A stretch of DNA of 63,916 nt, counting the filler, from an uncultured Methanoregulaceae archaeon (GTDB lineage: Archaea; Halobacteriota; Methanomicrobia; Methanomicrobiales; Methanospirillaceae), in assembly GCA_964530035.1 (NCBI GenBank). It is 6 parts of 6 records of this genome, joined end to end, with 100 filler letters (N's around TTAATTAATTAA, not from the genome) between each part and the next. Parts side by side here need not be neighbours in the genome. Positions count along the whole stretch, not along the records: positions 54,360 to 63,916 come from CAZGXZ010000095.1; 5 more parts are not named here. One strand, given 5' to 3'. The stretch's first letter is position 1; each line of letters starts with the position of its first letter. Under the pieces are notes generated by a model. The model was not told where the DNA came from and searched no databases. It worked only from the letters and a program-made list of their open reading frames with translations. Positions 1-63,916 of the stretch are shown here, one piece after another. Both the position numbers and the translations under genes were made by a program.

Positions 1-308
1 GGTGTCAACTGGCGGAGAATTCCTTTCAGTTGTTCGTCGGTAATACGCTGCCCGATTCTCCCGCTTTGAGCCAGAGAAACAAGTTGCTGTTCAACAGAGC
101 GCGCGAAGTCAGGCTTGGTTAGTTTTATGGTGTTTAAACGTTCCCGTGCTTCGGGCTCGAGGATCTGCATGAGAACCGCCTGGATCTGAGCCTCCATCTG
201 CTGGCGCTGGCGTTCCATGTCCTCCTGGGCATACTGCTGGTTATATGCCTGCTGCTGGAGTTCAGCCATCCGCCGCCTGCGGAGATCCGCCAGTTCATCG
301 TCGCCCAT
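1..308 (-). CDS. PDCD5-like DNA-binding protein (3' end cut off by window start)
   Basis: Manual translation from ATG at 308: [20 protein letters not shown]...[37 protein letters not shown]; usual position downstream of rps19e. Confidence 0.85.
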   Translation of the reverse strand, partial: [102 protein letters not shown]

Positions 309-324
309 GCGTTCCACCACTTTT

Positions 325-759
325 TTATATGGATTTCTGCTCGGCGCCGGCTTTCATGGTATGCGCAATGCCGTCCAGGAACGAGGCTCCTGCAGGTGAA
401 ACTCGTCGTCCACCCTTTTCCTGTACGACAAAGCCAGCTGCTTCGAGCTGCTGAAGTACCTTCCGGGCAATTGAACCGCTGCCTTTACGGAATGCATTCG
501 GCTTCGACCCCCGGTCACGCGCCCCTCCATAGAATGAACGCAGGCGCTGGACACCGACAGGCCCGTCAACATAAATACGCCTGAGAACCGCTGCCGACCT
601 GACAAACCACCAGTCGGGATTTTCAGGGGGCATTTCCCTGTGCACACCGGTCTTGGCAAACGCAGCCCAGACCGGTGGGACTACCTCGCTCTTTTTCTTG
701 AGTTCCTCTGCCACCTTCATGATAAGCTGGTCGGCAGGGACATCATATACTGTTGTCAT
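325..759 (-). CDS. rps19e: 30S ribosomal protein S19e
   Basis: MTTVYDVPAD...KTGVHREMPP..DWW..R.A..LRRIY..GPVGV.RLR..YGG. Confidence 0.97.
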   Translation of the reverse strand: MTTVYDVPADQLIMKVAEELKKKSEVVPPVWAAFAKTGVHREMPPENPDWWFVRSAAVLRRIYVDGPVGVQRLRSFYGGARDRGSKPNAFRKGSGSIARKVLQQLEAAGFVVQEKGGRRVSPAGASFLDGIAHTMKAGAEQKSI

Positions 760-860
760 CGAAGTACCTCACTGCATGCCTAAAGCTATAACAGTCTTTA
801 TCTATACGCCAGATATGTTTTTATATATTTCGAGCCACCCGGTATGTTATAAGCCTCAAA

Positions 861-1106
861 TCAGGCATCTTTTTTTAAGCCGAGGACCATAGTCCGCCCC
901 CTTGCCTGGAGAAGCCTTGCTCCGCAGGTATTGGCTATGGCCTGGGGGTCGACATCTGCGGTTTTCAGCCATTTGATCTTGATGGTTTTCCGGGTCTTGA
1001 GCTGAAGGCGGATCTCGTCGTAGAGAGGTGTAGTGATACCCTGTTTTCCAATCCAGATAGTAGGTTTCAAGGACTGGATATCAGGCAGACGCTTTTTCTC
1101 TTCCAT
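861..1106 (-). CDS. YhbY/CRM-family RNA-binding protein
   Basis: LKPTIWIGKQG...EIRLQLKTRKTIKIK; start moved to MEEKKR at 1106; lies between rnp4 and rps19e. Confidence 0.85.
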   Translation of the reverse strand: MEEKKRLPDIQSLKPTIWIGKQGITTPLYDEIRLQLKTRKTIKIKWLKTADVDPQAIANTCGARLLQARGRTMVLGLKKDA

Positions 1107-1111
1107 TTTAT

Positions 1112-1414
1112 TCAGTGAATACAATAACGCATGTGGTTCCCGCATCCATTGCAGGTCGCAATGACCTTCCCACGGTGAACCCGTATGGTTACATTGGAAC
1201 CAGGTACCAGAAAAGCATGGCACCTATGACAGTATCGCCGCCGGAGTTCCCGGTCAATCCTGACACGCTGCTTCATTGAAATCGTCCTGGCACGCAGGAC
1301 ATACAGGTCGGATAGAGATGGGTCTTCATGAAATACAGCATCCGCACAATCAAAAAGGATGGCAATCCTTTCACGGGCAATTCTCCTGGCCGCTGCAGGC
1401 TGTTTCCGTTTCAT
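1112..1414 (-). CDS. rnp4: Ribonuclease P protein component 4 (Rpp21/Rpr2)
   Basis: IARERIAILF, RRRYCHRCHAFLVPG, CNGCG zinc ribbon. Confidence 0.93.
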   Translation of the reverse strand: MKRKQPAAARRIARERIAILFDCADAVFHEDPSLSDLYVLRARTISMKQRVRIDRELRRRYCHRCHAFLVPGSNVTIRVHRGKVIATCNGCGNHMRYCIH

Positions 1415-1450
1415 CGGTCATCAGGCCTCGTTGTAATGGTTCTGGCGGGT

Positions 1451-2083
1451 TTACCTGATACAGACCCTTCTGCCGGAGACTTCAAGACGGCCATCGCAGA
1501 ACAGGGCAACTGCCTCGACCAGGCACCCGTGTTCCTCCCTGAGTATCCTTTCAGACAGCGTCTCCTCGTCGTCATCCTCTTCGACCCGGACACACCTTTG
1601 GATAATGATAGGTCCTGAATCCATCTCAAGGGTCACAAAATGAACAGTACAGCCAGCTACCTTCACCCCGTACTCAAGAGCCTGTCTCTGAGCATGAAGT
1701 CCGGGAAAACACGGAAGAAGCGCAGGATGAATATTGATCATCCTCTCTGAAAATGCAACGACGATCTGTTCGCCAAGGAGCCGCATATACCCGGCAAGGA
1801 CGACAAGGTCGGCACTGGCGTCCTGTATTTCCTTGAAGAGGGCCCGTTCATACGCCGGCCGGTCCGGAAATGCCGGGTAATCCAGGACAGATACCGGTAT
1901 CCCCGCGTTCCTGGCCCTATCAATGGCATATGCCACCGGGTTGTCGGTGATGAGGCGGACAATTGATGCTTTGATATGTCCGTCAGCTACGCCATCGATC
2001 AGGGCCTGGAAGTTAGATCCTCTCCCTGAAGCCAAAACAACTATCCGGTTTCTTGGCTCATGCGAGGGCGTCGGGGAGCTCAT
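1451..2083 (-). CDS. purN: Phosphoribosylglycinamide formyltransferase
   Basis: VLASGRGSNFQAL, LAGYMRLL, INIHPALLP, GCTVHFV..EMDSGPII. Confidence 0.96.
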   Translation of the reverse strand: MSSPTPSHEPRNRIVVLASGRGSNFQALIDGVADGHIKASIVRLITDNPVAYAIDRARNAGIPVSVLDYPAFPDRPAYERALFKEIQDASADLVVLAGYMRLLGEQIVVAFSERMINIHPALLPCFPGLHAQRQALEYGVKVAGCTVHFVTLEMDSGPIIIQRCVRVEEDDDEETLSERILREEHGCLVEAVALFCDGRLEVSGRRVCIR

Positions 2084-3351
2084 CCGGTTTCACCCTTCTT
2101 CCTCTCATCAAGGATCAGCTTTACTTTCAGGATCCGGTGACCTCTCATCTGGATAACGACGAGGGTAATACCGCGGTTTTCTAAGGTTACACTTTCCCCG
2201 AGGTGAGGTATATGTCCCAGACGGTCTATCAGAAGGCCCCCGACTGTTTCATACGACTCCTCGACAGGAAGGTCGAGGTTCAGTTCGGAGTTCAGGTCTT
2301 CGACCCACATGCTCGAGTCAACGGCATAGACGCCCTCGCTTATCTGTTGGAACTCCTGTTCCTCCATGTCAAATTCATCAAGGATGTCTCCGACCAGCTC
2401 CTCAAGGATATCCTCAACGGTGACAATGCCTACAAAACTGCTGTACTCGTCAAGGACAACCGCCATCTGGGTCTTCCTGACCTGCAGCTCCTTGAGAAGG
2501 TCATCAATCTTCTTGGTATCAGGCACGAAGAAGGGGTCGTAGATAAGGTCCTTGATAGAAGTATCCTTTTTCTTCAGGAGAAGGACTGAAAAAACATCCT
2601 TAACATTCAGGATTCCGATGATGTTGTCGATATGGTCATGGTATACGGGGATCCTTGAAAAACCGGTTTCATTAAAGATATGCTGGGCGCTTTCGACCGT
2701 ATTGGTGTCCTCCATCAGGCTGACATCAACCCTCGGGGTCATGATCTCCCTGACCTGCGTATCCCCAAACTCGAGGACGCTGTAGAGCATCTTCTTTTCT
2801 TCTTCCTCTATCGTTCCCTCCTCTTTTCCGACGTCGATCCATTCCTTGATCTCCTGCTCGGTAACAAACGGGCCCGTGTGTTCCCTGCCTTCTGAAAAAT
2901 GGCTGCTGACTTTCTCAATGCCCCATATGATAGGTGACACTATCCGGGACAGGAAAAGGATTATGGGGGATACCGTGAGGGCAAACTGCTCATTTGCCCG
3001 TGTAGCATACATTTTAGGACCTATTTCGCAGAAAACCAGGAGGATAATGGTGACCATACCCGTTGCGATGCCCACCCCCCAGTCCCCATAAAGGCCGATG
3101 GCAATTGCAGTCGCTATCGCCGCTGCGGCGATGTTGACAATGTTGTTTCCAATGAGGATGGTTATCAGGATGCGGTCTGGATTTTCTTTTAGTGCTGCAA
3201 GTGCCGCTGCACCTTTCCTCTGTTCATTGACAAGTGTCCTGACCTTGGCCCGGGTTATTGATATGAGGGCGACCTCTGAACTTGAGAAAAAAGCAGAGCA
3301 GGCGATGCAGAACAAAAAAAGCGCGACCAGGGTATAATCAATCATGGGCAT
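2080..3351 (-). CDS. Hemolysin/CNNM-family membrane protein (DUF21 + CBS pair + CorC domain)
   Basis: [60 protein letters not shown]. Confidence 0.92.
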
Positions 3352-3442
3352 TCACGACGCCGGCTGCAAACAGTCCGTATCGGCCATTTGGATGCGTCTC
3401 TTTCATACCTGTATGAAGAGGAGAAAGATAAAACCAGCGTCC

Positions 3443-4276
3443 TTATCCGGTCCTGGCAAGGATCTCCCGGATAAAGGAGCACTCCTTTCTGATAACCCCG
3501 ATTTTCTCCCGCGACGTGAACTGGCCGGGGAAATTCCGGTCCTCTATCTCAAGTGTGATGACGCCGGTATACCCCCGGTCAACAAGGGAGCGGATGAGGG
3601 GGACTATTTCAGGTGAGGTGCTCGGGAGGCAATGATTGCTCCCGGCTGGTCCGGGGACAGACAGATGGACGTTGACCAGGCGATCTCCGCAAACGTCGAC
3701 ATACTGTATTGCTTCATGAACCGAGATACTCATGGCATGAGAGACGTCAAGGGTGAAAGCCAGCCATGGTTCCCGGTCAAGCAACTCCCTGATCTCACCG
3801 GGTCTGGACATCAGTGCATTCACCTTGGGTTCCATATTCTCCATTGCCACCCTGACCGCCGAACCATCGGAAACCCGGTGCATACTACCAATGAATCGGT
3901 CAAACCGCTCTAAGTCAGCAGTGCTGGGAGGTCGTTTTGCGGTCCTCCTTCCAGGATGGAGGGTATAGACACAGGCCCCGGCTTTCTCTGCAATTTCAAA
4001 GCATTCTGTTGCATACTGTACCGTGGCTTCGGCAACCCTCGGGTTTATCGAACAGGGATTGAGATCAAGGACAGGCATGTGACAGGTGATTGGAGAGAAA
4101 ATGGGATATGCGTCAAGACATGCTGCCAGCTCATGAAATGGCATGCCTTTTAGCCAGAAAGCAGGGGTTTCAAACCAGAATTCAATGGTATCGAGTCCTG
4201 TATCATGACAAAAAAAGAATATTTCAGGGAGTGTGTATTCATGGAAAAACATTGTGGAAAGGCTGAGCCGGATCAT
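3443..4276 (-). CDS. Sugar phosphate isomerase/epimerase family TIM-barrel protein
   Basis: TLHPG, AMENME, TLDVSHA, VNVHLS, TLEIED metal-binding motifs; start uncertain (4276 or 4288). Confidence 0.8.
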   Translation of the reverse strand: MIRLSLSTMFFHEYTLPEIFFFCHDTGLDTIEFWFETPAFWLKGMPFHELAACLDAYPIFSPITCHMPVLDLNPCSINPRVAEATVQYATECFEIAEKAGACVYTLHPGRRTAKRPPSTADLERFDRFIGSMHRVSDGSAVRVAMENMEPKVNALMSRPGEIRELLDREPWLAFTLDVSHAMSISVHEAIQYVDVCGDRLVNVHLSVPGPAGSNHCLPSTSPEIVPLIRSLVDRGYTGVITLEIEDRNFPGQFTSREKIGVIRKECSFIREILARTG

Positions 4277-4314
4277 ACGATTCTTCATAGGATCGCGTAA
4301 CATCATAGAAGTAT

Positions 4315-5721
4315 ATGGGAAGGGACGAACCAAGCACCCTTGACCAGTGGTGTGTCAGGGGAGACATGGTATGGACTGTTTCCCAAGTCAATGAAAAGAT
4401 CAGGGACCTCCTTGAAGGTACTGCCGACCTGCAAAACCTCTGGGTCAGGGGCGAGGTCAGTAATCTCAAACGTTCCAGTACAGGTCATTTTTATTTTAAC
4501 CTTATAGAGAAAAAACAGGGATCCTCCTCACTTTTAAGCTGTGTCATCTGGGCTTCTGTTGCCAGGAGTATCCGGTTCGACCTCAGTGACGGCGATGTAA
4601 CTGAGGTATCCGGAAGTATTGACGTCTACACTCCCGGGGGACGTTATTCCCTCCAGGTAACCAGGACGAAAAAAACAGGGGAGGGAGACCGGTTTCTTCT
4701 CCTTGAACGGTGGCGGAAGGAATTATGCGAGGCAGGCTTCTTTTCTCCAGAACGAAAGCGTCAGCTTCCACGGTACCCGGTGAAGATCGGAGTCGTCACA
4801 TCAGACACCGGGGCGGTCATCCATGATATCACCAATGTGATACGGGGTCGTTTCGGGGCACACATCATCCTCGCCCCCACACCGGTACAGGGTGAGACAG
4901 CTCATGCGGAGATAGCCCGGGCGCTGGGGCGGGTGGCAGCCGAGGGTGTGGACCTGGTCATCATCGCACGCGGGGGAGGAAGCGCGGATGATCTCTTCCC
5001 GTTCAACAATCCCGAGGTTGTCATGGCGGTGGCCAGGTGTCCGGTTCCGGTTATCAGTGCCGTTGGCCACGAGGTAGATATCACGTTCTGCGACCTTGCA
5101 GCCGATGTCCGCGCTTCAACTCCATCTCATGCTGCTGAACTGGCTGTTCCGGACAGCACTGCCGAACTCCAGTCAATACGGGACCAGTCAGCGAGGATCC
5201 GCCTTGGGCTCAGGCGGAAGATGGAGAGCCTTTACGAAGAGCTTTCGCGCTTAAGGGATCCTTTTTCACAACGGAGGCTGCTTGGAAGGATAGCCGATGG
5301 ACGTGAAACCCATACGGACCTCGCCGGCAGGATGGAAAGAGCGGCCTGTAACCGGATAAAGGGTGAACAAGCGGTTATCGGCCACCTGAAGACCGCACTC
5401 TCTGCGAGCCATCCTGTCCTCCGTTTCTCTCAGGGCCTTGCCGACCGGCGTGAACATCTGGTTCAGACAAGAGAGCGAATTGAAAGGGCGGCATTAAACC
5501 GGGTCCGGTCTGAAAGACTGAAGCTTCTGAATATGAAAACGATGCTTACCTCCAAAAATCCTCTCGACCTCATGAAAAGCGGGTATTCAATAGTTTTTTC
5601 AGAGGGAACCATCATAACCTCGTCAAAACAACTGCTCCATGGAGCAGAAATCACGGTGTGTTGGGCCGACGGTTCGGTCGATGCCACGGTCAGGAGAGTA
5701 AACCCGAATGAAAACGTATGA
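4315..5721 (+). CDS. xseA: Exodeoxyribonuclease VII large subunit
   Basis: LWVRGEVSNL..GHFYF OB fold, IGVVTS.TGAVIHDI, IIARGGGS, PVISAVGHEVD, RASTPS.AAE. Confidence 0.95.
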   Translation: MGRDEPSTLDQWCVRGDMVWTVSQVNEKIRDLLEGTADLQNLWVRGEVSNLKRSSTGHFYFNLIEKKQGSSSLLSCVIWASVARSIRFDLSDGDVTEVSGSIDVYTPGGRYSLQVTRTKKTGEGDRFLLLERWRKELCEAGFFSPERKRQLPRYPVKIGVVTSDTGAVIHDITNVIRGRFGAHIILAPTPVQGETAHAEIARALGRVAAEGVDLVIIARGGGSADDLFPFNNPEVVMAVARCPVPVISAVGHEVDITFCDLAADVRASTPSHAAELAVPDSTAELQSIRDQSARIRLGLRRKMESLYEELSRLRDPFSQRRLLGRIADGRETHTDLAGRMERAACNRIKGEQAVIGHLKTALSASHPVLRFSQGLADRREHLVQTRERIERAALNRVRSERLKLLNMKTMLTSKNPLDLMKSGYSIVFSEGTIITSSKQLLHGAEITVCWADGSVDATVRRVNPNENV

Positions 5722-5887
5722 AGAACTCATCACCGAGTTGAAAGGCATTGTCGCCAGGATCGAGGACGGGGAAGCCAGTCTTGATGAAAGTATCGCATTG
5801 TACGAACAGGGGATGACTATCATTAAACAATGCGAGCAACTCCTCAACGAGGCGGAAGTGAAGATAACCACACTCACGAAAAATTAA
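5708..5887 (+). CDS. xseB: Exodeoxyribonuclease VII small subunit
   Basis: 59-aa ORF below the track cutoff, translated manually: MKTYEELITELKGIVARIEDGEASLDESIALYEQGMTIIKQCEQLLNEAEVKI; overlaps xseA end. Confidence 0.93.
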   Translation: MKTYEELITELKGIVARIEDGEASLDESIALYEQGMTIIKQCEQLLNEAEVKITTLTKN

Positions 5888-5920
5888 CGTTATACAGCCT
5901 AAAAAAGGAATATTCTTTTC

Positions 5921-8900
5921 TTATCTGAACAGGAGTGCAGAAACTGCCTGTTTGGGGATCCCTTCAATAATCCTGTCTTCCAGTCCCTTCCGGGCTGCAG
6001 ATGTCTCTCCGGTTACTGGACTTCCTGGATTCGACTCCGGTGACCTGACCGATGCATCATAGCCTTCAAGGCGAAGATACCCTGGTGAATCCTGGCAGCT
6101 CCCTGTACACAGGAGACTCTGTTCGAGGACTATCACGTATGACCCAGCCGGGACGAGCCGTCCTGGAGTGGAATCACCGTAGCACACACCCTGGCAGGGC
6201 CCCGTGTCGTTGCACTCTCCCCGGGTAAACTCACCGGACAAGACCAGGCGATCTCCTGACCAGATACTGTACCTGACGGGGCGTACACGGTCTCCAAAGT
6301 TGATCTTCGTCTGGAGCCGTGTCACGTAGACATCCCTGCCGAGTGAAAACGTCAGGTTGTTCGTCAACCCCGGACAGCAGTAGCAGGTGGACGCATTTAC
6401 ATTGTTGCTGAAAAGGATCACCGGCTGAGGCACAGGCTGCTGCAATGGCGGTGAGGCGAAGAATCCGGCGAGGGTGACACCGCCTGAGCCAGCACATTCC
6501 TCACAGATGCCTGAACTATTCGTTACAAGAGTGTATTCTCCTGGCTGCAGGAATCTGTCCAGCACACCGGTCGCGTTGCAGACTCCCGGGCAGGTAGAAG
6601 ACGCAGTACAATTGGCTTTTTCTAAGGTTCCAGTCAAGAGCGGCACGTTGTTGCGATAGAGGACATATCCGACAGACTGCATGGTGCCAGGCCAGCGGTA
6701 CCGTGTTGTAATGCTCGTGCCGTATGCCTCCCGGGACAGGGTAAAGGTTACGTTCCGGGTGGTATTCTCGCAACCGCAGCAGTCATCTTCACGGTCGATA
6801 ATCACCCTGCCAGTCGGGACAGCTGTGGGGACGGTTGTCGGTACACTCGTCGGGAGCGTTGTGATAACCGTCACCGGGGTTTCCATTGGTGTGACAGGAA
6901 TGGTTACCGTCGGGGTCTTTGTCGGAGTACCGAATGGCGTTACAGTTACCGTAACCGTAGGTGTTGCTGTGGCGGTTGGGGTTATCGTCGGAGTCACCGT
7001 CTGAGTCGGGGTCTCATACGGAGTGACCGTTACCACAGGTGTCACAGTTGTAGTTGGGGTCATCGTCGGAGTCACCGTCTNNNNNNNNNNNNNNNNNNNN
7101 NNNNNNNNNNNNNNNNNNNNNNNNNNNNNNNNNNNNNNNNNNNNNNNNNNNNNNNNNNNNNNNNNNNNNNNNNNNNNNNNGCGTCTCGAACGGTGTCTTC
7201 GTCGGTTCTGACGTCTTTGTCGGTTTCACCGTCTTTGTCGGCTCAGGTGTCTCCGTCGGTTTCGGGGTCTTCGTCTCTTTCGGTGTCGGCGTCTCAAACG
7301 GCGTCTTCGTCGGTTCTGACGTCTTTGTCGGTTTCACCGTCTTTGTCGGCTCAGGCGTCTCGGTCGGCTTCGGGGTCTTCGTCTCTTTCGGTGTCGGCGT
7401 CTCGAACGGTGTCTTCGTCGGTTCTGACGTCTTTGTCGGTTTCACCGTCTTTGTCGGCTCAGGCGTCTCGGTCGGCTTCGGGGTCTTCGTCTCTTTCGGT
7501 GTCGGCGTCTCGAACGGTGTCTTCGTCGGTTCTGACGTCTTTGTCGGTTTCACCGTCTTTGTCGGCTCAGGTGTCTCCGTCGGTTTCGGGGTCTTCGTCT
7601 CTTTCGGTGTCGGCGTCTCAAACGGCGTCTTCGTCGGTTCTGACGTCTTTGTCGGTTCAGGAGTCGCTGTTGAGGTAAAGGTCAGGGTTGGTTGCACCGT
7701 AGGAATGCGTGTCAAAGTTGGCAGAGGCGTCAGCACGATTGAATCGGTTGGATGACTGTTACCCGGATGCCCAATCTGCTGGTCTACCTGGATTGTTATC
7801 GTCCCAGCCCCTCCGCAATAGGAGACCTGGGTTGATGCCCCTCCGTCGATTTGAACAGTCCCGGAATCAACAAGGGCTCCATTATCGTAGATCTGGTAGG
7901 CCGTTCCCTGCACCATGTTCCCATTGCCAGGTTCTCCCGTATTGGTAATCGTAAACACGCCACATCCATCGGAACTTACCCCGCTCACCGTAAGACTTGA
8001 ACAATCCAGCCGGTCAGGATTGTTTTTCTGACATGGCAGGGTGCCCACGGGGGTTACGGTCGGCGTAGGGGTCTCTGTTACAAGAGGTGTGGGAGTCACG
8101 GTAGCGGTTGCTTCCTGGGTGACGGTGCTAAATACGGTAGGTGTCAGGGCGGGTGTGACCGTTTCTGTTGGCTCAACCGTTCCTGAGGGAGTGGGAGTCA
8201 CTAATACAGTTGGTTCCGTGGACGGCGTCTCCTTGGGGGTCTTGGTCTCCTTCGGTCCCTTCGTTTCCTGAGGTGTCGACACCCCTGCTGGGACTAGAAT
8301 TGTTGTCTGGGGCACTTCAGGGGACGGTGTTTCTTTCGGAGCCTTGGTTTCCCCGGGGGTCTTTGTTTCTACCGGGGCTTCGGTTCCTGTGGTTACCGTG
8401 GTCAGGATGGGTTCCGGTGTTGAGGGAGTCAGTGTTCCGGGTTCCGTAACGGCAGGAATGGGCGTATCCGGAACTGTTGTCTGTTCAGTTGGGACCTGGG
8501 TGACCGGTTCCGTTCCGGTGGGCTCAGTTGTTGGCTGGTCGGTAATCAGACCCCCGGGTACTTCCGTAGGCTGCTCGGTGAGAGGTTCAGTCGGTGGTGC
8601 AACCACCATCAGGGGAGGGATGTTGTCTTCTGGTATTTCAGCCTGGAACTGATGCTCTTCACCCGTTGCCGGAGGCAGATCGATCACTATCGGTTGCAAA
8701 ACAGGACTTTCTACGGGGGGTTGAGGGGCTATCTCTGCTGGCGGGGCCGCAGGCTCATCAATCGGCAGAATTGATACAAGGGCTCCCTCAGGAGACCCTT
8801 CATTGTCTTCAACCTGTTTTCCTACGAATATCAGGCCTGGAATTGTTGCCGTGCTGTATCCGGACCTTGTGACTTTGGATGCCGAAACAGGAATCATCCC

Positions 8901-8963
8901 TGCAATGAGAAGCAGGATAATAATCGTGAAGAGCAGGATCTTCAGGCCTTTCACGGGGGTCAT
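5921..8963 (-). CDS. Large secreted/surface Pro-Thr-rich protein (signal peptide, PT stalks, TapA-like domain, 36-aa tandem repeats, two Cys-rich C-terminal domains); spans a 100-N gap
   Basis: ORFs 7014-8984 and 5921-7075 flank gap 7081-7180 and both read PT-rich at the gap; GGAGGT SD upstream of MTPVKGLKILLFTIIILLLIAG at 8963. Confidence 0.75.
7181..7660. repeat. 108-bp (36-aa) coding tandem repeat, at least 4 copies, running into the scaffold gap
   Basis: Unit encodes PEPTKTVKPTKTSEPTKTPFETPTPKETKTPKPTET; ggcgtctcaaacggcgtc recurs at 7288 and 7612 (3 x 108). Confidence 0.95.
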
Positions 8964-8980
8964 GCTTGAACCTCCTTTCA

Positions 8981-10660
8981 TCACTGCCTCACAAAGACAC
9001 TCGGTCCAAGCCGGCCTATCCAGATGTCACTTCCCCCGTTGCCCGATGAATAGGTGTCCCCCACAAAGACAAAACCCCCGTCCGACATTCGTGCAAGGCT
9101 TATGATGCTGTCAAACTGGAGGCCTCCATACGTCTTATCCCAGACCTTCCTTCCTTTGTTATCAAGTTTTACAAGCCAGCCATCACTATTACCGACTCCA
9201 TATGAGTAGGTATGACCCGCAAACAGGTATCCACCATCCTTTGTTTCGGCTACAAACGCAGCACTGTCATGTTTAGGACCACCAAATGTTTTCTCAAAGA
9301 GAACATTTCCGTCCTGGTCGATCTTGAGACAGTAAAAATCAGCCTCGCCATTTCCAAACGACTCCGTGCTTCCGGCAATAATAAAGTTCCCGTCGGATGT
9401 CGCCTTTATGACACGACCGCTCTCGTATTTTTCTCCGCCAAATGTCTTTTTCCAGATCTCATTTCCATTCTTGTCAACTTTCAAAACCCAGATGTCACTG
9501 CTCCCTTTGCCTTCGGATTCAGTTCTCCCAACGACAACGAATCCTCCGTCCTTAGCCCGGACCACATCCCATGCGGCATCTTCGTCAGGCCCTCCATATG
9601 TCCTGTTCCAGACCTCATGCCCGGATGAATCGACCTTTACAAGCCAGGCGTCCCCATTTCCAGCCCCAAATGAATGGGTGTGACCGTTAAAAATGAAGCC
9701 CCCATCATCCGTTGTTTCCTGGCAGAAAAAACGGTCATCGAGACCGGTACCAAATATGCTTTCCCAGACTTTCTTTCCTGATGAATCAAGCCTGACTGCA
9801 TAGGCATGGGTATGGGTTTCGCCAGGAGCCATCGTATCACCCACGGTCAGAAAACCCCCATCGGCCGTCGGTGAATTACATGTTCCTGTCTGGTTACCAG
9901 GCCCGCCTATCTGGCTCTTCCAGGCAAGCGTACCATCCTTTTCATATCTAAGAGCGAGGATATCGGAATCTCCGGCAGGGTTGATAATCCGGCCGGTCAC
10001 TACAAATCCGTCTCCAGGGATTGCATTAACCTCCCAGGTAAATTCATCCATTGTTGTCCCAAAGGTCTTTTCCCAAACAGGGGCCCCCTTGTCTGCCATG
10101 GGAGTCGAGCCACTCAGTCTGACAGCAACCTTGTCGAACCGTGTGCTGGCAGGGGTCTGTGCGTACTGGCCTTCTGCCGGGATCAGCTGGGCACCGAGAT
10201 AATATGTACCGAAGGCAAGGTCTGCGGGCAGGCTGAACGTACTGGAGGTGACTTTTTGTGAACCGGGTGGGATCGGCGTCCCGTTTCTTTCGCCGATCAG
10301 AATTGGATCAGCCAGGATTGAAGGTTTTTTGGAGAGATAATATCGGAGGGTGTAGGGAACAGACTGCGCCCGGCCGGTATTTTTAACAATATCTGTTATC
10401 CCAAACGTCGAGTTTGGATTGGCATGCGTAACCGCTTCCACTGACACCAGGATGATAGGAGACTGTTTTAAAGGGGTTGAAAAAGCTGAAGCAAGAGTTT
10501 CAAGAGGAGATGCATTTTTTTCTTCCGCTTTTAAAAAACCATACGTCTTCGCAGGTACATCCATCCCAATGGATGCAGCAGTGGCGGCAACTGGCATCAG
10601 AAGCACTACCACAAGAATAGAGAATATCCAATGACGATCATACCGGTGCATGCAATTCAT
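8981..10660 (-). CDS. Secreted protein with Ig/CARDB-like domain and about 7 beta-propeller repeats
   Basis: Hydrophobic N-terminus; VKNTG...LRYYLS...GTYYLGA; repeated W.KT(F/Y)GG...D......T.DGG....G.T.S.G.G..D.W..K.D..G units. Confidence 0.8.
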   Translation of the reverse strand: MNCMHRYDRHWIFSILVVVLLMPVAATAASIGMDVPAKTYGFLKAEEKNASPLETLASAFSTPLKQSPIILVSVEAVTHANPNSTFGITDIVKNTGRAQSVPYTLRYYLSKKPSILADPILIGERNGTPIPPGSQKVTSSTFSLPADLAFGTYYLGAQLIPAEGQYAQTPASTRFDKVAVRLSGSTPMADKGAPVWEKTFGTTMDEFTWEVNAIPGDGFVVTGRIINPAGDSDILALRYEKDGTLAWKSQIGGPGNQTGTCNSPTADGGFLTVGDTMAPGETHTHAYAVRLDSSGKKVWESIFGTGLDDRFFCQETTDDGGFIFNGHTHSFGAGNGDAWLVKVDSSGHEVWNRTYGGPDEDAAWDVVRAKDGGFVVVGRTESEGKGSSDIWVLKVDKNGNEIWKKTFGGEKYESGRVIKATSDGNFIIAGSTESFGNGEADFYCLKIDQDGNVLFEKTFGGPKHDSAAFVAETKDGGYLFAGHTYSYGVGNSDGWLVKLDNKGRKVWDKTYGGLQFDSIISLARMSDGGFVFVGDTYSSGNGGSDIWIGRLGPSVFVRQ

Positions 10661-10890
10661 ACCCTACCTTCTGATCACTCTTCAAGGCAACACAGTTGTG
10701 CAACTTCATCGTATAAAAGATCCAATGATGAGTGCAAATTTGCTTCAAATTGAATTTCCAAAGAAAATTTGACATTATTTGATTTATGTTCGAATATTTA
10801 CGAATGATAGCTTTTCCGGCAGTTCGCTCATATATCATTGCATATTGAATCGCATTGCAGCAAGTACCCGTTGAGGTCTACTCCGGCAAT

Positions 10891-10990
10891 NNNNNNNNNN
10901 NNNNNNNNNNNNNNNNNNNNNNNNNNNNNNNNNNTTAATTAATTAANNNNNNNNNNNNNNNNNNNNNNNNNNNNNNNNNNNNNNNNNNNN
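10891..10990. other. Artificial scaffold linker (also 21813-21912, 32733-32832, 43553-43652, 54260-54359)
   Basis: N44-TTAATTAATTAA-N44 with stops in all six frames; intervening pieces decrease in length (10822, 10820, 10720, 10607 bp), consistent with size-sorted concatenation. Confidence 0.97.
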
Positions 10991-11768
10991 AAGGCGCTGC
11001 AGTGGTAGTGGCAGTGGTAGTGGTAACGGTGACGACGGACGGTGTGGAAGAAGTCTCTGATCTCCCCTCGGTAGCATCCTTCCTGATCCCAAGGAGACTG
11101 CTCCCGTAATTATTCGTCCCGGTGAGTTTTTGTCCATCTGATGACAAGATTAGGGTATCTGTACTGCTATCCCCTGTACAATCCCGGCCGCAGGTCTCCC
11201 AGGTGAACAGGTAGCTGTTCCCTTGCTGGCGCCATGTCCCGCGGTTCCAGAACCGGCCGGTTTCATCATACTGGTTCGTCGTGCCATCGGTTTTAACTTC
11301 CATGGTGACATGCTTGGATGTCCCCCATGAGTAGTCCCAGACTCCGTATGGCGTCACCGCGAGCTTCCCGCCGGTTATTGTCACGGTCCAGGTCTCGCCT
11401 GGATCGTACCAGGTCCCTTTCCCGACGATACTTGTCCCATCTGGAGATAATTTGCCAATGTAATACCCATCATTTCCCTGTCGGTGAAGGGTCACCCTGT
11501 TTCCCACTACAGGTTCGAGAGTGATAACATCGTGGATCGTTCCATCCGACCATGATGCATCAAAGGTGTTCGTGCCGGGTCGCCGAACCCATATGCCGTC
11601 CCAGTTACCCATATCCCCATATTCTTTCACCGTCCAGACCTCTCCGCCTGCCGAAGAACCGGATACGGGATAATCTGCTTTCGCAATCAAGATTCCTGCC
11701 GCTGGCAGGGCAAACAGGACGATTAGGAGCAAGAGGATACTCCATCGTAACAAGAATACCAGTCTCAT
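10991..11768 (-). CDS. Secreted beta-rich protein with Thr-rich linker (3' end cut by scaffold end)
   Basis: Signal peptide MRLVFLLRWSILLLLIVLFALPAAG; two Trp/Gly-rich ~90-aa domains; poly-Thr linker. Confidence 0.75.
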
Positions 11769-11916
11769 TTTTCCCCCCGAACAAGCATGTCATATAACCA
11801 AATATTTAAATATGATCTAAAAGAAAAATTAACGAATTTCACCTTATTTTGAGTTGTTGATATGCACTTCTCATGATGGATGCTTCAATACCTTTGAAAT
11901 CAGAACCAACGAGACG

Positions 11917-12550
11917 GTGCTGAACCTGGCAAACCGGGACATCAAACGAATTGCCATACCGTAGAAGAAACAGAAACCGGTTATAAAAATCACGAAAAAG
12001 TCAGGGATACCTCGGCAAATGGGTTTACCACATTTGCAATCGACATCAAAAAACAGGACAGGTCCCCATAACCTAACGGCCTGGAAAGAAACCTGATATT
12101 ATCCCGGAAGAAGTCAGATTCCTCATTTCGGTGAATTTTCATATTCATCCCATCGGCGATGTACACCTGGGGAGGAAGATAGAAGAGAATCATGGATTTC
12201 CTATCCCTTCTAACACCCTGAACCGGGTCCTGTTGGAACACTGACGTATTGAAGTGAAAATGAAGAAGAGGAAGAAAAGGAAATGGATCAGGTTTGAGAG
12301 GTACCATTTCTTCTCTCTCTCTCTGTCTTTGGCGTTTGAAACACGTACCTCTCGATGGCCGGGGGTGATGGCTTCTCGCGTGCCAGGATGATTCATCGCA
12401 CCTTGTCAATTGTCATGGGTTGTCGGATGTACCGACACCGGAAAATCCCGATATTATGCCCGGGAGAGGATTCGGACGGTATGGGATACCTTGTGAGGTC
12501 CGTACTGACTATGGCACCCGGTTCTTACCAGCCGGGGACCGGGAGAATCC
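11917..12550 (+). mobile_element. Degenerate IS481-family transposase remnant
   Basis: Manual translation across stops (11962, 12074, 12242) and frameshifts: ...KTGQVP..RPGKKP...IPSNTLNRVLLEH..MKKRKKRKWIRFERYH...DDSSHL...YGIPCEVRTDYGTRF (HTH plus partial rve core). Confidence 0.75.
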
Positions 12551-12723
12551 GGCAAACCGGCCCGGACCCGACGCCGACCTCGAGCCCGGTCCCGGTTGTC
12601 CCGACGGCCTTCCTGAGCAGCCTGACCTGGCGGGAATACGTGCCGGGATGTTCCTCNNNNNNNNNNGAACCAGCGGTCGTACTCTTCGGCGTGTTCGTCG
12701 AAAACCGGGTTGACGTGGTTCAT
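12550..12723 (-). pseudogene. Truncated class I SAM-dependent methyltransferase (N-terminal fragment)
   Basis: MNHVNPVFDEHAEEYDRWF..., then LEVGVGSG and RFA after a 1-nt shift (motif I); continues directly into IS481 remnant; 10-N gap inside. Confidence 0.7.
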
Positions 12724-13103
12724 GGGCTGCTGCCTTCAGGCTGGTCGAGCCTCACGGCCATCTTCTTCCTGATGGACTCCTCTATCCCCTTCAATTTCTG
12801 GACCCCGTCCTTTCCCTGCCCTTCGTAGAACAGGAGGAGGTGGAAGTAGTCAGAGACCAGGTCGAAAAATTCCTTCCGGTACCTGACCTCGACGGAGCGG
12901 TCTCCCACGAACCCCTTGACCGAGAGGAAGTGCTCCTTTTCAAAGGTGAAGAAAGGGAGCTCCATGTGCGAGAGGTATTTTATCGTCCCGAACCGGCCGA
13001 GAAACTCCAGGAACTCTTCGGACAGCGGCTCGTCGAGGAGGTACTCCTTCATGATGGAGCCGTCTACGCACACCTTCGACTGGACTGACTTGAGGATTTT
13101 CAT
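12720..13103 (-). CDS. Hypothetical protein
   Basis: 127-aa ORF with GC3-rich codon usage; stop overlaps downstream start as ATGA. Confidence 0.7.
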   Translation of the reverse strand: MKILKSVQSKVCVDGSIMKEYLLDEPLSEEFLEFLGRFGTIKYLSHMELPFFTFEKEHFLSVKGFVGDRSVEVRYRKEFFDLVSDYFHLLLFYEGQGKDGVQKLKGIEESIRKKMAVRLDQPEGSSP

Positions 13104-13369
13104 TTTTCATGCACGACAGGACAGGTCCTGCCGGGTTGCAACCATTCCGGATGAAATCATGGGCACGGGAACAGATAGGTGTTTTCCTGGCGTCCTGGAT
13201 GAACCGGATTATGGGCTGCAGCTCCGTTCATCTGCCTTTGAATGGTGGACCTGGTTCCCCCGGGTCACATTCGTGTCTCCCATGATATCGCCCGGAGTGG
13301 ACCAGGAGCCTCTCTATGCCGTTTTCATTTGCGGGTCGGGGTAGCCGTCACCTTTTTTGTCGTTCCTTT

Positions 13370-14491
13370 TCACGCAGGGGTTGCCTTTTTGAGCGTTCCG
13401 GTTCGGATAGGAGTAGGTTGTTTCGTTGTTACCGTTGGTGTGGGCGTTTTTAGCGTTGATGCAGGAACCGGCTTGATCGTGATCGAGGAGATGATCTGGT
13501 TGATCACCGTCTTGCCCGTTTCGAATGAACCTGGAGAGGTACTGCCGTAGACGGTATACGACCGTTTGTTGACGACTGAAATGATACCCTGGGTCTTCTG
13601 CGCCTCACCCTCGGGTGTCGTCCAGGTGTAGATGAGTTTTACCGCTGCATTACTCTTTAATGTTATATTTTCCCTTGAGATGAGTTTGAAGTTGGATTTT
13701 GCCTTCAGGTTTTCGAGAACATCGTCCACCAGGTTACCGAGGGACCCGGAAAACTCGTTATTGCTACCATAGAGTGCAAGGGCAATGGCATTATCCGGGG
13801 AACGGATGTTCACCTTGTACAATGCCGCGTTACTGGTATCAGGGACGACGCTCCACCCGGACGGGTACTGCAGGCTGAACCGGGAGTCGCTGTACGACAG
13901 AAGCCCGGTTCGGGTAGGAGTAGGTTGTTTCGTTGTTACCGTTGGTGTGGGCGTTTTTAGCGTTGATGCAGGAACCGGCTTGATCGTGATCGAGGAGATG
14001 ATCTGGTTGATCACCGTCTTGCCCGTTTCGAATGAACCTGGAGAGGTACTGCCGTAGACGGTATACGACCGTTTGTTGACGACTGAAATGATACCCTGGG
14101 TCTTCTGCGCCTCACCCTCGGGTGTCGTCCAGGTGTAGATGAGTTTTACCGCTGCATTACTCTTTAATGTTATATTTTCCCTTGAGATGAGTTTGAAGTT
14201 GGATTTTGCCTTCAGGTTTTCGAGAACATCGTCCACCAGGTTACCGAGGGACCCGGAAAACTCGTTATTGCTACCATAGAGTGCAAGGGCAATGGCATTA
14301 TCCGGGGAACGGATGTTCACCTTGTACAATGCCGCGTTACTGGTATCAGGGACGACGCTCCACCCGGACGGGTACTGCAGGCTGAACCGGGAGTCGCTGT
14401 ACGACAGAAGCTTTGGCCCCGCCGCAGCATATCCACAGAGCGATCCGATAACAACCAGAACAAGTATGGCAATATAACCTGACGATCTCAT
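13370..14491 (-). CDS. Secreted protein with two identical PsbP/DcrB-like domains
   Basis: Signal peptide from MRSSGYIAILVLVVIG (14491); YSDSRFSLQYPSGW...IISSITI domain occurs twice. Confidence 0.8.
   Translation of the reverse strand: MRSSGYIAILVLVVIGSLCGYAAAGPKLLSYSDSRFSLQYPSGWSVVPDTSNAALYKVNIRSPDNAIALALYGSNNEFSGSLGNLVDDVLENLKAKSNFKLISRENITLKSNAAVKLIYTWTTPEGEAQKTQGIISVVNKRSYTVYGSTSPGSFETGKTVINQIISSITIKPVPASTLKTPTPTVTTKQPTPTRTGLLSYSDSRFSLQYPSGWSVVPDTSNAALYKVNIRSPDNAIALALYGSNNEFSGSLGNLVDDVLENLKAKSNFKLISRENITLKSNAAVKLIYTWTTPEGEAQKTQGIISVVNKRSYTVYGSTSPGSFETGKTVINQIISSITIKPVPASTLKTPTPTVTTKQPTPIRTGTLKKATPA
13398..14411. repeat. 507-bp near-perfect tandem duplication (13398-13904 / 13905-14411)
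   Basis: Direct comparison; only difference noticed is a/g at 13407 vs 13914 (Ile/Thr). Confidence 0.95.
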
Positions 14492-14757
14492 GACGCTTCT
14501 CCTCCATCGTTTCGTCAATGACAATGAACCATTTTCTTTTCCATTTAAGTAGTTATGTTGAACAACTTTATCCTGGTGAGCTCCGGCCAATGAGCGAGGC
14601 GGGTATTCTGTGGATATGGAAACAAAAGAAGAGCGTATAAGCGAGATGATCACCATCCGCGTTTTCTTATGGTAATCCCGCCACGCACCCTCATGTATGA
14701 ATCGCCAGGTTTCTCCTATCCAGAACCTATTACGTCCCAACCCCTCATTATTATCGT

Positions 14758-14962
14758 ATGAATCTGAAAGTCGTCATCGAAGAAGACACCGAAGATGGCG
14801 GTTTTATTGTCAGTTGCCCTGCTCTTCCCGGTTGTCACTCCGAGGGTGAGACCGTAGAGGAAGCCCTCGCCTATCAGGGAGGCCATTCATGGATGCCTCG
14901 CCGTTCTCAATGAACGGGCACAACAGACTCAGCGTGCCCGGGTCATGGAGATCACCGTTTAG
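14758..14962 (+). pseudogene. hicB: HicB-family antitoxin, frameshifted
   Basis: MNLKVVIEEDTEDGGFIVSCPALPGCHSEGETVEEALA, then after a shift IREAIHGCLAVLNERAQQTQRARVMEITV*. Confidence 0.8.
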
Positions 14963-15001
14963 ATGAGCAAGCTTCCCGTCATATCAGGGTTGGCTGCAGT
15001 C
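14963..15001 (+). pseudogene. hicA: HicA-family toxin, only the first ~13 codons remain
   Basis: ATG directly after hicB stop: MSKLPVISGLAAV, a typical HicA N-terminus, then similarity ends. Confidence 0.65.
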
Positions 15002-15072
15002 TATCTGGTATTTCTCATTTCATGAATTGGAAATTTATCCGCAGCATGGGAATATTGAAAGAGAGAAGTCAT
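15001..15072 (-). pseudogene. Probable RelE/ParE-type toxin N-terminal remnant
   Basis: ATGA overlap with upstream antitoxin-like gene; MTSLFQYSHAADKF then early stop. Confidence 0.4.
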
Positions 15073-15221
15073 TTAATGCCGTATTTGACCATAACTTCTT
15101 CTTCGGAAAGGTATTTTCCTTCCTGGTATTCCTTCCTGGCCTTCCTGACTCTGCGCCATTCGGCAGGGGTGAGCTGCTCGTCATCACCGGGGTCATCCGG
15201 CCGCTCCTGAAGAACGGACAT
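15069..15221 (-). CDS. Small antitoxin-like protein (RelB-like C-terminal pattern)
   Basis: DDEQLTPAEWRRVRKARKEYQEGKYLSEEEVMVKYGIK resembles archaeal type II antitoxins. Confidence 0.6.
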   Translation of the reverse strand: MSVLQERPDDPGDDEQLTPAEWRRVRKARKEYQEGKYLSEEEVMVKYGIK

Positions 15222-15399
15222 GGGTGTATGATAGGGATTATGGCAATAACTGGTTTGTGACAGGTACTGGTCAGCGGGTCCGGGGAAAAATAGGGAAAGA
15301 TTCTTTCCATCCCATCTTTGAGAAATTATATTCTTCCTGTCCGGGGTCTGGTCCTGATTCATCAGCACTGGGGCGGTCGAAATTTTATAGCAGAGTTTT

Positions 15400-16167
15400 T
15401 CAGGCTTTTTTCATCGAAGTGATGATGTAGTAACTCCTGCCTTGTGCGAACCTCCTGTACCAGGGAAGTTCAGATCGGTAGAGGGCCCGGATATACATCA
15501 GGTCCCTGGTCCGGACATGAACAAACCCTGCCTCCACGAGATATTTCAGCGTGGTTTCTTCAGGGACACCTCCGCCAAAGGGGAGACTTCTCCGTATCTC
15601 CGGCCCATAGGAGCGGTGGTGGGTATTACCAGGCTCGAATATCCGGGCCATTCCTGAACTAAACCGTATTTTCAGCCATGAAAGGAGGCTTTTGTCATCC
15701 CATACCCCGTCGATGACGAGCACCCGGCCACCCGGTTTCAAAACACGGTGCCAGTCTTTCAATGCGGTCTCCGGATGGGGAAGGGTCCAGAGGAGGTGAC
15801 GGGTGACAACCACCTCAAAGGATCCGTCGCCAAACGGGAGCTGCTCCGCGTCGCCGGTGAGCAGTCCGAGGTAATAATTGCTCGTTTCTGCTTTTTTCCG
15901 GACTTTTACTATCATCTCACGGGATAGATCGATGCCCGTCACCCGGTGTCCCATCTCTCCAAATAAAAGGGCCATCGCACCGGTACCACATCCGACATCA
16001 AGAACCATGAGCGGCCCGGGGGGCAGGTCCCGACATAGCTCCTGTTTCCATGCGGTTTTCTCTTCCTGTGTTGTGATCCCATGGCCAGGGTTACCATCGT
16101 AGGAAAATGAAGAGGAGTCCCAGGTTTTCCTGACCGTATCCCTGAATTCACGATGGTCCATTGTCAT
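15400..16167 (-). CDS. Class I SAM-dependent methyltransferase
   Basis: VLDVGCGTG, GIDLSREM, GDAEQLPF, RHLLWTLPHP, RVLKPGG. Confidence 0.9.
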   Translation of the reverse strand: MTMDHREFRDTVRKTWDSSSFSYDGNPGHGITTQEEKTAWKQELCRDLPPGPLMVLDVGCGTGAMALLFGEMGHRVTGIDLSREMIVKVRKKAETSNYYLGLLTGDAEQLPFGDGSFEVVVTRHLLWTLPHPETALKDWHRVLKPGGRVLVIDGVWDDKSLLSWLKIRFSSGMARIFEPGNTHHRSYGPEIRRSLPFGGGVPEETTLKYLVEAGFVHVRTRDLMYIRALYRSELPWYRRFAQGRSYYIITSMKKA

Positions 16168-16317
16168 GGTCCCGGTGCATATCGATGCATCATCAGCATG
16201 TCACACCAGTCCCGAAAAAACGTCCTGGATCTTGAAGGACCGGTATGGATCCTTCCATCTTGGTAAAATGGTGCCATTCCAGGATACCATCCGGGGTTGT
16301 GAAAACCAGGTTCATCT

Positions 16318-16345
16318 GTATTCACGTCATATCATGTTGCAATAC
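16318..16345. promoter_or_regulatory. Candidate NikR-type operator
   Basis: GTATTC-N16-CAATAC, the spacing of the GTATGA-N16-TCATAC NikR consensus; in the divergent methyltransferase/trm1 intergenic region. Confidence 0.35.
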
Positions 16346-16495
16346 TGGTAAGAATGGTTTATTTTTTGAAGGGAAAGAACGGGTACATCATGATGCGAGC
16401 AGTCCCAGTCAGCCGGATAATGAGCGGATACGCATGATAATCCCAAAAAAACCCCGCCTGTTGGATACTGTCCCTTTGAATGCCGGATACATACC

Positions 16496-17611
16496 ATGCT
16501 GACGACCTGGGTGACGGAAGGGACCACGACCTTCGAGGTGCCGGTCCAGGACGAGGAATCCTCCTTTCCCGCAGCCAGTGGCCCGGTCTTTTACAATACC
16601 CGGATGGAACTAAACCGGGACGCCACCGTGCTAGTAGTCCGGGCCCTGGAGATATCGGGGTACCTGGACACCATGGGGGCGACCGGTGTCAGGGGCCTAC
16701 GCATCGCCCACGAATGCGGGGTCCCGGTGACGATCAACGACCAGAGCAGCCGTGCGGCGGAACTCATCAGGAGGAATGCCGACGCAATTGACCCGGCAAT
16801 CCGGGTGACCCGTTCGGACGCGAACACCCTCATGTCCTCGGAGCGGTTCGACTGTATCGACCTCGACCCGTTCGGGACCCCGGCGCCGTTTGTCGACGCA
16901 GCTGCACGGTCCGCCCGGAGATACCTCTTCGTCACGGCGACGGATACCGCCCCGCTCTGCGGTGCCCATAAAAAGGCCGGGATACGGCGGTATTTTTCAA
17001 GCCCGCTCAACACCGAGTATCATAGTGAGGTCGGGCTCCGGACCCTCCTTGGCTTTGTCACCCGCGAGCTGGTCAAGTACGACCGGGGCCTCGTCCCGCT
17101 CTTCTGTTTTGCAAGCCACCACTTCGTCCGGCTCCACCTCGGGGTCAAAGAGGGGGCCGAAGCCGCGGACCGGAGCCTCGCGAGGATCGGGTTCATCCAC
17201 CAGTGCCCGGGCTGTGCCTACCGGGACGAGCAGGCCGGGATCCTCCCAGAGCACCACGCCTGTCCCCGGTGTGATGCATCCCTTACACCGGTAGGTCCCC
17301 TCTGGCTCGGGGCGATCAGCGACCCGGACCTCCTCGGCCGGATGGAATCGCTCCTCCCCGGGACGGTCCTTGGCACCGGGAGGGAGCTCTCGCGGCTGAT
17401 CGCCCTCGGCAGGGACGAGTACCCTTCGTCCCATTTCTACGACTACCACCGGATTGCCAAGAGCATCAGGGTATCGCCGCCCCAGATGGAGACCTTCCTC
17501 GGTCGTATCAGGGAGCAGGGCTTTTCCGCGACGAGGACCCACTTCGCCGGGACCGGGGTGAAGACCGATGCACCGCTCGACGTGATCCTTGAGTTGATGC
17601 GGAACGGATGA
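16496..17611 (+). CDS. trm1: tRNA (guanine(26)-N2)-dimethyltransferase
   Basis: PVFYNTRMELNRD, GVRGLR, IDLDPFGTPAPF, VTATDTAPLCG, CPGC/CPRC zinc finger, GPLWLG. Confidence 0.95.
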   Translation: MLTTWVTEGTTTFEVPVQDEESSFPAASGPVFYNTRMELNRDATVLVVRALEISGYLDTMGATGVRGLRIAHECGVPVTINDQSSRAAELIRRNADAIDPAIRVTRSDANTLMSSERFDCIDLDPFGTPAPFVDAAARSARRYLFVTATDTAPLCGAHKKAGIRRYFSSPLNTEYHSEVGLRTLLGFVTRELVKYDRGLVPLFCFASHHFVRLHLGVKEGAEAADRSLARIGFIHQCPGCAYRDEQAGILPEHHACPRCDASLTPVGPLWLGAISDPDLLGRMESLLPGTVLGTGRELSRLIALGRDEYPSSHFYDYHRIAKSIRVSPPQMETFLGRIREQGFSATRTHFAGTGVKTDAPLDVILELMRNG

Positions 17612-17843
17612 AGGAGCGTTTTTCAAATACTTTTTGAATCCTTTTGATACCCTGGGCCGGTGAGCCGTATCCCCGTCCCTAATCAATTTTCATACCGGTT
17701 TGTCCTGGTGAGACACCACCGTCCTGAAGGCTTCCTCCTGTCCGAAATAGCCCCTGTCTGCCAGGTATCGTGCCGTATCCATATCTTTATCAGGGAAAGT
17801 CCCGAACGGTGGCATGTCCCTGTTCACGGGACGAGGTGGAGGA

Positions 17844-18113
17844 ATGTTGTTCATCGCGCTTGCCAGGTTCAAGGAGAAGCTGACGGAAGAGGTCGTTGAC
17901 CAAAATATCAGGGACATCGAGGATGACATGAAGGGCGAGGTCAGGTACCTGAACATATACTGGACCCTCGGGAGGTATGATACGGTCGTGATCTACGAGG
18001 CCCCGGACGAGAAAGTCGCCATGCGGGTCGCCCTGAAGCGGGCGGACCGGATGGAGATCGAGACCCTCGTCGCCCTTCCGGCAGACCCGAAGAGCCCGGC
18101 CGGACCGGCGTGA
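17844..18113 (+). CDS. GYD-domain protein
   Basis: IYWTLGRYDTVVIYEAPD motif; GGAGG SD before ATG 17844. Confidence 0.85.
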   Translation: MLFIALARFKEKLTEEVVDQNIRDIEDDMKGEVRYLNIYWTLGRYDTVVIYEAPDEKVAMRVALKRADRMEIETLVALPADPKSPAGPA

Positions 18114-18177
18114 ACGTGGAAATCTGAGGTCTCTTAAGACCTTAAACCTGGGGTGGGCTGTCGTTTCCTGACCTTCC

Positions 18178-18450
18178 CGGGTACCCGTAGCATCCCCTTT
18201 CCGATATCCCATAACCATCAACCCTTCAGTGGGGGCGTACCCCCATACCCCCGAAAAGATACGCCGCCGCCCCCGAAGGGCGCCCCGGCGGCGGTTTCAC
18301 GGTCTTTCATGAAGATTTTAAACTAAAAAATCTCGCTGAAGCCTGATTCTATAAAAACCTTAACCCATACAACCCTGATAACGGAATCGCCAACGGCTTG
18401 CCCTCCCTATCGTATGCAGGGGGTTTGGGGGGCGGCAGCCCCCCGGTTCG
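18178..18450. repeat. GC-rich hairpin-containing non-coding repeat, copy 1
   Basis: 18178-18294 aligns with 21695-21812; hairpins ccgccgcc..ggcggcgg and gggggg-cggcag-cccccc. Confidence 0.8.
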
Positions 18451-18740
18451 AATCCTTTTGATCCTCTGTCAGTTCAAGGCGAAAAATCTAAAATCGGTCT
18501 TTTTAATTCCAATGACCGAAATTGCAATTCATTGATATCTTTTTTTGAAGCGTGAATAACATTGAAGATATTGCGGATTTCAATTGAGCCAGAAAAATCT
18601 CAATTTTAATAAATAATTCCTCCCTGCCTGACATAATTATCAGGTAACCTGCATGCTTGAAGAAAAGGGACTGAAATTTTTTCTGACGTTTCAGACTGTT
18701 TCCAGAGATTGCTGAAAACCGATAGCAACACCTTTCCCGC

Positions 18741-19115
18741 TCATGCCTGGGGAGGGAGGAAGTCCTGTATCTGTTCCAGGATTGTTTTCGGGTTGATGGG
18801 TTTTTCGATATAGCCGTTGCACCCTGCGGCGATCGCCTTTTCGCGGTCACCTGCCATCGCATAGGACGTCAGGGCGACAATGGGTGTTGACTCCTGGTCA
18901 GGATTCTTCCGCAGCTCCCGGGCAGTCGCATAGCCGTCCATTACAGGGAGCTGGATATCGAGCAGGATAAGGGCCGGACGCTCGGAAGTTGCGAGTGCGA
19001 TACCCTCCTTGCCATCCCTCGCCCTGATGACGTTGTATCCTTTTGTTTTCAGGATAAAATCAACAAGGTAGAAGTTCTGGTCGTTGTCTTCGATATAGAG
19101 AATTTTTGTCGTCAT
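18741..19115 (-). CDS. Single-domain response regulator (CheY/DivK-like)
   Basis: ILYIEDN, LILLDIQLPVMDG, IVALTSYA, GYIEKPI. Confidence 0.95.
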   Translation of the reverse strand: MTTKILYIEDNDQNFYLVDFILKTKGYNVIRARDGKEGIALATSERPALILLDIQLPVMDGYATARELRKNPDQESTPIVALTSYAMAGDREKAIAAGCNGYIEKPINPKTILEQIQDFLPPQA

Positions 19116-21247
19116 GAGTTCCTCCTTTCGGCAGGCAGGATGACCGTAAAAGTACTTCCCTTGCCGGGTTCGCTCTCTACGCTGATAGTTCCTTCCATCA
19201 GGCCAACAAGGCGTTTACAGATGGAGAGCCCGAGGCCTGTCCCTTCGTACTGCCGTGATAACCCGGTCTCCACCTGGGAGAACGGGATGAACAACTTGTT
19301 CATGTCCTCCTTGCGAATTCCGATACCGGTGTCCATGACACGGATTACCACCTGGTCCCCGGTCCGGGAGCACTCGATCCGCACCCGGCCCTTGTCGGTA
19401 AACTTTATGGCATTGCTCATAAGGTTCAGGACGACCTGTTCCACCCGCCTGGCATCCCCGAGGGCCATGCCGACGTCCGGGGCGATATCCAGTTCGAATA
19501 CAAGGTCTTTTTTATTCGCCAACGGTTTCATGGCCCGGCCAACCTTTTCAAGCACGAGCCGGGTATCTACCGGTTCGACAAGGAGCCTGAGCTCACCTGC
19601 TTCGATTTTCGAGATGTCCAGGACGTCGTTGATCAGGGCGAGAAGGTGTTCGGCGCTGTCTGATACCATGCCCATCTGCTTCCTCTGTTCCTCGTTCAGG
19701 GGGCCCGCCAGTTCCTGGAGGAGAATTCCGGTAAAGCCGATGATGGAGTTCAAGGGGGTCCGCAATTCATGGGACATGGTGGCAAGGAAGGCGGACTTGA
19801 GCCGGTCGAGTTCCCTGAGGTGGACGTTGGCTTCCGATAGTTCACGGGTCCGTTCAGCCACCTTCTTCTCCAGGTCACGGTGGGCTTCGAGGATTTTTTC
19901 CTCGGCCTGTTTCCGCGGGGTGATGTCTGTCATCAGGAGCAGGACGCCGGGATCTTTTTGGTAACTTACCGGGACGGCCTGGAGAAGAACTGTTATGACC
20001 TCTCCGGCACCGTTCCGGATGTCCATTTCATAGGGAGCCAGCTGCACACCAGACAACCGTTCTCTCATTTTTTGTGCGATTGCCTCCCTCTGGTAGTCAG
20101 CGACGAATGAAATGGCGGGCTGGCCGATGATCCCGGATGAGGGCCGGCCCATTATGGTCGTCGCTGTCTTGTTGGCGAATGTGACGGTCCCGTTTTTATC
20201 GTAGATCAGGATTATGTCAGGCAGGTTCTCGACGAGGCTCCGGTTGAACTCCTCACTCTCCCGGAGTGCATCTTCTGCCCTGGCGCGTATCGCTTCCTCC
20301 TTCACGATCCCCTCCGCCCGGGTGACATAGTAGGTGAAGAAGAGGAGCGAGAGGATCAGGAGTGCGGAGAAGATGATCAGGTTGTTCCGAAAACCCTGTA
20401 TCGTGCCCAGTATCTCATTCTCCGGTGTTGAGACGATGATTGACCAGCGGGTGTTCCCGAGAGTCACCGGCAGGTAGCTTGCCTGGTATATCGTGTCCGG
20501 TGCATTCCTGGCATGGTCTCCGGTTACTGAGTATGCAGCGGCCCCCCGGGAACCGTTCATCGCGTCCCTGGCCATGGAAATGAAGGTCGGGGATGAGTTG
20601 AAAAGATCAAGGACGGTCCTGCCGGTTTCTCCGAGGACGGGTGAATAGATCACGACGCCATTCTGGCTGACGGACCAGGCGTACCCGGAATCGAGAATTC
20701 TGATAGTTCCCAGGTTGTCCTGTGCCAGGGTGTCGAACGGGATAAGGATGGCGATGCTCCCCCGGTACCCCGTGTCATCAAAAACCGGCACATGAAACGC
20801 AACGGCCCTGAAACCCTGGACCGCTGTGAAAACGTCGCTGATCACGACTGAATGGGTGGCGAGTTCCTCCCGGACATGGGACTGGGACGAGATATCTGCC
20901 CCGGTGGATGTTTCAACGGGATAGGTGTATGCGATGATTCCATTCTCGTCCACCCGGGTGATGGCTGAGATCTCTCCGGCGTGATTATTGTAGAAATCCC
21001 GCATCAGGTCCCGGCCGTCCGGGTCGAGGGTTATGATATGCTCATTGCCTGCGAGAAAGGACAGGGAAGCATTGTAGACCTCAAAAACGTTCTCGATGCC
21101 TGCAGCAGCCTGCTGGGCATGCACCGCCTGTTCGGTATTCACCTGGTCGATGGTCTTTGATTCGATGGCGTTATAAGATGCAAATAACAGGAAACCACAG
21201 AGGACGAGCAGCACGAGGAAAATGACTACCTGCCTGGTGTACCGCAT
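19112..21247 (-). CDS. Membrane sensor histidine kinase (Cache, PAS, HisKA, HATPase)
   Basis: Two TM segments, MSHELRTPL, NLMSNAIKFT, DTGIGI, GTGLGL. Confidence 0.93.
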   Translation of the reverse strand: MRYTRQVVIFLVLLVLCGFLLFASYNAIESKTIDQVNTEQAVHAQQAAAGIENVFEVYNASLSFLAGNEHIITLDPDGRDLMRDFYNNHAGEISAITRVDENGIIAYTYPVETSTGADISSQSHVREELATHSVVISDVFTAVQGFRAVAFHVPVFDDTGYRGSIAILIPFDTLAQDNLGTIRILDSGYAWSVSQNGVVIYSPVLGETGRTVLDLFNSSPTFISMARDAMNGSRGAAAYSVTGDHARNAPDTIYQASYLPVTLGNTRWSIIVSTPENEILGTIQGFRNNLIIFSALLILSLLFFTYYVTRAEGIVKEEAIRARAEDALRESEEFNRSLVENLPDIILIYDKNGTVTFANKTATTIMGRPSSGIIGQPAISFVADYQREAIAQKMRERLSGVQLAPYEMDIRNGAGEVITVLLQAVPVSYQKDPGVLLLMTDITPRKQAEEKILEAHRDLEKKVAERTRELSEANVHLRELDRLKSAFLATMSHELRTPLNSIIGFTGILLQELAGPLNEEQRKQMGMVSDSAEHLLALINDVLDISKIEAGELRLLVEPVDTRLVLEKVGRAMKPLANKKDLVFELDIAPDVGMALGDARRVEQVVLNLMSNAIKFTDKGRVRIECSRTGDQVVIRVMDTGIGIRKEDMNKLFIPFSQVETGLSRQYEGTGLGLSICKRLVGLMEGTISVESEPGKGSTFTVILPAERRNS

Positions 21248-21491
21248 TCACACACCCCCGGGGCGTCCGTCATCTCTCATCCTGCTCCCTGGCACGTGCC
21301 CTAATATACCTGAATGTCCGGATATGTTGAATACCTTTTTAAGAATACGCTCGATAGGCTCCATGACCTCGTTGAGAAACAGGGTAGGTTTCGCAATACC
21401 ATCCCGGTGATGCAGGAATGAGGAAGCGGCAGGATATAGCGTGATATCTATGAGAATTAATAAGGATTGGGATTTAAATTCAGAAAAAATG

Positions 21492-21585
21492 GCCTTGTTG
21501 AAATCCTCATATCAGTATGATCCGGTCGGGTTGTTTTCCTGAAAGATCCCGAATTTTGTTCCTTATTGAAGGGTTTCAACAGAGC
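21492..21585. mobile_element. ~94-bp MITE-like element
   Basis: Ends gccttgttgaaatcct / agggtttcaacagagc are 13/16 inverted repeats; related right end at 21913-21963 and left end near 22053. Confidence 0.6.
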
Positions 21586-21694
21586 GGAAAAAATGGGAAA
21601 GGAAGGGATTTAATTTGATTATTTCCTCATCAGACTCTTATCGGAGGGCTAACCAACGTGTCGATATTTTTCATTTCATCGACCATCTTCCTGT

Positions 21695-21812
21695 CGGATA
21701 CCAGTAGCATCTTTTTTCCCGATATTCCATAACCATAAATCCTTCAGTGGGGGCGTCCCCCCACACCCCCGAAAAGATACCCCGCCGCCCCCGAAGGGCG
21801 CCCCGGCGGCGG
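21695..21812. repeat. GC-rich hairpin repeat, copy 2 (cut by scaffold end)
   Basis: Same orientation as 18178-18294; assembly breaks inside it. Confidence 0.8.
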
Positions 21813-22169
21813 NNNNNNNNNNNNNNNNNNNNNNNNNNNNNNNNNNNNNNNNNNNNTTAATTAATTAANNNNNNNNNNNNNNNNNNNNNNNNNNNNNNNN
21901 NNNNNNNNNNNNATTCCTGAAAGGACAGAGAATTTTCATCACTAACTAGGGTTTCAACAAAGCCCAAATCCGGTTTCTTCTATCATCCAGATTACCTTAC
22001 AATTATGTCCGGCAGGGAAAAATTCTCTGTTACCATTGAGATTTTTTTCGATCTGTTGAAATCCTCCTTATCCTCTCTTTATTCGCCCTATAATGAGAGA
22101 TCTCCATCTGCTCTACTTCCGATGAAAGGAATTTGACACTGCCTGAAATGAAAAGCGTTTGAGGCCGGT

Positions 22170-23081
22170 TCAGGCCTTTTTTTCTTTCCCCTCGGCATAG
22201 ATGCATGACTGGATGTCATGGCCGAGTTTCCCGATTGCATCAGCCCTGCACCGCTGGCAGTGGCGCATCTGCCTGATGTACTTCGAGCATTCATCCTGCA
22301 TCGTGCGTTTCATCTCGGGGGTTGGAGGGGTGATGTCGGCGAACTTGTACTGGGCGATGAGGGGTATGAGGTTGAAGGTGAAAACTCCCATTTCACCCGC
22401 CTTTTTTGCGATGTCAGGGATTTGTTTGTCGTTGATGCCAGGGATGTAGACGGTGTTCACCTTGACGATCATGTGGCGTTTTACCGCTTCTTCTATCCCT
22501 TTCATCTGGTTTTCAAGGAGGATCCGTGCCCCCTCGACCCCATGGTACCGCTTGCCCTTGTAATCCACATGTTCGTAGATTTTTGCACCGGTTTCCGGGT
22601 CGAGCGTGTTCAGGGTCACGGTTATGTTGCCTACGTCGTACTTCTGGAGGAGGTCGATATACTCCGGCAGCATGAGACCGTTCGTGGAGAGGCACTTGAT
22701 GACGTTCGGGAACTGCTCGTGGAGGAGCCGGAGCGTTTCGAGGGTCTCGGGGTTTGCAAGGGGTTCACCCGGCCCGGCGATCCCGATCACCTTGATGTAC
22801 TCATATTTTTCAAGGACCCCCCTGACCATTTCCACGGCTTCTTCAGGTTTGAGGACCCGTGTCGTCACGCCGGGACGGCTTTCGTTGACGCAGTCGAAGT
22901 CCCGTATACAGTAGTTGCACTGGATGTTGCAGCGCGGGGCAACGGGAATGTGGCAACGGCCGAACGCGTGACAGGCCTTTTCAGAGAAACACGGGTGTTC
23001 CGAGATCTTCCGCATCTGTTCAGGGTCCCACTGGACCTGCTTTCCGTCGACTTCCGCAACCTTGTATCCCGTTTCGGCCAT
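22170..23081 (-). CDS. nifB: NifB-type radical SAM protein (archaeal, SAM domain only)
   Basis: HPCF, CNIQCNYC, ESRPG, AGPGEPL, TVTLN, CQRCRADAIG; start at MAETGY 23081. Confidence 0.92.
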   Translation of the reverse strand: MAETGYKVAEVDGKQVQWDPEQMRKISEHPCFSEKACHAFGRCHIPVAPRCNIQCNYCIRDFDCVNESRPGVTTRVLKPEEAVEMVRGVLEKYEYIKVIGIAGPGEPLANPETLETLRLLHEQFPNVIKCLSTNGLMLPEYIDLLQKYDVGNITVTLNTLDPETGAKIYEHVDYKGKRYHGVEGARILLENQMKGIEEAVKRHMIVKVNTVYIPGINDKQIPDIAKKAGEMGVFTFNLIPLIAQYKFADITPPTPEMKRTMQDECSKYIRQMRHCQRCRADAIGKLGHDIQSCIYAEGKEKKA

Positions 23082-23155
23082 GTTCAACCAACAGATGTGG
23101 GAGCCCTGATTATAAATAGGATTCAATCGGCACAGGGGTGTGCGGGGGCGACGTG

Positions 23156-24244
23156 TCACCCGGCGATCCGGGTGTGCCCCTCCATCCCTTCCAGCACCGA
23201 CTCGTCGAGCAGTGCGGTGATATCCGGCTGGATGAGGTAGACAGGAAGGTAGCCGGCTACCGTCCTCCTGACCGTCCGGTAGACCCTGGCCTCCAGGAGT
23301 GCCCTCACACCCTCTTTTTCCGCCTCCTCCAGGGACGGGGTGTCTGCACCAGTGCCCAGGACGTCCCGTGTCTCCGCAAGGGAGGCAGCCCTTCCGGCAA
23401 GGTGCTCCCTGGCGACCAGCAGGCTTGTATACCCGTGGAAGACCCGGACAAAAACGAACAGGGCAGCCAGGGCAGCCAGAAACTCGAGAGTCGTCCCGGT
23501 TCCATGAAACCTGCTGCCTGAGACAACGGTCCCGAAGGTCATCCCGGGCATGAAGATGGCGATGGTCGTCAGGAGTGCCAGCGATGTCGCTATGGCACCG
23601 ACCAGGAGGAGGAGGAACCAGAGGTAGAGCCCGCCCTTCGCCCGGTACGAGGTCAGGGAACGGACCGTCCGCTCGAACCCGTGTGAGTACGGGCGTGTGA
23701 CCCATATCCCTGCGTAATACACGACGATTGCTGTGCACTGAAGGCATATCAGGAAATAGTCCCTGTCCATCCACCCGGCTCCAGGCCTGCCTGCAAGGAG
23801 AAAGATGAGGTCTGCCGTGAATAAAATCCCGAAAGGAGGTGCAAGGGCCCGGGAGTTGATGAAAAACACGTTCCAGAGGATATGGACAAGCATTGGTGCG
23901 TTCCGTCCTGCTGAAAGGATTTTTTCAGGCCTGGCCACCGCCGGGACGAGGGTGAGACCCCTGCGGACCGGGGCGATCTCGGGAGGGATGAGGAACAGGA
24001 GAGGATAGACCATGTACAGGACGAGGGTTGAGGCGATGAACAGGACGGGAAGGTCGGGAAAGGCCATGAAAAGGAAGGCCAGGAGTCCGCCTGCAGGGAG
24101 TGCCGGCCATGCATGTCGCAGTTGCCAGGACTCATCGCCGCTCAGCTGTGCAAGCGTGTCCAGGTCCTGTATCCGGGCAGATTCAAGCCGGTCGGAGAGC
24201 GCCGTGCTGCCGGGTCTCAGGGGGTCGCCGTGGGCGGAGGTCAT
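23156..24244 (-). CDS. Hypothetical multi-pass membrane protein
   Basis: About 7 hydrophobic segments; start set at MTSAHG (24244) to avoid overlap with the kinase. Confidence 0.7.
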   Translation of the reverse strand: MTSAHGDPLRPGSTALSDRLESARIQDLDTLAQLSGDESWQLRHAWPALPAGGLLAFLFMAFPDLPVLFIASTLVLYMVYPLLFLIPPEIAPVRRGLTLVPAVARPEKILSAGRNAPMLVHILWNVFFINSRALAPPFGILFTADLIFLLAGRPGAGWMDRDYFLICLQCTAIVVYYAGIWVTRPYSHGFERTVRSLTSYRAKGGLYLWFLLLLVGAIATSLALLTTIAIFMPGMTFGTVVSGSRFHGTGTTLEFLAALAALFVFVRVFHGYTSLLVAREHLAGRAASLAETRDVLGTGADTPSLEEAEKEGVRALLEARVYRTVRRTVAGYLPVYLIQPDITALLDESVLEGMEGHTRIAG

Positions 24245-24272
24245 GGATTCTCCTGGGAAACACCCGGTCCTG

Positions 24273-26642
24273 TCACGGACCGAGGGTGAAGAAGAAGGCT
24301 GATCCCTCTCCAGGGACCGATTCCGCAAAGATGGTCCCGCCGTGCCGCTCAACGATCCGCTTGACGATGGCAAGGCCAACCCCCGTGCCTTCGTAGGTAC
24401 CAGGGGTGTGGAGTCGTGAAAAGACTCCGAATATCTGGTCGGAGTACTTCATGTCAAACCCGATCCCGTTGTCCCTTACGACATAGTACAACCTGCCGTC
24501 CCGCACCTCGGACCCTATCCAGACCCGGGCCTCCTCCCTGTTCCGGGAATACTTGACCGCATTGTCGATGAGGTTGAAGAAGACATTCCGTATCAGGGAC
24601 GGGTCAGCCCTGCACGGTGGGAGATCCCCGGTGGTGATAGTCACCTTCCTTTCCCGGAGGGAAGGCTCGATGGTTTCGATGGTCTTCTGGACGACTGCCC
24701 TGACATCGACGTCGATTATGACAAGTGCCTTTCTTCCGAGCCGTGAAAAGTCAAGGAGCCCGTCGATCAGGTGCCCCATCTCCTGGGCTGAAGTACGGAT
24801 CCTCGCGATCAGGTCCCGGGTTGCGGACTGCTCCGCACCGGTCATGGTCTCGGAGAGGATCCTCGAAAAACCATCGATTGCCCTGAGCGGACCGCGGAGG
24901 TCGTGAGAGACCGTGTACGAGAAAGCCTCGAGCTCGCGGTTTACATGGGTCAGGTCGGCCGTCCGCTCCCTGACGCGCTCTTCCAGTTCCTCGTTGACCT
25001 TTCGTACCTCCTCCTCGGCCTGCTTGCGGTCGGTTATGTCCTGGCCGGCGGCTATGAAACTGACCGCAGTACCACTCCCTTCAGCGGGTACCGGTAGCGA
25101 GCGGTGGCTTATCCACCTGATGTCACCTGAACGGGTGACAATGCGGAACTCGCTTGATTTTGGCCTGTTTTCGAGGATGCTCTGGTTGTGTGCCCGGATG
25201 ATGTCCTTGTCCGGGGGATATGCGAGGAACAGCCACCATCCTTTCAGAAGCGCCTCCTGGTAAGTGTAGCCGGTAATTTTCTCAAACGCGCCTGATCCCC
25301 ACTCGAGACTGATCGCTCCTTTATCGTCGAGCCTGCCGGCATAGGCATAATCGGTGATGATTTCCGACACCGCCCGGTAGCGTTTTTCGCTGATGGCAAG
25401 GGCATTCTCGCTGATCGAAAGCTGGACGATCGTCTCCTTGAGCCGTCCCACCATGACAGAGATAGCCTGGGTGAGGGTTGAGAACTCGGCGCCCCGGGCT
25501 GAGGCAACCGGGTGGTCAAGGTCGCCACCTGCGATCTGGTCAATGTCGCTGACAATACCCTTGACCGGACCCCCGAGGAACCGCCCAATCATCACGGCGA
25601 AAAATGCCCCGATGGCCAGCAGGATGGCCGCCCAGAGTACTCTCTCAAGGAGCAGCCTAGTAAGGGCGTTGTCGATGAGGGACATGTCATAGGTGATTTT
25701 CACGATCAGGGACGGGTCTGAGCCGTACCGTTCCGAACGGAGGTCGACCACGAGGTAATCAGTGACCGTCCTGTTTGTCGTGTCAACGGACCGGGTATCC
25801 TTCCTGGTCGAGATAACGTGGGCAAGGTCTCCTGAAAGCTCAACCGGGAACGGTTTATCGGGGTCGGTGACGTCCCAGTTCTGGAAATCGTAGACCGTGA
25901 AGTCCCTGACGAAGGGGTTCCTCGAAAGGATCTTGCCGATAACCCCCTGGAACTGTATTCTGCCCCGTTCCTTCTGGAGAAACGTCCCGGAAAGACCAAG
26001 TTCAAGGATGTACCTGTGGTCGGCCGTCGGCATGTAGGCGAACTTATGGAGTTTCGGGGTGGACTCGTCCCGGACAATCCGGTCCGGGAACATGCCGGAC
26101 ATGTTCCTGATCTTCCCGAGGTAATGGTAGAATTCTGGCTGTGCGCTGAAATCGAGGCCTAAGTCAGCCTTGAAGGTCGTGAACTCGATCACCCCAGACT
26201 CGTTGATCACATAGAGGTCGGTTTCAGGCTTCCCTCCTTCAGGGCCTCCTCCGTGCCGGCCCTGATTCAGGTAGGGAGCCGCCCGGAACAGCGGTTGTTC
26301 ATTGATCTTCCTTTGGACGGTGACCAGGTCCATCTGTGAGGGGTCACCCCCGCTCCGGTTGTACTCCTCCATGAAAATGGCGAACTTCTGCTCCATGTGC
26401 TGGTTGTACGTATCGTCGTAGAGCATGAGCCCGGCATCTGCGAGGTACAGGGCGTCCCTGATGTCACTTTCGGTCTGGGTCCTGAGGAGGTCCTGCTGCT
26501 GCTCGAAGAGCTGCCTGGTCGAGATGTAGTCGATGGTGGTGATACCCGTTATCATGGCCCCGATGAGGAGGAGGACCAGGACGGTGAGATAAAAGGAGAA
26601 ACTGCGTTCGTTTCCGGGTGTACCGGTCCCTTTTCCACTCAT
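24273..26642 (-). CDS. Membrane sensor histidine kinase (HAMP, PAS, HisKA SHDLR type)
   Basis: FSYTVSHDLRGPL, NLIDNAVKYS, DNGIGFDM, GTGVGLAIV. Confidence 0.93.
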   Translation of the reverse strand: MSGKGTGTPGNERSFSFYLTVLVLLLIGAMITGITTIDYISTRQLFEQQQDLLRTQTESDIRDALYLADAGLMLYDDTYNQHMEQKFAIFMEEYNRSGGDPSQMDLVTVQRKINEQPLFRAAPYLNQGRHGGGPEGGKPETDLYVINESGVIEFTTFKADLGLDFSAQPEFYHYLGKIRNMSGMFPDRIVRDESTPKLHKFAYMPTADHRYILELGLSGTFLQKERGRIQFQGVIGKILSRNPFVRDFTVYDFQNWDVTDPDKPFPVELSGDLAHVISTRKDTRSVDTTNRTVTDYLVVDLRSERYGSDPSLIVKITYDMSLIDNALTRLLLERVLWAAILLAIGAFFAVMIGRFLGGPVKGIVSDIDQIAGGDLDHPVASARGAEFSTLTQAISVMVGRLKETIVQLSISENALAISEKRYRAVSEIITDYAYAGRLDDKGAISLEWGSGAFEKITGYTYQEALLKGWWLFLAYPPDKDIIRAHNQSILENRPKSSEFRIVTRSGDIRWISHRSLPVPAEGSGTAVSFIAAGQDITDRKQAEEEVRKVNEELEERVRERTADLTHVNRELEAFSYTVSHDLRGPLRAIDGFSRILSETMTGAEQSATRDLIARIRTSAQEMGHLIDGLLDFSRLGRKALVIIDVDVRAVVQKTIETIEPSLRERKVTITTGDLPPCRADPSLIRNVFFNLIDNAVKYSRNREEARVWIGSEVRDGRLYYVVRDNGIGFDMKYSDQIFGVFSRLHTPGTYEGTGVGLAIVKRIVERHGGTIFAESVPGEGSAFFFTLGP

Positions 26643-26905
26643 GCCCGGAGTACCCCCGTGACTCCCGAGGACCAGACATGCATGTCATAACAGTGGAACG
26701 AAGGGATATATATTGCTCATCTCTTGCAGGAATCTACCGGTTTCCCGTCTCCCCGGGCCCGGCGGGAGGAGGACCGTCTTTTTTCAGGGCTCCATGCCTG
26801 CCCGGGTGCCAGGCGGTCATGAGCCCGGCACAGAAGAAAGGATTGGTTCATGAGGCCGTGACACCCACTCCTTGGATACCTGGTACTGACTGCTGAAGGT
26901 GAGAC

Positions 26906-27859
26906 ATGTCATGGGAGCGGGGTGAGACCGTCATGGGGCCCGGTGAGGCCATAGAACCGGTTGTCAGGGCAGAAGGACTCCTGAAACGGTTCGGTGAGCT
27001 GGCCGCAGTGGACGCCATTTCGTTCAGGGTCATGAAGGGAGAGATATTCGGTTTTTTAGGGCCGAACGGGGCAGGCAAGACGACGACGATGAGGATGGTG
27101 CAGTGTGTCTCCCCACGGGACGGGGGCACCCTGGAACTCTTCGGGATGGACCCGAGACCAGACGCACGGATCATAAAGCGCCGCATCGGGGTCGTACCCC
27201 AGGACAACAACCTCGACCCGGAGTTTTCCTCGCTTGACAACCTCGTCACCTACGCGGGGTACTTTGACATCCCCCGTGAGGAGGCCGTGCAGCGCTCTGT
27301 GGAACTTCTCCAGTTTCTCCAGCTCGATTCAAAACGGGACATCATCATCGAGAAGCTGTCGGGCGGGATGAAACGGCGTCTCATCCTTGCCCGTGCCCTT
27401 GTCAACAGGCCCGACCTCCTCATCCTTGACGAGCCTACGACAGGCCTTGACCCCCAGGCACGGCACCTGATCTGGGATACCCTCCGGGTCCTCCGGACGA
27501 AGGGCATTACCATTATCATCACGACCCATTACATGGAGGAGGCCGAACGGCTCTGTGACCGCCTGGTCATCATGGACCATGGCAGGATCCTGATCGAGGG
27601 CCCTCCCGGGGAGCTCATCGGGAAGACCATCGGGAAATCGGTCGTGGAGATCGCTGACACTCCGGAAGCCCGGGCCTGCACGACCGGGCTTGGCGCCCGC
27701 TCCGAGGTCATGGGCGACACCATCCGGGTCTATCCGACCCGGGTGAAGGAGGACACCGATGCGATCCTTGAGGCATGCCCCGGGATCTCCATCACCGTGC
27801 GGCCGGCCAGCCTTGAGGACGTGTTCCTCCACCTCACCGGCCGGCCCCTCCGGGAATAA
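26906..27859 (+). CDS. ABC-2 exporter ATP-binding subunit (NodI/DrrA-like)
   Basis: GPNGAGKTT, LSGGMKRRL, ILDEPTTGLDP, TTHYMEEA, LEDVFLHLTG. Confidence 0.93.
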   Translation: MSWERGETVMGPGEAIEPVVRAEGLLKRFGELAAVDAISFRVMKGEIFGFLGPNGAGKTTTMRMVQCVSPRDGGTLELFGMDPRPDARIIKRRIGVVPQDNNLDPEFSSLDNLVTYAGYFDIPREEAVQRSVELLQFLQLDSKRDIIIEKLSGGMKRRLILARALVNRPDLLILDEPTTGLDPQARHLIWDTLRVLRTKGITIIITTHYMEEAERLCDRLVIMDHGRILIEGPPGELIGKTIGKSVVEIADTPEARACTTGLGARSEVMGDTIRVYPTRVKEDTDAILEACPGISITVRPASLEDVFLHLTGRPLRE

Positions 27860-30226
27860 TCACTGGCCGTTGTTCTGTCCGAATGTGAAATAGAATGCCG
27901 CTCCGTTTCCAGGGCTCGCGTCCACCCAGATCTTTCCGCCGTGGCGTTCAATGATCTGTTTCACGATGGCAAGGCCGACCCCGGTCCCTTCGTACTCGTC
28001 TGTCCTGTGGAGACGTTCGAAGACACCGAAGATCTTGTCCTTGTAGGCCATGTCAAACCCTATGCCATTGTCCTTCACGTGGTAAACAGTCCTTCCTTCC
28101 TCATGAGAGGACCCAATCCAGATCTCCGCATGTTCACGGGGCTTGCTATACTTGAGGGCGTTCGATATGAGGTTGACAAAGACCTGCCGTACGAGCACCG
28201 GGTCAGCCCTGCAGGGAGGCAGCTCCCCGGTCGTAATTTTGACAGACCTGCCCTTCATCGCCGGTGCAAGGTCTTCGATGCATTCCTGGACGACACGGGG
28301 GATGTCAACATCAACCATCTCGAGGACACGTCGTCCTGTCCTGGACAGCTCGAGGAGGTCGTCGATCAGGTTCGACATGTTCCTCGCATTTTCCCGGACC
28401 CTGTGTATGTAGCCGACGGCCTCTTCGGAGAGGCCGTCACTGTAGTCCTGCTCGAGGATCCGTGAAAACCCGTCAATCGCCCGTAGCGGCGCCCGAAGGT
28501 CGTGTGAGACCGTGTAGCTGAAGGACGTGAGCTCACGGTTGTAGTGCTCGAGTTCCCTGGTCCGCTCGAGGACGCGGGACTCGAGTTCCTCATTGGCGCG
28601 GACCAGCTCCTGACGGGCTTCGATCCTGTCGGTCACGTCCCTGCCGACGGAAAGGTACCCTGCAAGATCCCCTGTCTCGGAGAAAAGGGCGGTGTCGGTC
28701 CGGGATATCCACCTGACCGCACCCCCGGCGGCGGCCACCCGGTACTCGATGGAATCAGTCGGGCGCTCCATGCTCAGGGCGGCAATGTGGGATGCGAGCC
28801 GCAGGCGGTCACCGTCATCGACCGCCGCAGCAAACTCCCTGCCCGCGAGGTCCTCCTTGTTCACCCCGAAAAACCGCATGTATGCCTCGTTTGCAAACGT
28901 TATCGTACCATTTGCAGCAAGACGGGCAATGAACTCGGACTGCGTCTCCACGACAACCCGGTAGAGTTCCCGGCTTTCCCCGAGGGCCTTCTGGGAGACG
29001 GTGAGGTCCTTGATGGAATTTCGGAGCGCCAGGACCATGTCGTTGATCCTGAGTGCCAGTACTTTCAGTTCCCAGCCAAGGGGAGGCCTGACCTGGTGTT
29101 CCAGGTTGCCTACCGTGATCTCGTCGACATCGCTGACCATCTGCCGGATCGGCCGGGTGAGGGCCTGGGCACCTATCAGCCCTCCGGCAATCCCTATTGC
29201 ACCCACGAGAAGGCCTATGGCAAGGTTTGCAAATACCAGTTTCTGGAGGTCTCCCGCGGCAAGGCTGTCATCGTACACGATCTCGGCGACCCTGCTCGTA
29301 TCGCTCCCGTACTCCGGTGCTGATGTATTGATGTAGATATAGGACCGGGTTGTACCGTTTTCCGGTTCAAAAACGACGACTTTAGTCTTCCCCTTGAAGA
29401 TCTCCTTTATCCGTTCCCTGAGGGTTCCGTTGGGGACCTTGACGGATCCTTTTTCCGTCTGTTGTTTGATGGTCGAGTCATAGAGCGAGATGTTCCTGAT
29501 GTACGGGTTCTGGTCCCTGACATCAGCCATGATCTGTGTTACAGGCCGGCCGAACTGGGACCGTTCAGGGATGAATACTTCCCTGGAGAGACCGAGTTCA
29601 AGGATGTACCGGTGGTCCGGGGTTGCCATGTATGCGAATTTTTTTGTCTGCCCGGTCGCAAAGTCCTTGACGACCCGGTCAGGGTGAAAACCCCCCTCAT
29701 TGCGGATTTTATCGAGGTAATCCACAAAATACGGGGCATATTGCCTGAAGTCAAGGTTTTTTTCAGGGGCGAACGTCGTCGCGATGATGACACCCCGGTC
29801 ATCAATGATATAGAGTTCGAACTCATTGTCAGCTGCTCTCTTGAGCTTTTCGAGGTCCATTTTGGCCGGTTCGCCGCCAGAAAGGTTGTATTCGGTTAAA
29901 AAGGGTTCGAAGGCGTGTTTCATCCGGTTGTTGTAGGTATCGTCGTACAGGTTCAGGCCGGCTTCCATGAGGAGGATCGACTCGGAGATGTGTTTCTCTG
30001 TCTGTGTACGCAGGACCTCCTGCGTGCGTTCAAACTCCTGCCTGGTGATGAGGTAACTGGAGAGCGACATCCCGGAGACGACGATGATGACAACGACGAT
30101 GATGACCACGGTCACGTACCAGGAAAAAGGCCAGGTCTTCCCTGCCCTGCCGGGCCCCTCCTGGCCTCGCCCGATCGTGCCGGTCAACTCTCCTCGGGTC
30201 ACCTTCACGATGAAGTGTTCTTGCAT
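27860..30226 (-). CDS. Membrane sensor histidine kinase, paralog of 24273-26642
   Basis: FSYTVSHDLRAPL, NLISNALKYS, DNGIGFDM; start placed at MQEHF (30226), uncertain. Confidence 0.9.
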   Translation of the reverse strand: MQEHFIVKVTRGELTGTIGRGQEGPGRAGKTWPFSWYVTVVIIVVVIIVVSGMSLSSYLITRQEFERTQEVLRTQTEKHISESILLMEAGLNLYDDTYNNRMKHAFEPFLTEYNLSGGEPAKMDLEKLKRAADNEFELYIIDDRGVIIATTFAPEKNLDFRQYAPYFVDYLDKIRNEGGFHPDRVVKDFATGQTKKFAYMATPDHRYILELGLSREVFIPERSQFGRPVTQIMADVRDQNPYIRNISLYDSTIKQQTEKGSVKVPNGTLRERIKEIFKGKTKVVVFEPENGTTRSYIYINTSAPEYGSDTSRVAEIVYDDSLAAGDLQKLVFANLAIGLLVGAIGIAGGLIGAQALTRPIRQMVSDVDEITVGNLEHQVRPPLGWELKVLALRINDMVLALRNSIKDLTVSQKALGESRELYRVVVETQSEFIARLAANGTITFANEAYMRFFGVNKEDLAGREFAAAVDDGDRLRLASHIAALSMERPTDSIEYRVAAAGGAVRWISRTDTALFSETGDLAGYLSVGRDVTDRIEARQELVRANEELESRVLERTRELEHYNRELTSFSYTVSHDLRAPLRAIDGFSRILEQDYSDGLSEEAVGYIHRVRENARNMSNLIDDLLELSRTGRRVLEMVDVDIPRVVQECIEDLAPAMKGRSVKITTGELPPCRADPVLVRQVFVNLISNALKYSKPREHAEIWIGSSHEEGRTVYHVKDNGIGFDMAYKDKIFGVFERLHRTDEYEGTGVGLAIVKQIIERHGGKIWVDASPGNGAAFYFTFGQNNGQ

Positions 30227-30353
30227 CCGGGTGTAAATAGCTATGTACCCCGGTGTCCGGCGGCAACCGCCCGGTTGTTTTCCGGGTCCCCCAGGACAGC
30301 TGCCATACAGCGATAACGGATCAGGGACAACCAACAGCAGGAGGAGGCATTTC

Positions 30354-31142
30354 ATGGGTTTTGCATCAGCCATCGTGCCAAGGGTATCGCACCTTGCCTG
30401 GAGGGTCTGGCAGAGGAACCTGACCGTGTTCATACGCGTATGGAGGGTTAACTTCATCCCCCCGTTTCTTGAGCCGGTCCTGTACCTGCTTGCACTTGGC
30501 TTCGGTGTCGGCGCATTCATCCCGGTCATGGACGGGATCCCGTACCCCGAGTTCGTGGCCCCGGCTATCGTCTCGGTCTCGGTCATGAACGCCTCCTTCT
30601 TCGAGTGCACGTATGCGAGTTTTGTAAGGATGTACTACCAGAAGACCTTCGAGGCGATCATATCGACCCCGGTTACCGTCGAGGAGGTCGTCACCGGCGA
30701 GATCCTGTGGGGAGCGACACGGGGGCTCCTCTACTGCTCGCTCATGCTCCCCGTCCTCGCCATCTTCTCGGTCGTGACCCTCCCCGGCGCCCTCCTCCTC
30801 GTCCCCCTCTCATTCATCGCCGGGTTCCTGTTTGCATCCATCGGCATGTGCTTCACGTCGGTCACCCCGGATATCGAAACCCTCAACTACCCGGCATTTC
30901 TCTTCATCACCCCGATGTTCCTCTTTTCCGGGACATTTTTCCCCCTTGACCTCCTGCCGCCCGCCATCCAGTACATTGCGTACGCCGTCCTCCCCCTGAC
31001 GCACGTCGTCATCCTCGCCCGGATGTGCACGCTCCAGGCATTCTCCATCGACGGTCTCTGGCACCTTGCGTGGGTGCTCGCTGCCGGACTCGTCTTCTAC
31101 CTCGTGGCGCTCAGGCTGATGAGAAGGCGCCTCGTGGTCTGA
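30354..31142 (+). CDS. ABC-2 exporter permease (NodJ-like)
   Basis: VWQRNL, EPVLYLLALGFG, GEILWGA, PMFLFSGTFFPL, PLTH; GGAGG SD before 30354. Confidence 0.92.
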   Translation: MGFASAIVPRVSHLAWRVWQRNLTVFIRVWRVNFIPPFLEPVLYLLALGFGVGAFIPVMDGIPYPEFVAPAIVSVSVMNASFFECTYASFVRMYYQKTFEAIISTPVTVEEVVTGEILWGATRGLLYCSLMLPVLAIFSVVTLPGALLLVPLSFIAGFLFASIGMCFTSVTPDIETLNYPAFLFITPMFLFSGTFFPLDLLPPAIQYIAYAVLPLTHVVILARMCTLQAFSIDGLWHLAWVLAAGLVFYLVALRLMRRRLVV

Positions 31143-31206
31143 AACAGCATGAGAAAACCCTCCTGTCCCAATACACATAAATACCGGCATACAGCCATCT
31201 CTCTCC

Positions 31207-31836
31207 ATGACAGCGGAATCCAGGGGCTGGTCCGGCCGCCGGGGGCCGGCACTCGTCCTGTTCGCACTCTTCGCGAGCCTGGCCGTCATCCCCCTTGCGG
31301 CAACGGCAGCCGATGCCTGTTCCGGCGCGATATCCCTAGAGCCCGGGTGGAACCTGGTCTCGGTCCCTAAAAAGCTGGCACCGGGACATGATACCGGGAC
31401 AATTTTTTCCGCCGTTGATACGGCAGGCCGTTCCGCATGGCTCTTTGACGGGGCTTCGGGGTCCTGGGCGGCCCTCCTCCCCGACACCCCAGTACGGCAG
31501 CTCGACGGCATCTTCATCTATTCACGGGCAGCAGCAACCGTCCCCCTGGTCTATGGCTGCGACCCCCTCCAGATCCCTCCCGTGAAAAAGGGGTACAAGG
31601 GCTGGAACACCTTCGGGTTCACGGGAATGACCCCTGCCACGGCACGTGACGCCCTGTTCTCCGTTCAGCCCGTCTGGGTGAACACCGTCGGCTTCAACGC
31701 GACCACCCAGCAGTATGACATTGCCATCGTGAACGGAGGGAGCGGCGAGTTCTCGGACTCCCGCCTGATGGAGCCGATGAAAGGGTACTGGCTGTACCTT
31801 TCCGGTCCAGGAGATATCGCAGCGATAGGGGTGTGA
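31207..31836 (+). CDS. Secreted protein with repeated L..GWN module
   Basis: Signal peptide; LEPGWNLVSVP and YKGWNTFG half-repeats, GYWLY. Confidence 0.7.
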   Translation: MTAESRGWSGRRGPALVLFALFASLAVIPLAATAADACSGAISLEPGWNLVSVPKKLAPGHDTGTIFSAVDTAGRSAWLFDGASGSWAALLPDTPVRQLDGIFIYSRAAATVPLVYGCDPLQIPPVKKGYKGWNTFGFTGMTPATARDALFSVQPVWVNTVGFNATTQQYDIAIVNGGSGEFSDSRLMEPMKGYWLYLSGPGDIAAIGV

Positions 31837-31919
31837 GGCCCCGGGAAATTTTTTTGGTCCCTTTCCGTATCCCCGGCAGGGTATCCTCTGCCTGTTTTTT
31901 TAGAAAAAGAGGGTGATTT

Positions 31920-32495
31920 TCAGAACCGTTTTGCAACGGTGTCCCAGTTGACGATGTTCCAGAGTGCTGCAACATAGTCAGCACGACGGTTCTGGTAATC
32001 GAGGTAGTAGGCGTGTTCCCAGACATCGAAGGTCAGGAGCGGGACGTTCCCGGTCTTCAACGGGTTGCCGGCATTGCTTTCCTGCATGATCGCGAGTTTT
32101 CCGTCGGGCTTCTTCACGAGCCATGCCCAGCCGGAGCCGAAGAGCCCGACCGCGGCCTTTGAAAAAGCGTCCTTAAATGCCTCGAAAGAGCCGAAGTCCC
32201 GTTTTATCGCGTCTGCAAGGGCCCCTTTGGGTTCTCCTCCGCCGTTCCTGGAAAAGCCCTCCCAGTAGAAGGTGTGGTTCCATATCTGGGCGCCGTTGTT
32301 GAAGATGCCCCCGTCGGCATCCTTGACGATGGTCTCCAGGGTTGCATTCTCGAACTTCGTCCCGGCGACGAGGTTGTTCAGGTTCGTTACGTACGTCTGG
32401 TGGTGCTTGCCGTAATGGAACTCGATGGTCCGCTTACTGATCACGGGTTCCAGTGCACCGTTGTCGTAGGGTAAGGGTGGCAGAACGAATGCCAT
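31920..32495 (-). CDS. sod: Fe/Mn superoxide dismutase (Fe-type signature)
   Basis: [37 protein letters not shown]. Confidence 0.96.
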
Positions 32496-32832
32496 ACGAT
32501 CAAGGACTCTTCCCAGTAATCGCCATATACTTTCCTATTGGAGCAGTTAAGGGTGGAAAAGAGGTTATTCGTGGCTCCGCTAAATGCTGGGCACGCCTTT
32601 CCCCACCTTGCGGAGGACGGGGCTGCGGCCCCTATCAGTGCACCGGGTGCCCGGTGAAACGTGGTCGGAGGAGTGATCCCTCACTGGGTGGCATCGACCT
32701 CGATGACCATCTGGTTCGAGAGGTAGTGCGGANNNNNNNNNNNNNNNNNNNNNNNNNNNNNNNNNNNNNNNNNNNNTTAATTAATTAANNNNNNNNNNNN
32801 NNNNNNNNNNNNNNNNNNNNNNNNNNNNNNNN

Positions 32833-33147
32833 GTCCGCGATGGCGATGTACCCGGAGCCGCCGTTCTGGACATGCCAGACGACCTCCTTCATGACCATCA
32901 GGTGACCGAGGTGCGGGTGTCCCGAGGGCATGAAGCCCGTGAGCACGTGAAACGGTGTTTTATCACGTATTGCCGAGGCTATCCGGCCATAGTCTCGCTG
33001 GCCGACGACAATACCCCGGGAGATGAAATAGGGAAGTTCAGGAAGGTCCCTGCTGGACGGCCCGATAGGTTCTATCCCGAACTCCTCGAAGAGCCGCTCG
33101 ATGTCCTCACCTGGTGTACTAGTCCAGGGATTGATTGTTTCCGCCAT
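32833..33147 (-). CDS. trpS: Tryptophanyl-tRNA synthetase (5' fragment, cut by scaffold end)
   Basis: INPW...LFEEFGI, LTGFMPSGHPHLGH (HIGH motif), IAIAD; downstream of endA. Confidence 0.88.
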
Positions 33148-33155
33148 TTCATCCT

Positions 33156-34163
33156 CTATAACTTCATGCGTGCATATTCAAGGTATGAGATGCCTTTCTC
33201 ATGTGTACAGGCAAACAACATCTTCTTTTTGACACTGTGGGCCATCCTGACCGAGCGGGATATCGTGCTCATCGGCAGCTCCACTCCTTCAGCGACGGCA
33301 TGAACAAGCATCTCGGAATGGAGTTTGACCGCAGAATATACCCTGAAGTGGTGCCCGTACTTGTAGCCGGTCCGCGGGGTGTACCCCAGTTTCCTGAGGT
33401 CGGAGTATACAAGGGCTTTCTCGGCCACCTCGCTGTCTCCATCCCTGACAATGGCGAGATACGATTCAGGGGAAAGCCTTTTTGTCCCTGAAACGAGGGT
33501 CATTGATCCCTGTTCCATGAGGAAAAGAACCTCGAGGGACGCAAGCATGAGGCGACCGGGGTCGAGACGTGTCCCGAAGAACGCCTGGTCAAGGGCCGAG
33601 CCTTCATCAACCCGGACTACGGCAGCCTTCCCAGCAAGGTATGCCACGCAGGTGCCCACGGCCGGGACCGGCCCTGCGGCGGAAAGACTGTGCTCACGCA
33701 CCAGGTAATAGGTCAGCTCGTTTTCGTCATCGACAACCGCGAGGACGTACTGTTTCCGCATGTTCGACGACGTGGTGACTTCGGCACGGGCCACCCTGAA
33801 ATCGATCAGGTCCCGCTCCGAAAGGACCCTGACGAGGTACTGCGACTCCCCGCTCCCGGGCCTCTGTCCCCTCCTGAACACCCGGAAGTCGTGGGGGCCC
33901 GTGGACACGGCATACCCGCGCTCCCTGATGTCGCGGTACACGAGGTAACTCCTGAGGAACACGGGGTCTTCTGCAAAAACAGAGAGGAGGCTGTCGAAGT
34001 CATGACCAGGGACCTCGACCTTTCCCCTGTGGACCAGGTAGAGCGCCTCTGCAGGTGATAGTTTCAGGCCGTCCTTCTCGACACGGCCATAGCCGCTCTG
34101 TTCGTAGAGGGTCCTGCCCTCATGTCCGAGCCGCACAACCCCTGCATCAAGGATGCCTTTCAC
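33156..34163 (-). CDS. endA: tRNA-splicing endonuclease (two-unit alpha2 type)
   Basis: LVY.D.R.RGY occurs twice; PRTGYKYGHHFRVY; RSVRMAHSVKKKMLFA. Confidence 0.95.
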   Translation of the reverse strand: MKGILDAGVVRLGHEGRTLYEQSGYGRVEKDGLKLSPAEALYLVHRGKVEVPGHDFDSLLSVFAEDPVFLRSYLVYRDIRERGYAVSTGPHDFRVFRRGQRPGSGESQYLVRVLSERDLIDFRVARAEVTTSSNMRKQYVLAVVDDENELTYYLVREHSLSAAGPVPAVGTCVAYLAGKAAVVRVDEGSALDQAFFGTRLDPGRLMLASLEVLFLMEQGSMTLVSGTKRLSPESYLAIVRDGDSEVAEKALVYSDLRKLGYTPRTGYKYGHHFRVYSAVKLHSEMLVHAVAEGVELPMSTISRSVRMAHSVKKKMLFACTHEKGISYLEYARMKL

Positions 34164-34287
34164 ACCTATGTATGGGGTGGAAGCCGTAATTAATGCCGCC
34201 CGCCACCCGGCCCCGTGGTGTATGGCAGCGACGCTACCAGGACTCAGGATAACCGGTATTTTATGGGACGGGATCTTTCACTCTGGT

Positions 34288-35055
34288 ATGCAGAAGAACC
34301 TCCTCGAACTGCAGCACCTGACGGCAGCCGAGTTCAGTGACCACCCTCCCGACAAGGTCATCCTCCCCCTGGGCTCATTCGAGAGCCACGGCCCCCACAT
34401 GCCTCTCGGGACCGACGCTCTCACCGCTCACCTCATCGCCCTCGAGGTCGCGGGACGGGTCCCGGGGACCCTGGTCCTCCCACCCCTCAACTACGGTGTT
34501 TCCGAGCATTACAAACAGTTTCCTTTCACTGTGTCCCTTCGGTTCGAGACCGAGACGGCGGTCATCACTGACATCCTCGCTTCCCTGTACAGGGAAGGCA
34601 TCAGGAAGGTCTTCATCATGAACGGGCATGACGGCAACATGGCCCCGATAGAAGCTGCCTCGAGGACCCTGAAGGTCACGTCACCAGAAATGAGGATCGT
34701 GTCGCTGGACGCATGGTGGAACACGCTCGCACCCCTGATGCCGGAAGGTTTTTTCGAGGTATGGAACGGCCTCGGCCATGGCGGGGAGGGTGAACTGTCA
34801 ATGGGCCTGGCACTGTTCCCCGGACTGTGCCGGCCTGAATGCGCAAAAGGAATTGTCCCGGTCAACCTTCCTCCCCACCTTGACGTCAAGTGGAGGTTTG
34901 ACGAGCTGACGAACTGCGGGGCTACCGGGGACCCGACGAAGGCGACACGTGAAAAAGGCCTGGAGATGAAGGCACGGCTCGTCGACCTCATCGCTGAGGG
35001 CCTGGCGGCCCTTGACGCCTGCGACTGGGACTATGGTTCCCCTGGTGTCAGGTGA
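34288..35055 (+). CDS. Creatininase-family amidohydrolase
   Basis: LPLGSFESHGPHMPLGTD, NGHDGN, GHGGEGE, GATGDPTKAT.EKG. Confidence 0.9.
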   Translation: MQKNLLELQHLTAAEFSDHPPDKVILPLGSFESHGPHMPLGTDALTAHLIALEVAGRVPGTLVLPPLNYGVSEHYKQFPFTVSLRFETETAVITDILASLYREGIRKVFIMNGHDGNMAPIEAASRTLKVTSPEMRIVSLDAWWNTLAPLMPEGFFEVWNGLGHGGEGELSMGLALFPGLCRPECAKGIVPVNLPPHLDVKWRFDELTNCGATGDPTKATREKGLEMKARLVDLIAEGLAALDACDWDYGSPGVR

Positions 35056-35183
35056 TGAATACTCTCATTTTCTGAAGCCGTCTTTTGAAAACAGCCATAT
35101 ACAAGGTTTTTCTTCATTCTTTCGCTTCTTCGTGGAACCGGTACTGCTGTCCTCACCTGGTGCACGTCGCCCTTTGCTCAATA

Positions 35184-35220
35184 ATGTATAAATATATACA
35201 TCGTGCAACATTAAAGTACA
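35184..35220. promoter_or_regulatory. Candidate TrpY operator (TRP-box-like pairs) upstream of trpE
   Basis: ATGTATA-aata-TATACAT palindrome (TGTACA-like boxes 4 bp apart) followed by GCAACA-ttaa-AGTACA, overlapping an AT-rich TATA region. Confidence 0.5.
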
Positions 35221-35248
35221 TTATGACGTCCAAGGTGATGCCATTGGA

Positions 35249-36736
35249 ATGGAGAACCCGGTGACAGGGATGCGCCTGTCGCTGGAGATTTCGTCCCGCG
35301 AATTTTCGCACATTGCCCGTTCTGCAGATGGCCCGGTGAGGATCCCGGTCCGCTTGACATTCCCGGCCGGGAATGTCTCTCCTGCCAGGATTTTTAAAAA
35401 CCTGAAGGGAAAGCAGGGTTTTCTCCTGGAGTCCATGGAAGGAGTCCCGCGGAGGGCGACCCGCACGATGATGGGAGTGGACCCGGACGGGATTATTACG
35501 CTTCCGCAAGCAATCCAGGGCGATGCCCCGTCCGGAGAGGCCCCGTTGGCATTCATCCGCAGGTCAGCAGGTCCGAAAACTTCCCCGGACACCTTCCCGG
35601 GGTTCTGTGGCGGGCTTGTCGGGTACTGCTCCTATGACCTCGTCTCTGCCTTTTATCCCGGGATGCTCGATGCAGGCAGCGAAGAGGGCCGGCCGCCGGG
35701 CAGGTTCATGCAGGTCACATCCGGGGTTGTCATCGACCATATCTCCGGGACATGCACAGCCTTTGATACCCCGCTTGTATCAGGTGGCGGGGACCTGGCA
35801 ATAACCTACGAGGAATCGGTCAGAAAGACCAGGGAGCTTGCCGAACTGGTCATGAACACACCCGGGGATGAGGATGTCACGCTGTCCCGTGAAAAACCCC
35901 TCCCGGAAATCCTCCCGGGAACGGGAAAGGAAGAGTTCATGGAGCAGGTAGAACGGGTCCTCCGGCATATCCGTGCCGGAAACACCTTCCAGACGGTCAT
36001 CTCGCGGCGGTTCGATGTTCCTTACCCGGGAGACCCGTTCCGGATCTACGAGGCGGTCAGGGTGATAAACCCTTCACCGTACCTGTATTACCTTGATTTC
36101 GGAGACGAGGCCGTCATCGGCTCAAGCCCTGAGATGCTTGTCAGGGTGGAGGGAAAAACGGTCTCGACGGTTCCCATCGCCGGCACACGGCCCCGGGGAG
36201 CGGACTTTGCCGAGGACGAGAGGCTGGCCCAGGAAATGTTGTCGGATGAAAAGGAGCGGGCGGAACACCTCATGCTCGTCGACCTCGCCAGGAACGATAT
36301 CGGGAAAATTGCGGCGTACGGCACGGTCAGGGTCACCTCGTTCATGGAAGTGGAGCGCTTCTCCCATGTCCAGCACCTCACCTCCCGGGTATCGGGAGAG
36401 ATCAGGAAGGGATACGACCATATCGACGCCCTGGCGGCGTGTTTCCCGGCGGGGACGGTAACCGGTGCTCCGAAACTCCGGGCCATGCAGATCATCCGGG
36501 AGATCGAGTCGGCCCCGAGGGGCCTCTATGCCGGCGCTGTCGGTTATATCGGGTTTGACGACAGCCTCGAGTTTGCCATCGCCATCAGGACCATGACAGT
36601 CAGGGACGGAACCGCCTCGTTCCAGACCGGAGCGGGAATCGTCGCCGATTCGGACCCGCTGCGCGAGTTCGAGGAGACTGAAAGAAAGGCAGGAGCTCTT
36701 GTCGCCGCCCTGAACATGGCAGGGGGGAGTCCATGA
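35249..36736 (+). CDS. trpE: Anthranilate synthase component I
   Basis: FLLES, NPSPYLY, GSSPE, PIAGTRPRG, KERAEHLMLVDLARND, FPAGTVTGAPK. Confidence 0.96.
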   Translation: MENPVTGMRLSLEISSREFSHIARSADGPVRIPVRLTFPAGNVSPARIFKNLKGKQGFLLESMEGVPRRATRTMMGVDPDGIITLPQAIQGDAPSGEAPLAFIRRSAGPKTSPDTFPGFCGGLVGYCSYDLVSAFYPGMLDAGSEEGRPPGRFMQVTSGVVIDHISGTCTAFDTPLVSGGGDLAITYEESVRKTRELAELVMNTPGDEDVTLSREKPLPEILPGTGKEEFMEQVERVLRHIRAGNTFQTVISRRFDVPYPGDPFRIYEAVRVINPSPYLYYLDFGDEAVIGSSPEMLVRVEGKTVSTVPIAGTRPRGADFAEDERLAQEMLSDEKERAEHLMLVDLARNDIGKIAAYGTVRVTSFMEVERFSHVQHLTSRVSGEIRKGYDHIDALAACFPAGTVTGAPKLRAMQIIREIESAPRGLYAGAVGYIGFDDSLEFAIAIRTMTVRDGTASFQTGAGIVADSDPLREFEETERKAGALVAALNMAGGSP

Positions 36737-37311
36737 ACGTCACCATCGTGGACTGCTTTGACAGTTTCACCTACAACCTCGCCCAGCTCGTCGGAAGCCT
36801 CGGGGCGGCCCCGGTCACGGTCACCTGTGACCATACCATCGAGGATATCAAGAAAACCTCCCCGGACAGGATCATTCTCTCCCCGGGCCCCGGGACTCCG
36901 GATGATGCCGGGGTCTGCCGGGAGGTCGTGGAGGAGTATTCTGGAAAAGTGCCGATCCTCGGGGTCTGCCTCGGCCACCAGACCATCATCCAGGCCTTTG
37001 GGGGAAAAGTGGTCAGGATGGACCGGCCTGTCCATGGAAAGACCTCTGTCATCCACCACACGGGGACAGGGCTCTTCACCGGGCTTCCCGACCCGTTCAC
37101 AGCAACGCGGTACCACTCCCTGATGGCCGAACCGGGGACGCTTCCTCCAGAACTGGAGATAACGGCGAGTTCAACACAAGACCGCTGCATCATGGGAGTC
37201 TCCCACAGGAGGATGCCGGTCCACGGGCTCCAGTTCCACCCCGAGAGCTTCATGACCTCCCACGGGTCCCGGATCATGTCGACGTTCCTCCTGACGGGAG
37301 GACGACCATGA
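36733..37311 (+). CDS. trpG: Anthranilate synthase component II
   Basis: DSFTYNL, SPGPG, GVCLGHQ, RYHSL, QFHPES. Confidence 0.96.
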   Translation: MNVTIVDCFDSFTYNLAQLVGSLGAAPVTVTCDHTIEDIKKTSPDRIILSPGPGTPDDAGVCREVVEEYSGKVPILGVCLGHQTIIQAFGGKVVRMDRPVHGKTSVIHHTGTGLFTGLPDPFTATRYHSLMAEPGTLPPELEITASSTQDRCIMGVSHRRMPVHGLQFHPESFMTSHGSRIMSTFLLTGGRP

Positions 37312-38327
37312 CGATGCAGGCAGCAATCTCGCGGGTCATGGAGCGGGGTGACCTCCCACCAGCCGAGGCTGCCGCCGTGATGACATGTATCGCAGGCGGA
37401 CATGCGAACGATGTCCAGATAGGGTGTCTCCTCGGGGCCCTCAGGACGAAGGGGGAGACCGCCGGGGAGATCGCTGCATTCGCCCGCGTGATGCAGGACG
37501 CAGCAGTACCCATCCATCTGGACGTCCCCGGGCCCGTTGTTGATACCTGCGGGACAGGTGGTGACTGCCAGGGGACGTTCAACATCAGTACAGCCGCGGC
37601 CCTCGTTGCGGCATCTGCAGGGGCCACTGTCGTGAAGCACGGAAACCGTGGCGTATCGAGCCGTTGCGGGTCAGCAGACGTCCTCTCATCCCTCGGTGTA
37701 AGGATTGACCTCCCACCAGCCGGTTCTCTCCGGGTAGTCCGGGAGACAGGCTTTGGTTTCCTGTTCGCCCCGCTGTACCACCCTGCAATGGGCAGGGTGG
37801 CCCCGGTACGGAGGGAGATCGGCGCAAGGACGGTGTTCAACATCCTCGGCCCCCTGCTCAGCCCGGTCAACGCCGATGCCCGTCTTGTCGGGGTGTATGA
37901 CCCCGCACTCGTCCCGGTCATGGCCGAGGCGCTCAACAATCTCGGGGTGAGAGCGGCGATGGTCGTCCACGGGAGTGGCCTTGACGAGATCACCGTCACC
38001 GGGCCGACAACCATCGCATACCTTGGCGGAGGGACTATCTCGGTCACCACGGTCACGCCCGAGGAGTTCGGAATTGCACGTGCACCGCCCGCATCCCTCG
38101 CCGGAGGTACACCGGATGAAAACGCCGCTCTCGTGAGGTCAGTCCTCGGCGGCGCCCCAGGACCGTGCCAGGACATCGTCGTCCTGAATGCCGGGGCCGC
38201 CCTGGTCCTTGGCGGACTCTCCCCCGACATCGCAACGGGCATGACCCTTGCCAGGGAATCCATCACAAGCGGGGCAGCGGCTGCGAAACTCGACCAGATC
38301 GTCCAGGTATCAGCAGGTGCAGCATGA
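37308..38327 (+). CDS. trpD: Anthranilate phosphoribosyltransferase
   Basis: DTCGTGGD, FNISTA, KHGNR..SS..GSADVL, GLDE. Confidence 0.97.
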   Translation: MTMQAAISRVMERGDLPPAEAAAVMTCIAGGHANDVQIGCLLGALRTKGETAGEIAAFARVMQDAAVPIHLDVPGPVVDTCGTGGDCQGTFNISTAAALVAASAGATVVKHGNRGVSSRCGSADVLSSLGVRIDLPPAGSLRVVRETGFGFLFAPLYHPAMGRVAPVRREIGARTVFNILGPLLSPVNADARLVGVYDPALVPVMAEALNNLGVRAAMVVHGSGLDEITVTGPTTIAYLGGGTISVTTVTPEEFGIARAPPASLAGGTPDENAALVRSVLGGAPGPCQDIVVLNAGAALVLGGLSPDIATGMTLARESITSGAAAAKLDQIVQVSAGAA

Positions 38328-39082
38328 TCCTCGACCAGATCGTCGAAGCTTCAGCTGTGCGGGCGCGGTCACTTCCCTTATCCCGCACACAGGCCCCAAG
38401 GACAGAGACACGGAGCCTTCGTGCAGCCATCTTGTCCGGGAGCAGGGGCAGAAACGCCGTTATAGCCGAGATCAAGGCCGCGAGCCCGTCTCGCGGACCC
38501 ATACGGTCGATTTCAGACCCTGCCGGTATCGCGGCTGATCTCGTCGCAGGGGGCTGCTGCGCCCTCTCCGTCATCACTGAACCCGGGTTTTTCTCAGGCC
38601 ACCCGGGGCTTATTCCAACGATCCGCACCTCGGTCGGGGTCCCCATCCTGAGGAAGGACTTCATCGTGGATGACCGGCAGGTCAGGGAGAGCCGTGACCT
38701 CGGTGCCGACGCCGTTTTGCTCATCGCCGCAGTCCTCGGCGAGCGACTCAGTGAATTTTGCGACCTTGCCGTGAAAGAGGGGCTCGAACCGCTGGTAGAG
38801 GTCCATTCGAGGCAGGAGGTGAGGACTGCCCTGGATACCGGGGCCGGGTTGATTGGCGTCAACAACCGTGACCTCTCCACCATGAAGGTCGACCTGTCCG
38901 CCACCCGTCGGATCGCACCGTATCTCATGGAAGCAGGGAGAACGGTAATCAGCGAAAGCGGATTTCTCTGGCCATGCGACCTGGCGGGCCTGAAACAGTA
39001 CGCAGACGGTTTCCTTATCGGTTCATCAATCATGGCCTCGAAGGACCCGAAAAAACGTCTCACGGGGTTTGTATACGCATGA
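38324..39082 (+). CDS. trpC: Indole-3-glycerol phosphate synthase
   Basis: IAEIKAASPSRG, LRKDFIVD, LVEVH, GVNNRDL, ISESG, LIGSSIM; ATGA overlap with trpD. Confidence 0.96.
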   Translation: MILDQIVEASAVRARSLPLSRTQAPRTETRSLRAAILSGSRGRNAVIAEIKAASPSRGPIRSISDPAGIAADLVAGGCCALSVITEPGFFSGHPGLIPTIRTSVGVPILRKDFIVDDRQVRESRDLGADAVLLIAAVLGERLSEFCDLAVKEGLEPLVEVHSRQEVRTALDTGAGLIGVNNRDLSTMKVDLSATRRIAPYLMEAGRTVISESGFLWPCDLAGLKQYADGFLIGSSIMASKDPKKRLTGFVYA

Positions 39083-39159
39083 ATTTCCGTTCTGAAATGG
39101 ACCACCAGCCAGGGCGGGACCGGGGAAAGCCTGCCGGCTGCACGGGAGGCAGGCCATGA
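39079..39159 (+). other. 26-codon mini-ORF at the usual trpF position
   Basis: [30 protein letters not shown] overlap with trpC stop and with trpB start. Confidence 0.55.
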
Positions 39160-40328
39160 TCCTTACTACCAGGTTCGGCGAGTACGGAGGGTGCTTCGTC
39201 CCTGAAACACTGATTCCCGCTCTCGAGGAGCTCGAGGAAGCCTACCGTACCATTGTTCCTGACCCGTCGTTCCGGGAGGAACTTGGCGGGTACCTGACTG
39301 AGTTCGCCGGAAGGAAGACGCCATTAACCCTGTGCAGGAACATCTCGCAGGACCTTGGGTGCAGGGTATACCTGAAACGCGAGGACCTCCTCCATTCCGG
39401 TGCCCACAAGCTGAACAACGCCCTTGGCCAGGCACTCCTCGCAAAACGCATGGGCAAGAAAAGGCTCATCGCAGAGACAGGCGCCGGTCAGCACGGGGTG
39501 GCGACTGCGATTGCAGGGGCGGTCACCGGGCTCCCCGTCGACGTATACATGGGGGACGTTGACATCGAACGCCAGGCCCCGAACGTCGCCCGCATGAAAC
39601 TCTTTGGAGCGAGGGTCATACCCGCCTCCTCAGGCACGCGGACCCTCAAGGACGCGGTGAACGAGGCCCTCCGGGACTGGACTGAAAACGTGAGGGACAC
39701 GCATTACCTCATAGGCTCGGTCGTCGGCCCCCACCCGTTTCCAAGGCTGGTCAGGGACTTCCAGACGGTCATCGGGACCGAGACGCGGGAACAGGTCCTA
39801 AAACGCGAGGGGCGCCTTCCGGATGCCATCGTCGCCTGCGTCGGCGGGGGCTCGAATGCCATCGGCATGTTCCACCCGTTTCTCGACGACGACGTGGCCC
39901 TGTACGGGGTTGAGGCCGGAGGTGAGGGCGAGGGTGGCAGGACCGGGGCGACCCTGTGCACGGGCTCACCCGGGACCCTTCACGGGGCGTATTCCTACCT
40001 TCTCCAGGATGGTTACGGTCAGGTCGCCGAATCCCACTCTGTCTCCGCGGGCCTCGACTACCCGGGCGTGGGACCCGAGCACTCGATGTTGCGCGACAGT
40101 GGCAGAGTCACCTATACCTCGGTCACGGACACGAAAGCACTTGATGCCTGCCTCTACCTCTCGAGAAGGGAGGGTATCCTGCCGGCGCTCGAGTCGTCCC
40201 ATGCGGTGGCATTCGCGAGGACGCATGCCATGACCCTTGACAGGGACTCGGTCATGGTCATCTCTCTTTCAGGGCGGGGCGACAAGGACCTGGCGACGGT
40301 CATGGAATACGCCGGGGTGCAGGCATGA
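39156..40328 (+). CDS. trpB: Tryptophan synthase beta chain
   Basis: [54 protein letters not shown]. Confidence 0.97.
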
Positions 40329-41179
40329 CCTCCGGGGAGAAACGGATCGCCCGGGCGTTCGAGGCCGGGAAGAAGCCGCTTGTCGTTGCGTTCACCGTCG
40401 CGGGGGACCCGGACGTCCCGACAAGCCTTGCCATCATGAAGGAGATGGCGGCATCAGGGGCTGATATCATCGAGCTCGGCCTGCCGTGGAGCGACCCGGT
40501 AGCCGACGGTCCGGTCATCCAGAGGGCGGACCTGAGAGCCCTTTCAGGGGGCATGAACACGGACAGGCTGTTCGACCTTGTCAGGAGCTTCAGGTCGGGG
40601 CACTTCGTTCCCGTGGTACTCCTGACCTATGCCAACCCGGTGCTCCGGCGAGGGCTGGAGCGGTTCTACCGGGAGGCGGCGGACGCAGGGATCGACGGGG
40701 TCGTCATTGCCGATGTCCCGCTCGAGGAGGCAGCCCCTTTTTCAGCTGCTGCACGGGCCTCGGGGATTGCCCCTGTCGTCATGGTGAGCCCCATGACCCC
40801 GCCGGAGCGGATTTCACGGATCGTTTCAGCCGGAGGAGGGTTCATCTACCTTGTCGCAGCGCTCGGGGTCACGGGAGTCAGGCAGGGCACCGACCCCGCA
40901 GCTATCAGCCATCTCGCTGCCGTCAAGGCCCGGACAACCCTCCCCGTTGCACCAGGTTTCGGGATCTCGTCACCAGGACAGGTCAGGGAGTGGGAGAGGG
41001 CCGGTGCCGATGCGGTCATCGTCGGCTCGGCCATTGTCCGGATCATAGAAAAACATCATGGCGACGCGGAAGGGATTGTACGTGGTATCGGCGAATTTAT
41101 CAGGGCATTGAAACAGGACTGCCCTGAAAAGGCCGGTACGTCAGTCAAGCACCTGTCCCATGGAACCCCTGCCCGGTGA
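40325..41179 (+). CDS. trpA: Tryptophan synthase alpha chain
   Basis: [38 protein letters not shown]. Confidence 0.96.
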
Positions 41180-41336
41180 AGCCCTGAAACGGTGTATGAT
41201 GCGGCTGGTCCGTGACGAGTGCCCATTTGTGCCGGGCCGGAGAGCGGTACGTCGTCCCAGGAGGGCGCCCAGGCGCCGCTGTTAGGGGGCGCCCGGCATG
41301 CCGGGTCCCGTAGAGGTCCGGGTATCTCCCGGCCTT

Positions 41337-42185
41337 TCAGACCCGTGACGCCAGGTCCCTGACCACCGCAAGGGTCCCGCGGTCATCCCGCCGGTCGTCA
41401 ACCGGCGTCTCGCACACGAAGGGAAGGTCCTTCAGGGAAGGGTGCCTGAGGATCCCGGAACAGCCGCCGGCACCGATACTGCCGAGCCCGATGTGCTCAT
41501 GGCGGTCGAGGCCGCTCCCGAGGGCACCCTTTGCATCGTTGAAATGGACGAGGAAGAGGCGTTGCAGCCCGAGGAACGAATCAAACTCGCGGAGGGTCTC
41601 ATCGAGTCCATTTTCCGTGTGGACAGGGTATCCGGCCGCAAACGCGTGGCAGGTATCAAAGCAGAACCCGATCCGGGACTGGTCCCGGACCTGCCCCGCG
41701 ACCCCGGAGATGTCCTGGAACCGGCTGCCGACACCATTCTTTTCCCCTGCTGTGTTTTCAAGGAGGAGGACCGTTCCCCCCCCGGCCTCGTCAAATGCAC
41801 GGTTGATGGCGGCTGCGACGAGCCGGCGGCCTTCAGCCGGGCCCGAAGCCCCATAGTGCCCGAGGTGGGTCACGAGGTACGGGACGCCGAGACATTCGCA
41901 CCGGTTTAGCTCCTCAGCAAGCGTTTTAACCGATTTGTCGTAAATTTCCTGGTTTTCCGAGGCAAGGTTCGGCAGGTAGGGCATGTGGTCAAACACCGGG
42001 CCGATCCCGGACGCGGCAAGCCCTGACCGGAACGCAGTGCATTCCGTGGTTTCGAGCTCTTTTGCCTTCCATACCCTCGGGCTCCTTGTAAATATCTGGA
42101 AGGTATCGCACCCGGTCTCCCGGGCACGCTCCACTGACCGTGCAACCGAACCTGCTATCGAGATGTGGACACCGCACCTGACCAT
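41337..42185 (-). CDS. nfo: Endonuclease IV
   Basis: GVHISIAG, HMPYLPNLAS, LLENTAG, CFDTCHAFAAG, HFND, DRHEHIG.G. Confidence 0.95.
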   Translation of the reverse strand: MVRCGVHISIAGSVARSVERARETGCDTFQIFTRSPRVWKAKELETTECTAFRSGLAASGIGPVFDHMPYLPNLASENQEIYDKSVKTLAEELNRCECLGVPYLVTHLGHYGASGPAEGRRLVAAAINRAFDEAGGGTVLLLENTAGEKNGVGSRFQDISGVAGQVRDQSRIGFCFDTCHAFAAGYPVHTENGLDETLREFDSFLGLQRLFLVHFNDAKGALGSGLDRHEHIGLGSIGAGGCSGILRHPSLKDLPFVCETPVDDRRDDRGTLAVVRDLASRV

Positions 42186-42240
42186 GGGTTTTCAGGGAGA
42201 ATTGGACCTGAAAGAATAAGAGGGCGTCCCCTGGCCGCGG

Positions 42241-43200
42241 TTACAGCGCCGCGAATATCGCCCTGCCCATGCTTTTTGTGGTCGCGGTCCCCCCGAGGTC
42301 AGGGGTGACCTTCCCGGACGCAAGGACCGTAAAAACTGCCTTCTCTAACCTTTGTGCTGAGTCCTCGTCACCGAGGTGGCGGACGAGGAGGGCGGCAGAG
42401 AGGACCGCGGCGGCCGGGTTCGCAATCCCCCTTCCGGCAATGTCAGGTGCACTCCCGTGAACCGGTTCGAAGAGGGCGTACCGGTCGCCGATATTTGCAC
42501 TCGGCAGCATCCCGAGGCCTCCGGCCAGGTACGCCGTAACGTCGCTCACGATGTCCCCGAACATGTTCTCGGTGACGATTACGGGGTAACGTCCGGGGTG
42601 CATCAGGACGTCCAGGCAGAGTGCATCGATGTAACGGTCCTGGTACGGAACACCGAGACCGGCCGCGACCTCACGGCAGGTATTGAGGAAGAGCGTGTCG
42701 GCCTTGATGACGTTCGCCTTGTGGCCGATGGTCAGGGTCTCTCCCGGCTGTACCAGGCCGCATGCGAAACGGGCCACCCGCTCGGAGCCCTTCCTCGTGA
42801 TGATGCGCAGCGTGGTCGCCCGTTCAGGGGTGATCTCCTCGACCCCGGCGTAGAGCCCCTCCGTGTTCTCCCTCACGACCGTGACGGAAACACCTTTTGC
42901 ACGTACCGGCCTCACGTTTGCATACAGGTCAAGCTCCTTCCTGATCCTGACGACGATGCTCCGGTAAGAGGGGTCGGGGGGTGTGGTGATGGCACCAAAC
43001 AGGATGGCGTCAGCCAAACGGAGGGCCTCGATATCCGCCTCGTCAATCGCCACCCCCTCACGGTCCCACCTGGTGCAGCCGACATCCACCGGAAAAAAGT
43101 CCAGGTCCTCCCTGACCGTCCTGAGGGCTGTCACGGCGACCGGGATGACCTCCTTTCCTATCCCGTCCCCTTCAACTACCGCGATTTTCGGCGCCAACAC
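42241..43200 (-). CDS. Isocitrate/isopropylmalate dehydrogenase family (LeuB or AksF)
   Basis: GDGIGKEV, RENTEGLY, HKANV, NMFGDIVSD, LFEPVHGSAPDIAG. Confidence 0.9.
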   Translation of the reverse strand: MLAPKIAVVEGDGIGKEVIPVAVTALRTVREDLDFFPVDVGCTRWDREGVAIDEADIEALRLADAILFGAITTPPDPSYRSIVVRIRKELDLYANVRPVRAKGVSVTVVRENTEGLYAGVEEITPERATTLRIITRKGSERVARFACGLVQPGETLTIGHKANVIKADTLFLNTCREVAAGLGVPYQDRYIDALCLDVLMHPGRYPVIVTENMFGDIVSDVTAYLAGGLGMLPSANIGDRYALFEPVHGSAPDIAGRGIANPAAAVLSAALLVRHLGDEDSAQRLEKAVFTVLASGKVTPDLGGTATTKSMGRAIFAAL

Positions 43201-43552
43201 GCTCCCTCCATGCATCAGCCAGGTCCACGACGGCTTTTCTGATCTCCTCCGGCGATGACCCCCAGTGGACGATCGCCCCGAACATTCCGTGCCACGTTCC
43301 GATACCTTCGCGTTCCTTTCTGCAGCAGCGTGCGATGAACGGTTCGCGGTCAACCCTCCGGAGCGGACAAATCTCCACCTGGGTAAAGTCCCCGCCCCAC
43401 AGTTCCCTGTACAGGGTGGCGCCGGTCATGCAGCATGCGACGCGTTCCCCTCCCTGCATCGGGTCGGAATCAAGGCTCTTTTCAAACCCGGCGGCCCTGC
43501 AGGGATAGACATCGGCCGGCACTGATGAGATGTCCTCCATATGGTACTCGAA
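43172..43552 (-). CDS. Cys-rich hypothetical protein (5' end cut by scaffold end)
   Basis: YPCRAAG, CCMTG, ICP, ARCCR, VHWG; overlaps the dehydrogenase start. Confidence 0.65.
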   Translation of the reverse strand, partial: FEYHMEDISSVPADVYPCRAAGFEKSLDSDPMQGGERVACCMTGATLYRELWGGDFTQVEICPLRRVDREPFIARCCRKEREGIGTWHGMFGAIVHWGSSPEEIRKAVVDLADAWRERVGAENRGS

Positions 43553-43652
43553 NNNNNNNNNNNNNNNNNNNNNNNNNNNNNNNNNNNNNNNNNNNNTTAA
43601 TTAATTAANNNNNNNNNNNNNNNNNNNNNNNNNNNNNNNNNNNNNNNNNNNN

Positions 43653-44244
43653 TTGCAAGGGCACAGACCGCCTCGTAGTTGTCCGGTGTCGCAGCATGGA
43701 TCAGGGGCCTGAAGGAACCACAGACGCCGAGGCCGGCTTCAAGGGCCGCGGGGTCACGGGCTATCAGGACCTCGGGGAGGTGAGCCGCCGATTCGACGGC
43801 TGATACCGCCTTTGCAAAGGTTTCCGGAGAACCAGAATCGTTTTTTATGGCAACCCCGTCGACCCTGAGGTCCATACCGATCCTGGTAAAACGCATATCC
43901 TTCACCTCCCTGCAGACCGAAACAATCCGGTCTTCCTTCCAGAGATCTGAGATGAGGTACATGATGCCCGGCTGGTGGTAGAACGTCTTCTCGTGGCGGT
44001 AGAACACGAACTCCTCGCCGCATGTGACCCTTCTTTCGCCGACCCCGACCCTGGCCCTCTGGATGGGAGGCCGTGTCGAGGCCCCGAGTAGCTGCCGGGC
44101 ACTCTCGTCAAGGTACGGGCAAAGGTCAACATCAGCCTTTCCCTGCGCGAGTTTCATGGCAAAGGTCAGGCAGGTCGGGTCCCCGCACTCCTTGCAGTTC
44201 TTCTTCGGGAGCACCTTGTAGATGTCAAGTGCCTTCAGTGCCAT
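43653..44244 (-). CDS. cdhE: ACDS gamma subunit / corrinoid Fe-S protein large subunit (5' part)
   Basis: MALKALDIYKVLPKKNCKECGDPTCLTFAMKLA...CPYL, YRHEKTF. Confidence 0.93.
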
Positions 44245-44245
44245 C

Positions 44246-45215
44246 TCAGGGCACCTCCGCATGGGCCTTCCCGCATTCCCACAGGGACGATATTGCCTGC
44301 TTGAGCAGGGGGACCGTTCTCGGGTGCCGGACAACGAGCACGGTCGCTCCTGCAATCGCGGCGGGAAGGGCTGTATAAAATTCCCAGGCGACGGCCATCG
44401 CGTCCTTCTGGTCAGGAGGGGCCTCCCGCACCTCCTTGACGGACAGGGCATCCGAGGGGGCGGAGATGATCGGCATGGCGAGGTCGGTATCACCTTTCAT
44501 GGCAGAGAACCTGATCCTCTCGATGGTCGAGTAGGTATATTCGAACCCGTAGCCCAGTGCCCCCGTGTAGGGGTCGATGACGATCCTGTTGTCAGGGACA
44601 CCGGTCTCGCGGAGGAGGATGTTTAACTGTTTTGCCAGGTTGACGTCTATCGGGGACTGCGCAATGATCCCGTGACCATAGGCCATCGCTGCTGCCGCAA
44701 CTGAACGGTACCGGGAGGCTTCGGCGGTCCCGAGGAGGAGGCGCTCCCCCTGGCCTGCCTCTCCGCACCGCTGGAAGACCTCGGAGTCTATCTGGGGGTC
44801 CATTGACCCCTCGATGATGAGCGGGAGGGTCGTCGATGCGAGTACGGACCTGACGGTCTGCCCTATGGTGTCGAAAGCGGAAAAATTCCTTCGTTTTGTC
44901 GAGGTCAGTGAGAGCCGGACNNNNNNNNNNAAGGTCGGCACCATACTCCTTCTCGGCTGCCCGTGCCCAGGCGGCCGGGTCGTGCACGAGATCTCCACAG
45001 AACTCGCTGATGACTCCGGGCCAGATCGCCGGGTCGTCGCAGAGCTCGAAGGCGACAAGGGGCATCGATCCTGTATGAGGATTTCCGACAAAGGGGAGGT
45101 CGGTCTCCCCCCCAAGGGTATATGAAACGGACCGTGTCCCTCCTTCTGTGGCGGTTGCTCCGATGGTGACGGTTGTTATACTGGTTGTCCATTCACTGGG
45201 TACCTGGTAAGTCAT
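44246..45215 (-). CDS. cdhD: ACDS delta subunit / corrinoid Fe-S protein small subunit (10-N gap at 44921-44930)
   Basis: VTIGAT..EGGTRS...GGET.LPF; SPIDVNLAKQLN; DPYTGALGYGFEYTYS.IERIR. Confidence 0.92.
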
Positions 45216-45228
45216 CGCTCCATCACCC

Positions 45229-47262
45229 TCACATCAGCGGTTCCATGGTCAATGCCGGGTGCCCTGCCGCGGTCAGGAACGCGATCAGGTCTTCAAGCGT
45301 CACCGCCTTCGCTTCATCGGCGATCTTTTCATAGAGGCCTGGATTACCTGCTTTCTCAAGTTTTTCCTTCAGGCGGGTCCCAATTTCCTCCTTGAGGTTC
45401 AGGGGCATCCAGACGACCCGTGATATCCCGCCCTCGGACTGGAGGAACCGGTCTGAGAGAAGATAATTCTTGGATATGCCGATGAACCCCGGGGTCTGCG
45501 CCCCTCCCCCTATCGTGCCTGCGAGGGTCGAAAAACTCATCCCTGAAGGGGTCTCTCCCTTGAACTCCCGTGAGACCACCATGACACCGTTCACCTCGGG
45601 AAGGACAAGGGCTATCGCCTCGAAACAGCCGCAGCAGGTCATCGGTGCGTCCATGATACTGTAGAGGGCACATCGGTCCACCTCTCCGTGCGATGCCTTC
45701 TTGACGAAACGGTTGATCCCCTCGTATTCCCCAAGGGACCCGTCTATCCTGGTCCCCTTCTGGACGGGCTGGTTTGCTCCTGATGGCGACATTTCATAGG
45801 CGGTCTTACCGTCAAGCCAGGTAATCGCACCGCACAAGGCCGGGCGTTCCGGGGTGATGATGCATACATGGTTCGGGGCGAAGGTCTGGCACAGGGTGCA
45901 TGAATAGAAGGTATCGACGTCATCGTCCTTCATGCCCCGGATCCTGTCGTCCCGTTCGGCATAGACGGCTTCGGCCTCACGCTTCGCCGCCAGCACCTTT
46001 TCGGGGTCGGTGATGATGGTGACCTGGCTCGCGTCCACGAGGGTCGGGAAGTCCATCCTGAACTTTGCCGCGATGAGCTTTCCCAGGTGTTCGACCCTCA
46101 CCCCGTTCGAGACGGCCTCCTTCGTGAGCCGCACCCAGATGATGTCCCTCTGGGCGACATGCCAGGACCCCTCCCCGTAATTGACGAAGTTGTGGATGCG
46201 ACGTTCAAGGACCGGTTCAAAGTCCTTTTTCATGTTTTTTCCGGCAACATCGACGAGTATGGCAAGGGGGACGGCAGACCCCTCCTTCATCTCCTCCACC
46301 TCGGGACCGATGACCGTGACCTTTCCGTCGGTGACTTCCTCGGGGGGTCTCATCCTGAGCAGTTCGAAGGCCGGTGACCTCCCCCCTCCGAATTCAACGT
46401 ACATCTCCTCCTTCCGGACCGCCTTCCCCTCGAATGCCGGGGAACACGCCATCGGGATGGGAATCGCCGTTACCTGGACCCTGATCCCGCGGAGGTCCAT
46501 GCCTGTCCTCACGGCATCCTGGGACCGGACCTGTTGCCACTCATCGCCCTCATATCCCGGGCCGAGTGCGAGAACGGGGATGGACAGGACCCGGAGCCCG
46601 TCAACGAAGGCAATCTCCTCGTCGTCCATGCCCGGGTACACGAGGGTGAATGCCTTGGCCCGCTCCGATGCATAGGCGATCAGCCGGTGTGCGTCCCCGG
46701 GTGCGACTCCCCCGAACATCATCGCGACCCGTGCAAGAACATCGACGAAATGGACCGCCTGCCTGACCGATGAACCGAGAGGGATCAGACGGTACTCAAG
46801 GCCGACCTTCACGCCTGCCGCGGTAAGGCTGCCGATGATATCTCCGGCAAGGAAGGTGAGCATCAGTTTTTCCTGGAGTTCCCGGCAGAGTGCAGCCGCC
46901 TTGTCTGCAGATTCAGGAGTCCCGGCGACGAGGGCGAGGCCAAGGATCGACCCGTCCACGAGGGAGTACCCGAGTTTCCTGATGACTGCATCGGGGATGA
47001 ACCCGACATACGGCGCCCCCTCTTTCGTCCCGCCTGAAGCCGCGGCAGCGACAATGAGCTCCGTTCCGACGAGGGGGTTTCCCTCTGTGGCGGCATAGAC
47101 CTCACCGGCGGCCTTGCCGTCATGGACGTCCCGCCCGGTGAGGGCATAGGACACCGGCAGGTGGTAAGCCGTTTCCTCGTATGACATGGTGCCGGTAAGG
47201 CCAGCGACCTTGCGGCCTATCGAATCTTTTCCTCTCCTGGATGCCGTTTCAATGGATACCAT
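45229..47262 (-). CDS. acsB: Acetyl-CoA synthase (AcsB/CdhC) with bacterial-type N-terminal domain
   Basis: FEPVLERRIH, CTLCQTFAPNHVC, ERPALCGA, MTCCGCFE; N-terminal TAYHLPVSYALTG; about 677 aa. Confidence 0.92.
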   Translation of the reverse strand: MVSIETASRRGKDSIGRKVAGLTGTMSYEETAYHLPVSYALTGRDVHDGKAAGEVYAATEGNPLVGTELIVAAAASGGTKEGAPYVGFIPDAVIRKLGYSLVDGSILGLALVAGTPESADKAAALCRELQEKLMLTFLAGDIIGSLTAAGVKVGLEYRLIPLGSSVRQAVHFVDVLARVAMMFGGVAPGDAHRLIAYASERAKAFTLVYPGMDDEEIAFVDGLRVLSIPVLALGPGYEGDEWQQVRSQDAVRTGMDLRGIRVQVTAIPIPMACSPAFEGKAVRKEEMYVEFGGGRSPAFELLRMRPPEEVTDGKVTVIGPEVEEMKEGSAVPLAILVDVAGKNMKKDFEPVLERRIHNFVNYGEGSWHVAQRDIIWVRLTKEAVSNGVRVEHLGKLIAAKFRMDFPTLVDASQVTIITDPEKVLAAKREAEAVYAERDDRIRGMKDDDVDTFYSCTLCQTFAPNHVCIITPERPALCGAITWLDGKTAYEMSPSGANQPVQKGTRIDGSLGEYEGINRFVKKASHGEVDRCALYSIMDAPMTCCGCFEAIALVLPEVNGVMVVSREFKGETPSGMSFSTLAGTIGGGAQTPGFIGISKNYLLSDRFLQSEGGISRVVWMPLNLKEEIGTRLKEKLEKAGNPGLYEKIADEAKAVTLEDLIAFLTAAGHPALTMEPLM

Positions 47263-47568
47263 GCAACAACAGTCCCACTTCTGTCTGTATTGGTGATGGA
47301 AGACTTCAATGGTTTCGGAAGGACCATACAAAGGGGAAATATGGGAACCCCGCCGCCAGGTCATGGATGACTTCCGCCTGGCCTGGTCACACCGATGAAT
47401 TATCCCTGCAATAAGCCTGTTTTTAAGTGCTTCTCCTCCACGGCATACTTTATCAGTACCTGAAGCATAATACCGCTCAAGAGGCCCGGTAGTCTATCGC
47501 ACCCTTCAAGGTGAACGTGGTAATGGAGGGAAAATGTCTGCAGGATAAGGGTTTCCGGGCCCGAGGAC

Positions 47569-47862
47569 GTGGTGGATATAACAGAAATGGTTCATGTTTC
47601 CGGCAGGGACAGGGGGAAGGTGGTACTGTACGCCCTGTCCACCTGCGTGTGGTGTAAAAAAACCAAGGAACTGCTCAGTGAGCTGGGGGTTGATTTTTCC
47701 TATCTCTTCGTCGACCTGCTCCCTGACAATGAACTTGACGAAATTTTAAAGGAGATGGAACAGTTCAACCCGAAGGGTTCCTTTCCGACCCTGGTTATAA
47801 ACAACGAGAAGTGCATTGTGGGCTACCGCGAAAACGACATCAGGGAGGCGCTGGGCAAATGA
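47569..47862 (+). CDS. Glutaredoxin/NrdH-like redoxin
   Basis: LSTCVWCKKT, SFPTLVIN, IVGY. Confidence 0.9.
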   Translation: MVDITEMVHVSGRDRGKVVLYALSTCVWCKKTKELLSELGVDFSYLFVDLLPDNELDEILKEMEQFNPKGSFPTLVINNEKCIVGYRENDIREALGK

Positions 47863-48368
47863 CGACCGGGGCCGCCGAGGAGGAACTCTCCCGGACACTC
47901 GAGAGGTTCAGGCGGGAGGCCGGGGAAGGAGGATACCACCTGAACCCTGACGAACCCTTTACCAAAAGCCTCCTTGAGGGGATTATCATGAATGAAGGCC
48001 GGTACGGGTACCCTGCCTGTCCCTGCCGGCTGGCAACCGGAAAAAAGGAAGAGGACCTTGATATCATCTGCCCCTGTGATTACCGGGACCAGGACCTCGT
48101 GGAGTACGGTGCCTGCTACTGCGGGTTATACGTCGGCGAAGCCGTGCACGAAGGTCTGGTGAGGGCGGCCCCCGTTCCTGAGCGACGTCCCTCGCGGAGC
48201 GACCGGAAGGCAAGGAAGACGGTCAGGGTCGACAGTGGCCAGGGTGCAGGTCTTGCATATCCGGTGTGGCGTTGCAGGGTCTGCGGGTATCTGTGTGCAC
48301 GGGACAAACCCCCTGGGATATGCCCGGTTTGCAAGGCAAAAGCAGATCGTTTTGAACGTTTCATGTAA
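47859..48368 (+). CDS. Ferredoxin:thioredoxin reductase-like catalytic subunit with C-terminal rubredoxin domain
   Basis: CPCR, ICPCDY, CYCGLY, then WRCRVCGY...CPVCKA. Confidence 0.9.
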   Translation: MTTGAAEEELSRTLERFRREAGEGGYHLNPDEPFTKSLLEGIIMNEGRYGYPACPCRLATGKKEEDLDIICPCDYRDQDLVEYGACYCGLYVGEAVHEGLVRAAPVPERRPSRSDRKARKTVRVDSGQGAGLAYPVWRCRVCGYLCARDKPPGICPVCKAKADRFERFM

Positions 48369-48418
48369 GGAGTGCTTCCGTTTTATTTTTGTGCGGGCCG
48401 GACCAACCATTTCCGCAG

Positions 48419-48772
48419 ATGAAAATCCCCGTTGTCGTTGAGGTCGCCGGGTACGGGTCTTCAGACTGTTCCCCGTTTCCCTGTGACGAAACCCGCTCAT
48501 GCGGTCTTTCCGCCTGTCACCCCGGAGGGAAGCTGGACGCGGCATTTGAGGCTCTTGCGGCCGGACTGCAGGATGAGTACGGAGACCGTGTCTCCGTGAG
48601 CCTCATACGGCTTGATGAAGGAGTGCCGGAACGCATCCGTGAGATCATCAGCCGCCATTACCCCCCGCTTCCCATGGTGCTGGTGAACGGGAGGGTCACG
48701 CCTCTTGGACGTATCTCCTTACCCCTCGTAAAAAAGGAAATAGACAAGGAGTTCTGTTCAGGCGATCTCTGA
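48419..48772 (+). CDS. Cys-rich hypothetical protein, possible thioredoxin-like fold
   Basis: CSPFPCDETRSCGLSAC; LPMVLVNG cis-Pro-like strand. Confidence 0.65.
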   Translation: MKIPVVVEVAGYGSSDCSPFPCDETRSCGLSACHPGGKLDAAFEALAAGLQDEYGDRVSVSLIRLDEGVPERIREIISRHYPPLPMVLVNGRVTPLGRISLPLVKKEIDKEFCSGDL

Positions 48773-49351
48773 AAGGGCGCCGGTTTCAAGGTCGTAATAA
48801 AGGCCGTGGATCTGGATTTTCTTTGAGTCCACGGCCTTTTTAACCAGGGGATACGTCATGATGTGCTCGATCTGCAGTTTTACGTTCTCGTGTTCGATCC
48901 GGCGGTACCGTTCCTTCTTCGCGTCGTCCGTGGTTACAGGCTTCGCCCCCTCATCGATGCGCCGCTTGGCCTCCTGTGCGTTGTTCAGCCAGAGGGGGAT
49001 GTATGCATCATCCGTCACCGCGTCAAGCGCCCGAATCGCACCGCAGCTGGAGTGGCCGCAAATCACGATATCGGTGATTTTCAGGTGGGCGATTGCGTAC
49101 TCAAGGACGGTCGCAAAGTTCCAGTCGTGCGCGGGAACAATATTGCCGATATTGCGCTGGATGAAAATCTGGCCGGGGCATGAATGCGTGATCCGCTCCG
49201 GGTTGACCCGTGAGTCCGAACACCCGAGCCAGAGGACCTTCGGTTTCTGGCTGGCAACAAGTCCCTGGTAGAAATCGATATTTTTCTGGAAATCAGTCGT
49301 CCTGAATTTCTTGTTTCCTTCGAGGAGGTTGTCAATCATCACAAACACCAT
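48758..49351 (-). CDS. Beta-class carbonic anhydrase
   Basis: GCSDSRV, RNIGN, CGHSSCGAI, HGLYYDLETG. Confidence 0.95.
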   Translation of the reverse strand: MVFVMIDNLLEGNKKFRTTDFQKNIDFYQGLVASQKPKVLWLGCSDSRVNPERITHSCPGQIFIQRNIGNIVPAHDWNFATVLEYAIAHLKITDIVICGHSSCGAIRALDAVTDDAYIPLWLNNAQEAKRRIDEGAKPVTTDDAKKERYRRIEHENVKLQIEHIMTYPLVKKAVDSKKIQIHGLYYDLETGALSEIA

Positions 49352-49413
49352 TGGGCGAGCGCTCAGGCTTTCTGGCAAAGCGCTGGCAACAAACCATTTT
49401 TCGCCAGATGTCA

Positions 49414-50541
49414 TTAATTATTCGAACTATCTTTCCCTCCCGCGAGAGTCCCCGGCTTGTGCGCGACAACGAGTGAAAGCCAGAAATCTGGCTGGTACCA
49501 GTCCCTGACCCGGTGCTCCCCGGTGACTACCAGTCCCGAGTCCATGAGTGCCCGCCTGTATGTCTCGTCCGGGAAAGGTGTACCGTGGCCTCCGGCCCCC
49601 CCGGTCTTGGCCTCCCCGTCGATGGTCCAGAGCTGCCACTCAAGGGTGGAAAGCGGGTCTTCCCGGCGTCTGCCGTCAGGCTGGACGTTAACGAAATACC
49701 CCCCCGGGGCAAGTGCCGCGGCAATTTTCGGAACCATTTCAGGGACTTTACCACTCGGGTTCGAGGAGGAAAAAATGAGGCCGTATCCGTCACCGAGGGG
49801 TTCGGAAAAGAAATTTCCCGAAATTACATGGACCCGTTCCATGGTGTATGCCCTGATATAGGATTCCGTGAGGGGGGCGACTCCGGGGAGGTCCATAACG
49901 TAGGCATCACAGTTCGGGAGAGCTTCGGCCAGGGCTATGGCGTACAAACCGTGGCCTCCACCGAGGTCAAGGGCCCTCTGAACCGAGGATATCCCCGGCA
50001 GGCCGAGGATGACCCGGATAATTTCCTGCAGCCTTCCGGTAAGTGCGTTTTCCGCCATCGGAACGAGGGCCCTCCCGGCAAAGAATTCATCGTTGCTGAA
50101 ATCAACCGGCCCTTCCCTGAGTATTCCCGACAGGCCCGCCCATATCGTGAACACCGACTTAAACTCCTTCCTGACAAAGCCTGCCTGGGAGTACGGGGAG
50201 GTACCGGTGAGAAACGTCGTGGTCAGCGGGGTGTTTACAAAACGATCTCCCTGGCGTTTCAGGAGTCCTGCATCAGCATAGATTTCACACAGCGTCCCGA
50301 GGACCCCGGTCTTAAGGCTGAGAAGTCCCGCAAGGTCCCCGACGGTCCGTGGGACCGAGAGTGCATCGAACACACCGGAGGAGAGGCCCGCCTCGACCGC
50401 TGCCAGCATCCGGGCACCCCGCACTGCGCCATGAATAAGGTTGAAAAACGGTTCTGGGGAAATTTCAGGTGCTCTGGAAAGTGCAGCCCGCCGGGTGTCC
50501 CCGGTACCGGGATACGAACCTCCTGGGACCATGCAACGCAT
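49414..50541 (-). CDS. O-methyltransferase family protein (dimerisation + SAM domain)
   Basis: N-terminal wHTH-like region, LDLGGGHGLY, MDLPGV, GNFF, ALAPGG. Confidence 0.85.
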   Translation of the reverse strand: MRCMVPGGSYPGTGDTRRAALSRAPEISPEPFFNLIHGAVRGARMLAAVEAGLSSGVFDALSVPRTVGDLAGLLSLKTGVLGTLCEIYADAGLLKRQGDRFVNTPLTTTFLTGTSPYSQAGFVRKEFKSVFTIWAGLSGILREGPVDFSNDEFFAGRALVPMAENALTGRLQEIIRVILGLPGISSVQRALDLGGGHGLYAIALAEALPNCDAYVMDLPGVAPLTESYIRAYTMERVHVISGNFFSEPLGDGYGLIFSSSNPSGKVPEMVPKIAAALAPGGYFVNVQPDGRRREDPLSTLEWQLWTIDGEAKTGGAGGHGTPFPDETYRRALMDSGLVVTGEHRVRDWYQPDFWLSLVVAHKPGTLAGGKDSSNN

Positions 50542-50687
50542 GTTGTCCTGACGTTAGATGAGAGTTGCGGAAATTAACGCCTGTTCAATAGGAAAACCAT
50601 ATACCCTCTGTTGGTACATAGGTATGGGATTGAACGGCGGGTACGGCAATCGTTCCCGTTTCCCGCCCTGATTCTCCGGGGAACCGA

Positions 50688-51890
50688 ATGAAACGGAATA
50701 TCTGCATTGAAGCCCTGAACCAGACCCCGCTCGAGAGGCAGCGGGTTGAGCTTGTTGAGAGGAAATGTCTTGGACACCCAGACAGCATAGCTGACGGTAT
50801 CGCCGAATCAATCTCCCGCAGTCTCTGCCAGGCATATCTTGACGAATGCGGGGTGCTCCTCCACCACAACACCGACCAGGGCGAGATCGTAGCCGGCGAG
50901 TCCATGCCGAAGTTCGGCGGTGGCAGGATCACGAAGCCGGTCTTCATCCTCCTCGACGGCAGGGCGACCAAGAGGTTTAAGGACTTCTGTATCCCGACTG
51001 ATGCGATTGCCCTGAAAGCAGCCCATACCTATCTCCATGACCTCCTTCCCGAGCTTGACCACGAACGGGATGTCATCATCGATGTCAGGCTTGGCGAAGG
51101 TTCAACCGACCTCAGGGACGTATTTTCCGGGTGCGGAGGAAATGTACCGCTTGCCAACGATACCTCGTTCGGAGTAAGCCATGCTCCTTTTTCAGAAACA
51201 GAGACCATTGTCAGGTCGGTATCAGACTATATCGACACGACCCTCAGACCGAAAAACCCTGCAATCGGGCAGGATATCAAGATCATGGGCCTTCGGGACA
51301 ACAACGACATCACCATAACAATAGCCTGTGCCATGGTCGACCGGTACTGCGCGGACATCAGGGAATACAGGGAGTATAAATTGCTCCTGGAGGACGAGGC
51401 CCTTGCTGTCGCAAAGAAATGCACAGGGCGAAACGTCTCGGTTCACGTGAATACGGCTGATGATGAAAGCAAGGGATCGGTTTTCCTCACGGTAACCGGT
51501 ACCTCGGCAGAAATGGGCGACGACGGGTCTGTAGGGAGAGGCAACCGGTGCAACGGTCTTATCACCCCGAACCGCCCGATGTCGATGGAGGCCACGAGTG
51601 GCAAGAACCCCATCAACCACATCGGAAAGATGTACAATCTCCTGTCCCGCGACCTTGCCCAGGAATGCGTGGCAAAGGTGGACGGGATTGAAGAGATCTA
51701 TATCCGCCTCCTGTCCCAGATCGGTAAACCCATCGACCACCCCCTCGTGGCCGGGGTCCAGGTTATCCCCAAGGCAGGGGTTTCTATGGGTTCCCTAGAG
51801 GCCGAGATCATGGCAATCATCGATGATGGGCTGGCCGGGATCTCCTGTATCACCGACAAGATGGTCCGCGGGGAGCTCAAGACCTTCTGA
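50688..51890 (+). CDS. mat: S-adenosylmethionine synthetase (archaeal type)
   Basis: [54 protein letters not shown]. Confidence 0.96.
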
Positions 51891-51914
51891 CCGGGTCCGT
51901 CATCATCATTTTTC

Positions 51915-52784
51915 ATGGTAGACAAGGTCATCAGGCTCGCAATTCCGAACAAGGGAAGGATTGCAGAGCCCGTTAAGGAACTCATTGAAAAAAGCGGCCT
52001 TCACATCCGCTCGACAGGAGATCGCCTGCTGCTTGCAAAGACGGTCGACCCCCATGTCGAGATCATCTTTGCACGGCCCATCGACATACCCGGTTATGTA
52101 TCAGCAGGGATTGCCGACCTCGGAATCACCGGGCAGGACATGATAAAGGAACGCCGTGCCGAGGTCAGGGAGCTCCTTGACCTGGGATTCGGCAGGGCGA
52201 ACCTGGTCCTCGCCGTCATGGAGGAGTCGGCAGCGAGGAGTGCCGCAGACCTCGAGGGCTCCCGTATCGCGACCGAGTTCCCGGAGATAACCCGGGATTA
52301 TTTCAAGGCAATCGGTGTCGGCGTGACGGTCGTCCAGGTGAGCGGAGCATGCGAAGCGACACCCCACCTTGGGATTGCGGATGCCATCGTGGACCTCTCA
52401 TCATCAGGGGCGACGCTGGAGACGAACCACCTCCGTGTCATCGGGACCCTGTTTCCGACATGCACCGTCCTCGTGGCGAACCCGTCGTCATTCGCATCCT
52501 GCCGCCCCAAGATCGACGAACTGACGCTTGCCTTCGAGTCCGTCGTGCGTGCCCGCGGCCAGTGCTACCTCATGATGAACGTGGGAAGGGACAACCTTCC
52601 TGTCGTGAGAGACCTGCTCCCCGGCCTTTCAGGCCCGACGGTCATGGATGTCGCCTCATCGGGAGACCTGGTCGCGGTCCACGCAGTTGTCAGCGAGGAA
52701 CGCATTTATGCCCTTATCAACCAGCTGAGGCTTGCGGGGGCCCGGGATATCCTTGTCCTTTCTGTTGAACGGATGGTGCGCTGA
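51915..52784 (+). CDS. hisG: ATP phosphoribosyltransferase
   Basis: AIPNKGRI, RPIDIP, DLGITGQD, IATEFP, GACEATP, DLSSSG.TL..N.L. Confidence 0.96.
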   Translation: MVDKVIRLAIPNKGRIAEPVKELIEKSGLHIRSTGDRLLLAKTVDPHVEIIFARPIDIPGYVSAGIADLGITGQDMIKERRAEVRELLDLGFGRANLVLAVMEESAARSAADLEGSRIATEFPEITRDYFKAIGVGVTVVQVSGACEATPHLGIADAIVDLSSSGATLETNHLRVIGTLFPTCTVLVANPSSFASCRPKIDELTLAFESVVRARGQCYLMMNVGRDNLPVVRDLLPGLSGPTVMDVASSGDLVAVHAVVSEERIYALINQLRLAGARDILVLSVERMVR

Positions 52785-53495
52785 ATGCACGTGTTCCCTG
52801 CGGTAGATATCCTCGGGGGCCAGTGTGCCCAGCTGGTCCAGGGAAAGAGGGAATCAGCCAGCTTTTTCGGCGACCCGCGGGACTGTGCCCTGAAATGGAT
52901 CCGCGAGGGTGCCGACCGGCTCCACGTGGTCAACCTTGATGGAGCATTCGGGGTCTCCGGGGCGAACGTTGCACTTATCGAGGACCTCATTGCAAAGACG
53001 GGTGTCTATGTCCAGCTCGGGGGCGGGATCCGGTCCTATGCGGATGCATCGGGCTGGCTTGACGCTGGTGTAAGCCGTGTGATCCTTGGCACGGTAGCGG
53101 TTCAGGAGCCATCCATCATAGCTGAGCTGTCGGGATCATATGGTGGTGAGCGGGTGATGGCCGGGGTCGATGCGAAGGACGGCCAGGTCGTCATCAGGGG
53201 CTGGGAGGAGCCGGCAGGAGATTACCTCACCTGGGCGGCACGGTTCGTTGAGCTGGGAGCAGGATCGCTCCTCTTTACAAACGTCGACGTTGAAGGGCTC
53301 CAGCGGGGTATCCAGCCCGGTCCTGTAACGGCTCTTATCAATGCCGTTTCCGTGCCCGTGGTCGTTGCCGGCGGAGTATCATCAGCAGGCGACGTCGCCA
53401 CCATCCGGGATGCCGGGGCTGAGGGCGTGGTCCTGGGATCATCCCTTTACCATGGAAAGATCACACTGAGATCAGCCATGGAGGCGGCACGGTGA
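52785..53495 (+). CDS. hisA: ProFAR isomerase
   Basis: [33 protein letters not shown]. Confidence 0.94.
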
Positions 53496-54067
53496 GAACG
53501 GGACGGTATGCGAGAAGGACGAATGAAACCGATATCAGTATAGAACTCGTCATTGAAGGATCAGGACGGTGCGAGATTGAAACCGGCATCCCGTTTTTCA
53601 ACCACATGCTCCACGCCCTTGGAAAACACTCGGGGATGGACCTTGTCATCAGGGTTTCTGGTGACCTTGATGTCGGGCCGCACCACACGATAGAAGATAC
53701 CGGGATCGCGCTCGGCCGTGCCCTCCGGGATGCGGTCGGCGACGGGAGCGGGATACGACGTTTCGGGCATGCCCTCGTCCCCATGGACGAGGCTCTCGCG
53801 GTGGTCGCGGTTGACTGCGGGGGGCGGTCGTACCTCGTTTTCAAATCACCCTTTGCAGCCCTGATCGAGGGACAGATCCCAGGTGGCATCATCTGCCACT
53901 TTTTCGAGTCGCTCTGTTCAAATGCAGGGATAACCGCGAACATGAAAGCCGAAGGCACCTGTGACCACCACAAGTGCGAAGCACTTTTCAAGGCGTTTGG
54001 CCGTGCCCTTGCCGATGCCCTTTCGAAAGGCCAGAGCGGGATACCGAGTACGAAAGGGGTCCTTTAA
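53492..54067 (+). CDS. hisB: Imidazoleglycerol-phosphate dehydratase
   Basis: [43 protein letters not shown]. Confidence 0.96.
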
Positions 54068-54359
54068 CTTCAGGGCCCTCATTACCTGCCGTTCTTTTTC
54101 CCGCCGAGCTGATGAAGATCTCCTTGAATCTCTATATTTTACATCTATAGGCTTGTTGAAACCATATGATCGGAATTGCAACTGATGGATATCTCTCATA
54201 ATGTGGTGAATAAAATTGAAGAGAGAGAAGATTTTAGCGGAACAAAAAATTTCATTTTTNNNNNNNNNNNNNNNNNNNNNNNNNNNNNNNNNNNNNNNNN
54301 NNNTTAATTAATTAANNNNNNNNNNNNNNNNNNNNNNNNNNNNNNNNNNNNNNNNNNNN

Positions 54360-54563
54360 GACCCTCTCGTCGCCTTTCCTCATGCTTTCAAGGAGTTTTT
54401 CCTCGTTCCTCGTCAGGCCACGGCGGATTTTCCTCCGGGCACGCGAGGGCATGACCGGGACGAGGTCTGAAACCGCCATGCCCTGGAGGTCCCCAATGGT
54501 ATACCCGTGATAGGTAAACTCCTCGCGGCGCCTCGGCACTCTCTTCTGGGTTTTCTTTGCCAT
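54360..54563 (-). CDS. rps19p: 30S ribosomal protein S19 (5' part)
   Basis: EFTYHGYT...MPSRARRKIRRG; follows rpl2. Confidence 0.92.
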
Positions 54564-54569
54564 TTGTCC

Positions 54570-55286
54570 TCACCTCTTGCCTGCCCCGGTCCTGCGGGCA
54601 GCGATATGTCCAATCTTCCTGCCTGGAGAGGTTCCCCGGCTGACGGTCTTCGGCCTTCCGGGGTGCTGGTGCCCACCGCCACCGAACGGGTGGTCGATGA
54701 CGTTCATGGCGACTCCTCGTACCCTCGGCCAGTTGCTGGCGGTGTTCCGCATCTTGTGGTACTTGTTTCCTGCCTTCACGAACGGTTTCTCTCCCCGGCC
54801 GCCCCCGGCGACGATGCCAACGGTAGCCCGGCAGTTGCCATTGAACCACTTCACCGAGCCGCTCGGCATCTGGACCGCGACATTGTCCCCGATCCTGTCG
54901 GTGACCATCGCCTGGACGCCACCCGACCGGACGAATTTACCGCCGTCATTCGGACGCGCTTCGATATTACAGACATAGATCCCCGTGGGGATCGAGGACA
55001 GGGGAAGGGTATTCCCGTTCCTGACCTCTGCCTCAGGTCCCCAGGCTATTGCCTGGCCGACACCGGTCCCTTCCGTGGCGAGGGCATAGGTCTTGGTCCC
55101 GTCTTCAAGTCTCACCAGGGCAATGGGAGCCGAACGTGCAGGGTCGTGTTCAATATCTATGACACTTCCCCTGACCGTTGTCTTTCCGGACCCCAGGTGC
55201 TTTAAGGCAGCCTTGAAGCGGTGAGACGGTGCGCGGTATACCGGACCGCCTCTTCCCCTGTTCTGGGTTGTTATGCGATGTCCCAT
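54570..55286 (-). CDS. rpl2: 50S ribosomal protein L2
   Basis: HDPARSAP, WPRVRGVAMN..DHPFGGG. Confidence 0.98.
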   Translation of the reverse strand: MGHRITTQNRGRGGPVYRAPSHRFKAALKHLGSGKTTVRGSVIDIEHDPARSAPIALVRLEDGTKTYALATEGTGVGQAIAWGPEAEVRNGNTLPLSSIPTGIYVCNIEARPNDGGKFVRSGGVQAMVTDRIGDNVAVQMPSGSVKWFNGNCRATVGIVAGGGRGEKPFVKAGNKYHKMRNTASNWPRVRGVAMNVIDHPFGGGGHQHPGRPKTVSRGTSPGRKIGHIAARRTGAGKR

Positions 55287-55295
55287 GGTCCAACC

Positions 55296-55544
55296 TCACA
55301 TGATTCCCAGCCGGCTGAGGATTTCCTCGGCGGCCTTTTCGTTCTCAAAACTGACAATAGCCTTCTTCTCGCCGTGGGTGGTCATGACGGTCCTGACCGA
55401 GGTGACCTTCTGCCCGAAGAGTTTTTCGATCTCCCGCTTGATACGGGTCTTATCGGCGGTATTGTCCACCAGGAACTGTATCTTGTTCTGGTTCTCGAGC
55501 ATCATCATTGCCTTTTCTGTGACAAAGGGGTGTTTCAGGACCAT
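55296..55544 (-). CDS. rpl23: 50S ribosomal protein L23
   Basis: HPFVTEKA, GEKKAIV. Confidence 0.96.
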   Translation of the reverse strand: MVLKHPFVTEKAMMMLENQNKIQFLVDNTADKTRIKREIEKLFGQKVTSVRTVMTTHGEKKAIVSFENEKAAEEILSRLGIM

Positions 55545-56291
55545 TTACCTCGCCTCCAGGCCCTTTATCGCACCTTCGGTCCATATGGTGAGCCTTCCGG
55601 CATGGGTGCCGGGTGCGAGGAGTTCTGTGTTGATCTGCCCGACCGTGACGATGTCCACTCCGGCAAGGTTCTTTGCAGCAGTGAGAGGCGCACGGGAGGT
55701 GACAATGAGGAGACTCTTCCTCTGCTTGTATTTCCTGCCACGGAGCTTCCCCCTTCCGGGACGGATCTTCCGGCTGGCATGAGACCGTTCGACATCGGCA
55801 TACAGGCCGGTTGCCTTGAGGACTTCGACGACGTCCTTCGTCTTGGTAAGGTCTTCGAAGCGGTCCTCGATGACGAACGGGAGTACTCCCTCGAACCGGT
55901 GGCCCCTGCTCCTCACGACAGCATCCGATGTTGTCGCTGCGATCGCTGAGTTAAGTGCCTTTCTCTTTTCTTTCCGGTTGATGAACCGTTCGAGGATTTT
56001 CTCGACTTTCGGGGGATGGGCTTCCCTTCCACCGACAGCCTGCGGGACGCGGGCTCCGCGTGACCCGTTCTTCAGTCTGGGGAGGTGCGATGCACCACGG
56101 CCGCTTCCCCACCCTACCGCCGAAGTCTCGATACCGGCGTAGGGATGGGTCCCATGTGGCTGCCTTCTGCAGCTCTGGATGGCAATGACCGCCTTTTTTA
56201 TAAGGTCCGGCCTGTATTCCTCTTCGAATACCAACGGCAGGTCTATCTCGCGGTCTTTCTTTCCTTCAATTGTTAATACTTGTGCCTTCAT
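55545..56291 (-). CDS. rpl4: 50S ribosomal protein L4
   Basis: RPDLIKKAV, WGSGRG, GGREAHPPK, LAPGTHAGRLTIWT. Confidence 0.97.
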   Translation of the reverse strand: MKAQVLTIEGKKDREIDLPLVFEEEYRPDLIKKAVIAIQSCRRQPHGTHPYAGIETSAVGWGSGRGASHLPRLKNGSRGARVPQAVGGREAHPPKVEKILERFINRKEKRKALNSAIAATTSDAVVRSRGHRFEGVLPFVIEDRFEDLTKTKDVVEVLKATGLYADVERSHASRKIRPGRGKLRGRKYKQRKSLLIVTSRAPLTAAKNLAGVDIVTVGQINTELLAPGTHAGRLTIWTEGAIKGLEAR

Positions 56292-56297
56292 CACCGC

Positions 56298-57308
56298 TCA
56301 CCCCTGCTTGCTCTGGAGGCTCACAAACCCGACCGCGGGGGTCCTCACGTGGTGTTCTCCCTGGCGGATCGCCGGCCTCATGCGGATCAGCCGCTTCGAT
56401 GGCCCGGGGATGGACCCCTTGATGAGGACGTATCCGTTCCGGACAACACCGTAATGGAGGAAACCGCCCGTCGGAGTGACTTCCGAACCGTCCTCACCGA
56501 TCTTGATAATGCGCTTGTTGAACTCGGTCCTCTGCTGGTATCCGAGCTGACCGGCCTGCGGGACCTGCCAGCGGACATGGTGGGGGTTCCAGGGACCAAG
56601 ACATCCAATGTGCCGCTCTTTTCCTCCACGGCTATGCTTCCTCTTCCGGAGCTTGATGCCCCACCGTTTGACCGGGCCCTGCGTCCCCTTACCCGTGGTG
56701 ACAGCGGTGATATCCGTATATGCACCTGACTGGAAGATATCGGCGACCCGGATTTCCTTTCCAAGGATCCCCTGCGCATACGCATACTGCTTCGGGATAT
56801 CTCCCCCGGCAATCTTGACCTCCATGAGGTCAGGCACTTTTTTCGGGACACCGGTGATCTCGTATGGAGTTGTATACATGAGCGCATACAGCTCGACGAC
56901 CTCGCCTGATGCAACGGCAGATTCCATCCTGCCACTGGCTTCATCAGAGGACTTTTTGGGGAGATTTACCCGTTTCCCGAGCTCTTCGTCGAGTGAAGGT
57001 GCCCAGACCTCTCCAATCGCCCGCTTCCCGTAGGTGTCCCTGGTGTAGGCCCTCAGGGCGGCGACCTTCATGGAAGGTACCTCGATGACCGTGACCGGTA
57101 CCATGATCTCCTTCCCTTCGGTCGGGCTGAACTTGTGGTCATCGACCATGACGATATGCGTCATGCCAACCTTGTAACCGGCAAAGCCCAGGAGGCGCGG
57201 TTCGCCCTCATACCCGGGCCATGCATTGTAGCGCGGCACAGGGCTCTTCGCCCGTTTCCTCGGGCTGTATGCAAGTGAACCTTTGCGGGGTGTGTTTATT
57301 TTCGGCAT
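56298..57308 (-). CDS. rpl3: 50S ribosomal protein L3
   Basis: [41 protein letters not shown]; start MPKINTP 57308 with AGGAAGG upstream. Confidence 0.97.
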
Positions 57309-57790
57309 ATTCTGTTCCTTCCTATAGTGGTATCCCTTGGAAACCACGGGGGCGGTTCAGGTTGCGGCGTACCGTATTCACGGATGAAGGCATACCTGCA
57401 GGTTCGGGGACACCTGTCCCGCTGGATCTGCATCAGCCGAATCATGCTCCGGAGGGCATATCTCCGGACACTGCCGATACCCGAAACCGGCTTCCCGGGT
57501 CTCACGAAGAGATCCTGACTCCAACGCCTCCATGTACTGACACACGGAACGGGCACGTGATGCCACACGTTCGCCCACGGGCGGTCTTGTCAGTTCCCTA
57601 CATCTTCATGGCGTGTTAAACACGCCATACTCGTTCTGCACCACCCTGAGGCGGTGCCACCCTGCAACCAGGAATCCTGAATGCGGGGACAAGGAGCGTT
57701 TTCACCCTCCCCTGCGGCCCTGCAAAGCTGCAGAGGCGCATAAATCTCCGTATCCGTCAGCGATACTCTGGTGTAGGCTTCCGTAATGGT
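57309..57790 (-). ncRNA. Putative long structured leader / ncRNA upstream of rpl3
   Basis: No credible ORF; at least 7 local hairpins plus long-range pairs; TTTATC-type TATA element near 57805-57812 on the minus strand. Confidence 0.5.
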
Positions 57791-57847
57791 TAGCAGAAAG
57801 AAAAGATAAAGGTATTGGACAGTAGGATACCGTGAGTACCTCCCGGG

Positions 57848-58252
57848 TCAGGCGAAGTAGATCTCTCCGTCATCGTTGATGTAGACGTTCACATCATCCC
57901 TGATCTGCCGGGCTTTCAGACGTTCTGGGATTGATTCCCGGAGGCGGTTGATGAGCGAGATAGTATCATACCTCACCTTGATGCCCATGACACCGGCCTC
58001 CTTGTAGATGAGGGGTGCAACTTCCAGGAGGTCGCTTCCCGAGGGCAGGGTACACAAGGGCCTGGCATCAAGGGTATACATGAATTCCAGGGTTTCCTTG
58101 GCCCTCCTTACATTTTCAAGGGCGGCCTTCTCGATGGTGCAGACATTGGCCTTTGAGGTTTCAATAATATCTGCTATCTGCTGCTGCGTCATCCCCTGCC
58201 GACGGTACCGGAGTACCTCCTTCTGTCGTTCAGTAAGAAGGCCTTCTTTCAT
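57848..58252 (-). CDS. tfx: Tfx-family DNA-binding protein
   Basis: LTERQKEVLRYR.QGMTQQQIA....TSKANV..IEK.A.EN..RA.ETL. Confidence 0.9.
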   Translation of the reverse strand: MKEGLLTERQKEVLRYRRQGMTQQQIADIIETSKANVCTIEKAALENVRRAKETLEFMYTLDARPLCTLPSGSDLLEVAPLIYKEAGVMGIKVRYDTISLINRLRESIPERLKARQIRDDVNVYINDDGEIYFA

Positions 58253-58466
58253 CAAACTCCGTACGCTTGATAAATTTAAACACTTTTCGTTAACCTCATA
58301 CCGGCACCCGCTGCAGTCGCAGGACAGGGATACCCGCTCTGCCGGAGGATGGTAGTGACCAGGTAGTTCTCTCTTTTAATTGCATTTTTTTCCAAAAACT
58401 AGATTTCAAAATGTTTATATGTACTCTTGCCACAGGTACGTTATCACCGTACAAAGAGGTGTTTCT

Positions 58467-59309
58467 ATGGTAGTAAAAGTCGGAATTGCAAAGCTCGGAA
58501 ATATTGCGAGTGGTGTGATGGGAGAACTGCTCCTCGATGAGCGTGCTGACCGTGAGGATGTCCAGACCTTCATGGCAACAAGCGGGACCAAGCTCCAGCC
58601 CGAAGACATCGACCGCGTGGTCTCCAACATGAAGGCATGGAAGCCGGACTTCGCCGTTGTCGTATCCCCGAATGGTGTCCTTCCCGGGCCCAAGGGAGCC
58701 CGTGAACAGCTCCTTGCAGCCGGAATCCCCTGCGTTGTCATAACTGATGACATCACCACCAAGAAAGAAGACTGGGAGGCCTTAAAGGCAAGCAAGTTCG
58801 GCTATATTATCATGAAGGGCGATGCAATGATTGGCGCCCGCCGTGAGTTCCTCGACCCCGTCGAGATGGCTGACTACAACGGCAACCTTGTAAAAGTCCT
58901 CTCACTCACCGGTGCATTCCGCAAGCTCCAGATGGGACTCGACAAGGTCATCGACCAGGTCAAGGCAGGAAAGTCAGGTGACGCCCTTGAACTCCCGAAG
59001 ATCGTCATGACATCCGACCTTGCGGTGGAAGGGGAGTTTTCGAACCCGTACGCACAGGCCAAGGCGCGTGCAGCCTACGAGATTGCCCAGGCGGTCGCCG
59101 GCGTCAACGTGAAGGGCTGCTTCATGACCAAGGAATGGGAGAAGTACATCCCGATCGTCTGCAGCGCACATGAGATGATGAGGGTCGCCGCAGCGCTCTG
59201 TGACGAGGCCCGCGAGATCGAGAAGGCCGGCGACGGAATCATCCGCAAGCCCCACAAGAAAGACGGCGTAATCGTTGCCAAGACCAAGCTGATCAGCAAG
59301 CCTGAATAA
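58467..59309 (+). CDS. mtd: F420-dependent methylene-H4MPT dehydrogenase
   Basis: [47 protein letters not shown]. Confidence 0.97.
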
Positions 59310-59313
59310 TCAG

Positions 59314-59326
59314 CCCTTTTTTTTAT
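59314..59326 (+). terminator. Oligo-T archaeal terminator after mtd
   Basis: T-tract 8 nt after the stop codon. Confidence 0.5.
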
Positions 59327-59359
59327 CAAGGTGTCTTTCCGCGGGTAATCCGCTACTTG

Positions 59360-60316
59360 TTATAATTCCTGCCTGCCTGCTGATTCCTTCAGGTACGGAC
59401 CGATATCTTCCGGGAGGGTAAGGATTACCGGCTCACGGTGTATCCTCTCCATGAAGGCGGAATCGCTTGTCGATGACCTGTTCGGGTTGATCCTTGAGAT
59501 CACGGAACAAAATGCATTAAAAGAAGGGCTGGATGGTTTTTTATCGAAGAACAAGGACATGTTGAAGGCGTGAGTGCCGAGTTCCCGGTAGAGACGGATG
59601 ATACGGAGAAGCCCGGAAACAAACACCTCTGCGTAGGGCCCGAACTCTGATGGATGCGATACCGGCAGGATAGCCCTGACCTCCCTCTCACCGAGCGGTA
59701 CTGGCTGGGCATACCAGAACACCTCCTCGCCAAAGAGATGACGGGATGAGGACTGTTCCCACTGTTTTATGCAGTCTGCATACTTCCGCCCTTGACGACG
59801 GTAATACTTCTCGGCTCCTGACAGATAAACTCCCGGAACGAAGGATGGCCGGTCATCACACAGTGCCTGGAGGTGGGGATGTACGAGGCTTGCCCCCGCA
59901 GACGGGAGATAATTCCAGTTCAGGCTGGAATAACCTTGCCTGTCTGAAAGAAGGTCTGTAGCCGCAAGGACTGCATCGGTGACCTGGGACCTTGAAAACG
60001 TGGCAGGAACGTGGTCGTGAGTGATGACCGTAACCGTATGCCACCTGGCAAAGGGGTAGAGGTTGGGAAACGTCACGCTCTCTCCGCGGGTGACACGGTT
60101 CCCATCCGGAAACACCGGGGTCTCTTGAAACACGGAATCCCTGCAGAACGGACATTTTTCGCTGGAAGGAAGGTCGAACTCGGGGTGATCGATACACCGA
60201 TTCAGCCTCGCGGGACTGATCCGGCAGGAAAAACCGGAGATTGCTTCCTGCCTGTACTCAAGAACGCCCCCCTCCCGAGGCATCATCTGGGATGAAAAGT
60301 AGGGCGTGAGGACCAT
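59360..60316 (-). CDS. Galactose-1-phosphate uridylyltransferase-like (HIT superfamily)
   Basis: CPFC, FPNLYPF, AGASLVHPHLQ. Confidence 0.85.
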   Translation of the reverse strand: MVLTPYFSSQMMPREGGVLEYRQEAISGFSCRISPARLNRCIDHPEFDLPSSEKCPFCRDSVFQETPVFPDGNRVTRGESVTFPNLYPFARWHTVTVITHDHVPATFSRSQVTDAVLAATDLLSDRQGYSSLNWNYLPSAGASLVHPHLQALCDDRPSFVPGVYLSGAEKYYRRQGRKYADCIKQWEQSSSRHLFGEEVFWYAQPVPLGEREVRAILPVSHPSEFGPYAEVFVSGLLRIIRLYRELGTHAFNMSLFFDKKPSSPSFNAFCSVISRINPNRSSTSDSAFMERIHREPVILTLPEDIGPYLKESAGRQEL

Positions 60317-60364
60317 ACAGTACAGTACTTGGGATCGATAAAAAAGGGATACGGTTTTCCCGGT

Positions 60365-61351
60365 TTAAACGATGTATTTACCGAGCAGCCTGATGGAGTT
60401 GGTCATGTCGGGACCGAGCGGGGAGCCGAAGATGATCTGGGTGACTCCTGCCTTCATCAGGTCTTCACACTTCTGCTTGACACTGTCAGGTGTTCCTGCG
60501 ATGGTAAATGCATCGATTTCCTTGTCACCGACAAGGTCACCAACCGACTTGAAGTCGAACTTGGCAAGGGCGTCCTTGATCTTTGCGACGTTGCCGAGGT
60601 CAAGGCCGTGCCGCTGGAGGAGCTCGGGTGGAGAACCTGCTGCAATGAATGCTGCAACGATCTTGGCTGCATTCCGGGCTTTCTTCTCGTTCATGTCGAT
60701 GGACATGGCGGTGTAGGCACCGACATCGAAGCCTTTCTTTCCGACCTTGTCGCACGCGGCCTTGATGATCGGGATGGCCACGGCAAAGTCCTTGGGGTTC
60801 GATGCATTGATGAGTGCTCCGTCTCCGACAGTCCCGGCGAGCTCAAGGACCTTCGGCCCCTGTGCACCGATGTAGATCGGGATGCCCTTCTTGCCCGGGA
60901 GGGTTACACCGGTCAGCTTTGCGCCATCATAGTCAAAGAACTGCATCCCTGACTTGCTGACCTGTTCACCAGCACATAACTTCCGGATCTGGGCGACTGC
61001 CTCCTGAAGGCGTGCCACGGGCTTCTCTGGCGTAATGGCAAGTTTCGGGAGGGTCGAGAGGTCACCCGGACCGATACCAAGGACTGCACGCCCGTCTGAG
61101 ATCTCGTTTAAGGTACAGGCGAAGGAGGCCATTGCCGCCGGAGTGTCGGTAAAGGCGTTCATGATACCCGGACCCATCTTGAGGCTGGTTGTTGCCTGGG
61201 CAATTGCAGCGAGGGTGGGGTAGCAGTGGCGGTTGTTGTAGTGGTTTGTAATCCACGCGAAATCGATATCCTTTGACTCCGCAAGCTTGCAGTAGTTAAC
61301 GACCTGCTTGACGTTTACGTTTCCTGGGACGAACTCTATTCCATAACTCAA
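60365..61351 (-). CDS. mer: 5,10-methylene-H4MPT reductase
   Basis: YGIEFVP, WIT.HYNNR, LGIGPGD, YIGAQGP, LINASNPKDF, FGSPLGP; TTG start. Confidence 0.97.
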   Translation of the reverse strand: MSYGIEFVPGNVNVKQVVNYCKLAESKDIDFAWITNHYNNRHCYPTLAAIAQATTSLKMGPGIMNAFTDTPAAMASFACTLNEISDGRAVLGIGPGDLSTLPKLAITPEKPVARLQEAVAQIRKLCAGEQVSKSGMQFFDYDGAKLTGVTLPGKKGIPIYIGAQGPKVLELAGTVGDGALINASNPKDFAVAIPIIKAACDKVGKKGFDVGAYTAMSIDMNEKKARNAAKIVAAFIAAGSPPELLQRHGLDLGNVAKIKDALAKFDFKSVGDLVGDKEIDAFTIAGTPDSVKQKCEDLMKAGVTQIIFGSPLGPDMTNSIRLLGKYIV

Positions 61352-61694
61352 GGCTCGTTCACCTCATGGAGTAGTACTGTCCAAATCGTTAAATACATTA
61401 TCATTTATTGTCGCCACAATCACTGATTGTAATGGTCCCTGTGAAAAAACAGCCATGAATACACCGTTTTTCATACAGCTGCCCGGCAAAAACACAGAAG
61501 ACGCAGTGAGCATTTCACGTATAGGGGATATTCATCTGAAATAAGGCTGGTTACCGTGCTGTTTGAGGGGAGGGTGGGGAGGGTTGGGGAAGAAACGCGA
61601 ATGTAATGAGAGAGCATTTATTCATTCTCATCGTACCATAACCTGCAGTTAAACTGGTGTTGGGTCAGAAAAAACTCCGCATTATCGATGATTT

Positions 61695-63062
61695 ATGAAA
61701 ATTCTTGCTATTGGCCTGGGTTCGGCTGGATGCAGGTTAGTGGACTCTCTGCTCCTGCATGACATGAAGAGTGGGACGGCCAGGTGCGTCGATGGTGTTG
61801 CAGTTGACCGCAATGAAAAGACCCTCACGGCATTGAAACATGTCCCAGACCGCCTGAAGATTTTTTTCAGTCCGTTAGACCCGGATAAAAAAACAGACCT
61901 CTCGAGAAGCATCACGTCCGACGAGATAGTCGCCAAGGTCCTCACTCTTGACAGGGGTGAGCTTGACGCGGTCCTCATCGTATCGGGGCTGGGAGGGGGC
62001 ATGGTGGACCTTGTCCCCGCCCTGGCCAGGGAAATCCGCAAATCAATGCAGGAACGTGTCTTTGCCCTCGTCACCCTCCCCAGGACCGCTGAAGGCGATG
62101 CAGTCCTTTCCAAGGCGGCATCTGATCTTGAAATGCTGTCAGGCGTCGTCGATGGAATTATCCTGTTCGACAATGACCGGCTGTGCGGAAGGGTCCAGGT
62201 ATCGCCAGTTGGAAACGGAAGACCCGACCAGCCACGAAAAACCCGAAAGAAGCGACAGGACAGGGAACTACCACGAGAGAACCCATGGCTGCCTGTGAAC
62301 CAGCATATCTCCCGTCGTTTTGGACTCCTGCTCCGTGCCGGTGAGATCACCGAAGAAGGTCCGCAGGAATCAGCCGAAGTGGTCCTTGATGCCGGAGAGA
62401 TCCTCCGGACAATCAGCGGAATGGGCCTTATAACAATAGGGTATGCTGCTGAAGAAATACCTGAAGAGCCTGGCGGCCTGTTGAGGTTCTTCCGAAAGGG
62501 AGGCAATACTGCTGTTACAAGGCAGAGGAAGGCCGAACGAGTTGTTGAACTTGCCAGAAAAGCCCTCAACGAGGAAATGTCGGTGGCCTGCGACCTTGCC
62601 GCGGCTCAAAAAGCCCTGGTCCTTATCCTGGGTCCGTCCCACGAACTGTCCATGAAAGGTTTCATGGCGGTACGAAAATGGATAGACCAGGGGATCTCCG
62701 GCCCCGAGATGCGTTCCGGGGATTATCCCGTCGAAAACACACGTTATGTCGGCATTATAATCGTCCTTTCAGGGTTACGCACGGTCCCCCGCATTGACGA
62801 ACTCGAAAAGATCAGAAAAGAGCTGCGGCGGAATACAGCTCCGTCCGACCTGTCCACGGGGATCATCCCTGAAGAAACCCCGGATCATGAAAAACCAAAG
62901 GCCCAAGAAATGCGAAGGATAACCCTCGGCGTTGTGAGTGAACGGGTAGACCCGGCCGTTATCAGACGGTCAGTTGAGCAGCCGGCCACGGGGGTGCCGG
63001 ACATTGAACCAGGCCCGGCACAACAACCGTCTTTTCCGGAAGAACCTGAAAAAAATCACTGA
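61695..63062 (+). CDS. Divergent tubulin/FtsZ-family (CetZ-like) protein
   Basis: MKILAIGLGSAGCR, ILFDND, VVLDAGEI, TIGYA, MRSGDYP; T4 loop reduced to GLGGG-MVD. Confidence 0.85.
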   Translation: MKILAIGLGSAGCRLVDSLLLHDMKSGTARCVDGVAVDRNEKTLTALKHVPDRLKIFFSPLDPDKKTDLSRSITSDEIVAKVLTLDRGELDAVLIVSGLGGGMVDLVPALAREIRKSMQERVFALVTLPRTAEGDAVLSKAASDLEMLSGVVDGIILFDNDRLCGRVQVSPVGNGRPDQPRKTRKKRQDRELPRENPWLPVNQHISRRFGLLLRAGEITEEGPQESAEVVLDAGEILRTISGMGLITIGYAAEEIPEEPGGLLRFFRKGGNTAVTRQRKAERVVELARKALNEEMSVACDLAAAQKALVLILGPSHELSMKGFMAVRKWIDQGISGPEMRSGDYPVENTRYVGIIIVLSGLRTVPRIDELEKIRKELRRNTAPSDLSTGIIPEETPDHEKPKAQEMRRITLGVVSERVDPAVIRRSVEQPATGVPDIEPGPAQQPSFPEEPEKNH

Positions 63063-63916
63063 TTCGAGATTATTTTAGAGAGGGCAATATTTCCTGCACC
63101 TATCTCGGTCCTCATCGAGAAGCCCTTTTCAACGGCGTGGCCGATATAATTCATCCCGGAGAGCGCAATTATCGATAACTGGTAGGGATCGTTCCGCAGG
63201 TTGTAGATACCATTCCCCATGGCGAGCGGGTATACAAACCCGCAACCCCTCATCCTGTCAATTATTTCCTCAACGCGCTCCTTCGCACGAAGTGGCACTT
63301 CCCTGACATTTGCCAGAAGGATACCTGAGCCGGTAGAGAGATAATCTCCTATCCCGGTCAGTTCAGAGGAAATAAACAGCTGCAACGGGTCGACCGTCGT
63401 CCCCCGGTAACCTATGAGGTCTCCAAACTCAGTGGGATTCCTGTCTTTCATGATGATGCGGCCCCCGTATGCCATTTTAACNNNNNNNNNNCTGGAAAAC
63501 CCCGTCCATGGTGATGCTGCAGACTGTCATGATGCCCTTGTGGTCCGGGGGGAGGCGGGGGTCACGTTCAACCACACGGTACGAGTTGAAAAATCCACAG
63601 CCACTCTCTTTTACCGTCTCAAATGCTTCGATTACCCCTTCTATCTGGTCTCCGGGAACTATCGAAAGGTTGTAACTGACATCCCCGGTACCGGTGTCAG
63701 GATCAAATGTTGTACGGAAGGCAAGTCGCTCGAGCTTCGATATGATGAATCCAATGCGCTCATCAACAAGCGCATGCTCTGTTTCGGCGATTCCTGCCCG
63801 AGTAAGGACCCTGCCGAAATTGCCCACCTTCTCTGTGAACCCCATTTCGTCAAGGTACCGCAGGTAGTACTGGACTGCCCGGTCGGTCATGACATATCCC
63901 CGTTCAGCCATGATCT
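63056..63916 (-). CDS. nrpR: NrpR-family nitrogen regulator (wHTH + NRD/DUF128 domain), 5' end cut by window, 10-N gap
   Basis: RAVQYYLRYLDEMG.T.KVG..GRVLT..G..E; TVCSITMDG; YRGTTVDPL; G.ILAN.REVP. Confidence 0.85.

Follow-up and report, generated by a model that had tools for sequence, protein, structure and literature searches.

The rpl3 leader of a Methanomicrobiales archaeon as a probable remnant of a lost SPOUT methyltransferase gene that kept its RNA element

To our knowledge, very few archaeal ribosomal protein leaders have been validated; L4 binding in the L3 mRNA of Methanocaldococcus jannaschii has reportedly been studied. In E. coli, uL4 is described as regulating the S10 operon via a long structured leader (PMC10931766). 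The L4-Archaeoglobi motif (RF03135) is a candidate ribosomal protein leader, of which 54% of the known copies lie inside PF02598 genes and 46% outside genes (PMC7247131). In the available text of that paper, Eckert and Weinberg 2020 report covariation in both the in-gene and the out-of-gene sets, propose L4 as the ligand by precedent only, rate the motif as borderline, do not mark it as rRNA-like, and argue against the methyltransferase as its present ligand (PMC7247131). The PF02598 (COG2106) SPOUT gene, represented by HVO_2565 and belonging to the SPOUT1/Ptch family, heads archaeal rpl3 operons. Its product is predicted to make m3U2619 in archaeal 23S rRNA (PMC2584109), and the fly and human homologue is reported to make m3U in 28S rRNA (bioRxiv 2024.06.27.600882). 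In the methanogen Methanolobus psychrophilus, processing of long ribosomal protein 5′ UTRs is reported to stabilise and activate the transcripts (PMC5499594).

Here, we describe the leader of the rpl3 operon in a window of 63,916 nt, the whole stretch of DNA that was analysed. It shares with RF03135 all 85 model positions, the helices and the place before rpl3-rpl4-rpl23-rpl2, and falls into the non-overlapping 46% class; it differs in that the conserved RNA is about twice the length of the model, with an upstream hairpin, an outer P1 and a 3′ tail. Like the E. coli S10 leader, it is a long structured 5′ leader of an L3, L4, L23, L2, S19 operon. Unlike that leader, it has no Rfam match to the bacterial S10 leader and no intrinsic terminator in a bacterial-type scan, and its ribosomal protein ligand is a candidate. 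With the PF02598 gene it has in common the promoter, the position between tfx and rpl3, and the RNA block, but it lacks a reading frame, is about half as long, and has lost the protein similarity. Published work already covers the core motif and the way it overlaps the gene; new are the extension beyond the Rfam model and the copy in Methanosarcinaceae. The overlapping and non-overlapping classes are described in PMC7247131, whose available text holds neither gene loss as the link between them nor the Methanosarcinaceae form. A literature search that covered few subscription journals found no paper that derives the free copies from gene loss and none on this form.

The locus and its RF03135 core

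On the minus strand, a tfx-family gene is followed by a gap of 539 nt and then by rpl3, rpl4, rpl23 and rpl2 (Table 1). The nearest named L3 is 97% identical and comes from a metagenome-assembled genome of an uncultured Methanospirillaceae archaeon, placing the window in the Methanomicrobiales. Pfam confirms L3, L4, L23 and L2 of the L3-L4-L23-L2-S19 operon named in the initial annotation; the last piece, cut by an N gap, is presumably an S19-like fragment and had no match in the Pfam search. The N run (about 54312-54360) lies inside this S19-like gene and represents a scaffold gap, since the his genes beyond it face the ribosomal operon from the opposite strand. On the other side, at 57848-59309, the tfx gene and a gene for F420-dependent methylene-H4MPT dehydrogenase (mtd) are divergent neighbours. 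The leader stretch is single-copy and identical in the window's own assembly.

The TATA-like element previously noticed near 57805-57812 is TTTATC at 57810-57805. The layout of TATA, about 25 nt and GGAAGCC recurs upstream of rpl3 in most relatives, those with an intact methyltransferase gene included, and a purine-rich Shine-Dalgarno (SD) sequence is kept in relatives as well. A bacterial-type promoter and terminator scan, ill-suited to archaea, returned nothing. An ATG about 10 nt past the predicted start (leader positions 10-13) is widely kept in relatives and absent in the window's genus; a stop follows it directly in L026, and in L115 it opens the frame of the methyltransferase gene. At one locus (L007/L185, genome G019), the promoter and the first ~100 nt of the leader are absent although present in the close relatives L186 and L188, possibly through a deletion or an assembly error.

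Table 1. Features of the rpl3 locus, in window coordinates.
Feature	Position	Strand	Basis or remark
tfx-family regulator gene, upstream neighbour	57848..58255	-	PF14601, E 1.7e-29
TATA box TTTATC of operon promoter	57805..57810	-	TATA-~25 nt-GGAAGCC layout in most relatives
GGAAGCC with predicted transcription start 57782	57776..57782	-	conservation; start predicted
Non-coding rpl3 leader, 474 nt, very probably in place of a lost PF02598 SPOUT methyltransferase gene	57309..57782	-	
GAAA hairpin (GGAGGGT-GAAA)	57693..57710	-	pair probability 0.85; genus-specific, not conserved across order
Hairpin HA (GCACCGCC)	57638..57657	-	pair probability 0.98
Hairpin HB (ATGGCGTGT)	57608..57628	-	homologue of conserved GTTGTG/CACAAC hairpin, outside Rfam model
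RF03135 L4-Archaeoglobi core	57515..57593	-	P1, internal loop, three-way junction with P2/P3 and P4
Conserved 3′ tail GATCT-N-TTCGYGAGAC	57498..57514	-	alignments; outside Rfam model
TCCGGAG hairpin	57448..57468	-	genus-specific; pair probability 0.97; identical in congener
SD-proximal hairpin (GTGGTTTCC)	57327..57347	-	strands can alternatively pair with conserved tail 57498-57514
Shine-Dalgarno-like AGGAAGGA	57316..57323	-	sequence
rpl3 (uL3)	56298..57308	-	PF00297, E 2e-87
rpl4 (uL4), candidate ligand by precedent	55545..56294	-	PF00573, E 3.8e-37
rpl23	55296..55544	-	PF00276
rpl2	54570..55286	-	PF03947, PF00181

The densely structured non-coding leader of ~480 nt proposed from the sequence alone is borne out at 474 nt. 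The 482-nt region folds at -201.8 kcal/mol, with a z-score of -3.49 against shuffled sequences, none of the 100 equalling it. Six stretches of the same length from the window gave z -2.6 to +0.8, and eight leaders gave z -2.0 to -8.7 (10 shuffles each in both sets). The longest open reading frames within or across the leader reach 57-132 aa and are chance-like. ARAGORN found no tRNA in the leader region, and no RNase P, SRP or other Rfam RNA reached its gathering threshold in the whole window, in agreement with the absence of credible frames and of such signatures noted before.

The leader had been regarded as not assignable to a known family. Although the Rfam search gave no family at the gathering threshold, RF03135 matches just below it and over its full length (model positions 1-85 of 85; 34.1 bits, E 1.4e-4, 0.4 bit under the cut-off of 34.5 bits). 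The window's core aligns as a homologue of members above the cut-off and shows a CUGAC/GUCAG helix, an internal loop, and a three-way junction with a GGGY/GCCC stem and a variable stem. For the 474-nt leader, the unconstrained fold and the fold constrained to the RF03135 structure have the same energy. Among related genomes, RF03135 was matched in 18 of 41, 14 of the 41 being above the cut-off, at the same locus; across the phylum it was found in 90 of 151. Wherever loci were read, the RNA element lies upstream of rpl3. The large cis-regulatory RNA first suggested thus stands as a conserved, structured, cis-located RNA at the head of the L3 operon, with a core that was already catalogued.

The second suggestion, an rRNA mimic, found no support in the comparison made. 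When 61 cores were compared with two 23S sequences by short-motif look-ups and local alignment, matches clustered near the sarcin-ricin region, but the best local scores averaged 26.8 against 25.5 +/- 2.7 for shuffles, no better than chance; this comparison was at the sequence level, and a three-dimensional mimic is possible. The core model R1 had no match in a 23S locus at E up to 10.

All strings quoted in the initial annotation lie on the minus strand at their places, and four of the quoted hairpins have a mean pair probability of 0.85-0.98 (partition function of the 474-nt leader). Other proposed pairings gave way. CAGGT/ACCTG (0.01) is replaced by GGGAC/GTCCC (0.96), which is preserved in the congener; pairing of the ends through ACGGAT/ATCCGT has probability 0.0; and in the enclosing helix the partner of CTGAC is GTCAG at 57519-57515, in agreement with the Rfam structure, instead of TGTCAG at 57542-57537. 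The strings of the SD-proximal hairpin are present, but its probability is 0.0 because a longer competing pairing wins. The duplex between the tail and the SD-proximal strands reaches -24.5 kcal/mol in the window and beats 40 of 40 shuffles. A general tail-to-SD switch was considered and rejected, this pairing being significant in only 6 of 46 leaders, the window among the 6.

Conservation across the order is limited to about 170 nt of the 474-nt leader and does not reach the other 300 nt or so; several hairpins are genus-specific. The place of HA is taken by a hairpin of variable sequence in many relatives (position judged by eye in the alignment, covariation not counted). The congener carries a similar GAAA hairpin with changes, and shares the other hairpins, some with compensating changes; these do not extend across the order. 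Since a metagenome scan with a close-relative pattern returned only one record, near-identical to the congener, the genus-specific hairpins rest on two sequences.

A methyltransferase gene probably once in the leader's place

In two genomes of genus g25, an intact PF02598 frame of 279 aa (E 1e-55) stands between the promoter and rpl3. Locus L115 has the order tfx, promoter, intact gene, rpl3, which is the order of the window but for the methyltransferase gene. The distance from promoter to rpl3 is 884-962 nt with the gene and a median of 550 nt (397-622) in 97 gene-less leaders. Only starts lying 380-660 nt upstream were accepted for this set, in which Methanoregula is heavily represented, and 5 loci offered no start. 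When 25 diverse gene-less leaders were compared with an intact transcript, only three parts were alike: the opening 14 nt, a block at about 360-530, and the SD. The block of ~170 nt encodes YREGVV...RIYSRDG in the intact gene. Aligned to intact transcripts, the window's leader scored -58 and -61, against means of -120 and -137 (sd ~12) for shuffled sequences.

Within intact genes, the block is constrained at synonymous positions. Fourfold-degenerate sites were conserved in 111/144 comparisons inside and 167/425 outside the block for four Methanomicrobiales genes, and in 1035/1292 inside and 2872/5500 outside for eleven halophile-type genes; over four groups the proportions in and out of the block were 0.77/0.39, 0.72/0.47, 0.80/0.52 and 0.48/0.33, all of them pairwise counts from pairs that are not independent.

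The window's leader has no PF02598 frame of ~280 codons, and its own genome (86% complete) gave 0 PF02598 matches. In a three-frame profile search, the best domain in the window's leader had E 2.6, and 103 gene-less leaders gave weak matches over the RNA block alone (best E 3e-4). With no protein-level remnant detectable, descent of the window's leader from the gene rests on synteny and the RNA block. The initial annotation had named a decayed protein gene as an outcome that would speak against a regulatory RNA. The locus is by synteny the site of a lost gene, no peptide remnant was found, and a function of the RNA is supported as well; a decayed gene and a functional RNA are both true here. 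A search for loci related to the intact methyltransferase returned only its own source.

Decay can be followed in genus g55 (family f14, probably Methanocella-like), in which one of six genomes has the gene and four of six have the RF03135 motif. In the gene-less loci L233-L235, the 800 nt upstream of rpl3 hold a broken frame and peptide remnants with E 3e-6 to 6e-6, while in the congener L238 the gene is intact; judged from these sequences, g55 shows the methyltransferase gene in mid-decay. Retention of the RNA has exceptions, since in families f12 and f15 three loci (L246, L248, L249) have neither gene nor element and only a short gap before rpl3. In two genomes of family f10 (G230:C1:2228222-2228975 and G239:C8:219411-220164), PF02598 matches in two pieces, one with a TGA inside, possibly reflecting early decay or an assembly error.

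Conserved RNA beyond the Rfam model and in Methanosarcinaceae

A core model built from 34 sequences, the window among them, matched 137 of 141 genomes of the class, a count that takes in the training genomes, with a single copy in all but one. The exception, G108, carries two copies (C65:622-722 and C67:49607-49703). For a structure of 32 pairs, 23 change on both sides, and 84% of cells are paired against 77% in shuffled alignments, with 0 of 500 as high. The alignment holds 47 of 61 non-redundant cores plus the congener, leaves out 14 mostly Methanoregula-type rows, includes 3 coding rows and is not phylogeny-corrected, and the paired-cell count favours the tested structure because that structure was drawn from the Rfam fold and the same alignment. 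Conservation and covariation of rpl3 upstream regions, raised at the outset as a check, are thus both seen. The perfect hairpin at 57608-57628, quoted from the start, proves to be the homologue of a conserved upstream hairpin in which 7 of 7 pairs show changes on both sides (48 sequences). RNAalifold unaided gave only 8 pairs, 4 in the upstream hairpin and 4 in P2. A pattern scan with the 3′ tail returned 28 records, 26 of them archaeal by title and 2 bacterial chance matches.

In family f7, none of 18 genomes has PF02598 and none of 18 an RF03135 match; on two f7 loci Rfam gave no match even at E 10. Between 250 and 900 nt upstream of rpl3, the f7 leaders (L245, L247, L250-L272) carry a diverged copy of the RF03135 fold. 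RNAalifold gave the same topology for 19 of 22 distinct sequences, and in 11 of 16 pairs both partners have changed. The Methanomicrobiales core model, trained without f7, matched 14 of 22 loci where the copy was expected (E 3e-4 to 0.95, 11 under 0.1, all rough E-values), with one weak off-target match among the f7 loci and one in 3 control loci. A strict pattern of this form matched 5 of 25 loci, and a looser one, circular in that it was drawn from the same loci, all 25. A pattern from f7 loci returned 69 records, mostly titled Methanosarcina, Methanolobus, Methanomethylovorans, Methanococcoides or Methanosarcinaceae/-ales, and on the strength of these names f7 is identified as Methanosarcinaceae. 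This copy, missed by Rfam, brings the element into a genetically tractable genus.

Several candidate longer-range pairings emerged along the leaders. Of two motifs, CCGAGA ahead of the upstream hairpin and TCTCGG at 36-209 nt from rpl3 on its upstream side, 22 leaders have both and 20 have neither, and each stands alone in 2 (n=46; kin are not independent, and no compensatory change was seen). The pair is found in many relatives, for example L018, L022 and L115, and the window has neither part. Methanoregula-type leaders such as L039 have an invariant candidate helix of 11 bp between the 5′ end and a site ~100 nt before rpl3, and this site has a second potential partner in a 6-mer immediately ahead of the SD, so that a switch is conceivable. 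As a general feature, a helix joining the 5′ end to the 3′ part was rejected; it holds in Methanoregula-type leaders and fails across the order. A mutual-information scan of 43 full Methanoregula-type leaders, too shallow at an effective number of 20, yielded no clean covarying pairs and only invariant candidate helices.

Origin, proposed mechanism and alternatives

We postulate that the leader is the remnant of the head of the rpl3 operon after loss of the PF02598 SPOUT rRNA-methyltransferase gene, with the RNA element kept, and hold this identity and origin to be very likely. The gene heading the operon would have shrunk by about half and ceased to be an open frame, whereas the promoter and the RNA embedded in its coding sequence (RF03135 and flanking hairpins, ~170 nt) would have been kept through the loss. 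Its retention in nearly all genomes of the class after gene loss is good evidence that the RNA has a job of its own. For that job, we favour, with some reserve, feedback by a ribosomal protein of the operon, for which the fixed position of the element and the uL4 precedent in E. coli speak. The three-way-junction core would be the binding site, for uL4 by precedent or for uL3; a protein in excess over rRNA would bind it and lower expression of the operon. Most likely, the effect would run through the 200 nt that separate the core from the rpl3 ribosome-binding site, by a change in how they fold or are processed. Against feedback speak the lack of rRNA likeness in the sequence comparison, the position of the core 190-280 nt from the start codon, and the tail-to-SD pairing, significant in only 6 of 46 leaders. 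To origin and feedback jointly we give a probability of roughly 0.55. The postulated loss would explain the oddity that made the describers of RF03135 doubt it, the out-of-gene copies being leftovers after loss of the host gene, and would make a clear case of a regulatory RNA outliving its carrier coding sequence several times over.

The main rival to ribosomal protein feedback is RNA processing. With the same origin, control would lie in RNA processing or stability: a nuclease or general RNA-binding protein would recognise its fold, cleavage would free the rpl3 ribosome-binding site, and the leader might persist separately. We regard this as possible but unlikely. The processing of ribosomal protein leaders in M. 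psychrophilus gives it a precedent, also a long structured leader in a methanogen; no processing site is shown for rpl3, the leaders of that study are not described as gene relics in its available parts, and no L3 row is among the supplement rows listed (PMC5499594). Four RNA runs from two studies, out of 19 runs listed, each gave one contig over the leader (57348-57748, 57384-57771, 57480-57762 and 57487-57761), and among the contigs listed none bridges to rpl3 and none covers tfx, while mtd is covered. The upper ends, at 57748-57771, stop 11-34 nt before the predicted start is reached and so hint, weakly, that the predicted promoter drives transcription. With a depth of 3-7 and no strand, these contigs cannot show ends or levels, 5 further pieces exist beyond those listed, and the missing cover over tfx and between leader and rpl3 is not taken as proof. 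The failure to find rRNA mimicry is in keeping with processing; the ancestral position of the core, mid-gene and ~400 nt from rpl3, would be a poor place for freeing the SD.

A wider reading has the Rfam motif as the core of a larger, multi-domain RNA, born in the coding gene, freed by independent losses in at least three lineages, and later equipped with long-range helices spanning 300-470 nt. Its partner would be something other than a single free ribosomal protein, for instance a nuclease or an intermediate of early 50S assembly; alternatively, it would be cut off as a stable RNA. We consider this rather doubtful; if true, it would amount to archaeal ribosome-synthesis control of a kind not yet described.

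Another reading makes the methyltransferase the original target, which the element would have bound or regulated as a substrate mimic within the enzyme's mRNA; what survives would be a relic or a co-opted element. We hold this to be improbable. The overlap with the coding sequence in 54% of known cases (PMC7247131) fits such a beginning, as does the activity predicted or shown for the family, m3U in rRNA (PMC2584109; bioRxiv 2024.06.27.600882). PF02598 is present in 80 of 151 genomes of the phylum, where gene and motif co-occur family by family. In the class, however, the gene is found in 4 of 201 genomes (2%) and the RNA is conserved in ~97%. Because the RNA is conserved with covariation where the gene is gone, the enzyme cannot be its present ligand.

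The motif might also be older than the overlap, with non-coding leaders as the ancestral state of the order and the few intact genes brought back to one and the same site by transfer. Intact genes are indeed rare and scattered: in a quick L3 tree of 64 rows, the Methanomicrobiales that have them branch at three separate points within gene-less lineages, plain parsimony gets by with 5 changes (starred branches force 3), and the intact Methanomicrobiales examples are all of MAG type. Against regain, the six intact PF02598 proteins group together in a single clade (support 0.999), and its two subgroups fit the L3 tree, which favours inheritance with repeated loss. The intact genes moreover share the order's promoter, 5′ motif and tfx neighbour, the latter by synteny in L115; the conserved RNA block, when translated, gives the YREGVV...RIYSRD stretch of the protein; and the g55 peptide remnants show decay in progress. 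We thus judge regain very improbable, and the trees point to repeated gene loss.

That the leader is a neutral pseudogene whose folding is incidental to G+C content is scarcely credible and, for the core, largely refuted: the ~300 of 474 nt that are not conserved across the order and the one coding control that reached z -2.6 would suit it, but covariation, invariant columns across families, synonymous constraint in intact genes and retention in 137 of 141 genomes speak against it.

As a minor observation, archaeal-type rpl3 or leader sequence also turned up on contigs titled Gammaproteobacteria and Bacteroidales (L110, L296), which is probably binning contamination.
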